Part shown: piece by piece, positions 1 through 64,000 of the stretch | Layout of the letters: the number at the start of each line of letters is the position of its first letter | Position numbering within the stretch: the stretch's first letter is position 1 | DNA from: Escherichia coli | GTDB lineage: Bacteria; Pseudomonadota; Gammaproteobacteria; Enterobacterales; Enterobacteriaceae | Strand: one strand, 5' to 3' | Assembly: GCF_003991155.1 (NCBI RefSeq) | Contig: NZ_CP031293.1 | DNA: 64,000 nucleotides | Made by a program: the position numbers and the translations under genes | The notes under the pieces: model-generated | What the model was told of the DNA's origin: nothing | The model's database searches: none | Seen by the model: only the letters and a program-made list of their open reading frames with translations

Positions 1-9702: not shown

Positions 9703-10828
9703 ATTGCTTAACCAGCAGTGTCAGCACTTCGTAATGCGCAGTGTGCGGGAACATATCAAATAGCTGTACCCGTTCAATACGGTAACCTGGCAGTTCGCGG
9801 ATATCTTTCGCCATGGTTTGGGCGTTACAGCTGGAGTAGATGATAAAACGCGGTGCCATCGTTGAGAGATAATCACACAGCGGTATACCAATGCCGCGGC
9901 GCGGCGGGTTAACCAGCACCAGCTCCGGCACTTCCCCCTGGGCGGTGGCAAACTGCGTGGAGTCCAGCGCCTGAAATTGCAAACGCGTTAAGCCCAGTTC
10001 AGCGGCTGACTGCTTCGCACAGGCAATGGCCTCTGGTGCAATTTCGATCCCGGTTAACTGAATGTCAGGCGTCGCGCAGTGTAAACCAAAGCCCCCCACA
10101 CCGCAGAACAGATCCCACATATGTTTAACCGGCAGCTGTCGTACCCAGTCGCGCGCAGTGGCGTACAGCTGGCTGGCGACCGCCGGATTAGTCTGGAAGA
10201 AACTTTGCGGACGGATCCACAGCGGTACGTCATTAAAACGCTCTGCCAGTGCCTGTTGTTCGGTCAGGTAGATCTCCGTCTCCCCTTCCATAATCGCCAT
10301 ATGTACCGGCTGAATATTGACGGTAATAACTTTCAGCTGCGGTAGTTGTTCCTGTAACCACGGCAGCGCCTTACGCAGTTGCGCCAGCTTGGTATCAGAA
10401 CGCAGTACAAAGCGCAGCATCATGCCGCCATCGCTCTGGCTTTCGGTCAGCAGAATGTATTTCAGTTCGCCACGTTTGCGCGCCACGTTGTAAGGCGTAA
10501 GCCCGGCGCGAGCAATAAATGGTTTCAGTGCCGCAAAAACGGGCGCAAATGAGGCAGGATAAAGCGGGCAGTCACAAAGGTCTTCCGGTGTACCATCTCG
10601 ATGCAGCATACCGAGCAGTGGTTTTTCAACGCTACCACTCACCACCATTTTGGCTTTATTACGAAACCCTTGTTCCGGGCCTGACACCGGCGCACACCAT
10701 TCCTCAACCGGAAAATCGGCGAGCAGATTTTTAAGATCGCCGGTTTTAGCGGAGAGTTGCTCTGGAATCGGCTGCGTTATCCACTGACAGGAACGACAGC
10801 GACCCGCGTCGTAAAGTGCGCACTGCAT
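9701..10828 (-). CDS. rlmC: 23S rRNA (uracil747-C5)-methyltransferase RlmC
   Basis: 375 aa; N-terminal Cys cluster [14 protein letters not shown]; recognised RumB/YbjF sequence. Confidence 0.9.
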
Positions 10829-10868
10829 ACATTGACCTTCACATCATCAGGGGCGACGATTATACACA

Positions 10869-11357
10869 TTATTGCAACTGGAAGAACCGCCGACTGGTCG
10901 AGGGAACGAACAGCAGCATCAGGATGAGCATATCCGGCAGCTTCTGCAGCATCAGGCTATGGAAGATTTCACGTTTTGATTCACCGGGAATGCTGAACAG
11001 CTCCGGATAACCATACCCCAGCGAAGCCGCCCACAAGTAACTTGCGGCCGTGATTTGAGTCAACAGATACAGCCAGCGCGCCCAGCGACGCCCTTTCACC
11101 AGTGAAAACGCACACCAGATCTCAATAAAAACCAGCACCAGACTGCTTAAAAAGACCAGCGTTAAACTCCAGGTTTGTACGCTGCGATGAATAAACTCGC
11201 CAATACCGCGCACGCCCAGCGTATTGAAAATCATCAGCACGTCGAGGCCACGGATCATAATAATGGCGAGCGCCGCTACCTGCACCAGCGCAGGCACATT
11301 CAGGCGAGCATGAGATGAAGATGTTTTCTTAAAAAATCCCAACGTTTCGTCTTCCAT
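10869..11357 (-). CDS. ybjO: Inner membrane protein YbjO
   Basis: 162 aa hydrophobic protein at the K-12 position. Confidence 0.85.
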   Translation of the reverse strand: MEDETLGFFKKTSSSHARLNVPALVQVAALAIIMIRGLDVLMIFNTLGVRGIGEFIHRSVQTWSLTLVFLSSLVLVFIEIWCAFSLVKGRRWARWLYLLTQITAASYLWAASLGYGYPELFSIPGESKREIFHSLMLQKLPDMLILMLLFVPSTSRRFFQLQ

Positions 11358-11416
11358 GAAAACAATGCCGCGACATGCGCGGCATTATGTAGCCAGGTTG
11401 GCAAATTTTAGTGTCT

Positions 11417-12262
11417 TCAGCCACGTCTTGCACGCTGGATATCGCGTATCCGCTGTTTTTCTGCGCGCGCCATCAGATACCAGGCGATAAATCCGACAAT
11501 TCCGACCGCGCCGAGGATTAATGTTGCCAGGGCGTTGATTTCCGGATTCACCCCCATCCGCACGCTGGAAAAGACCAGCATCGGTAACGTGGTGGCTCCC
11601 GGCCCTGAAACAAAGCTGGCGATCACCAGATCATCAAGCGACAAAGTAAAAGCCAGTAACCAGCCAGAAATGATCGCGGGCATGATCATCGGTAGCGTAA
11701 TGACGAAAAACACTTTCAGCGGCGTCGCACCAAGATCCATCGCGGCTTCTTCAATGGAACGGTCCAGCTCCCGCAATCTTGAAGAAATAACGACCGCCAC
11801 ATAAGCCATACAAAAAGTGACATGCGCCAGCCAGATGGTGAGCATACCGCGGTCCGCAGGCCAGCCAATGGCATGAGCAAGCGCGACGAATAATAACAAC
11901 AGCGACAAGCCCGTGATGACATCTGGCATTACCAGCGGCGCGGTGATCATAAAGGCAAAGCCATTTGATCCGCGAAACCTGCCAAAGCGCACCAGCACCA
12001 CCGCCGCAATCGTCCCGAGGATCGCCGCCGCCGTCGCCGCACAGGCCGCAATTGTCAGGCTTAAACCAACCGCACTCATCATCGCGTCATCGCGCAATAA
12101 TTCGCCATACCAGCGCGTTGACCAGCCGGCCCACACCGTCACCAGCTTCGAGCTGTTGAATGAATAGATCACCAGCATCAGCATTGGCGCGTAGAGAAAG
12201 GTGAAGCCCAGCAGCAAAATCACAATCCGCCAGGGCGAACGAACTACCGGTAAATTATTCAT
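11417..12262 (-). CDS. potI: Putrescine ABC transporter permease PotI
   Basis: 281 aa from MNNLPVV; start overlaps potH stop; track ORF over-extended. Confidence 0.9.
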   Translation of the reverse strand: MNNLPVVRSPWRIVILLLGFTFLYAPMLMLVIYSFNSSKLVTVWAGWSTRWYGELLRDDAMMSAVGLSLTIAACAATAAAILGTIAAVVLVRFGRFRGSNGFAFMITAPLVMPDVITGLSLLLLFVALAHAIGWPADRGMLTIWLAHVTFCMAYVAVVISSRLRELDRSIEEAAMDLGATPLKVFFVITLPMIMPAIISGWLLAFTLSLDDLVIASFVSGPGATTLPMLVFSSVRMGVNPEINALATLILGAVGIVGFIAWYLMARAEKQRIRDIQRARRG

Positions 12263-13212
12263 CCGTGTTCTCCCACGCTTTTTTGCTGATGCTTGTGGAA
12301 CCACATTATCGGCACAATTAGCAGCAGCAACATGATGATCGCTACCGCTGAGGCCACCGGCCAGTCGCGGTTGTTAAAGAACTCCTGCCACAGCACGCGC
12401 CCGATCATGATGCTGTCCGGGCCACCGAGCAGTTCAGGGATCACAAACTCGCCCACAGCCGGGATAAACACCAGCATCGATCCGGCAATAATCCCGCCTT
12501 TGGTCAGCGGCACGATCACAGTAAAGAACGTTTTCAGCGGTCGTGCACCGAGATCCAGTGCTGCTTCCACCAGCGAATAATCAATTCGAATCAACGCGGT
12601 ATAAATCGGCAGTACCATAAACGGCACGTAAGCGTAAACAATGCCAATATAAACTGCCAGATTGGTATGTAGAATGGTCAGCGGTTGATCGATAACCCCC
12701 AGCCACAGCAGAAAATTATTCAGCACACCGTTGTTTTTTAATATTCCCATCCAGGCGTAGACACGAATCAGAAACGAGGTCCACGACGGCAGGATCACCA
12801 GTAGTAATAAGATATTACGGGTCGAAGGCTTACTGTGCGCCACCGCCCACGCCAGCGGATAGCCGATCAGTAAACAGCAAATAGTCGAAATCGCCGCCAC
12901 CTGTAACGACTGGAGATAAGCATCGAAATAGAGCGGATCGTCAGTCAGTTGCAGAAAATTACCGAGATTAAGAGTGATGGAAAGTTGCCCGTCAGCCCAC
13001 TTCATCAGTTCGGTATAAGGTGGAATAGCGCGCGCCATCTCCGCCAGGCTTATTTTAAAGACAATCAGAAATGGCAGCAGAAACAGCAGGATTAGCCAGA
13101 TATACGGCAGCGCAATCACCAGTTTGCGCCCATGCTTCATTTGCAGCTGCGACAACCACAGCTTAAATCCGCCCGGCGGTTTCGACTGGGCAGCAGGTTC
13201 AAGTGTACTCAT
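12259..13212 (-). CDS. potH: Putrescine ABC transporter permease PotH
   Basis: 317 aa permease, operon position. Confidence 0.9.
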   Translation of the reverse strand: MSTLEPAAQSKPPGGFKLWLSQLQMKHGRKLVIALPYIWLILLFLLPFLIVFKISLAEMARAIPPYTELMKWADGQLSITLNLGNFLQLTDDPLYFDAYLQSLQVAAISTICCLLIGYPLAWAVAHSKPSTRNILLLLVILPSWTSFLIRVYAWMGILKNNGVLNNFLLWLGVIDQPLTILHTNLAVYIGIVYAYVPFMVLPIYTALIRIDYSLVEAALDLGARPLKTFFTVIVPLTKGGIIAGSMLVFIPAVGEFVIPELLGGPDSIMIGRVLWQEFFNNRDWPVASAVAIIMLLLLIVPIMWFHKHQQKSVGEHG

Positions 13213-13221
13213 TCTTGCTCC

Positions 13222-14355
13222 TTAAACCGTCAGCACCACACAGCTGTCCACTTCCCAGCACAAACGCACTTCATCGCCCCAGGTCGGTAACCCTTTACGA
13301 TGACGATGGGCGTTTTGCAGCTGGGCGCTGATCATCTGCCCACTTTTCAGACGAACGTGATACACCGAAAGATCGCCGAGATAGGCAATGTGTATCACCT
13401 CCCCCACCGCGAAGTTACAACCATTGGCGGGCGGTTCCTCGCAAAGCATGATTTTTTCCGGGCGAAGCGCCACATGCACCGGCACGTTATCGACCACTGA
13501 AGCATCCGCATCGACTTTCAGTGGGTGCACCAGTCCCGGCGAATAAAGCACCAGACCATCTTCCTGACGCTCTTTGAGTACACCTTCAAAGACATTAACC
13601 GAACCGATAAATTCAGCGCTATAGCGGGTGGTCGGATGCTCATAGATCTCTTCCGGTTCGCCAATCTGGACAAATTTCCCACGATTCATAATGGCGATAC
13701 GCCCCGCCATGGTCATCGCCTCTTCCTGATCGTGAGTAACCATCACGCAGGTCACACCGACGCGCTCCAGAATATCCACCACTTCAAGCTGCATCCGGTC
13801 ACGCAGCTTTTTATCCAGCGCGCCCATCGGCTCATCGAGCAGTAATAGTTTCGGGCGCTTGGCAAGGCTTCGGGCCAGGGCCACACGCTGTCGCTGACCA
13901 CCGGAAAGCTGATGCGGTTTGCGTTTGGCGAACTCCTGCATATGCACCAGCCCGAGCATCTCATTGACCCGGCTGGCAATTTCCGCTTTCGGTAGTTTGT
14001 CCTGTTTCAGGCCAAAAGCGATGTTCTGTTCCACGGTCATATGCGGAAACAGCGCGTAAGACTGAAACATCATATTGATGGGGCGCAGGTAAGGCGGCAC
14101 CTGTGACAAATCGACGCCATCGAGCATAATCTGCCCGGCAGAAGGTTGTTCGAAACCTGCCAGCATACGCAGCAGCGTGGACTTGCCACAGCCGGATGCG
14201 CCCAGCAGCGCGAAGATTTCGCCTTTATAGATGGTCAGGCTGACATCATCGACCGCATGCTGACCATCGTAAGATTTAGTCAGATTACGGATTTCTAATA
14301 GCGGCGTCAGCGCCTTACGGGTTTTCGCCTGCGGGCGAGGGATAGCGTCATTCAC
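13222..14355 (-). CDS. potG: Putrescine ABC transporter ATP-binding protein PotG
   Basis: Walker A GASGCGKST, LSGGQRQR; K-12-like N-terminus (V/M)NDAIPRPQ begins at a GTG codon (14353-14355); track ORF extends further upstream. Confidence 0.85.
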   Translation of the reverse strand: MNDAIPRPQAKTRKALTPLLEIRNLTKSYDGQHAVDDVSLTIYKGEIFALLGASGCGKSTLLRMLAGFEQPSAGQIMLDGVDLSQVPPYLRPINMMFQSYALFPHMTVEQNIAFGLKQDKLPKAEIASRVNEMLGLVHMQEFAKRKPHQLSGGQRQRVALARSLAKRPKLLLLDEPMGALDKKLRDRMQLEVVDILERVGVTCVMVTHDQEEAMTMAGRIAIMNRGKFVQIGEPEEIYEHPTTRYSAEFIGSVNVFEGVLKERQEDGLVLYSPGLVHPLKVDADASVVDNVPVHVALRPEKIMLCEEPPANGCNFAVGEVIHIAYLGDLSVYHVRLKSGQMISAQLQNAHRHRKGLPTWGDEVRLCWEVDSCVVLTV

Positions 14356-14449
14356 GGCTGCTCTCCGGCATTGAATGTGTGCAAGCGCACCATAATGGTG
14401 CGAATTGCCGGCGGGTGTGTTGCGCCCGTCCGGCATCTACGACTGCGGA

Positions 14450-15562
14450 TTATTTTCCGCTCTTCACTTTGGTCCACGCGCGGGTGCGCACACGGTCTAT
14501 TTTTGGATCCTGCACTTTCAGAGTGAACAACTTCGCACGAACGTCCGCCGGAGGATAAATCCCTGGATTATCACGCACTTCCGCGCTTACCAGCGGCGTA
14601 GCTTCTTTGTTCGCGTTGGCATAGAACACATGGTCGGAAATATGCGCCACCACATCCGGGCGCAGCAGGTAATTCAGGAACTGATAGGCTTCGTCTTTAT
14701 TTTTGGCATCCGCAGGCATGGCGAAGACATCAAAGAACGCCATCGCCCCTTCTTTCGGAATCGAGAACGAGACATTAACGCCATTCTTCGCTTCCTTCGC
14801 GCGGTTTGACGCCTGCCAGACATCGCCCGCCCAGCCAATAGCGACGCAGATATCGCCGTTTGCCAGGTCGTTAATGTATTGAGATGAATGGAAATAACGA
14901 ATGTTCGGACGCAGCTTTAACAGCAGATCGGTTGCCGGTCCGGTGTAATCATCTGCTTTAGTGCTGTTGGGATCTTTACCGAGATAATTCAGCACGGTAG
15001 CAAACACTTCTTCCGGTGCATCAAGGAAAGAGACGCCGCAGCTTTTCAGTTTTTCCAGATTTTCAGGCTTGAGGATCAAGTCCCAGCTATCGACGGGCGC
15101 GTTTTCGCCCAGCACCGCTTTAACTTTATCAACGTTATAGCCAATCCCGGTCGTCGCCCACATATAGGGCATAGCAAATTTATTGTCGGGATCGTGTTTG
15201 GCAACCAACTTCAGCAGCTCCGGATCGAGATTCTTCCACTCCGGCAATTTGCTTTTGTCCAGCGGCTGGAAAACTCCCGCAGTCAACTGGCGTTCAAGAA
15301 AGCTTGCTGACGGCACCACCAGGTCAAAGCCGGTGCTACCCGCCATTAATTTGCCTTCCAGTACTTCGTTAGAGTCGAAAACATCGTAGACGACTTTAAT
15401 ACCGGTTTCTTTTTCAAAATTGGCCACCGTGTCCGGGGCGATATAATCAGACCAGTTATAAATGTGGAGTATTTTTTGTTCAGCCGCGAGCGTGCTGACA
15501 GAGACGGCCATCAGAGCACCCGCAACCAGACCCGATAGCCATTTTTTATTTAAGGCGGTCAT
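14450..15562 (-). CDS. potF: Putrescine-binding periplasmic protein PotF
   Basis: 370 aa from MTALNKKWLSGLVAGALMA (signal peptide); track ORF over-extended. Confidence 0.9.
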   Translation of the reverse strand: MTALNKKWLSGLVAGALMAVSVSTLAAEQKILHIYNWSDYIAPDTVANFEKETGIKVVYDVFDSNEVLEGKLMAGSTGFDLVVPSASFLERQLTAGVFQPLDKSKLPEWKNLDPELLKLVAKHDPDNKFAMPYMWATTGIGYNVDKVKAVLGENAPVDSWDLILKPENLEKLKSCGVSFLDAPEEVFATVLNYLGKDPNSTKADDYTGPATDLLLKLRPNIRYFHSSQYINDLANGDICVAIGWAGDVWQASNRAKEAKNGVNVSFSIPKEGAMAFFDVFAMPADAKNKDEAYQFLNYLLRPDVVAHISDHVFYANANKEATPLVSAEVRDNPGIYPPADVRAKLFTLKVQDPKIDRVRTRAWTKVKSGK

Positions 15563-15912
15563 ATCTCTTTCCTTCTGAAAGTTCGTTAACAAACGAACAA
15601 AAGTTGTCACACTGAAAGATATGCAATAAACGTGCATATTTTTTATCGGCGCGGTGTAAGAAAAGAGAACTCTCTCCCGGCCAGCACTGCTCGCTATATA
15701 AAAGCATCGCAAGAATAACTTTAGCCAGGGTTTGAGACTATAGCTCGGATTAAAAAACGGTATTTAACAAATTTTTATGCGTATTTGCTCTATGTGATAA
15801 AGCCAAATCGACACAAGAGAAGTGAAACAATCTTTAAGAAAAGGTTAAAAACAGCAGATAATTTTGCAGCGCGCAGTCACTGCACCAGCGACTGCGTGCT
15901 CGAAAGGAGTTA

Positions 15913-16389
15913 TCAGTGGAGGAAATAGTTTTCAGTAACGTTGTTTTGCCCTTCATCGTCAGTCGGTAACAGCAGTTGATGGGCATTAGCTTCAAGAATG
16001 ACCATCGAAATCTGCTCTTCGCTCTGACGCACGAACCATGCAAACTGCTCATAGGTTACGCCCTGCATAACGGATAAAGACTGGCAAACCACCAGCTTTG
16101 GCAGATTATCATCCTGCATATCAAGAAATGCTTTCACGGTCAGCGAACTGGCATTGATGGCAGATAAATCCGCCGCCAGCGGCAATACGGCTGAAGGTCG
16201 GACTTCCGCCATGGCAGAAAACAGGATCGTGTTATCGATCAGATCGATTTTGGCATCAAAGACACCGTCGAAATTCTGCATATGGGGCAGATGCAGAGCC
16301 TGACAGTTATCACATTCAAAAAAACTCATCCCCAGGTCATCGAGCCATTGACGCAGCGTATCCAGACCAGGAACGACCAGCGATGTCAT
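15913..16389 (-). CDS. ybjN: Putative sensory transduction regulator YbjN
   Basis: 158 aa from MTSLVVPGLDTLRQW; recognised sequence. Confidence 0.85.
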   Translation of the reverse strand: MTSLVVPGLDTLRQWLDDLGMSFFECDNCQALHLPHMQNFDGVFDAKIDLIDNTILFSAMAEVRPSAVLPLAADLSAINASSLTVKAFLDMQDDNLPKLVVCQSLSVMQGVTYEQFAWFVRQSEEQISMVILEANAHQLLLPTDDEGQNNVTENYFLH

Positions 16390-16476
16390 AATTTTGTACA
16401 ACCTCTTTCGATAAAAAGACCGGCACAGCTTACGCAAAAAGCGCAGGCAAAACCATGATCAGTAATGTGATTGCGA

Positions 16477-17379
16477 CTAACCACCCGTTTTCAGGCAATA
16501 TTCCGTCGTAGCGTGGCGTTCGATCCAGCGGATCATTTTACCCGCGATGTCGATACCGGTGGTTTTTTCTATTCCTTCCAGCCCTGGCGACGCATTCACT
16601 TCCATCACCAACGGCCCGCGATTAGCACGCAGAATATCCACACCAGCAACGTCCAGCGCCATCGTTCGCGCGGCTTTTATCGCGATTTCACGCTCCTGTG
16701 GTGTGATACTGGCGACGCTTGCCGCGCCGCCACGATGCAAATTGGAACGAAAATCGCCCTCTTTCGCCCGCCGTTCAATCGCAGCGACCACTTCATCGCC
16801 AACAACCAGACAGCGGATATCGCACCCTTGCGCCTCTTTGATATATTCCTGCACCAGAATATGCGCGTTCAGACCGCGGAAAGCGTCAATCACGCTTTCC
16901 GCCGCCTGACGCGTCTCCGCCAGCACGACGCCAATTCCCTGCGTGCCTTCAACCAACTTGACCACCAGCGGCGCACCACCGACCATGTCGATTAAATCGC
17001 TGGTATCATCCGGCGAATGCGCAATGCCCGTGACAGGCAGGTCGATGCCCTGACGCGCCAGCAGTTGCATCGAACGCAATTTGTCACGCGCCCGGGCAAT
17101 GGCGACCGACTCATTGAGCGGATAGCTCCCCAGCATCTCGAACTGGCGCAGTGCCGCCGTCCCATAAAAGGTAATGGCGGTACCAATACGCGGGATCACA
17201 GCATCAAAATGGGGTAACTTGCGGCCTTTGTAGTGAATAGAAGACGCCGCAGGATTTATGTTCATGTAGCAAGAAAGCGGATCAAGAATTTCAACCAGGT
17301 GACCGCGCTGTATAGCGGCTTCACGCAGCCGCTTACACGAATAGAGCGTTCCATCCCGGGACAATATGGCAATTTTCAC
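16477..17379 (-). CDS. rimK: Ribosomal protein S6 glutamate ligase RimK (ATP-grasp)
   Basis: 300 aa, recognised sequence. Confidence 0.9.
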
Positions 17380-17439
17380 CCTGCACCTCTCTTTCAGACC
17401 TGGTCAAAAGCCCGCGTATCATACATCGACGTGGCGGTT

Positions 17440-18162
17440 TTAGCGCGTCGCCCAACCCTGTTTGTGCAAATAATCCAGAATAAATGGGCGGCTTTCTTTA
17501 ATGATTGTTCGGCGGATATGATCGCTCCAGGTATCCCGGCGATTATTGCTGCCACGGGTGAGGTAATATTCCGCCAGTTGTTCGTCATACTGCGCCAGTG
17601 CGTCTTTATCCAGCGGTTGATAGCTGTTTTCATGCACCAAAATGGAGGCCGGTAAACGCGGCTTAAGATCCGGATTATCCGCAGGCCAGCCAAGGCACAG
17701 CCCAAACAACGGCAGAACATGCCGCGGTAATTTCAGCAGCTCCGTCACCGCTTCAATATTATTGCGCAGGCCGCCGATATATACCCCGCCCAATCCCAGC
17801 GATTCCGCTGCGGTTAATGCATTCTGCGCCATCATTGCCGTATCAACGACACCGAGCAACAGTTGTTCCGCCAGGCCGAGCTGAGCATCCGGACAGATCT
17901 GTAAATGGCGGTTAAAGTCGGCACAGAACACCCAGAACTCCGCCGCTTGCGCTACGTGTTTTTGCCCGCCGGTAAGCGTCACCAGTTCATCACGTAACGC
18001 TTTGTCGGAAATGCGAATAATGCTACTGCACTGCAAAAAACTGGAACTGGACGTCGCACGGGCGCTGTTAATAATCGCCTCACGCTGCGCTTCGGAAATG
18101 GGTTCATCAGTGAAATGGCGAATGGAGCGATGGCCACAAATAAGTTCAATGGTTGGCGTCAT
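17440..18162 (-). CDS. nfsA: Oxygen-insensitive NADPH nitroreductase NfsA
   Basis: 240 aa, recognised sequence; overlaps ybjC 3' end. Confidence 0.9.
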   Translation of the reverse strand: MTPTIELICGHRSIRHFTDEPISEAQREAIINSARATSSSSFLQCSSIIRISDKALRDELVTLTGGQKHVAQAAEFWVFCADFNRHLQICPDAQLGLAEQLLLGVVDTAMMAQNALTAAESLGLGGVYIGGLRNNIEAVTELLKLPRHVLPLFGLCLGWPADNPDLKPRLPASILVHENSYQPLDKDALAQYDEQLAEYYLTRGSNNRRDTWSDHIRRTIIKESRPFILDYLHKQGWATR

Positions 18163-18433
18163 TATCTTTTTCTCTTTCTGAACGTGAATATTGCGGTGGA
18201 CGGTTCATCAGCTGTGGGGCAAGACGTTTTGCCACCTGAAGAATAACCACCACCGCAGCGGGAAGCATGAGCAAAACACCGAGAAAAATCATCAGAATCT
18301 GCACTTCTGGCCGAGAAAATGGCTCAGGTAGCGACAGGGAGTCGCTTACCGACAGCAGCGCCACCGCCAGCAACATCATTCCGATAAATTCCAGTATCAA
18401 CACGCTTTTAGGCAATTTACCGATCGCGCGCAT
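18146..18433 (-). CDS. ybjC: Small membrane protein YbjC
   Basis: 95 aa, two hydrophobic helices; first gene of the ybjC-nfsA-rimK-ybjN unit. Confidence 0.8.
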   Translation of the reverse strand: MRAIGKLPKSVLILEFIGMMLLAVALLSVSDSLSLPEPFSRPEVQILMIFLGVLLMLPAAVVVILQVAKRLAPQLMNRPPQYSRSEREKDNDANH

Positions 18434-18592
18434 ACGCTTCCCTCTGCAAAGTGAGCCTTCAGTCTAAAACTTTTCACTGTATTGTGTTTAACAGTTATAG
18501 CTTTTAGCAATTAATGCAACAGGTTAAACCTACTTTCAGCGAATACATTTTAGCGTGATCATTACAGGCATAAATCTATGAGGAGAGAAATA

Positions 18593-18850
18593 ATGCAAAC
18601 CGTTATTTTTGGTCGTCCGGGTTGCCCTTACTGTGTGCGTGCAAAAGATCTGGCTGAGAAATTGAGCAATGAACGCGATGATTTTCAGTATCAGTATGTA
18701 GATATTCGTGCGGAAGGGATCACTAAAGAAGATCTACAACAAAAGGCAGGTAAACCCGTAGAAACCGTGCCGCAGATTTTTGTCGATCAGCAACATATCG
18801 GCGGCTATACCGATTTTGCTGCATGGGTGAAAGAGAATCTGGACGCCTGA
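18593..18850 (+). CDS. grxA: Glutaredoxin 1
   Basis: 85 aa from MQTVIFGR; active site CPYC. Confidence 0.9.
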   Translation: MQTVIFGRPGCPYCVRAKDLAEKLSNERDDFQYQYVDIRAEGITKEDLQQKAGKPVETVPQIFVDQQHIGGYTDFAAWVKENLDA

Positions 18851-18859
18851 TCGTCTGAC

Positions 18860-18892
18860 AAGCCCTCGCGTTGAGGGCTTTATTGATTTTTT
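18860..18892. terminator. Rho-independent terminator between convergent grxA and ybjM
   Basis: agccctc gcgttg gagggct hairpin followed by a T-rich run; overlaps the 3' end of ybjM. Confidence 0.6.
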
Positions 18893-19257
18893 CTGTGCTG
18901 TGGTTTAAACAAACTACTGATAAATAAGAAACACAGTGCCCCCAGCGCACACCAGAACACCGCACTTAATAACCATGCCAGCTCTTGCCAGAATGAGCGC
19001 GTCGGTGAAAAAAACAGCCGCATAATAAGCATTGAACAGGGTGCCGCCAGCATTGCGCCAAACAGAGGTTTCAGGACTTCTCTACGCTGTGAAAAGAAGC
19101 TGGCAACTGCTCCAGGAAGAATGAAAAACAGCAAGCCGATTTCAGGATGCCCGGCAGCCCGAAAAGCGCCTTTCATGTGCGTCGCCAGAAAAAGGCACAC
19201 CACAATGAAGAGGACAAAACAGCAGATTGCCCCCGCCCAACGTTGTTTATGTTTCAC
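18880..19257 (-). CDS. ybjM: Inner membrane protein YbjM
   Basis: 125 aa hydrophobic protein, K-12 position. Confidence 0.85.
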   Translation of the reverse strand: MKHKQRWAGAICCFVLFIVVCLFLATHMKGAFRAAGHPEIGLLFFILPGAVASFFSQRREVLKPLFGAMLAAPCSMLIMRLFFSPTRSFWQELAWLLSAVFWCALGALCFLFISSLFKPQHRKNQ

Positions 19258-19526
19258 TCGTTCCTCCTGACACTGCGTCTATCGAACACATTTTTCGCCA
19301 GTGTGGCGTTCAGTAAGATAAAGCCGCTTCGCATTCCATGCTAATATAGGCCAACGCAATTCATATAGCCGTTGATACCTAATGTGATTACACTAGTAAA
19401 ATATATTGTTACTTTACTATCGTTTAGGTGCGCTGAATGAATCTGCGCCCTGAATTCTGGTAAAAAACATTATCGTAAATTACCATTTCTTTCAACAGCT
19501 TACTAGTAAACAAGAAGTTAGCCTCC

Positions 19527-21212
19527 GTGAATATAAACGTCGCCGAATTGTTAAATGGGAATTACATTCTGTTATTATTTGTGGTCCTCGCGCTTGGGCT
19601 ATGTCTCGGGAAATTACGACTTGGTTCGATCCAACTGGGTAATTCCATTGGCGTTTTAGTCGTATCGCTGTTATTAGGCCAACAACATTTCAGCATTAAC
19701 ACCGACGCGCTTAATCTTGGCTTTATGCTGTTTATTTTCTGCGTCGGGGTCGAAGCCGGACCGAACTTTTTTTCCATTTTTTTTCGCGATGGGAAAAATT
19801 ACCTAATGTTAGCACTGGTGATGGTTGGCAGTGCGCTGGTCATCGCCTTAGGGTTAGGTAAGCTGTTTGGCTGGGATATTGGCCTGACGGCCGGTATGTT
19901 AGCAGGCTCTATGACGTCAACACCGGTTTTGGTCGGTGCTGGCGATACACTGCGTCATTCCGGCATGGAAAGCAGGCAGCTCTCACTGGCACTGGATAAT
20001 CTGAGCCTCGGGTATGCCTTAACCTATTTAATCGGTCTGGTGAGTTTGATTGTTGGTGCGCGTTACTTGCCGAAATTGCAGCATCAGGACTTACAGACCA
20101 GCGCCCAGCAAATCGCCCGCGAACGTGGCCTGGACACAGATGCCAACCGTAAGGTTTATTTGCCGGTGATCCGCGCCTACCGCGTCGGCCCGGAGCTGGT
20201 GGCCTGGACCGACGGCAAAAATCTGCGTGAACTGGGTATTTATCGACAAACTGGCTGTTACATTGAACGTATTCGGCGTAACGGGATTCTGGCAAATCCA
20301 GACGGTGATGCCGTACTACAAATGGGCGATGAAATAGCGTTGGTAGGCTATCCCGACGCCCACGCCCGACTCGATCCCAGTTTCCGTAATGGCAAAGAAG
20401 TTTTCGATCGTGACCTTCTCGACATGCGTATCGTCACTGAAGAAGTGGTCGTTAAAAACCATAACGCTGTAGGCAAACGTCTCGCACAACTGAAGTTGAC
20501 CGATCACGGTTGCTTCCTTAACCGCGTCATTCGTAGCCAGATTGAGATGCCGATTGATGACAACGTTGTGCTTAACAAAGGTGACGTTTTACAAGTCAGC
20601 GGCGATGCCCGCCGCGTAAAAACCATCGCCGATCGCATCGGCTTTATCTCGATTCACAGCCAGGTCACTGACTTGCTGGCATTCTGCGCCTTCTTTGTGA
20701 TTGGGCTAATGATCGGGATGATCACCTTCCAGTTCAGCACATTCAGTTTCGGCATGGGGAACGCTGCCGGGTTGTTATTCGCCGGAATTATGCTGGGCTT
20801 TATGCGTGCTAACCACCCGACCTTCGGTTACATTCCGCAAGGTGCATTAAGCATGGTGAAAGAGTTCGGCTTGATGGTGTTTATGGCAGGCGTTGGTCTG
20901 AGCGCCGGTAGCGGTATTAATAACGGCCTGGGCGCGATTGGCGGTCAAATGTTGATTGCCGGATTGATTGTCAGTCTGGTGCCAGTGGTTATCTGCTTCT
21001 TGTTCGGTGCTTATGTATTGCGAATGAACCGCGCACTGTTGTTCGGCGCAATGATGGGCGCACGCACCTGCGCGCCGGCAATGGAGATCATCAGTGATAC
21101 AGCTCGCAGTAATATCCCGGCGCTGGGCTATGCGGGCACTTACGCAATCGCCAACGTCCTGCTGACGCTAGCAGGGACAATCATCGTCATGGTATGGCCA
21201 GGATTAGGATAA
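19527..21212 (+). CDS. ybjL: Putative transport protein YbjL (AAE family, TrkA-C domains)
   Basis: 561 aa, recognised sequence. Confidence 0.9.
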
Positions 21213-21324
21213 AACTGAAGTTGCCCTGAAAATGAAATTTTTTTGCACAACCGCAGAACTTTTCCGCAGGGCATCAGTCTTAATTAGTGCCACTGCTTTT
21301 CTTTGATGTCCCCATTTTGTGGAG

Positions 21325-21367
21325 CCCATCAACCCCGCCATTTCGGTTCAAGGTTGGTGGGTTTTTT
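21325..21367. terminator. Terminator-like hairpin between convergent ybjL and rcdA
   Basis: cccatcaacc ... ggttggtggg stem (one G-U pair) followed by ttttttgtt. Confidence 0.5.
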
Positions 21368-21386
21368 GTTGTCTAAAATTTATCTA

Positions 21387-21923
21387 CTACCCTGCAACCC
21401 TCTCAACCATCCTCAAAATCTCCTCGCGCGATAGCGGCTTACGGTCGGTGACAAAATGCAGCGTCATCCCCTCAATAAACGCATCAAGCGCGCGGGCGGT
21501 TCCGGGTTCAAACCATTGTTCGAGCGTTTGCTGACTGCGCTGCATCCAGTTTTGCATTACCGTTTTTAATAGCGGTTTTCGGCTAGCCAGCGCGTAGAGC
21601 TGGTACATCAGCTCCATGTTATCCGGCGTTGCAACCTGTGAGCTGTAGATCATATCGGTGATAGCCTGGCATGCGCCCGGAGCATCACTAACATCGCTAA
21701 AAAATGCCTGATATTGCCGGGACATGATCTCAGTAAAACGGCTGAACGCCTCCAGCAACAACTCATCAATTCCTGAAAAATAGTAAGTCATCGATCCCAA
21801 CGGTACCCCGGCAAGGGTAGCAATTTTGCGGTGTGTAACAGCATGTATTCCATAAAGTTTCACCGCCTCCAGCGTGGCCTGGATAATTTTTTCTCGCCGT
21901 TGCGGATCGTTAGCGCGACGCAT
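21387..21923 (-). CDS. rcdA: TetR-family transcriptional regulator RcdA (YbjK)
   Basis: 178 aa from [22 protein letters not shown]-terminal HTH; track ORF over-extended. Confidence 0.85.
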
Positions 21924-22006
21924 GTCATTTCCTCTCTCTACAATTGTGTACAAATGTACACAATCTTGCTAATGTTGTCTTCCCTCTTCTTATTTTGACG
22001 TGGTCT

Positions 22007-23215
22007 ATGACCGTAAATTCTTCACGTAATGCATTGAAACGCCGAACCTGGGCGCTGTTTATGTTCTTCTTTTTGCCAGGCCTGTTAATGGCGTCCTGGG
22101 CAACCCGTACGCCTGCTATCCGCGATATTCTCTCTGTCTCGATCGCTGAAATGGGCGGTGTTCTCTTTGGTCTGTCGATCGGTTCGATGAGCGGTATTCT
22201 CTGCTCGGCGTGGTTAGTGAAACGCTTTGGGACGCGTAATGTCATCCTTGTGACGATGTCCTGCGCATTGATTGGGATGATGATACTAAGCCTGGCACTC
22301 TGGCTGACATCGCCCCTGCTCTTCGCGGTTGGTCTCGGCGTCTTTGGGGCAAGTTTTGGTTCTGCGGAAGTGGCGATAAACGTTGAAGGTGCCGCCGTTG
22401 AGCGAGAAATGAATAAAACGGTTTTGCCGATGATGCACGGTTTTTATAGCCTGGGCACGCTGGCAGGCGCTGGTGTCGGGATGGCACTGACGGCCTTTGG
22501 CGTTCCGGCAACGGTGCATATTTTATTGGCGGCGCTGGTAGGCATCGCACCTATTTATATCGCCATTCAGGCAATCCCTGACGGTACGGGCAAAAATGCT
22601 GCCGATGGCACCCAGCATGGCGAAAAAGGCGTACCTTTTTATCGCGATATCCAGTTGCTGTTGATTGGTGTTGTGGTGCTGGCGATGGCCTTTGCCGAAG
22701 GTTCTGCCAACGACTGGTTACCCTTATTAATGGTTGACGGTCACGGTTTTAGTCCTACTTCCGGCTCGCTGATTTATGCCGGTTTTACCCTGGGGATGAC
22801 CGTTGGACGCTTCACCGGCGGTTGGTTCATCGACCGTTACAGTCGCGTTGCCGTGGTTCGGGCCAGTGCACTAATGGGGGCGTTGGGTATTGGGCTGATT
22901 ATTTTTGTCGATAGCGCCTGGGTCGCAGGAGTGTCTGTTGTACTTTGGGGACTAGGTGCCTCGCTGGGCTTCCCGCTGACCATTTCTGCCGCCAGCGATA
23001 CCGGCCCCGATGCACCAACCCGCGTCAGTGTGGTAGCAACGACCGGTTATCTGGCTTTCCTCGTCGGGCCGCCGCTACTGGGCTATCTCGGCGAACATTA
23101 TGGATTACGTAGTGCAATGCTGGTTGTACTGGCGCTGGTTATTCTCGCGGCTATTGTCGCGAAAGCCGTCGCCAAACCCGATACCAAAACGCAGACGGCG
23201 ATGGAGAATAGTTGA
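22007..23215 (+). CDS. ybjJ: MFS transporter YbjJ
   Basis: 402 aa from [13 protein letters not shown]; 12-TM profile. Confidence 0.85.
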
Positions 23216-24030
23216 TGAGCATTAAATTAATTGCGGTAGACATGGATGGTACTTTCTTAAGCGATCAAAAAACCTATAACCGTGAGCGGTTTATGGCTCA
23301 GTATCAGCAAATGAAAGCACAAGGCATTCGCTTTGTGGTCGCCAGCGGGAATCAATATTATCAGTTGATCTCTTTCTTTCCGGAAATTGCTAATGAAATA
23401 GCCTTTGTGGCTGAAAACGGCGGCTGGGTAGTGAGCGAAGGCAAAGATGTTTTTAATGGCGAGCTGTCGAAGGATGCGTTTGCTACTGTCGTGGAACATT
23501 TGCTGACGCGCCCGGAAGTGGAAATTATTGCCTGCGGAAAAAATAGCGCCTATACCCTCAAAAAATATGACGATGCCATGAAAACGGTGGCGGAAATGTA
23601 TTATCACCGTCTGGAATACGTCGATAACTTTGACAACTTAGAAGATATCTTCTTTAAGTTTGGTCTGAATCTTTCCGATGAACTGATTCCACAAGTACAA
23701 AAAGCATTACATGAGGCCATCGGCGATATTATGGTGCCGGTCCACACCGGCAACGGCAGCATCGATCTGATTATCCCCGGCGTACATAAAGCCAATGGCC
23801 TTCGCCAACTGCAGAAATTATGGGGAATAGACGACAGCGAAGTGGTGGTCTTTGGCGATGGCGGTAACGATATTGAGATGCTGCGTCAGGCAGGCTTTAG
23901 TTTTGCAATGGAAAATGCCGGCAGCGCGGTCGTCGCAGCAGCAAAATACCGGGCAGGCTCCAATAACCGTGAAGGCGTACTGGATGTGATCGATAAAGTT
24001 CTTAAACACGAAGCGCCATTTAACCAATAA
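23215..24030 (+). CDS. ybjI: HAD-family phosphatase YbjI (Cof-like)
   Basis: 271 aa; HAD motif IAVDMDGTFL; start overlaps ybjJ stop; paralogous to ybiV at 50259. Confidence 0.85.
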   Translation: MSIKLIAVDMDGTFLSDQKTYNRERFMAQYQQMKAQGIRFVVASGNQYYQLISFFPEIANEIAFVAENGGWVVSEGKDVFNGELSKDAFATVVEHLLTRPEVEIIACGKNSAYTLKKYDDAMKTVAEMYYHRLEYVDNFDNLEDIFFKFGLNLSDELIPQVQKALHEAIGDIMVPVHTGNGSIDLIIPGVHKANGLRQLQKLWGIDDSEVVVFGDGGNDIEMLRQAGFSFAMENAGSAVVAAAKYRAGSNNREGVLDVIDKVLKHEAPFNQ

Positions 24031-24115
24031 AAACGGCAGCACGCCCGGCAACACAATGCCTGAATGAAGGCTGCATAATTCGCGGAAATTAACCCGCTGC
24101 ATTATTTCAGGCGAA

Positions 24116-24400
24116 ATGATTATGAAAAATTGTCTACTGTTGGGCGCGCTTTTAATGGGCTTTACTGGTGTGGCGATGGCGCAAAGTGTCACCGTCGATG
24201 TGCCGAGTGGATACAAAGTGGTTGTGGTTCCTGATTCAGTCAGCGTTCCACAAGCGGTCAGCGTCGCGACTGTGCCGCAAACCGTCTATGTGGCTCCTGC
24301 GCCAGCTCCGGCTTACCGCCCGCATCCTTATGTTCGCCATCTTGCCAGCGTAGGTGAAGGGATGGTTATCGAACACCAGATTGACGACCATCACCATTAA
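24116..24400 (+). CDS. ybjH: Small secreted protein YbjH
   Basis: 94 aa with signal peptide, K-12 position. Confidence 0.8.
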   Translation: MIMKNCLLLGALLMGFTGVAMAQSVTVDVPSGYKVVVVPDSVSVPQAVSVATVPQTVYVAPAPAPAYRPHPYVRHLASVGEGMVIEHQIDDHHH

Positions 24401-24440
24401 TTTGAGAATGCCTGATCGCACAAAGCAATCAGGCATTTTT

Positions 24441-25673
24441 TTACCCTTCGTGCGAATTTCCCATCTGTTTATCTTTTAAAAAGATAACCATCAGCAACAG
24501 CCACAAAATGCCGTTGACAAGGTTGAAGAGATTAAACAGTCCGTTGCCCCCGTTCAGCCAGGCATGTTTGCTGATTTCAATACCGACGGTAAAGATCAGC
24601 ATTTGCAGCATCCCCATCGCCGCAGAAACCGTACCTTTACTCATATCGCTGGCAAACAGGGTTAATCGCACCAGTCCCGCATTCGCCAGACCAATACCGA
24701 AAGCATAAAGACTTAACCCGGCGGTCATCCATAAATACGCATGCGATGAGATAACCGTTGCCGCAGCAGCGACCAACAGACCAATCATAATCGGCCAGCC
24801 GCCCATAATAATCAGCGAACGTACGGTGCGGCGCGAGGTCAGACGCGCTAACAGCAAGTTACCCGCAATTAACGCCCCGAAAATAGGCACTTGCAGCAAA
24901 CCATATTCATAGCTGCTCAACTGCTCGCCGGTAATGATGATAATCGGCGACTGGGCGATCCACGCCAGCAATGGCAGGCTAACGAATCCCAGCGCCAGCG
25001 CCCCCGCCACAAAGCGACCGTTCTTCAGCACCAGCTTATAGTCACGACCGAGTTCTTTCAGCGACAGTTTCTCGCCTATACGCGTGGCGGTTTCAGGCAT
25101 GGCTCGTTGTAGACCGAAAAAGGAGATCGCTGCCAATGCGGCAAACAAGACAAACATCCCCTCCCAGGGCAGCACATGGATCCACGCCGCGCCCACCAGC
25201 GGACCAAGTAGCGGAGCAATCAGCGCCACGTTCGCCATCAGCGCGGTGATCTTGATACAAACCGCCTCTTCGAAGGATTCCTGAATTGCGGCGTATCCCA
25301 CAGCGCCAATGAAACAGAGGCTTATGCCCTGCAAGAAGCGCAACAGGGTGAATTGTTCAATGTTTTGCGCCAGTAATATTGCCAGACAGGTGACGATAAA
25401 CCACACCACTCCCGCCAGCATCACCGGACGGCGGCCAATACGATCCGACAGCGGCCCCAGGAGCCATTGTAAAAACATCCCGCCCGCCAGATACGCGGTC
25501 ATCGAAGTAGGAACCCAATCAATGCCCGCCTGATATTGTTCCACCACCGCCAACATACCGGGTTGAATCATATCGTTGCCGATATAGGTTGAAAATTCGT
25601 AAAGCACCAGACAGAGAGGGAAAAGTAACGCCTGACGTCCAAGCCTGGCACCGGAAGCTAATTTATTTTGCAT
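24441..25673 (-). CDS. mdfA: Multidrug efflux MFS transporter MdfA (Cmr)
   Basis: 410 aa from [14 protein letters not shown]; recognised sequence. Confidence 0.9.
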
Positions 25674-25957
25674 GCAATTTCTTCGCCAATAATAATCGCG
25701 CAAAGTTTAATAAAAGCGCAGCTAACGAGCAAGCGAATTTTGTAGCTGAAACCACGGTTAAGCACATTCTTACATTATTGCGAGTATAGCTACGCTTTCT
25801 TTAAGTTTTATTTAACCTATGCCCGTTACAATCACCCACCGTAAACAGGCCGCTTGAGGGAAATAAGACGATGCCGCTTTACCCAGTTTAACCTGCACTT
25901 TATTCTCAACGACTTGCCTGTATTGGCTCCCTTTTAATCACTTTGCGTCGGGAAGTT

Positions 25958-26554
25958 ATGCTGGAAAATTTGAATCTCTCTCTATTCTCTCTTATTAACG
26001 CGACGCCAGACTCTGCGCCGTGGATGATCTCGTTGGCGATTTTTATTGCAAAAGATTTGATTACCGTGGTGCCGCTGCTGGCCGCAGTACTTTGGTTGTG
26101 GGGGCTTACAGCACAACGGCAACTGGTGATAAAAATCGCTATCGCGCTGGCGGTCAGCCTGTTTGTGTCCTGGACGATGGGGCATCTTTTTCCGCACGAC
26201 CGACCCTTTGTCGAAAATATCGGCTATAACTTCCTGCATCATGCGGCGGATGACTCATTCCCGAGCGATCACGGTACGGTGATTTTCACCTTTGCACTGG
26301 CATTTTTATGCTGGCATCGCCTGTGGTCCGGCTCACTTTTAATGGTGCTGGCCGTCGTCATTGCCTGGTCGCGCGTTTATCTTGGTGTCCACTGGCCGCT
26401 GGATATGCTCGGTGGATTGCTGGCAGGTATGATTGGCTGCCTTAGCGCCCAGATTATCTGGCAAGCGATGGGGCATAAACTCTATCAACGTCTGCAATCG
26501 TGGTATCGCTTCTGTTTTGCATTACCGATCCGCAAAGGCTGGGTGCGTGACTGA
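25958..26554 (+). CDS. ybjG: Undecaprenyl-pyrophosphate phosphatase YbjG (PAP2)
   Basis: 198 aa from MLENLNLSLFSLINATP; PAP2 motifs PSDH / SRVYLGVHWPLD. Confidence 0.9.
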   Translation: MLENLNLSLFSLINATPDSAPWMISLAIFIAKDLITVVPLLAAVLWLWGLTAQRQLVIKIAIALAVSLFVSWTMGHLFPHDRPFVENIGYNFLHHAADDSFPSDHGTVIFTFALAFLCWHRLWSGSLLMVLAVVIAWSRVYLGVHWPLDMLGGLLAGMIGCLSAQIIWQAMGHKLYQRLQSWYRFCFALPIRKGWVRD

Positions 26555-26611
26555 TCTCTGCTAAAAAGTGTAGTATTGAGCGGCTCGCTTCAATAACTAT
26601 TCAGAGGGATT

Positions 26612-27370
26612 ATGGAAACACGTCGCGAAGAGCGTATCGGGCAGCTGCTGCAAGAATTAAAACGCAGCGATAAGTTACATCTTAAAGACGCCGCCGCCCT
26701 GCTTGGGGTTTCGGAGATGACGATTCGTCGCGATCTGAACAACCACAGTGCGCCCGTCGTTTTGCTCGGCGGCTATATTGTTCTGGAACCGCGCAGTGCC
26801 AGCCATTACCTGTTAAGCGATCAAAAATCCCGCCTGGTGGAAGAAAAACGCCGGGCGGCAAAACTGGCTGCGACGATGGTAGAACCCGATCAGACCCTCT
26901 TTTTTGACTGTGGCACCACCACACCGTGGATTATTGAAGCGATTGATAATGAAATCCCTTTTACCGCCGTTTGTTATTCGCTAAATACCTTTCTGGCGCT
27001 GAAAGAGAAACCTCATTGCCGCGCGTTTCTGTGTGGTGGTGAATTTCACGCCAGCAACGCCATTTTCAAACCCATCGATTTTCAGCAAACGCTGAATAAT
27101 TTTTGCCCGGATATCGCTTTTTATTCTGCGGCGGGCGTGCATGTCAGTAAAGGCGCTACCTGTTTTAATCTTGAAGAGTTGCCGGTAAAACACTGGGCCA
27201 TGTCGATGGCGCAAAAGCATGTGCTGGTTGTCGACCACAGTAAATTTGGCAAGGTGCGTCCGGCGCGCATGGGTGACCTGAAACGCTTTGATATTATGGT
27301 GAGCGATTGTTGCCCGGAAGATGAGTATGTGAAGTACGCGCAGACGCAGCGTATTAAGTTGATGTATTAA
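26612..27370 (+). CDS. deoR: DeoR transcriptional repressor
   Basis: 252 aa, recognised sequence with N-terminal HTH. Confidence 0.9.
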   Translation: METRREERIGQLLQELKRSDKLHLKDAAALLGVSEMTIRRDLNNHSAPVVLLGGYIVLEPRSASHYLLSDQKSRLVEEKRRAAKLAATMVEPDQTLFFDCGTTTPWIIEAIDNEIPFTAVCYSLNTFLALKEKPHCRAFLCGGEFHASNAIFKPIDFQQTLNNFCPDIAFYSAAGVHVSKGATCFNLEELPVKHWAMSMAQKHVLVVDHSKFGKVRPARMGDLKRFDIMVSDCCPEDEYVKYAQTQRIKLMY

Positions 27371-27416
27371 TGAAGTATAACCGGATGACGTTTCGCGCCA
27401 TCCGGTTATCAGAAGA

Positions 27417-28619
27417 TTAAGAGAACCAGCTGCCGAACCACTGATGGAATTTCATCATCACGAAATCCCACATCCGACCAAAGAATCCGCCCTCTTCCAC
27501 ATTTTCCATCACGATCAGCGGACGCTGCTCAATGGATTTACCGTTAAGCTGGAAATCAATGGTCCCGACAACCTGACCTTTTTTCAGCGGTGCGGTAAGC
27601 TGCGGTTCCGTTAACGTATAACTCGCTTTCAGGTTTTTCAGCTGCCCACGCGGTATGGTCACTGAGCCCGCTTCACCTGCCCCGAGATTCACTTCGCTCT
27701 TATCACCAAACCAGACGCGCTGAGTCACAAAGGTGGCATCAGGTTTAATTGGCGTCACGGTTTCAAAGAAGCGGAAACCCCAGGTCAATAATTTCTCAGA
27801 CTCATTAAAACGGATACGGTCAGTTTTCGCCCCCAGCACTACGGAGATTAAACGCATATCACCCTGGGTAGCCGAAGCAACCAGATTATATCCCGCGCCT
27901 GCAGTGGTTCCTGTCTTCATGCCATCAACATTCAGATTGCTGCTCCACAGCAGACGGTTACGGTTAGGCTGACGAATTTTGTTGAAGGTGAACTCTTTCT
28001 CTTTATGAATGGCGTACTCTTCCGGCACATCGTGGATTAATGCTTTACCCAGCAATGCCATATCGCGCGCGGTACTGAACTGCCCCGGCGCATCCAGACC
28101 GTGCACCGTCTGGAAGGTAGTGTTGGTCAGACCCAGTTTTTTGGCATAACCATTCATCAAACCAATAAATGACTCCTGGCTCCCGGCAACGTAATCGGCC
28201 AGCGCAATACAGGCGTCATTACCGGACTGGATAATCACACCTTTGTTCAAGTCTGCCACCGAAACCTGATCGCCCGGTTTGAGGAACATTACCGATGAAC
28301 CACGCAGTGCCGGATTTCCCGTCGCCCAGGCATCTTTACCGACCGTCACCATATCGGTGAGTTTAATCTTATCGGCCTTAAGCGCCTGCCCAACCACATA
28401 GCTGGTCATGATTTTAGTCAGGCTCGCGGGATCCAGTTTCTCATCCGCGTTGCCTTCTGCCAGCACTTTACCGCTGGCGTAATCCATTAAAATCCATGCA
28501 CGCGCATCCACGCTCGGCGCTTCAACGGTTTGTTCCGCCGCGAATGCCGTTGGGGCAAAAAGGAATAAAAATGCAGAACCCGCTGCAAGACCACGAAGGA
28601 GAGAGGAGTATTGCGTCAT
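27417..28619 (-). CDS. dacC: D-alanyl-D-alanine carboxypeptidase DacC (PBP6)
   Basis: 400 aa from [14 protein letters not shown]; active-site motifs SLTK, SGN, KTG. Confidence 0.9.
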
Positions 28620-28864
28620 AAATGCCACCCGAGTATCCATTCAAAAAAAATACGTTATATCGCCGTATGATAAGTTCGGTGATTAATAACGCACACACAA
28701 ACTTAAAGAAACCGTAAGTTGGTAAAGTTTTTAAAGTTTATGCAATATCCTGCCGCTTCGCTGCTTCTGGTATCATTTTTTGCCAGCTGTTGCTTAAAAG
28801 TTAACTTTACTTCACCATCAAAGTCCTGTTCAGCCTGTGGCTGCCTGTCGGAAAAGGGGTGAGT

Positions 28865-29491
28865 ATGATTACGCTGTGGGGTCGGAATAATTCAACCAAC
28901 GTAAAAAAAGTATTGCTGACGCTCGAAGAACTGGAACTACCTTATGAGCAAATTCTCGCGGGCCGTGAGTTTGGGATAAATCACGATGCTGATTTTCTGG
29001 CGATGAACCCTAACGGGCTGGTGCCATTGTTGCGTGACGACGAAAGTGATCTCATTCTTTGGGAATCAAACGCCATTGTCCGCTATCTGGCGGCACAGTA
29101 CGGGCAAAAACGCCTGTGGATCGACTCACCGGCACGTCGTGCGGAAGCAGAAAAATGGATGGACTGGGCAAACCAGACGCTCAGTAATGCTCATCGCGGG
29201 ATCCTGATGGGATTAGTCAGAACACCACCGGAAGAGCGCGATCAGGCCGCCATTGATGCCAGTTGCAAAGAGTGCGACGCCCTGTTTGCCCTGCTCGATG
29301 CGGAACTGGCAAAAGTAAAATGGTTCTCTGGCGACGAGTTTGGTGTGGGCGATATCGCTATCGCACCGTTCATCTACAATTTGTTTAACGTTGGCCTGAC
29401 CTGGACACCGCGTCCAAATCTGCAACGCTGGTATCAGCAACTCACTGAACGCCCAGCAGTGCGCAAAGTGGTGATGATTCCCGTTAGCTAA
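28865..29491 (+). CDS. gstB: Glutathione S-transferase GstB (YliJ)
   Basis: 208 aa from [13 protein letters not shown]; recognised sequence. Confidence 0.9.
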
Positions 29492-30603
29492 TTGCGTGGG
29501 CTAACTTTAAGTAATTCCCCACTAGATTCGTCGGTGAGAACGTATAAATAACCGTCGGGTCCAGTGCGAACATCACGAATTCGCTGCCCTCTGTCCGTTA
29601 AAATACGGCCATCTTCTGTCACTTTGTCGCCGTTGACGCTCATCACAATGACATCTTTATCTTTCAGCGCGCCAATAAATAATTTTTGCTGCCACTGGGG
29701 GAATTTATCGCTGTTATAGAAGGCCATGCCGCTCACGGCGGGCGAATCTTTCCAGTAAAAAACAGGTTGCTCGGTCCCGGCGACGATCTCCCCTTTCGCT
29801 TCCGGTATCTTAAAGCCCGAATAGTTGATTCCCCAGGTTGCCAGCGGCCAGCCGTAGTTTTTGCCTTTTTGCGGGATATTAATTTCATCGCCACCGCGCG
29901 GGCCATGTTCATTCAGCCATAGTGCATTACTCCACGGATTCATCGCCATTCCTTGCGGATTACGAATGCCATAAGACCAGATCTCGGCGCGCTCACCGGA
30001 TTCCTTTACAAAAGGATTATCATCCGGGATTTCGCCCAGGTCGGTCAGACGCACCAGTTTGCCCTGTAATTTATCCAGATCCTGCGCCGTCGGGCGCTGA
30101 TTGTTTTCGCCCAGAGCAATAAAAAGATAACCTTTACCGTCGAATACCAGCCGCCCGCCAAAATGGTTGCCGGTAGACAGTTTTGGCATCTGGCGAAAGA
30201 CGGTGCGGAAGTCGGTCACTTTTGAGAGATCATCACTTAAGCGGCCATAACCCACAGCAGTTCCGGCTTTGCCATCATCGCCAACTTCGGAATAACTTAA
30301 CCAGATGCGGCGCGACTGAGCAAAATCAGGCGCTAAAACCACGTCCAGCAGACCGCCCTGCCCGTGCGCCCAAACGTCCGGCACTCCGGAAAGCGGCGCA
30401 GATAATCCTTTTCCTGCTTGCCAGTGACGCAACTCGCCGCCGCGCAGAGTGATTAACATACCGTGATTGTCGGGTAAAAAGGCCAGCGCCCAGGGATGGT
30501 CGAGTTTGTCTTGCAGTACTTCGACATTTACCGTTGCAGGAGCCGCCCAGAGAGCGGAAGAAAGACAAATAAGGGACACAAGGAAAAAGGATTGTCGATG
30601 CAT
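29488..30603 (-). CDS. yliI: Soluble aldose sugar dehydrogenase YliI (PQQ-dependent)
   Basis: 371 aa with signal peptide; recognised sequence. Confidence 0.9.
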
Positions 30604-30683
30604 AACGCCTCCGGATTGACTCTGGCTTAAAGCGTAGTCAGTGGAGGAGAGAACAAATTCATTTTTACAAAAACTTAAACATG

Positions 30684-30708
30684 AAGGGGGAGACGCTTTC
30701 TCCCCCTT
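30684..30708 (-). terminator. Rho-independent terminator of bssR
   Basis: Perfect 9-bp stem aagggggag / ctccccctt with a 7-nt loop; U-rich tract on the minus-strand transcript. Confidence 0.6.
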
Positions 30709-30713
30709 AGTTT

Positions 30714-31097
30714 TCAGGCCTTCTCAAGCATGGCGTGCTTCTGCAGGCTCTGGATACTCAGCGTTAAGCTCATCAGACAATTTTCAAGCTTATCGGCGTT
30801 GACGGTAATAACAGTCGGGCAATCATGGTGCCCACTCATCAAACATACTGCGGCTGTCGCTAATGCTTCTTCAGCATGATGAAGAGCACTCCACTCTTCC
30901 TGATCCAGATGAAGATTCAACCGCAGCGATTTATCGTGCAGTTCGCGATTCAGTTTAAAAAAGTTATCTCGTAGATGATTGCTTTCGCTGACGGACATGT
31001 ATCCTTTTGCCTTCCTCAGTTGCACGTATGCGGCGAGGTCAACGCGTGCGTCGATCAACCGGTTCAGCAGATCGATTCGCTGTCTGTCAACGAACAT
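30714..31097 (-). CDS. bssR: Biofilm regulator BssR
   Basis: 127 aa from MFVDRQRIDLLNRL; track ORF over-extended. Confidence 0.9.
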   Translation of the reverse strand: MFVDRQRIDLLNRLIDARVDLAAYVQLRKAKGYMSVSESNHLRDNFFKLNRELHDKSLRLNLHLDQEEWSALHHAEEALATAAVCLMSGHHDCPTVITVNADKLENCLMSLTLSIQSLQKHAMLEKA

Positions 31098-31309
31098 ACT
31101 TCGATCCTCCTCTTTCCAGCCTTGTTGCAATTAAATAGTATGGCTATTTTTTGAGCAAAATGCTGTCCAGGATCAATTCTTCACGCCGAATTAACAAAAT
31201 TTACATTTCCTTCGCCTCCGCCAGCGTATGAGATTGCGATACAAATTTTATCCAGAACTCTGTAGAATCCCTGCCCTGACCTTTCCTGTAACTGAATATT
31301 TTTTAAGCT

Positions 31310-32635
31310 ATGAGCAAAGTAACTCCCCAGCCGAAAATCGGCTTTGTTTCCCTTGGCTGTCCGAAAAACCTTGTCGATTCAGAGCGTATTCTCACCGAAC
31401 TACGCACTGAAGGTTATGACGTGGTACCGAGCTATGACGATGCGGACATGGTGATCGTCAACACCTGCGGCTTTATTGACAGCGCGGTACAAGAATCACT
31501 GGAAGCCATTGGTGAAGCGTTGAATGAAAACGGCAAGGTAATTGTGACCGGTTGTCTGGGGGCAAAAGAAGATCAGATCCGCGAAGTCCACCCGAAAGTG
31601 CTGGAAATCACCGGGCCTCATAGCTATGAGCAGGTTCTGGAGCACGTTCATCACTACGTGCCAAAACCGAAACACAACCCATTCCTGAGCCTGGTGCCAG
31701 AACAAGGCGTGAAACTGACGCCGCGTCATTATGCCTATCTGAAAATTTCTGAAGGCTGTAATCACCGCTGCACCTTCTGCATTATTCCGTCTATGCGCGG
31801 CGACCTGGTGAGCCGTCCGATTGGCGAAGTGTTAAGTGAAGCGAAACGTCTGGTTGATGCGGGCGTTAAAGAGATTCTGGTGATCTCGCAGGATACTTCC
31901 GCGTATGGCGTCGATGTTAAACATCGTACTGGCTTCCACAACGGCGAGCCGGTAAAAACCAGCATGGTCAGCCTGTGCGAACAGTTATCGAAACTGGGGA
32001 TCTGGACACGTCTGCACTACGTTTACCCTTATCCGCATGTGGACGACGTCATCCCACTGATGGCAGAAGGCAAAATCCTGCCGTATCTGGACATTCCGCT
32101 GCAGCACGCCAGCCCGCGCATTCTCAAACTGATGAAACGTCCGGGTTCTGTAGATCGCCAACTGGCGCGCATTAAACAGTGGCGCGAAATCTGCCCGGAA
32201 CTGACCCTACGCTCAACCTTTATTGTTGGCTTCCCTGGCGAGACGGAAGAAGATTTCCAGATGCTACTCGACTTCCTGAAAGAAGCACGTCTGGATCGCG
32301 TTGGCTGCTTTAAATACAGCCCGGTTGAAGGTGCAGACGCCAATGCCCTGCCTGACCAGGTTCCGGAAGAAGTGAAAGAAGAACGCTGGAACCGTTTCAT
32401 GCAGTTGCAGCAGCAAATTTCCGCCGAGCGCCTGCAAGAGAAAGTGGGCCGTGAAATTCTGGTGATTATCGACGAAGTGGACGAAGAAGGCGCGATTGGT
32501 CGCAGCATGGCAGATGCACCGGAAATCGACGGCGCGGTTTATCTCAATGGTGAAACCAACGTTAAGCCGGGTGATATCCTGCGTGTGAAAGTCGAGCACG
32601 CCGATGAGTACGATTTGTGGGGTAGCCGGGTTTAA
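31310..32635 (+). CDS. rimO: Ribosomal protein S12 methylthiotransferase RimO
   Basis: 441 aa; radical-SAM CxxxCxxC (CNHRCTFC); recognised sequence. Confidence 0.9.
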
Positions 32636-32808
32636 TTAATTTAAAGGCAGATCTAACAAGGATATTGTTCTTCGATCTGCCTCTGCTACCCTTCCCGATG
32701 TCCTACCCTTACGCACAAAATCCCCTGACGCATAAATCGAGAAAAATGTATCGTACTCGAGGCAACTCTCACTTTTTCACACCAAATTAAAGTTTTGATC
32801 GCAATTAC

Positions 32809-32844
32809 TTGAAATAAGCGTAATGGTTACTATAGTAAACATTA
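32809..32844 (+). promoter_or_regulatory. Putative promoter and operator of the toxin-antitoxin operon
   Basis: TTGAAA (32809) - 16 nt - TATAGT (32831); a 24-bp near-perfect palindrome taatggtTACTATAGTAaacatta (32821-32844) overlaps the -10; SD aagga 7 nt before ATG 32861. Confidence 0.5.
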
Positions 32845-32860
32845 CCACAAGGATGGATGT

Positions 32861-33247
32861 ATGGGTGTGTATAAGGCAAGACGATTCAGCCAAAGCACGA
32901 AAAAACTTGGTATTCACGATAAAGTTCTCATGGCTGCCGCTGAAGAAGTGATGCAGGGCATATGGGAAGCTGATTTAGGTAGCGGTGTCATCAAAAAACG
33001 TTTACCCCTCCAACAAGGAAAGAGTGGTGGAGCCAGAACAATTATCTTTTTTAAATCAGCAAATCATGTGTTTTTTTATGATGGTTGGTCCAGGAGTGGT
33101 CTAAGCAGTAAAGGAACCAAAGAAATCGAAGATGATGAACTGGCGGCCTACAAAAAAATGGCAAATGCATTTCTGGCCTTTAGCAATAAGCAAATAGAGG
33201 ATTTGATCGAAACTGGCTTTTTGATTGAGGTGAAAAATGAGCGATAA
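32861..33247 (+). CDS. Type II toxin, HigB-2 / RelE-ParE superfamily (Gp49-like), 128 aa
   Basis: Core GSGVIKKRLPLQQGKSGGARTIIFFKSANHVFFYDGW resembles the HigB-2/Gp49 motif as I recall it; small basic protein; 11-bp overlap with the downstream HTH gene; accessory insertion relative to K-12. Confidence 0.7.
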   Translation: MGVYKARRFSQSTKKLGIHDKVLMAAAEEVMQGIWEADLGSGVIKKRLPLQQGKSGGARTIIFFKSANHVFFYDGWSRSGLSSKGTKEIEDDELAAYKKMANAFLAFSNKQIEDLIETGFLIEVKNER

Positions 33248-33566
33248 ATTACAAATGATGCTGGAAGATGCAAAGGAACTGAATGCACTGGGCCTGATGT
33301 CTGATAGTGAAGTTGATGCCATTGCCGTCATGGTCAAAGCTCGTGAAGTCAGCGCCCGTATAGCCAAAGTCAAATCAATGACGGGTGAAGAGATCAAAGC
33401 CATCCGCACCCGATACGGCATGTCACAATCCGTGCTGGCACATACAATGGGAATGTCAAAAGAAAGTGTCTCGAAATGGGAACGTAATGAAATAAAACCG
33501 AGCGGCCCGGCATTACGTATTTTGAATACATTGGCAATAAAAGGGCCGGAAGTTTTTGCAAAGTAA
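33237..33566 (+). CDS. XRE-family HTH antitoxin (HigA-2-like), 109 aa
   Basis: C-terminal HTH (IRTRYGMSQSVLAHTMGMSKESVSKWERNE); translationally coupled to the upstream toxin-like ORF. Confidence 0.7.
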   Translation: MSDKLQMMLEDAKELNALGLMSDSEVDAIAVMVKAREVSARIAKVKSMTGEEIKAIRTRYGMSQSVLAHTMGMSKESVSKWERNEIKPSGPALRILNTLAIKGPEVFAK

Positions 33567-46775: not shown

Positions 46776-47675
46776 ATGATTTTCAATATTCAGCGCTACT
46801 CGACCCATGATGGCCCCGGTATCCGCACGGTCGTATTTCTTAAAGGCTGTTCGCTGGGCTGCCGCTGGTGTCAGAACCCGGAAAGCCGCGCCCGCACGCA
46901 GGATCTGCTGTATGACCCACGTCTGTGCCTGGAAGGCTGTGAGCTGTGCGCTAAGGCCGCGCCGGACGTGATTGAGCGCGCGTTGAATGGTTTGCTTATT
47001 CATCGGGAAAAGTTAACCCCGGAGCATCTGACGGCGCTAACCGACTGCTGCCCGACACAGGCGTTAACCGTGTGTGGTGAAGTGAAAAGCGTTGAGGAGA
47101 TCATGGCGACCGTTCTGCGCGATAAACCGTTTTACGATCGCAGCGGCGGCGGCTTAACGCTTTCTGGCGGTGAACCGTTTATGCAGCCGGAAATGGCGAT
47201 GGCGCTACTGCAAGCCAGCCACGAGGCTGGCATTCATACTGCGGTAGAAACCTGTCTGCATGTGCCGTGGAAATATATCGCCCCTTCTCTGCCCTATATC
47301 GATCTGTTTCTTGCCGATTTAAAACACGTTGCCGACGCGCCGTTTAAACAGTGGACCGACGGTAACGCCGCCAGAGTGCTGGATAACCTGAAAAAACTCG
47401 CCTCAGCGGGCAAAAAAATCATTATCCGCGTACCGCTGATTCAGGGCTTTAATGCCGACGAAACCTCTGTAAAAGCCATTACCGATTTTGCCGCCGACGA
47501 GCTGCACGTTGGCGAAATTCATTTTCTGCCCTACCACACGCTGGGCATCAACAAATATCACTTACTTAATCTGCCCTATGACGCCCCGGAAAAACCGCTT
47601 GATGCGCCAGAACTGCTCGACTTTGCCCAGCAGTACGCCTGCCAGAAAGGGTTAACCGCGACCTTACGAGGATAA
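46776..47675 (+). CDS. ybiY: Glycyl-radical enzyme activating protein YbiY (PflE)
   Basis: Radical-SAM cluster motif [12 protein letters not shown]; about 299 aa from [10 protein letters not shown] (track start 46749 is an alternative). Confidence 0.8.
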
Positions 47676-47680
47676 CAACC

Positions 47681-50113
47681 ATGACCACACTGAAACTGGA
47701 CACGCTCAGCGACCGCATTAAAGCGCACAAAAATGCGCTGGTGCATATTGTGAAACCACCAGTCTGTACCGAGCGCGCGCAGCACTATACCGAGATGTAT
47801 CAACAACATCTCGATAAGCCGATCCCGGTACGTCGCGCGCTGGCACTGGCGCATCACCTGGCGAATCGCACCATCTGGATCAAGCACGATGAGTTGATCA
47901 TCGGCAACCAGGCAAGCGAGGTTCGCGCCGCGCCGATCTTCCCGGAATATACCGTCTCGTGGATCGAAAAAGAGATTGATGATCTGGCAGATCGTCCGGG
48001 TGCTGGTTTTGCGGTGAGCGAGGAGAACAAACGTGTTCTGCATGAAGTGTGCCCGTGGTGGCGCGGTCAGACGGTACAGGATCGCTGCTACGGCATGTTT
48101 ACCGATGAGCAAAAAGGTCTGCTGGCGACCGGCATCATTAAAGCGGAGGGCAATATGACCTCCGGCGATGCGCACCTGGCGGTGAATTTCCCGCTACTGC
48201 TGGAAAAAGGGCTTGATGGTCTGCGTGAGAAAGTGGCGGAACGTCGCTCGCGCATCAATCTGACGGTACTGGAAGATCTGCACGGCGAGCAATTCCTGAA
48301 AGCGATTGATATCGTGCTGGTGGCAGTCAGTGAACACATTGAACGTTTCGCTGCCCTGGCGCGTGAAATGGCCACGACCGAAACCCGCGAAAGCCGTCGC
48401 GATGAACTGCTGGCGATGGCAGAAAACTGCGATCTTATCGCCCACCAACCGCCGCAGACTTTCTGGCAGGCGCTGCAACTGTGTTACTTCATCCAGTTGA
48501 TATTGCAGATCGAATCTAACGGTCACTCAGTATCTTTTGGTCGTATGGACCAGTATCTCTATCCATACTATCGCCGTGACGTTGAACTGAACCAGACACT
48601 GGATCGCGAACACGCCATCGAGATGCTGCATAGCTGCTGGTTGAAATTGCTGGAAGTGAACAAAATCCGCTCCGGCTCACACTCAAAAGCCTCTGCGGGA
48701 AGTCCGCTGTATCAGAACGTCACCATTGGCGGGCAAAATCTGGTTGATGGTCAACCGATGGACGCGGTAAATCCACTCTCTTATGCGATCCTCGAATCTT
48801 GCGGTCGCCTGCGTTCGACTCAGCCTAACCTCAGCGTGCGTTACCATGCGGGTATGAGTAACGATTTCCTCGACGCCTGTGTTCAGGTGATCCGCTGCGG
48901 CTTCGGGATGCCGGCGTTCAACAACGACGAAATCGTCATCCCGGAATTTATTAAACTCGGTATTGAACCGCAGGACGCTTACGACTATGCAGCGATTGGT
49001 TGTATCGAAACCGCCGTCGGTGGCAAATGGGGCTATCGCTGTACCGGCATGAGCTTTATCAACTTCGCCCGCGTGATGCTGGCGGCGCTGGAAGGCGGTC
49101 GTGATGCCACCAGCGGCAAAGTGTTCCTGCCACAAGAAAAAGCGTTGTCAGCGGGTAACTTCAACAACTTCGATGAAGTAATGGACGCATGGGATACGCA
49201 AATCCGTTACTACACGCGTAAATCAATCGAAATCGAATATGTCGTCGACACCATGCTGGAAGAGAACGTACACGATATTCTCTGCTCGGCGCTGGTGGAT
49301 GACTGTATTGAGCGAGCGAAAAGTATCAAGCAAGGCGGCGCGAAATATGACTGGGTTTCTGGCCTGCAGGTCGGCATTGCTAACCTCGGCAACAGCCTGG
49401 CGGCAGTGAAGAAACTGGTATTTGAACAGGGCGCGATTGGTCAGCAACAGCTGGCTGCCGCACTGGCGGATGACTTCGACGGCCTGACTCACGAGCAGCT
49501 GCGTCAGCGGCTGATTAACGGTGCGCCTAAGTACGGCAACGACGATGATACTGTCGATACGCTGCTGGCTCGCGCTTATCAGACCTATATCGACGAACTA
49601 AAACAGTACCATAACCCGCGCTATGGTCGTGGTCCGGTTGGCGGCAATTATTACGCGGGTACGTCATCTATCTCCGCTAACGTACCCTTTGGCGCGCAGA
49701 CGATGGCAACGCCGGACGGACGTAAAGCGCATACCCCGCTGGCAGAAGGCGCTAGTCCGGCCTCCGGTACTGACCATCTCGGCCCAACGGCGGTCATTGG
49801 CTCAGTGGGTAAACTGCCTACGGCCGCGATTCTCGGCGGCGTGCTGCTCAACCAGAAACTGAATCCAGCAACGCTGGAGAACGAATCTGACAAGCAGAAA
49901 CTGATGATCCTGCTGCGCACCTTCTTTGAAGTGCATAAAGGCTGGCATATTCAGTACAACATCGTTTCCCGCGAGACGCTGCTGGAGGCGAAAAAACATC
50001 CCGATCAGTATCGCGATCTGGTAGTGCGCGTCGCGGGCTATTCCGCCTTCTTCACCGCGCTCTCTCCAGACGCTCAGGACGATATCATCGCCCGTACTGA
50101 ACATATGCTGTAA
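47681..50113 (+). CDS. ybiW: Glycyl radical enzyme YbiW (PflF, pyruvate formate-lyase-like)
   Basis: 810 aa; C-terminal glycyl radical motif RVAGYSAFF; catalytic GCIE Cys pair region. Confidence 0.9.
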   Translation: MTTLKLDTLSDRIKAHKNALVHIVKPPVCTERAQHYTEMYQQHLDKPIPVRRALALAHHLANRTIWIKHDELIIGNQASEVRAAPIFPEYTVSWIEKEIDDLADRPGAGFAVSEENKRVLHEVCPWWRGQTVQDRCYGMFTDEQKGLLATGIIKAEGNMTSGDAHLAVNFPLLLEKGLDGLREKVAERRSRINLTVLEDLHGEQFLKAIDIVLVAVSEHIERFAALAREMATTETRESRRDELLAMAENCDLIAHQPPQTFWQALQLCYFIQLILQIESNGHSVSFGRMDQYLYPYYRRDVELNQTLDREHAIEMLHSCWLKLLEVNKIRSGSHSKASAGSPLYQNVTIGGQNLVDGQPMDAVNPLSYAILESCGRLRSTQPNLSVRYHAGMSNDFLDACVQVIRCGFGMPAFNNDEIVIPEFIKLGIEPQDAYDYAAIGCIETAVGGKWGYRCTGMSFINFARVMLAALEGGRDATSGKVFLPQEKALSAGNFNNFDEVMDAWDTQIRYYTRKSIEIEYVVDTMLEENVHDILCSALVDDCIERAKSIKQGGAKYDWVSGLQVGIANLGNSLAAVKKLVFEQGAIGQQQLAAALADDFDGLTHEQLRQRLINGAPKYGNDDDTVDTLLARAYQTYIDELKQYHNPRYGRGPVGGNYYAGTSSISANVPFGAQTMATPDGRKAHTPLAEGASPASGTDHLGPTAVIGSVGKLPTAAILGGVLLNQKLNPATLENESDKQKLMILLRTFFEVHKGWHIQYNIVSRETLLEAKKHPDQYRDLVVRVAGYSAFFTALSPDAQDDIIARTEHML

Positions 50114-50258
50114 TCTTCTCAGCCCGGCGGCGGCGTCGCCGGGCTAAATCATTCACATCATCAATTTCAGCCTCGCTTTCATTCGAAATATAATTTGTGC
50201 TCTGCGTCACATTGTTATTACACTGTTACGGTTTCATTTTCGAGCCAGGAGCACACCT

Positions 50259-51074
50259 ATGAGCGTAAAAGTTATCGTCACAGACATGGACGGTACTTTT
50301 CTTAACGACGCCAAAACGTACAACCAACCACGTTTTATGGCGCAATATCAGGAACTGAAAAAGCGCGGCATTGAGTTCGTTGTCGCTAGCGGTAATCAGT
50401 ATTACCAGCTTATTTCGTTCTTTCCTGAGCTAAAGGATGAGATCTCTTTTGTCGCGGAAAACGGCGCACTGGTTTACGAACATGGCAAGCAGTTGTTCCA
50501 CGGCGAACTGACCCGACATGAATCGCGGATTGTGATTGGCGAGTTGCTAAAAGATAAGCAACTCAATTTTGTCGCCTGCGGTCTGCAAAGTGCATATGTC
50601 AGCGAAAACGCCCCCGAAGCATTCGTCGCACTGATGGCAAAACACTACCATCGCCTGAAACCTGTAAAAGATTATCAGGAGATTGACGACGTACTGTTCA
50701 AGTTTTCGCTCAACCTGCCGGATGAACAAATCCCGTTAGTGATCGACAAACTGCACATAGCGCTCGATGGCATTATGAAACCCGTCACCAGTGGTTTTGG
50801 CTTTATCGACCTGATTATTCCCGGTCTACATAAAGCAAACGGTATTTCGCGGTTACTGAAACGCTGGGATCTGTCACCGCAAAATGTGGTAGCGATTGGC
50901 GACAGCGGTAACGATGCGGAGATGCTGAAAATGGCGCGTTATTCCTTTGCGATGGGCAATGCTGCGGAAAACATTAAACAAATCGCCCGTTACGCTACCG
51001 ATGATAATAATCATGAAGGCGCGCTGAATGTGATTCAGGCGGTGCTGGATAATATCGCTCCTTTCAATAGTTGA
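50259..51074 (+). CDS. ybiV: HAD-family sugar phosphatase YbiV (Cof-like)
   Basis: 271 aa; HAD motif VTDMDGTFL; paralogue of ybjI. Confidence 0.9.
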
Positions 51075-51225
51075 TCTTCCCCCTGGCCGAAGTGACCACT
51101 TCGGCCTCTCTCCTTTTTGCTCGCTTTGTGCACTGACTCAAGATTTTTATCTTGCGTTAACTTATTTTTAACTTAATGTATCAATCGTAATCATTTTACT
51201 TTCGAATGAAAGAAGCGAGGTTGAT

Positions 51226-52485
51226 ATGACTTTTTCCTGTGAGACGCTGCCCACAGATGCGAAAGCGGCTATCCGAGAGATGAAAGCTGCGCTGCGAGGA
51301 CAGCTCGGTGATGTGCAACAGGTTTTCGATACACTCTCTGCAAAAATCGAAACGCGTGTTGCTGAAATCGATGCCCTAAAAGCGCAAGGGCTGCCGGTTT
51401 GGCCGGAAGTTTCTTATAGTGATATTGCCGCAGGTACAGTAAGCGATGCCACTCGCAATGAAATTAAACGTCGCGGCTGTGCAGTCATAAAAGGCCATTT
51501 CCCTCGCGAGCAGGCGATGGCGTGGGATCGTGCCATGCTCGATTATCTTGATATCAATCATTTTGATGATGTTTATAAAGGCCCTGGCGACAGTTTTTTC
51601 GGCTCGCTGGAGGCTTCTCGTCCCGAAATCTATCCCATTTACTGGTCGCAAGCACAGATGCAGGCGCGGCAGAGCGAAAACATGGCTGCTGTGCAATCTT
51701 TTCTAAACCGACTGTGGACGTCTGAAAGCAACGGCAAACAGTGGTTTAATCCTGATATCAGTGTGATTTATCCAGACAGGATCCGCCGCCGCCCTCCAGG
51801 TACTACATCTAAAGGCCTGGGCGCGCATACCGATTCTGGTGCGCTGGAACGGTGGTTATTACCCGCTTATCAGCGCGTTTTTGCCAATGTGTTTAATGGT
51901 AATTTCGATGATTACGATCCCTGGGATGCAGCACACCGGACCGATGTCGAAGAGTACACGGTAGATAACACTACAAAATGTTCGGTGTTCCGCACGTTTC
52001 AAGGCTGGACGGCGCTCTCTGATATGTTATCGGGTCAGGGATTGTTACATGTGGTGCCTATCCCGGAAGCGATGGCGTATGTTTTATTGCGCCCGCTGCT
52101 GGATGACGTACCGGACGATGAACTGTGCGGGGTTGCACCTGGCAAAGTTCTGCCCATTTCAGAGAAATGGCATCCACTACTGCTTAAAGCGCTGACTTCC
52201 ATTCCCGCGATAACAGCAGGGGATTCCGTCTGGTGGCACTGCGATGTGATTCACTCCGTCGCGCCAGTAGACAATCAACAGGGTTGGGGCAACGTGATGT
52301 ATATCCCTGCTGCGCCAATGTGCGAGAAAAATCGGGCTTATGCACACAAAGTCAAAATGGCGCTGGAAAAAGGCGCATCACCTGGCGACTTCCCGCGGGA
52401 AGATTATGAAGCAAACTGGGAAGGCCGCTTTACGCTGGAGGATCTGAACATTCACGGTAAGCGCGCACTGGGCATGGATGTTTGA
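51226..52485 (+). CDS. ybiU: DUF1479-family protein YbiU
   Basis: 419 aa at the K-12 position; identity from synteny and partial recognition. Confidence 0.8.
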   Translation: MTFSCETLPTDAKAAIREMKAALRGQLGDVQQVFDTLSAKIETRVAEIDALKAQGLPVWPEVSYSDIAAGTVSDATRNEIKRRGCAVIKGHFPREQAMAWDRAMLDYLDINHFDDVYKGPGDSFFGSLEASRPEIYPIYWSQAQMQARQSENMAAVQSFLNRLWTSESNGKQWFNPDISVIYPDRIRRRPPGTTSKGLGAHTDSGALERWLLPAYQRVFANVFNGNFDDYDPWDAAHRTDVEEYTVDNTTKCSVFRTFQGWTALSDMLSGQGLLHVVPIPEAMAYVLLRPLLDDVPDDELCGVAPGKVLPISEKWHPLLLKALTSIPAITAGDSVWWHCDVIHSVAPVDNQQGWGNVMYIPAAPMCEKNRAYAHKVKMALEKGASPGDFPREDYEANWEGRFTLEDLNIHGKRALGMDV

Positions 52486-52567
52486 GAGTTAATGGAAGTG
52501 AATTGATGTGGGATTAAGAAAATCGATTCGACGTTACTCAGATTGCTGACAAATGCGCTTTGTTAAT

Positions 52568-52603
52568 GCCTGATGCGGCGTTAACGCCTTATCCGGCCTA
52601 CAA
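52568..52603. repeat. REP element
   Basis: gcctgatgcggcgttaacgccttatccggcctaca matches REP consensus; adjacent to the IS element. Confidence 0.7.
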
Positions 52604-52636
52604 AGTCCTGCAGATTCAATATATTGCAGGTACTGC

Positions 52637-52695
<59 letters not shown>

Positions 52696-52724
52696 GCCAG
52701 ACACAGCGCCGTCAGGCGCTGTTG

Positions 52725-53929
<1,205 letters not shown>

Positions 53930-54004
53930 CATAGCGCATCAGGCAATCTTGCGTTTGTCATCAGCCGCCGTCACCCCGACAGTATCGGGCTGACGGATAA
54001 TAAC

Positions 54005-55597
54005 TTACTCGATCCCTTTACTACGCAGGTAATCTTCGTAATTACCGCTAAAGTCGATCACGCGTTCCGGGGTGATTTCCAGAATTCGGGTCGCCAGGGA
54101 GCTTACGAACTCACGGTCGTGTGAAACAAAGATCAGCGTGCCCTGATACAGTTCCAGCGCCATGTTCAGCGACTCAATGGATTCCATATCCAGGTGGTTG
54201 GTCGGTTCGTCCATGATCAGAATGTTCGGCTTCTGCATCATTAACTTACCAAACAGCATCCGCCCTTTTTCCCCACCGGAAAGCACTTTAGCTGGCTTTT
54301 TGATGTCGTCCTGGCTGAACAGCAAACGACCGAGAATGCTGCGTACCGCCTGCTCGTCATCGCCTTCCTGCTTCCACTGGCTCATCCATTCGAACACGGT
54401 CAGATCATTTTCAAACTCATATTCGTGGTCCTGAGCATAGTAACCAATGCGCGCGTTTTCAGACCATTTTACGGTGCCGCTGTCCGGTTGCAGATCGCCC
54501 ACCAGCGTTTTCAACAGCGTTGATTTACCGACGCCGTTGGTACCCAGTACCGCCAGTTTTTCACCGACCTCCAGCAGCAGGTTGAGATTTTTAAACAGCG
54601 GACCGTTATCAAACCCTTTGGTCAGACCTTCCACTTCCAGCGCATTACGGAACAGTTTCTTATCCTGTTCAAAACGGATGAACGGGTTCTGACGGCTGGA
54701 GGCTTTCACCTCTTCCAGTTTGATTTTATCAATCTGGCGCGCGCGCGAAGTTGCCTGGCGAGATTTCGAGGCGTTGGCGCTAAAGCGGCTAACGAAAGAT
54801 TGCAGCTCAGCAATCTGCGCCTTCTTCTTGGCGTTATCAGCCAGCAGACGTTCACGCGCCTGGGTCGCCGCCGTCATGTACTCATCGTAGTTGCCCGGAT
54901 AAACGCGCAGCTCGCCGTAATCCAGATCCGCCATGTGGGTACAAACCATGTTAAGGAAGTGACGGTCGTGCGAGATGATGATCATGGTGCTGTCACGCTC
55001 GTTCAGCACCTGTTCCAGCCAACGAATGGTGTCGATGTCGAGGTTGTTGGTCGGTTCGTCGAGCAGGAGAATGTCCGGATCAGCAAACAGCGCCTGCGCC
55101 AGCAGCACACGCAGCTTCCAGCCAGGAGCAACTTCACTCATCGGGCCGTAGTGTTGTTCCACTGGAATTCCCACGCCAAGCAACAGTTCACCGGCGCGAG
55201 CTTCCGCAGAGTAACCGTCCATTTCGCCGTATTTCACTTCCAGATCGGCCACTTTATAACCGTCTTCTTCGCTCATTTCCGGCAAAGCATAGATACGGTC
55301 GCGCTCCTGCTTCACTTCCCACAACTCTTTATGCCCCATGATCACCGTATCCAGCACGGTGAACTCTTCAAAGGCAAACTGATCCTGACGCAATTTACCA
55401 ATGCGCTCGTTGGGATCGAGGGAAACGTTACCCAGCGTCGGCTCTAAGTCGCCGCCGAGGATCTTCATAAAGGTGGATTTACCACTACCGTTCGCGCCAA
55501 TCAGGCCGTAACGGTTGCCGCCGCCAAACTTGACGGAAATGTTTTCAAACAACGGCTTACTGCCGAACTGCATGGTGACGTTACTGGAAACTAACAC
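54005..55597 (-). CDS. ybiT: ABC-F family ATPase YbiT
   Basis: 530 aa; two ABC cassettes (GANGSGKST and GTNGVGKST), no TM domain. Confidence 0.9.
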
Positions 55598-55815
55598 AGG
55601 CGTATCCTGAAAAGAGATATGACAAACCGCGTATTATGCCATAAGTCTGAAAGAAGATCCTGCTCCTCGCTTAAGGTCTACACTCAAGCCAAAGGCAAAA
55701 AATGTGATTTCGTACACATCTGATTTCACTGTGAGCTGGAATGAACTTATAATGCGCTTCCAATACTCTAATATTCTCAACCCAATGGCCTGCCAGGCAC
55801 AAAATCTCGCTTAAC

Positions 55816-56736
55816 ATGAATATGAAATTGAAAACATTATTCGCAGCGGCCTTCGCTGTTGTCGGCTTTTGCAGTACCGCCTCTGCGGTAACTTATCCTC
55901 TGCCAACCGACGGGAGTCGCCTGGTTGGTCAGAATCAGGTGATCACCATTCCTGAAGGTAACACTCAGCCGCTGGAGTATTTTGCCGCGGAGTACCAGAT
56001 GGGGCTTTCCAATATGATGGAAGCGAACCCGGGTGTGGATACCTTCCTGCCGAAAGGCGGTACTGTACTGAACATTCCGCAGCAGCTGATCCTGCCGGAT
56101 ACCGTTCATGAAGGCATCGTCATTAACAGTGCAGAGATGCGTCTGTATTACTATCCGAAAGGGACCAACACCGTTATCGTGCTGCCGATCGGCATTGGTC
56201 AGTTAGGCAAAGATACGCCTATCAACTGGACCACCAAAGTTGAGCGTAAGAAAGCAGGCCCGACCTGGACGCCGACCGCCAAAATGCACGCAGAGTACCG
56301 CGCTGCGGGCGAACCGCTTCCGGCTGTCGTTCCGGCAGGTCCGGATAACCCGATGGGGCTGTATGCACTCTACATCGGTCGCCTGTACGCTATCCATGGC
56401 ACCAACGCCAACTTCGGTATCGGCCTGCGTGTAAGTCATGGTTGTGTGCGTCTGCGTAACGAAGACATCAAATTCCTGTTCGAGAAAGTGCCTGTCGGTA
56501 CTCGCGTGCAGTTTATTGATGAGCCGGTGAAAGCGACTACCGAACCAGACGGCAGCCGTTACATTGAAGTCCATAACCCGCTGTCTACCACCGAAGCCCA
56601 GTTTGAAGGTCAGGAAATTGTGCCAATTACCCTGACGAAGAGCGTGCAGACAGTGACCGGTCAGCCAGATGTTGACCAGGTTGTTCTTGATGAAGCGATT
56701 AAAAACCGCTCCGGGATGCCGGTTCGTCTGAATTAA
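55816..56736 (+). CDS. ldtB: L,D-transpeptidase LdtB (YbiS)
   Basis: 306 aa with signal peptide; YkuD active site SHGCVRL. Confidence 0.9.
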
Positions 56737-56793
56737 TCGTCAAAACGTAAAACAAAGGCGGACTCATCATCCGCCTTTTTTATTTGCCTGACC

Positions 56794-57912
56794 TTACCAG
56801 GCCGGGATCATAACTAACAAAACGTATCCCACCAGCGCCGCCCACAACAGCATCGGTATTGAATAGAGATGGAAACGCCACCAGATGCGGCGATCGTTCG
56901 CCATCCGTAACGCAATCAAATTTGCCAGCGATCCGGGTAATAAACCAAAGCCACCTACGTTTACCGCCCATGCCAATAATAAAGACGGTGGCACATAATT
57001 GAGCAGCAAAATGGTACTCGGCACGTTACTGATCACCTGCGATAAACCGATTGCCGTTAACCATAACCCGGGTTCAGATAAATGACTCACGTTACCCAAC
57101 ACGCCTTGCAACGCTGGAAGCTGGGTCAGTAAATGGACGTCGATAAACATCGCCATAAACACCAGCAGCAGCGTCCAGTCCACACTGAGCACCACGCGAC
57201 GTGCCAGCAGCGCAAAGCCTGCCGCCACAATCACCAGTCCCCACAGCTCTTGTTTGAACTCCAGCGCCGTCAGAAAGACGATATACAGCCCCAGACAACT
57301 CCACACCAGCCGCGGTTTCCACTCCGGCGTTTGCGCCCCCGTATGGTACGGCAGCGCCTTTCCAGGGAAACAACACCAGCACAACAGCAGGAGTGTCAGC
57401 ATCATTGCGCCAGCCAGCGGTGCCATTTGGGCAATAAATCCGGCAAACGAAAGACCAGAACGTCCCCAGATAAGAATATTTTGCGGGTTGCCAATTGGCG
57501 TCAGTAGCGAACCCGCATTGACTGCCAGCGCCTCAAAAATAATCAGCCGATTAACCGGGATCTCACACAGTCTTTTTAGCGTGATAGTCAGCGGAACAAC
57601 TATAAACAGCGCGACATCGTTGGTCAGAAAGGTAGAAAGCAGCGCCGCCGCCAGCACCATAAACATCGCCAGCCGACGCTCCGTAGCAAAGCGGCGCACC
57701 ATTTTGCGCCCCAGCACATCAAAATAGCCGCTTAACTCCACACCTTTGGTCAGCAGCATCAGGCCGCTTAAGGTGATGATGGTGTGCCAGTCGATAGCAG
57801 CAGGCCATGATTTCGGTGCAAAGGGCACGAAAAAGCTTAATCCGATACCAACAAGAATTAATAACTGAAAAAAACGATCGCCTTGCAGCGTGCGTAAAAA
57901 AGGCAGGCTCAT
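56794..57912 (-). CDS. ybiR: Putative transporter YbiR (ArsB/NhaD superfamily)
   Basis: 372 aa polytopic protein; overlaps mntR stop. Confidence 0.85.
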
Positions 57913-58376
57913 TTGGCACCGTGTTTCTGGGTAAACAAACGAAAAGCGTCGAGCGTCTCTTCACTAACATGGTGCTCCATGCCTTCCGCGTCGCGACGGG
58001 CGATTTCCGGACTGACGCCCAACACCAACAAGAAATTTTCGACTATCTGATGTCGCTCGCGGCTTTCCTGCGCCAGCTTCTCTCCTTCTGCCGTTAAAAA
58101 CACGCCACGCCAGGGGATCATTTCAATCAGCCCCATGGTTGCCAGTCGCTTAAGCATTTTAGCCACCGTCGGTTGCGAAACTCCCAAACGAGCAGCCATG
58201 TCTACCTGACGAGCTTCCCCCACTTCCCTGATCAAGTCAGAAATCAGCTCAACGTAATCATCAATAAGCTCGCGCCGATGCGCCTCTCTGACCTGGCGGA
58301 ACCCTTCAACGTGCTCTTCCACGTTCACTAACTGCGTCACTTTTTTTGCTGTTGGCGTACCTGCGCGACGACTCAT
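57909..58376 (-). CDS. mntR: Manganese-responsive transcriptional regulator MntR (DtxR family)
   Basis: 155 aa, recognised sequence. Confidence 0.9.
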
Positions 58377-58485
58377 TGTGCTTCCTCATTATGGTGACGC
58401 ATACCTAGCGTTCTCATTTCGTGCGCACATTGTAAACCAGAGTTGCGAAGGTACAAAAAATTAACGTTTTAGCAATAGCTATATA

Positions 58486-58503
58486 ATATAGCCTGTGCTA
58501 TAT
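58486..58503. promoter_or_regulatory. Candidate MntR operator upstream of mntS
   Basis: Perfect inverted repeat ATATAGC-ctgt-GCTATAT about 60 bp upstream of the mntS ATG; AT-rich palindromes are typical of MntR boxes. Confidence 0.45.
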
Positions 58504-58561
58504 CTGTATGTAATGCAATCATCCCTCAAGGATCGACGGGATTAGCAAGTCAGGAGGTCTT

Positions 58562-58690
58562 ATGAATGAGTTCAAGAGGTGTATGCGCGTGTTTAGTCAT
58601 TCTCCCTTTAAAGTACGGTTAATGCTGCTCTCTATGTTGTGCGATATGGTCAACAACAAACCGCAGCAAGATAAACCTTCCGATAAATAG
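58562..58690 (+). CDS. mntS: Small protein MntS (42 aa), Mn homeostasis
   Basis: Hand-translated: MNEFKRCMRVFSHSPFKVRLMLLSMLCDMVNNKPQQDKPSDK*; SD aggagg 6 nt upstream; below the 60-aa cutoff so absent from the ORF track. Confidence 0.8.
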   Translation: MNEFKRCMRVFSHSPFKVRLMLLSMLCDMVNNKPQQDKPSDK

Positions 58691-58961
58691 CGGCGTCGCG
58701 GTACGCCGCTTCACTCCTGCTTTTATGCAGGCACAACGCGTTTTGGTCTGAAAAACCCCACTTTTTGTCGGATTTGCAATCCCCTTCGCAAAAGATTTGT
58801 TCGTCAGTAGTTGACCTGAACGGCGGCTCGCTCTATCTTCTTGCAGCCCTGCGTATATTGCGGCTCGCGGATGCGGACCCCTTTCCCCTCTCCACGCACT
58901 CTTGCAGGTATTGACCCTTGACGCCAGGGTAAGCACATGGCGTTTGTTACGATAGTGGCAT

Positions 58962-64000: not shown

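Follow-up and report, generated by a model that had tools for sequence, protein, structure and literature searches.

Is the sigma-54-like motif upstream of the putrescine transporter operon potFGHI of Escherichia coli a functional promoter, and if so, where does its activator bind? The original prediction, made from the letters of a 64,000-nucleotide stretch (the window; contig NZ_CP031293.1 of RefSeq assembly GCF_003991155.1), placed a possible sigma-54 promoter with an imperfect -24 element at 15622-15637, 60-75 bp upstream of the potF ATG, and considered it plausible for a nitrogen-regulated operon. Its coordinates and sequence are correct, and the complete sigma-54 recognition site is a 17-mer that extends one base further: the minus strand reads TATGCACGTTTATTGCA from 15638 to 15622, with T as the next base (15637..15621 reads aTGCACgtttaTTGCAt). 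The potF ATG lies at 15562, 59 nt from the last motif base, which puts the 17-mer 59-75 nt upstream and agrees with the predicted distance. The features are as follows.

15622..15638, minus strand: sigma-54 17-mer TATGCACGTTTATTGCA, defined by its sequence, identity with the ChIP-seq site OS08, PSSM score and invariance of its arms
15637-15632, minus strand: -24 element ATGCAC, in which T replaces the first G of GG
15626-15622, minus strand: -12 element TTGCA, giving the spacing TG-N10-GC
14450..15562, minus strand: potF, putrescine-binding periplasmic protein of 370 aa (open reading frame; RefSeq annotation of identical DNA)
11417..14355, minus strand: potG, potH and potI, encoding the ATPase and two permeases, co-transcribed with potF (open reading frames; K-12 potG start; full-length potF-potG-potH reads)

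The motif is intergenic, between ybjN and potF, and points toward potF. The 601 bp around it are 100% identical to several complete E. coli genomes, in which RefSeq annotates ybjN and potF as the flanking genes. Over positions 15400-16000, only 433 of 5421 E. coli records match the ybjN-potF spacer with 99% identity or more; the rest reach 95-99%.

How closely does the motif resemble sites that sigma-54 occupies in vivo? We scored it with a PSSM derived from the 135 E. coli sigma-54 sites defined by ChIP-seq (Bonocora 2015), from which potF was excluded, leaving 134. The canonical spacing between the G of the -24 and the GC of the -12 element is present: G4, G15 and C16, found in 134, 134 and 125 of the 135 sites, all occur in TATGCACGTTTATTGCA. 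The deviation that had been predicted is confined to 17-mer position 3, where T stands for the first G of GG. At this position, 130 of the 135 in vivo sites have G, 3 have A and 2, potF and ygfT, have T; the first G is strongly preferred for sigma-54 binding, but not obligatory. With 8.56 bits, the potF motif ranks third from the bottom among the 135 sites, and 48 positions of the window, both strands counted, equal or exceed it. As a control for the PSSM, the two highest scores in the window fall on known sites, at glnH (15.6 bits) and in the rcdA/mdfA region (15.2 bits).

63485-63501, plus strand: glnHp2, sigma-54 promoter CTGGCACGATTTTTTCA of glnHPQ, 15.6 bits, ChIP-seq site OS06
25673-25689, minus strand: sigma-54 site TTGGCGAAGAAATTGCA, ChIP-seq site OS07 in the ybjG/mdfA(cmr)-rcdA region, 15.2 bits

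OS07 is known to be bound, yet no obvious target gene is close to it; rcdA is 3.7 kb away. Further strong matches of 12.4-15.2 bits lie outside the 135 high-stringency sites, at 44853-44869, 872-888 and 37784-37800 on the plus strand and at 48039-48055 and 12631-12647 on the minus strand, the last of them inside potH. They may be low-stringency sites or unbound, and they make the PSSM score alone a poor predictor.

Could the potF motif then be a chance match without function? The pattern TGCAC-N5-TTGCA occurs once in the 64-kb window against an expectation of 0.26, and 22 of 100 shuffled windows (22%) contain it at least once. Together with the 48 positions of equal or better score, these figures speak for a fortuitous match; the motif is not significant from sequence alone, so the case for function rests on its context. 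The exact 17-mer is the in vivo sigma-54 ChIP-seq site OS08 (Bonocora 2015, PMC4591121), with the peak centre at 892944 and the motif centre at 892939, i.e. within 5 bp, and the two elements persist across genera while the spacer between them varies (see below). A peak centred on the motif and this pattern of conservation effectively refute a chance match.

The promoter potFp is thus already known: sigma-54 binding at the exact 17-mer was published in 2015, and the promoter is catalogued in RegulonDB and EcoCyc, so that the flagged site in itself adds nothing new. RegulonDB counted potF among the sigma-54 promoters by 2011, and an earlier ChIP-chip region (892604-893381; Bonocora 2015 S3 table, PMC4591121) covers the motif. 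For OS08 a start 49 nt before potF was predicted, with EcoCyc status 'predicted' (Bonocora 2015, PMC4591121). Nitrogen regulation of the putrescine operon, anticipated in the original prediction, is supported by RT-qPCR of potG and potI only, whose mRNAs rise 6.0-fold and 3.2-fold upon nitrogen depletion, an induction that the authors ascribe to RpoN and NtrC (Shimada 2021, PMC8743547). In view of this binding, the catalogue entries and the cross-species footprint described below, we assign a probability of roughly three in four to a functional sigma-54 promoter, potFp of potFGHI, at 15638-15622 on the minus strand.

In vitro, the strongest peak of RpoN holoenzyme in gSELEX also falls in the ybjN-potF spacer (Shimada 2021, PMC8743547). 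This peak, at 892632, sits 307 bp from the ChIP-seq motif and 57 bp from a second, weaker sequence.

15872-15888, minus strand: weak sigma-54-like 17-mer CTGGTGCAGTGACTGCG, directly after the ybjN stop codon (centre 892689 in K-12 U00096.2)

We rejected this upstream 17-mer (15888-15872) as a true sigma-54 site: it scores 8.3 bits here and 6.95 bits in K-12, and it is not kept in other genera.

Is the potF motif maintained by selection? To answer this question, we compared potF loci from 80 species. The pattern ATGCA(C/T)-N5-(T/C)TGCA occurs upstream of potF in 54 of them, with fixed spacing in all 54 and a gap of 58-60 nt to the ATG in 38. Its carriers span about 20 genera of Enterobacteriaceae, among them Escherichia, Citrobacter, Enterobacter, Klebsiella, Raoultella, Kosakonia, Leclercia, Phytobacter, Pluralibacter, Mangrovibacter, Siccibacter, Cedecea and Buttiauxella. 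The motif is absent upstream of potF in the Yersinia, Serratia, Pectobacterium, Dickeya and Rahnella of this set. In an unconstrained alignment of 37 potF upstream sequences, ATGCA and GCAT are unchanged in all 37 and TTGCAT in all except two Salmonella, whereas the intervening bases change freely; even the most divergent E. coli strain differs in spacer bases only. The motif has decayed in Salmonella, where TTGC has become AGGC, and in Yokenella, through a 2-bp deletion in the spacer. The same pattern of conservation is found in the S5 table of Bonocora 2015 (PMC4591121). Invariant arms at a fixed spacing around a drifting spacer are the footprint of a two-element site, which argues for function. 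The T at position 3 is constant in every motif-bearing genus, and never G. Judged by this comparison, the retention of an imperfect TG -24 element across about 20 genera is new here. A sigma-54 site with a 'broken' GG can thus be real and deeply conserved, and scans that rely on the consensus only will miss such sites and over-call others, as the 48 equal-scoring positions in 64 kb illustrate.

Some of the invariant bases exceed what sigma-54 demands. Motif positions 2-3 are always A-T and TTGCA is always followed by T, although the sigma-54 consensus asks for neither, and together the invariant bases form a palindrome, ATGCA-N7-TGCAT. This may reflect either an overlapping second function or selection for a specific weak variant. 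Could the palindrome mainly be an operator for a dimeric regulator such as ArgR, AtoC or another factor, or a hairpin of the leader RNA, with its likeness to sigma-54 sites being secondary? Besides the surplus invariant bases, the -24 element shares bases with an ARG-box-like 14-mer in 35 of 54 loci, compared to a mean of about 0.28 matches per offset; ArgR occupies the potF promoter region in vivo; and the two arms pair in the leader RNA, in the MFE fold as well as in the consensus fold. The E. coli sequence, in contrast, is a poor ARG box with mismatches at 4 of 10 core positions, and we discarded an ArgR box over the -24 element as a general explanation. An AtoC operator was rejected as well: the atoD half-site GCTATGCAGAAATTTGCACA (TATGCA-N5-TTGCA) is one base shorter between its arms than the potF motif, and potF is not among the reported AtoC targets. 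A constraint on RNA only should have produced covarying arms, but the arms never covary; they do not change at all. Moreover, sigma-54 binds in vivo not only the potF motif but also the near-identical TATGCCCGTTTATTGCA at ygfT. We consider an operator or hairpin as the main function improbable; either could add to sigma-54 function, not replace it.

If potFp is a functional sigma-54 promoter, where is its activator site? NtrC enhancers usually lie about 100-150 bp upstream of a sigma-54 promoter, but potF has none at this position, and in none of the 80 species do the 600-1000 bp preceding potF contain an NtrC-type site. We scanned the window with the NtrC consensus, with glnHp2 and its three overlapping NtrC sites as an internal positive control. 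The scan returned these three known sites and one other good match, CGCACCATTATGGTGCG, located in the spacer between potF and potG.

14386..14402, no strand: NtrC-type perfect palindrome CGCACCATTATGGTGCG in the potF-potG spacer (894945-894961 in NC_000913.3), with 2 mismatches to TGCACCA-N3-TGGTGCA; proposed remote enhancer
14367..14383, minus strand: half-palindromic NtrC-like site TGCACACATTCAATGCC, 2 bp past the palindrome (spacer listing across genera)

The palindrome begins 48 nt past the potF stop codon and occupies the positions 31-47 nt before the GTG start of potG; about 1.23 kb separate its centre from the sigma-54 -12 element, in the downstream direction. From its sequence, we infer that TGCACACATTCAATGCC may be a second NtrC dimer site. 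In most genera a second half-site TGCAC(C) follows the dyad after 2-6 bp, as is expected of an enhancer that assembles an NtrC oligomer. The palindrome and its adjacent half-site thereby show the layout of NtrC dyads, TGCACCA-N3-TGGTGCA with neighboring sites. A strict core, GCAC(C/T)-N5-(G/A)GTGC, occurs once in the potF-potG spacer, twice at glnH and nowhere else in the window; shuffled windows contain 0.27 on average, and three were reached in 1 of 200.

The potF-potG spacers of the 80 species, 17.6 kb in total, contain 43 strict cores, always at most 220 bp past the potF stop codon. By comparison, 80 kb upstream of potF, 89 kb of potF coding sequence and the examined part of potG contain not a single copy. 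The core goes together with the promoter motif: 43 species carry both, 11 the sigma-54 motif only, none the NtrC core only and 26 neither, counts from species that are not phylogenetically independent. Most of the 11 species with the sigma-54 motif and without a strict core retain degenerate NtrC copies. In Salmonella and Yokenella, both the sigma-54 motif and the NtrC core are degraded.

Published NtrC data bear on this site in two ways. An NtrC gSELEX peak at 894130 (95%) coincides with the potF-potG palindrome, and a potG probe was gel-shifted by NtrC in vitro (Shimada 2021, PMC8743547). Of the 21 NtrC ChIP-seq peaks in nitrogen-starved cells, none lies at potF or potG (Brown 2014). In nature, a position 1.2 kb downstream would be unusual for a sigma-54 enhancer, which counts against this reading. 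From the sequence comparison, the activator site of potFp appears to lie about 1.2 kb downstream, between the first two genes of the operon, an arrangement that appears not to have been described previously. The downstream-enhancer step taken by itself we regard as tentative, its odds falling somewhat short of even.

Does the NtrC site instead belong to a promoter of its own? It was read as part of a 'potG promoter' by Shimada 2021 (PMC8743547), and the published data are usually taken to indicate two promoters, potF and potG. In this scenario the sigma-54 site at potF would be poised or non-productive, and nitrogen induction would come from a separate NtrC-dependent potGHI promoter, or from Nac, Lrp or ArgR acting indirectly on a basal promoter at -143 (see below). 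Several observations favor it. Occupancy of OS08 is weak (FAT 2, i.e. 2-fold above threshold; Bonocora 2015, PMC4591121) and its -24 element is poor; most of the Bonocora sites were without transcription in their conditions, as the authors stress (PMC4591121). The RT-qPCR covered potG and potI, not potF, and NtrC binds adjacent to potG in vitro. Lrp, ArgR and ArcA sites are annotated in the potF promoter region.

The E. coli sequence next to potG speaks against such a promoter. A PSSM scan of the potF 3' end, the spacer and early potG yielded no sigma-54 match above 7.3 bits at 14300-15000 on the operon strand. Close to potG, the sequences of E. coli (TGGTGCG-CTTGCA, derived from the palindrome), Enterobacter and Klebsiella have the spacing GG-N7-GC, with which sigma-54 is not compatible. 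None of the 135 sigma-54 ChIP-seq sites is at potG (Bonocora 2015, PMC4591121), and SMRT-Cappable-seq reports potF-potG and potF-potG-potH transcripts, but none that starts at potG. In addition, the NtrC site lies so close to the potG start codon (31-47 nt) that no room is left for a promoter downstream of it. We therefore rejected a separate sigma-54 promoter for potG in E. coli, on the grounds of PSSM score, spacing and the lack of a potG-initiated transcript. The retention of both potF elements and their exact spacing in about 20 genera, while the intervening bases drift, equally speaks against a non-productive site at potF.

Citrobacter and relatives (loci L003, L006, L007, L008 and L038) supply a point for the opposite side. 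They carry a canonical sigma-54 17-mer, CTGGTGCGTTATTTGCA, of up to 16.2 bits, about 86-104 nt past the potF stop codon and directly upstream of potG. This 17-mer combines the right arm of the NtrC dyad with the left arm of the half-site that follows, and it arises because the gap to this half-site exceeds that of E. coli by 3 bp. The 17-mer may represent a genuine Citrobacter potG promoter, or a by-product of the similarity between NtrC and sigma-54 half-sites. Taken together, a poised site at potF with induction from elsewhere is unlikely. One sigma-54 promoter with a remote downstream enhancer would be the best reading of the comparative evidence, which it fits better than two promoters.

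Which transcripts does the potF region produce? The observed and predicted starts are these.

15610..15611, minus strand: predicted sigma-54 start (about 893735 in NC_000913.3), 48-49 nt before the ATG and about 11-12 nt past the -12 GC
15705, minus strand: observed basal potF start, -143 from the ATG (Cappable-seq 892864 in U00096.2, score 27.1)
15717-15712, minus strand: candidate -10 element TATTCT of the -143 promoter, as read from the sequence

The rule of Bonocora, which places the start 19 bp downstream of the motif centre, leads to the distance of 49 to potF. Start-site maps, presumably of nitrogen-replete cells, list starts at -143/-144, -130/-126 and -17, and none at -49; the SMRT-Cappable-seq transcripts potF-potG(-potH) begin at 893640 and 893654 in NC_000913.3. 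In Cappable-seq, the -143 start is the main one, and those at -126 and -17 are minor. Lack of a -49 start in nitrogen-replete cells is predicted for an NtrC-dependent promoter and hence is neutral for our model. The -143 transcript reads through the sigma-54 site, and its promoter is probably of the sigma-70 type. A sigma-70 promoter overlapping the motif (TGACA and GCATAT) was rejected, since its -10 candidate is without the conserved final T in most genera and a scan with the consensus returned nothing like a sigma-70 site on the potF strand.

The leader RNA contains two further elements.

15581..15598, minus strand: 5' UTR hairpin GTTCGTT-TGTT-AACGAAC, 18 nt before the ATG (covariation; RNAalifold; MFE fold)
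15661..15680, minus strand: ccGGGAGAGAGttCTCTTTTCTT, a stretch of purines and then a pyrimidine tract, in the long leader past the -143 start and before the sigma-54 site

The hairpin close to the ATG has undergone real compensatory change between genera: 85.6% of its cells are paired, 3 pairs have changed on both sides, and its covariation score was reached by 0 of 500 shuffles. Its third pair is CG in 8 cases, UA in 8, UG in 4 and GC in 1, and the central GTTAAC is conserved; RNAalifold keeps the hairpin, and it is also present in the MFE fold. It would be part of the transcripts from both promoters, and could be a stabiliser of the mRNA or a protein or ArcA-like site. The ccGGGAGAGAGttCTCTTTTCTT region is variable in the alignment yet self-complementary across genera, and in folding models can form a local hairpin or pair, through its tract, with the Shine-Dalgarno region. 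In the MFE structure of the 143-nt E. coli leader (-39 kcal/mol, z = -2.34), the tract UCUCUUUUCUU (15671-15661) pairs with the Shine-Dalgarno region (15563-15575). This pairing occurs in 8 of 20 genera and is absent from the consensus fold; we therefore rejected a conserved long-range masking of the Shine-Dalgarno sequence in the -143 leader. A transcript from the sigma-54 start would be without the pyrimidine tract.

How might these elements work together? In the mechanism that we propose, sigma-54 RNA polymerase would reside on TATGCAC-N4-TTGCA as a closed complex under all conditions, in keeping with the in vivo binding shown by others. The -24 element is a conserved weak variant, TG for GG, and no NtrC site lies upstream. 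Upon nitrogen exhaustion, phosphorylated NtrC would remodel the closed complex, so that transcription starts about 49 nt before the ATG. The enhancer would most likely consist of the NtrC palindrome and its adjacent half-site, about 1.23 kb downstream, and would reach the promoter by DNA looping. In nitrogen-replete cells, as published start-site data suggest, the operon would be read from the separate -143 promoter through the sigma-54 site. In its widest form, our proposal is that potFp, a natural sigma-54 promoter, has its NtrC enhancer on the far side of potF, about 1.2 kb downstream, and that the two have been kept or lost together in Enterobacteriaceae, in a two-promoter system whose nitrogen-stress transcript, in E. 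coli and some relatives, would be without the leader segment that pairs with the ribosome binding site. This combined claim is possible but doubtful, roughly one chance to two against it. If true, it would be a rare natural long-range downstream enhancer in bacteria, in a well-studied and easily tested operon.

The closest known parallel is glnHp2 in the same window, 55 nt before the glnH ATG at 63557, accompanied by NtrC-type sites at 63370-63412 and one more strict core, at 63239. Like potFp, it drives a nitrogen-scavenging ABC-transporter operon from a sigma-54 promoter some 55 nt before the start codon of the binding protein, has NtrC-type dyads associated with it, and is bound by sigma-54 in ChIP-seq (OS06). 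Unlike potFp (TG, 8.6 bits), it has a canonical GG and 15.6 bits; its three overlapping NtrC sites lie 75-115 bp upstream of the -24 element, whereas the only NtrC-type site of potFp is 1.23 kb downstream. An NtrC ChIP-seq peak marks glnHp2, but neither potF nor potG. The site most similar in sequence is OS32 at ygfT, TATGCCCGTTTATTGCA, the only other of the 135 with T at position 3 and identical to potF in 16 of 17 positions. It shares the T after TTGCA and weak occupancy (FAT 3, compared to 2 at potF), but is part of another regulon, the purine/xanthine catabolism cluster, and its conservation outside E. coli is poor. A distant NtrC site is also known for relA, 649-838 bp upstream of the relA start and inside rlmD (Brown 2014), where the sigma-54 site is itself intragenic (IS32). 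The relA enhancer, however, is upstream and was seen by NtrC ChIP-seq and EMSA, whereas the potF-potG site lies downstream of the promoter, with a whole gene in between, and has no reported ChIP-seq peak.

Is a distance of 1.2 kb, in the downstream direction, at all compatible with activation? In enhancer relocation work on glnAp2, by Reitzer and Magasanik in 1986 and by Ninfa, Studitsky and colleagues, NtrC sites reportedly activate from more than 1 kb away, also from downstream. These results make the geometry proposed for potF physically plausible. The glnAp2 constructs were engineered, whereas the potF arrangement would be natural and evolutionarily conserved.

Three minor observations concern the window and its relatives. 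The distance from rcdA to glnH, mapped by means of known sites, is about 2.2 kb longer than in K-12; the window is not from K-12. In some genera, an ERIC/IRU-like repeat (…AATCCCCAGGAGCTTACATAAGTAAGTGACTGGGGTGA…) is inserted near potF, for example in the potF-potG spacer of locus L058. Finally, Kluyvera (locus L016, 265 nt upstream of potF) and Pseudocitrobacter (locus L025, 141 nt upstream) carry canonical sigma-54 motifs, TTGGCGAGATTCTTGCA with 15.9 bits and TTGGCGAGGTTTTTGCA with 16.6 bits, respectively, and both are located upstream of the conserved potF motif.

Follow-up and report, generated by a model that had tools for sequence, protein, structure and literature searches.

The window, by which we mean the whole 64-kb (64,000 nt) stretch of an Escherichia coli chromosome analysed here, carries a toxin-antitoxin (TA) gene pair in which the toxin gene comes first. 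Specifically, the gene order is bssR (minus strand), rimO (31310–32635, plus strand), the two-gene insert, and then dgcI and pdeI (minus strand). The TA pair is an accessory island of ~1 kb (window 32642–33641), and a 225-nt spacer separates rimO from the toxin gene (Table 1). In K-12 the rimO–dgcI spacer measures 46 nt; 41 of these, a hairpin included, are replaced by the TA island in the window. The pair was found at the same position in 1138/5426 complete E. coli genomes (about one fifth), O157:H7 and O55:H7 among them, and the 1-kb module is <99% identical in ~40% of these 1138 genomes. Our literature search on the O157 protein accessions and on E. coli "higBA2" returned no paper on the E. 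coli module or its operator. Downstream of the pair, a perfect inverted repeat with a 12-bp stem (TTAGTACCCCTT gatt AAGGGGTACTAA, 33595–33622) is located between the antitoxin gene and dgcI, whose ends converge; a T-run is absent on both strands, and the repeat was not flagged as terminator-like. The dgcI gene itself (minus strand, ~34724) has an 11-bp deletion relative to K-12 that splits it into ORFs 34953–34660 and 34727–33636; in the window strain dgcI is thus apparently a pseudogene caused by a frameshift.

Table 1 Features of the TA promoter and genes (window coordinates), and information content of the operator blocks (alignment positions counted from the palindrome centre).
Feature	Position	Strand	Remarks
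-35 hexamer TTGAAA	32809–32814	+	Promoter scan 10/12, 16-nt spacer; TTG kept in related loci
Left operator unit (OL), core GTAAtggTTAC	32820–32830		Fills the -35/-10 spacer; GTAA/TTAC near-invariant and N3 variable in 33 distinct related promoters
-10 hexamer TATAGT	32831–32836	+	At the junction of OL and OR; alignment positions -2 to +4 are 77–100% conserved
Right operator unit (OR), core GTAAacaTTAC	32835–32845		Reaches from the -10 to the predicted transcription start; GTAA and TTAC blocks conserved
Whole 26-bp palindrome, GTAATGGTTACTA followed by TAGTAAACATTAC	32820–32845		OL + CTATAG junction + OR; 12/13 pairs
Transcription start, inferred	32842–32844	+	Predicted at 6–8 nt downstream of the -10 hexamer
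Ribosome-binding site AGGA	32850–32853	+	7 nt before the ATG at 32861; GG at alignment +21 to +23 conserved
Toxin gene, 128 aa	32861–33247	+	PF06296, HigB2-like; Pfam E 4e-32
Antitoxin gene, 109 aa	33237–33566	+	Two N-terminal helices and a C-terminal XRE HTH; HTH_3 E 2e-9
GTAA block	alignment -13 to -10		0.9–2.1 bits
TTACTATAGTAA block	alignment -6 to +6		1.0–1.8 bits
TTAC block	alignment +10 to +13		0.8–1.7 bits
N3 spacers and most flanks, variable			~0–0.3 bits

In a promoter scan, TTGAAA-16-TATAGT was the sole promoter-like site in the rimO–toxin spacer, with a score of 10/12; its spacing falls in the 16–18-nt range of sigma-70 promoters, for which a transcript would start 6–8 nt downstream of the -10. 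A palindrome covers its -10 and ends 15 nt upstream of the toxin start codon. This is the arrangement given in the original prediction, which had placed TTGAAA, then TATAGT after 16 nt, with a palindrome over the latter, exactly where we find them. The palindrome is near-perfect, as had been claimed, but its length is 26 bp instead of 24 bp; likewise, a perfect core exists but spans 12 bp (TTACTATAGTAA) and not 10 bp. The 64-kb window contains three gapless 26-bp palindromes in which no more than one pair is mismatched, whereas 100 dinucleotide shuffles contained 0.05 on average; when the 225-nt spacer was shuffled, 0.015% of the shuffles produced such a palindrome. Origin of the palindrome by chance is excluded. 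The composite pattern GTAANNNTTACTATAGTAANNNTTAC was found at a single place in the window and was absent from the shuffles even when three mismatches were allowed.

Isolated GTAA-N3-TTAC sequences outside the operator were found at 40440–40450 and at 61273–61283, the latter in the spacer upstream of an RhtA-like ORF. Since 0.69 matches are expected per window, these two are compatible with chance. A perfect 26-bp palindrome (CTGCATGGTTATGCATAACCATGCAG, 62360–62385, followed by ATTTTCT) lies 11 nt past the stop of the RhtA-like ORF and ~120 nt upstream of a Dps-like ORF, and may serve as a terminator or in regulation.

The toxin matched PF06296 over its full length with 111 bits (cut-off 27). 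According to a published survey, PF06296 comprises HigB2-type toxins with a toxin-first (T/A) gene order (PMC11980606). With a family profile built from 22 homologues, Vibrio cholerae HigB-2 was the only significant relative of solved structure (E 1.3e-4); a single-sequence search of solved structures returned nothing, so that HigB-2 was reached by the family profile only, and among NCBIfam models none matched the toxin. It is also 35% identical to ToxP of Coxiella (CBUA0028; tblastn, E 2e-14; identity confirmed). The start of the antitoxin gene overlaps the end of the toxin gene by 11 nt, and overlap or near-abutment was seen in most of 74 related loci with an antitoxin ORF.

For the antitoxin, a profile of 44 cognate proteins compared with solved structures gave HigA-2 as the best match (E 1e-13), followed by P22 C2 and MqsA (E 1e-5 for the latter); a search with the single sequence reached HigA-2 with E 6e-4. 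The AF2 model (pLDDT 91) predicted confident helices at residues 2–17 and 23–41, in a single-chain prediction that is blind to the distinction between free disorder and folding on binding. Foldseek likewise placed HigA2 first, with the modelled HTH lying on the HigA2 C-terminal domain at an rmsd of 1.1 Å over 62 columns, and listed MqsA and restriction-modification controller proteins among later matches. Assignment to the MqsRA family was considered and rejected, as the antitoxin scored below the cut-offs (TIGR03830, 47.1 vs. 61.8; PF15731, 20.6 vs. 30). Its match to MqsA was confined to the HTH part, and the antitoxin has no cysteine and lacks the zinc-binding CxxC domain at the N-terminus. 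Taken together, the PF06296 and HigB-2 profile matches of the toxin and the HigA-2 profile and fold matches of the antitoxin identify a distant HigBA2-type module: the pair is a distant relative of V. cholerae HigBA2, with the PF06296 toxin first.

To compare the promoter across relatives, we scanned one genome per species by toxin alignment, which yielded 80 loci, and for each of these the toxin start, the downstream antitoxin and the upstream DNA were examined. The footprint set comprised 35 loci with 33 distinct operators from Enterobacterales and Legionellales, with toxin identity down to ~36%. These loci were aligned without gaps on the palindrome centre; the register of three of them (L017, L028 and L038; 15 bp, one unit) was set by hand before statistics were calculated. 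One further locus (L002, strain BS-01, 92% match) was left out on account of a low-quality stretch riddled with homopolymers; it had been considered as a divergent promoter allele and was rejected because that stretch is full of homopolymer errors. Two other records look like data-quality problems, namely a contig 99% identical to the E. coli locus yet binned as a metagenome Collinsella (L003), and a 730-kb "plasmid" record that contains the locus (CP088669.1, H26).

Between the TTG of the -35 and the ribosome-binding site, only four conserved blocks were present in the 33 promoters (GTAA, then TTACTATAGTAA, then TTAC; Table 1). Weaker peaks of information were seen at the -35 TTG and at the GG of the ribosome-binding site. 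The TTG lies 24–28 nt upstream of the palindrome centre in 32/35 related loci, and in some relatives it is shifted upstream by another 3–4 nt, so that the overlapping TACTAT would serve as the -10. Toxin homologues were also found on plasmids. Because the sequence upstream of the -35 is unrelated between loci, and because of these plasmid homologues, the palindrome site belongs to the module and not to the host locus. That its blocks alone are conserved in 33 diverged promoters with unrelated flanks indicates that the site moves together with the module. Of 1135 E. coli genomes, 1119 share an identical 81-nt promoter region, although these genomes are not independent samples. Two Chimaeribacter loci (L027 and L031) carry a variant single operator, GTACTnnGTAC, that abuts TTGAAA and lies ~70 nt from the assigned toxin start codon, which points to either a long leader or a misassigned start.

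We also compared the recognition helix of the antitoxins with the class of operator. The helix reads KESVSK in the enteric class, PSTYQK in the Legionella class and (L/P)ST(V/I)xK in the CACT class. The Legionella class breaks any simple rule, since an enteric-like operator is accompanied by a helix resembling that of the distant class. This correlation between helix and operator class is confounded by shared ancestry and does not amount to proof of the binder.

From these comparisons, the 26-mer most likely consists of two tandem GTAA-N3-TTAC sites and not of one site for one dimer. The centres of OL and OR are 15 bp apart, and their shared junction CTATAG contains the -10 hexamer. As OL and OR are both palindromes, and as the junction is palindromic as well, the whole reads as a single 26-bp palindrome. 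The palindromic operator for an HTH dimer that had been proposed is retained as an operator, while the implied single-dimer site most likely gives way to two tandem units. A central TTAC-TATA-GTAA was also considered as the binding unit and rejected, because loci with one unit keep GTAA-N3-TTAC and are devoid of a third GTAA.

The main competitor holds that one antitoxin oligomer would read the 26-bp palindrome as a single symmetric site, as its 12/13 pairs might suggest. Some observations indeed run against a pure two-unit reading. Positions -14 and +14 covary across the centre with three types of Watson-Crick pair (A..T in 11, C..G in 5 and G..C in 2), and the symmetry stretches to 28–30 bp in Pantoea and Enterobacter relatives (L018, L019 and L004). 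In addition, the centres of the GTAA and TTAC half-sites are 7 bp apart, compared with 12 bp in the operator of V. cholerae HigA2. Nonetheless, we regard a single symmetric site as improbable. Only 8–14 of the 33 operators have N3 bases that pair across the global centre, and the left unit alone is kept in Pantoea (L024 and L041) and Providencia (L017). Moreover, ~30 more distant loci, Coxiella pQpH1 included, have a lone palindrome of 19–21 bp and of the form TATAnCACTnAGTGnTATA abutting the -35; its right arm is the -10 and its position is exactly that of OL. The outer half-sites of the E. coli palindrome are ~22 bp apart, which is too far for a HigA2-type dimer with its 19-bp operator (PMC11006873). 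Finally, the single operator variant examined from the 16 non-identical E. coli genomes (C32840G, the middle base of the N3 of OR) lowers the global symmetry and leaves both OL and OR intact.

If a dimer contacts ~19–21 bp, as the longer palindromes of Legionella and of the distant clade suggest, the footprints of OL and OR would overlap in CTATAG. The two units sharing the -10 junction could be non-redundant, forming either a cooperative switch for two dimers or mutually exclusive binding registers, although we consider this rather unlikely. A cooperative switch would be comparable with the paired operators of the restriction-modification controller proteins that appeared among the fold matches. 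If the units are non-redundant, the enterobacterial and Legionella branch of HigBA2 would gain a sharper or toxin-ratio-dependent autoregulation that is absent from the single-operator V. cholerae system.

Among characterized systems, V. cholerae HigBA2 (PDB 5JAA, 8A0W/8A0X; PMC11006873, PMC5416850) offers the closest parallel, even though its sequence similarity to the E. coli pair is remote. There, HigA2 binds the operator as a dimer through its HTH domain and protects 24 bp that include a 7-N5-7 inverted repeat running from just after the -35 over the -10, as established by footprinting and a crystal structure (PMC11006873). Both pairs share a PF06296 toxin and the toxin-then-antitoxin order, and HigA2, the best match in sequence and in fold, resembles the E. 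coli antitoxin in having a toxin-binding part at the N-terminus and, at the C-terminus, an XRE HTH for dimerisation and DNA binding. Judged from sequence only on the E. coli side, the operators are alike too, each being an inverted repeat between the -35 and -10 that covers the -10. They differ in that V. cholerae has a single operator (TGTACGC-N5-GCGTACA, 19 bp), whereas E. coli has two tandem GTAA-N3-TTAC units 15 bp apart. The base-contacting residues R68, E71, N72 and R77 of HigA2 align with E76, S79, K80 and E85 of the E. coli antitoxin (numbering derived from the profile alignment), and differing residues at these positions fit a different target sequence. Another difference is that the N-terminus of free HigA2 is disordered, whereas that of the E. 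coli antitoxin is predicted to form two confident helices.

ToxP/AntitoxP of Coxiella burnetii (CBUA0028/CBUA0027, plasmid QpH1; PMC10098735) has a homologous toxin and the same gene order as the E. coli pair. AntitoxP, and also its complex with ToxP, shifted PtoxP in gel-shift experiments, which used a promoter fragment and not a mapped site, and PtoxP was active only after loss of the plasmid (PMC10098735). As in E. coli, a palindrome abuts the -35 (TTGACA in Coxiella) and its right arm is a TATAGT -10. Unlike in E. coli, the palindrome is single, has a different sequence (TTCACTtAGTGA core) and occupies the position of the left unit only, and the module is plasmid-borne and acts in plasmid maintenance.

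Further systems provide precedents for individual elements. HigA2 of Acinetobacter represses its own promoter in a reporter assay, with the toxin as co-repressor (PMC5906591). E. coli mqsRA (MqsA; PDB 3GN5, 3O9X; PMC4894380) resembles the TA pair in its toxin-first order, in its related HTH and in the N3 between half-sites, as MqsA binds AACCT-N3-AGGTT (PMC4894380). It differs in the zinc-binding N-terminal domain of MqsA and in its toxin, MqsR, which is not a PF06296 protein. HigA of Proteus vulgaris (plasmid Rts1) has two operators, O1 and O2, each an inverted repeat occupied by one HigA dimer via two HTH motifs; both are needed for optimal repression, and binding was reported to be non-cooperative (PMC12266136). 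These paired operators in a promoter recall the E. coli site, but this HigA belongs to another HigA/HigB lineage, which is set against V. cholerae HigA2 in that study (PMC12266136), and its operator sequences are unrelated to the E. coli site.

Based on the comparison across relatives and on these precedents, we propose that the site is probably (at a probability of about 0.75) the autoregulatory operator of a HigBA2-like type II TA operon, with two tandem units interleaved with a sigma-70 promoter and bound by the antitoxin. The toxin gene precedes that of the HTH antitoxin, and the two would be translationally coupled. OL occupies the spacer of TTGAAA-16-TATAGT, and OR extends from the -10 to ~+1. 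Each unit may accommodate a single antitoxin dimer or toxin-antitoxin complex via the C-terminal HTH domains. With OL and OR occupied, RNA polymerase would be denied access to the -10 and the start site, and the operon would be repressed; loss of the antitoxin would lead to its derepression. The sequence analysis itself shows the anatomy of the site, the non-chance origin of its palindrome, the conservation footprint and the families of both proteins, whereas which protein binds, with what stoichiometry, where transcription begins and whether the toxin acts as co-repressor are inferred. The original prediction, in which the HTH antitoxin binds a palindromic operator that overlies the -10 of the promoter of its own gene pair, is supported through the 33-promoter footprint, the HigA-2 family assignment and precedent.

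Binding of the palindrome by a host-encoded regulator, instead of by the antitoxin of the module, is in our view very unlikely, because the motif accompanies the module across genera, genomic contexts and plasmids while the flanks are unrelated, because it occurs just once in the 64-kb window, and because next to it lies the gene for an HTH protein whose family has been shown to bind its own promoter (PMC11006873, PMC10098735). Less probable still is that the palindrome binds no protein and is a by-product of an AT-rich promoter, or a DNA or RNA hairpin (terminator or processing signal), since the region does fold better than shuffles as single-stranded DNA (-5.9 kcal/mol, z -3.9) but this hairpin is weak, AT-rich, free of a T-run and not flagged as terminator-like, its left arm is upstream of the predicted transcription start and so would not be in the RNA, specific tetranucleotides are conserved instead of pairing being kept through compensatory change, and the probability of the palindrome arising by chance is ~1.5e-4.

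The E. coli site, although uncharacterised, is an ordinary example of an autoregulatory operator of known type, and the general view of toxin-antitoxin autoregulation is unchanged. Compared with the earlier reading of this locus, what is refined is the architecture of the operator, now read as two units, and the family of the pair, now assigned explicitly. The two-unit reading provides a concrete operator motif to test, i.e., GTAA-N3-TTAC twice, 15 bp apart and straddling the -10. More broadly, the promoter-embedded operators of the PF06296/HigA2 family are, on the promoters aligned here, conserved in position and swapped in sequence. Such a pattern will be useful for annotation of these modules and for understanding the co-evolution of HTH specificity and operators.

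With regard to the toxin of the window strain, the pair had also been described as a functional, self-regulated unit. Self-regulation is supported by comparison and precedent, but "functional" requires a caveat, as the toxin has R78 where the conserved residue is K78. The active-site residues of HigB2 are K49, R51, R64, Y82 and K84 (PMC10098735). In our profile alignment with HigB2, K45, R47 and R59 of the toxin are conserved, Y82 corresponds to W76, and K84 corresponds to position 78. At this position (codon 33092–33094) the window toxin has R, whereas 90% of family members, and other E. coli alleles too, have K; the exact 43-mer with the R78 codon was found in 50 E. coli genomes only. Given that R78 aligns with the catalytic K84 of HigB2, the toxin of the window strain may be attenuated, which has no bearing on the operator. 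The coding differences from the O157 allele comprise nine synonymous and two conservative changes, consistent with purifying selection.

Follow-up and report, generated by a model that had tools for sequence, protein, structure and literature searches.

What does the short stretch of DNA between mntR and opgE encode, and how is it controlled? The question arises in a 64,000-nt stretch of Escherichia coli DNA (RefSeq assembly GCF_003991155.1, contig NZ_CP031293.1; hereafter the window), for which an earlier note, made from the letters alone, had recognised MntS in a short reading frame preceded by a palindrome, a candidate MntR box. The locus is the known E. coli gene mntS, formerly described as the rybA RNA gene, and it is already annotated and published. 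We are highly confident in the reading as a whole: mntS with two MntR boxes at its promoter, Mn-dependent occlusion of that promoter, and a product that inhibits MntP. Because mntS, its control by MntR and its target MntP are in the literature, this reading carries little weight as a discovery; the only additions made here are the upstream box 1, its fixed 19-bp geometry across Enterobacteriaceae and the evidence that a longer antisense reading frame is an artefact, and these are modest. Coordinates are collected in Table 1.

Table 1. Features of the mntS locus, in positions of the window.
Feature	Position	Strand	Remarks and basis
mntR, divergent repressor gene	57909..58376	-	NCBIfam NF008273, 269 bits against a cutoff of 153; RefSeq annotation
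Candidate MntR box 1, TTAGC-aata-GCTAT	58469..58482	.	about -26 to -13; pattern search and conservation
Likely -10 hexamer TATAAT of the mntS/rybA promoter	58482..58487	+	read from the sequence; comparative
Candidate MntR box 2, ATATAGC-ctgt-GCTATAT	58486..58503 (core 58488-58501)	.	about -7 to +7; sequence comparison
mntS mRNA ('RybA' RNA as annotated in K-12)	58495..58834	+	mapped from the K-12 ends
Shine-Dalgarno AGGAGG	58552..58557	+	4 nt before the ATG; sequence and conservation
mntS coding sequence, 42 codons and stop	58562..58690	+	K-12 identity, NCBIfam NF033226, RefSeq annotation
Post-stop hairpin GCGGCGT-cgcggt-ACGCCGC	58691..58710	+	directly 3' of the stop codon; stem kept across loci
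Spurious antisense ORF, 119 aa, TTG start	58619..58978	-	not a gene

Translation of the 42-codon ATG frame gives MNEFKRCMRVFSHSPFKVRLMLLSMLCDMVNNKPQQDKPSDK, which is identical to MntS of E. coli K-12 (b4705) and matches the NCBIfam equivalog NF033226 ('small_MntS') at 96 bits against a cutoff of 36 (E = 6.3e-28, residues 1-39 of 42). A Pfam scan of the peptide returned no match, yet PF26599 is precomputed for homologs in the protein database; we read this as a discrepancy between resources, due to a gap in the Pfam copy scanned, and as no evidence against MntS. When a 581-bp query was matched at 95% identity or more to complete E. coli genomes, mntS was annotated under the match in 5421 of 5426, RefSeq naming it 'mntS: manganase accumulation protein MntS'. 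The recognition of MntS in the earlier note is thus fully borne out, and its remark that the ORF track had missed the gene proved to be a matter of a length threshold only, as the frame is listed once the minimum is lowered to 30 aa.

A search of 5.8 billion proteins found 136 MntS homologs. Among the 120 listed, every functional name was MntS or an equivalent (a few entries being 'hypothetical' or 'uncharacterised'), and the named ones came from Escherichia, Citrobacter, Salmonella, Klebsiella, Enterobacter, Kosakonia, Kluyvera, Trabulsiella and relatives. When 20 sequences were aligned, M1, N2, E3, K5, R6, C7, V10, F11, H13-F16 and V18-L20 were invariant and C27 was at least 90% conserved. 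The window peptide has all the conserved residues, including the N-terminal block MNEFKRC..VFSHSPFKVRL, and also those studied as possible metal ligands (E3, C7, H13, C27 and D28); its 42 residues agree with the length of about 41-43 aa expected of MntS. The gene order, ybiR-mntR head-to-head with mntS-opgE, is that of K-12, and five substitutions separate the two sequences over 585 bp (58377-58961); with the same protein, promoter sequence and neighbours, nothing of substance differs from the mntS/rybA locus of K-12. Wright et al. have proposed that MntS derives from the signal peptide of an MntR-associated SitA. When a 41-position MntS HMM was run against 1.84 billion representative proteins, the 34 matches were all of 138 aa or less and included no protein of SitA length, for which the profile is too short.

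In K-12 MG1655, mntS is nested inside rybA (b4416), a 340-nt annotated ncRNA, an annotation that favours taking the transcript as mainly a non-coding regulatory RNA in which the 42-codon ORF would be incidental or secondary. One study, as represented in two papers that cite it (PMC11878033, PMC4361602), had RybA repressing aroF and aroL under peroxide stress, and the authors of PMC4361602 left an sRNA role in other contexts possible. We weighed this possibility on mntS loci from the genomes of 80 different species, which were collected by their protein, a choice that puts no selection on the upstream DNA. Across codons 1-36 of the 77 distinct sequences, however, variable columns numbered 17, 10 and 30 of 36 at codon positions 1, 2 and 3, with mean minor-allele fractions of 0.105, 0.045 and 0.215. 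This excess at third positions is the signature expected of purifying selection on the plus-strand frame, in agreement with the predominance of silent changes reported earlier (PMC4361602). The strong Shine-Dalgarno that the earlier note had pointed out is indeed there, and all six of its columns are at least 90% conserved across the 77 distinct loci, the ATG being conserved as well. The RNA itself gave little sign of structure: the 340-nt fold is no more stable than that of shuffled sequence (z = 0.07) and the post-stop hairpin is the only structurally conserved element. A scan of 57800-59200 against Rfam gave no relevant family at E <= 1 (a chance snoRNA-like match came at E = 0.86), and we know of no RybA family in Rfam to be matched. 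Published genetics also speaks against a mainly non-coding transcript: the Mn phenotype is lost on frameshifting at F11 or at F16, and Hfq is dispensable for it (PMC4361602). A tagged protein has been detected under Mn limitation (PMC4361602). A structured sRNA finds no support here and a secondary role of the RNA is possible, and we consider it very improbable that the transcript acts mainly as a regulatory RNA with the ORF incidental or secondary. We therefore retain mntS as a protein-coding gene.

Upstream of this coding sequence lies the palindrome, hereafter box 2. The earlier note had placed it correctly: it is a perfect 7-4-7 inverted repeat, with ATATAGC at 58486-58492, the spacer ctgt, and GCTATAT at 58497-58503. 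It is also beyond chance: for its core, ATAGC-N4-GCTAT, about 0.06 occurrences would be expected per 64 kb, and the window has two, here and upstream of dps; with up to one mismatch there were seven matches in the window against 1.6 expected, and no shuffle out of 100 gave as many. The core is exact in all 80 mntS loci, which come from roughly 15-20 named enterobacterial genera, and box 2 stands 71-77 nt upstream of the ATG throughout, so that the conservation in other genomes which the note had asked for is found. The right 7-nt arm is invariant in the 80 loci. The left arm reads ATATAGC in 70 and ACATAGC in the other 10, the full 7-4-7 repeat thus being perfect in 70 of 80; because these outer bases vary, the conserved unit is a 5-4-5 core with flanks and not the full 7-4-7 repeat. 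The spacer is CTGT in 75 of the 80 loci, and between 58488 and 58508, 19 of 21 columns never vary and the remaining two are conserved to 90% or more.

The same core is found at other genes of the regulon. Upstream of K-12 mntH it is exact at 17-30 nt before the start codon (positions 3224-3237 of locus L003), and upstream of K-12 mntP an exact core (2810-2823 of locus L004) is accompanied by a one-mismatch site 40 bp away (2770-2783); the comparison with the operators of mntH and mntP that the earlier note had suggested therefore comes out in favour of its box. The second exact core in the window is ATAGC-tggt-GCTAT at 62586-62599, 50-63 nt upstream of the dps ATG at 62649, and both exact cores in the 64 kb thus sit at MntR-regulon genes. 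We take dps to be an MntR target of the E. coli regulon, and it was reportedly found as such by Yamamoto in 2011. The core sites at mntH, mntP, dps and mntS are presumably the MntR sites reportedly defined by experiment in Patzer and Hantke (2001), Waters (2011) and Yamamoto (2011). Full-text literature searches for the operator sequence returned nothing useful. When six sites were aligned, the consensus was AAAYATAGC-N4-GCTATRTTT, so that the sites of mntS, mntH, mntP and dps have in common the core ATAGC-N4-GCTAT and the flanks aAAY...RTTt. On sequence comparison, these exact bases are assigned as the MntR site at mntS, and the sequence, position and conservation of the palindrome support it as a putative MntR operator.

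The earlier note had overlooked a second box in tandem: its MntR box stood, with a core kept in all species sampled and found again at mntH, mntP and dps, but it was only part of the arrangement. A pattern search located box 1, which departs from the core at one base and lies 19 bp upstream of box 2. This offset is always exactly 19 bp in the 79 loci whose DNA reaches that far. The box 1 core is exact in 14 of them (among Enterobacter, Lelliottia, Kosakonia and Silvania), differs at one base in 61 and at two in 4, so that 75 of 79 depart from it by at most one base. The spacer of box 1 takes several forms (AATA, CATA, CGTA, CTTG, AATG) with the half-sites kept, which is the pattern that a dimeric DNA-binding protein would impose. 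Mean conservation is 98% in the half-site columns, 70% in the mntR-proximal intergenic DNA and 78% in the 5' leader.

These data bear on the possibility that the palindrome is an AT-rich promoter feature or a chance repeat, with MntR acting elsewhere or indirectly. The AT-rich region overlaps the -10 hexamer and the start site and would be conserved for reasons of its own, the box 2 spacer is nearly invariant, and box 1 in E. coli is mismatched to the core (TTAGC). Indeed, 58451-58511 is highly conserved throughout, and in this interval conservation by itself does not tell the constraint on an operator from that on the promoter and the 5' leader; as the box 2 spacer is also nearly invariant, which is more than an operator alone would require, promoter and leader constraint is superimposed on that of the operator. 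Against a mere promoter feature or chance repeat, however, stand the exact 10-base core at the mntH, mntP and dps promoters, the box 1 half-sites that persist while the spacer changes, and a reporter: the PmntS fragment confers Mn repression on egfp only when MntR is present (PMC9806134). We therefore regard this alternative as highly improbable and retain the two boxes as candidate MntR sites.

Where the boxes lie relative to the promoter was read from K-12. The rybA gene maps to the window with 2 mismatches in 340 nt, and its 5' end, 58495, is the G within the ctgt spacer of box 2. Published transcripts of 205 to about 400 nt share the same 5' end, and the ORF is present in every one of them (PMC4361602). 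The last base of the TATAAT hexamer is 8 nt before this 5' end (7 nt between), and other genera have TAnAAY at that position. A promoter scan of the window did not call the mntS promoter and no convincing -35 hexamer was found, so the promoter, like the post-stop hairpin, was placed from the K-12 annotation and comparative data. With the transcript start in the box 2 spacer and the -10 hexamer between the two boxes, the arrangement is compatible with repression.

Such a layout suggests how the switch could work. The mRNA from 58495 has a 67-nt leader, the strong Shine-Dalgarno and the 42-codon ORF, and at the GC-rich hairpin after the stop it would terminate only in part. Box 1 would occupy the DNA separating the -35 region from the -10 hexamer, and the core of box 2 would begin just past this hexamer and extend over the transcription start. 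At high cytoplasmic Mn2+, MntR loaded with Mn would sit on both boxes, and two neighbouring dimers, covering about -26 to +7, would exclude RNA polymerase and turn mntS off. We infer the occupancy of both boxes, the cooperative binding and the occlusion geometry; the repression of mntS transcription by MntR:Mn is published (PMC4361602). When Mn2+ is scarce, MntR would leave the DNA and MntS would be made; MntS binds and inhibits the exporter MntP (bioRxiv 10.1101/2023.06.02.543501), by which intracellular Mn would rise.

The layout can be compared with that of other sites and regulators. Both mntH and mntP are E. coli MntR regulon members according to the literature. Two boxes are found at mntP, as at mntS, and only one was found at mntH and at dps. 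The spacing differs, being 19 bp (1.81 turns) at mntS and 40 bp (3.81 turns) at mntP, but the fractional helical phase is the same, which may reflect a common geometry of two interacting dimers. The mntS boxes lie on the core promoter, as befits repression, whereas those of mntP are found some 370-420 bp upstream of its start codon, and at mntP MntR is described as an activator. Among DtxR/IdeR-family repressors, such as B. subtilis MntR at mntH and mntABC, both the Pfam architecture (Fe_dep_repress and Fe_dep_repr_C) and the logic are alike, a metal-loaded dimer sitting on a palindrome overlapping both -10 hexamer and start site, but the E. coli-type box is unlike the Bacillus box in sequence. 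For B. subtilis MntR acting as an activator, cooperative binding to several sites is on record (PMC11275975), whereas at E. coli mntS it is only proposed.

On the other side of the intergenic region, mntR is head-to-head with mntS in 77 of the 80 loci of other species. We noted a tentative candidate promoter for mntR-ybiR on the minus strand (TTGTAC at 58456-58451, 16 nt, TACAAT at 58434-58429), whose columns are mostly at least 90% conserved and relative to which box 1 lies at about -47 to -61. Autoregulation of MntR through shared boxes is conceivable. That the two boxes form one cooperative two-dimer operator, which perhaps also controls the divergent mntR-ybiR promoter, is an idea we think rather unlikely; if it were true, MntR would autoregulate itself together with YbiR through the very sites that repress mntS. 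A literature search on mntR autoregulation in E. coli gave nothing decisive.

In two Citrobacter genomes (C. amalonaticus AUH_CA_2023_1 and Citrobacter sp. R56; loci L013 and L027), mntR-ybiR is absent upstream of mntS. C. amalonaticus has there a frameshifted phage-type integrase (Pfam Int_N and Phage_integrase) and a WYL-domain ORF (1276-2333 of L013), which end about 170 nt before the mntS ATG. The junction in both genomes is at box 1, which is degenerate (ATAGt-tgat-GCTtT), whereas box 2 and the -10 hexamer are unbroken; their mntR-mntS intergenic region appears to have received a mobile element.

At the 3' end of the gene, the hairpin keeps its 6-bp stem (GCGGCG/CGCCGC) essentially unchanged across loci, one locus having a G-to-A change in the 3' arm, and its loop varies. 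The tail that follows is TTCATTTTT in most genera, a clean U-tract, with which the hairpin has the form of a canonical intrinsic terminator. The Escherichia tail is TTCACTCCTGCTTTT, a degraded U-tract, and a simple terminator scan of the window did not call the hairpin. It is likely a leaky intrinsic terminator in E. coli: the degraded U-tract may explain the read-through transcripts of this species, and a hairpin with such a tail is consistent with the transcript ladder in the literature, from 205 to about 400 nt.

The ORF track reports a 119-aa antisense frame at this place, overlapping both mntS and the start of opgE. It could be argued that this is the real gene and mntS the artefact, as it is the longer of the two and the one that the track contains. 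We rejected it: besides starting with TTG, it has no Pfam or NCBIfam match and no RefSeq annotation, K-12 carries an in-frame stop in it, and it does not persist in other Escherichia. At this place the longest antisense ORF measures 60 aa in another E. coli and 87 aa in E. albertii; two Escherichia sp. genomes have 46-50 aa, and elsewhere the range is 40-118 aa. Where the frame overlaps mntS, its first codon position coincides with the most variable position of the plus-strand frame. There is next to no chance that it is a gene and mntS the artefact, in line with the earlier note, which had called it almost certainly spurious. With mntS as the gene, the locus is useful as a control: a length-threshold ORF track misses small-protein genes and reports a longer spurious antisense ORF instead, and a first-pass reading of a Shine-Dalgarno, a short ORF and an upstream palindrome recovered a small-protein gene.

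Further downstream, a promoter-like TTGACC, 17 nt, TATCTT lies on the plus strand at 58811-58839, in the 3' tail of the annotated rybA and about 120 nt upstream of opgE. Its TTGAC columns are invariant, and it is probably the opgE promoter.
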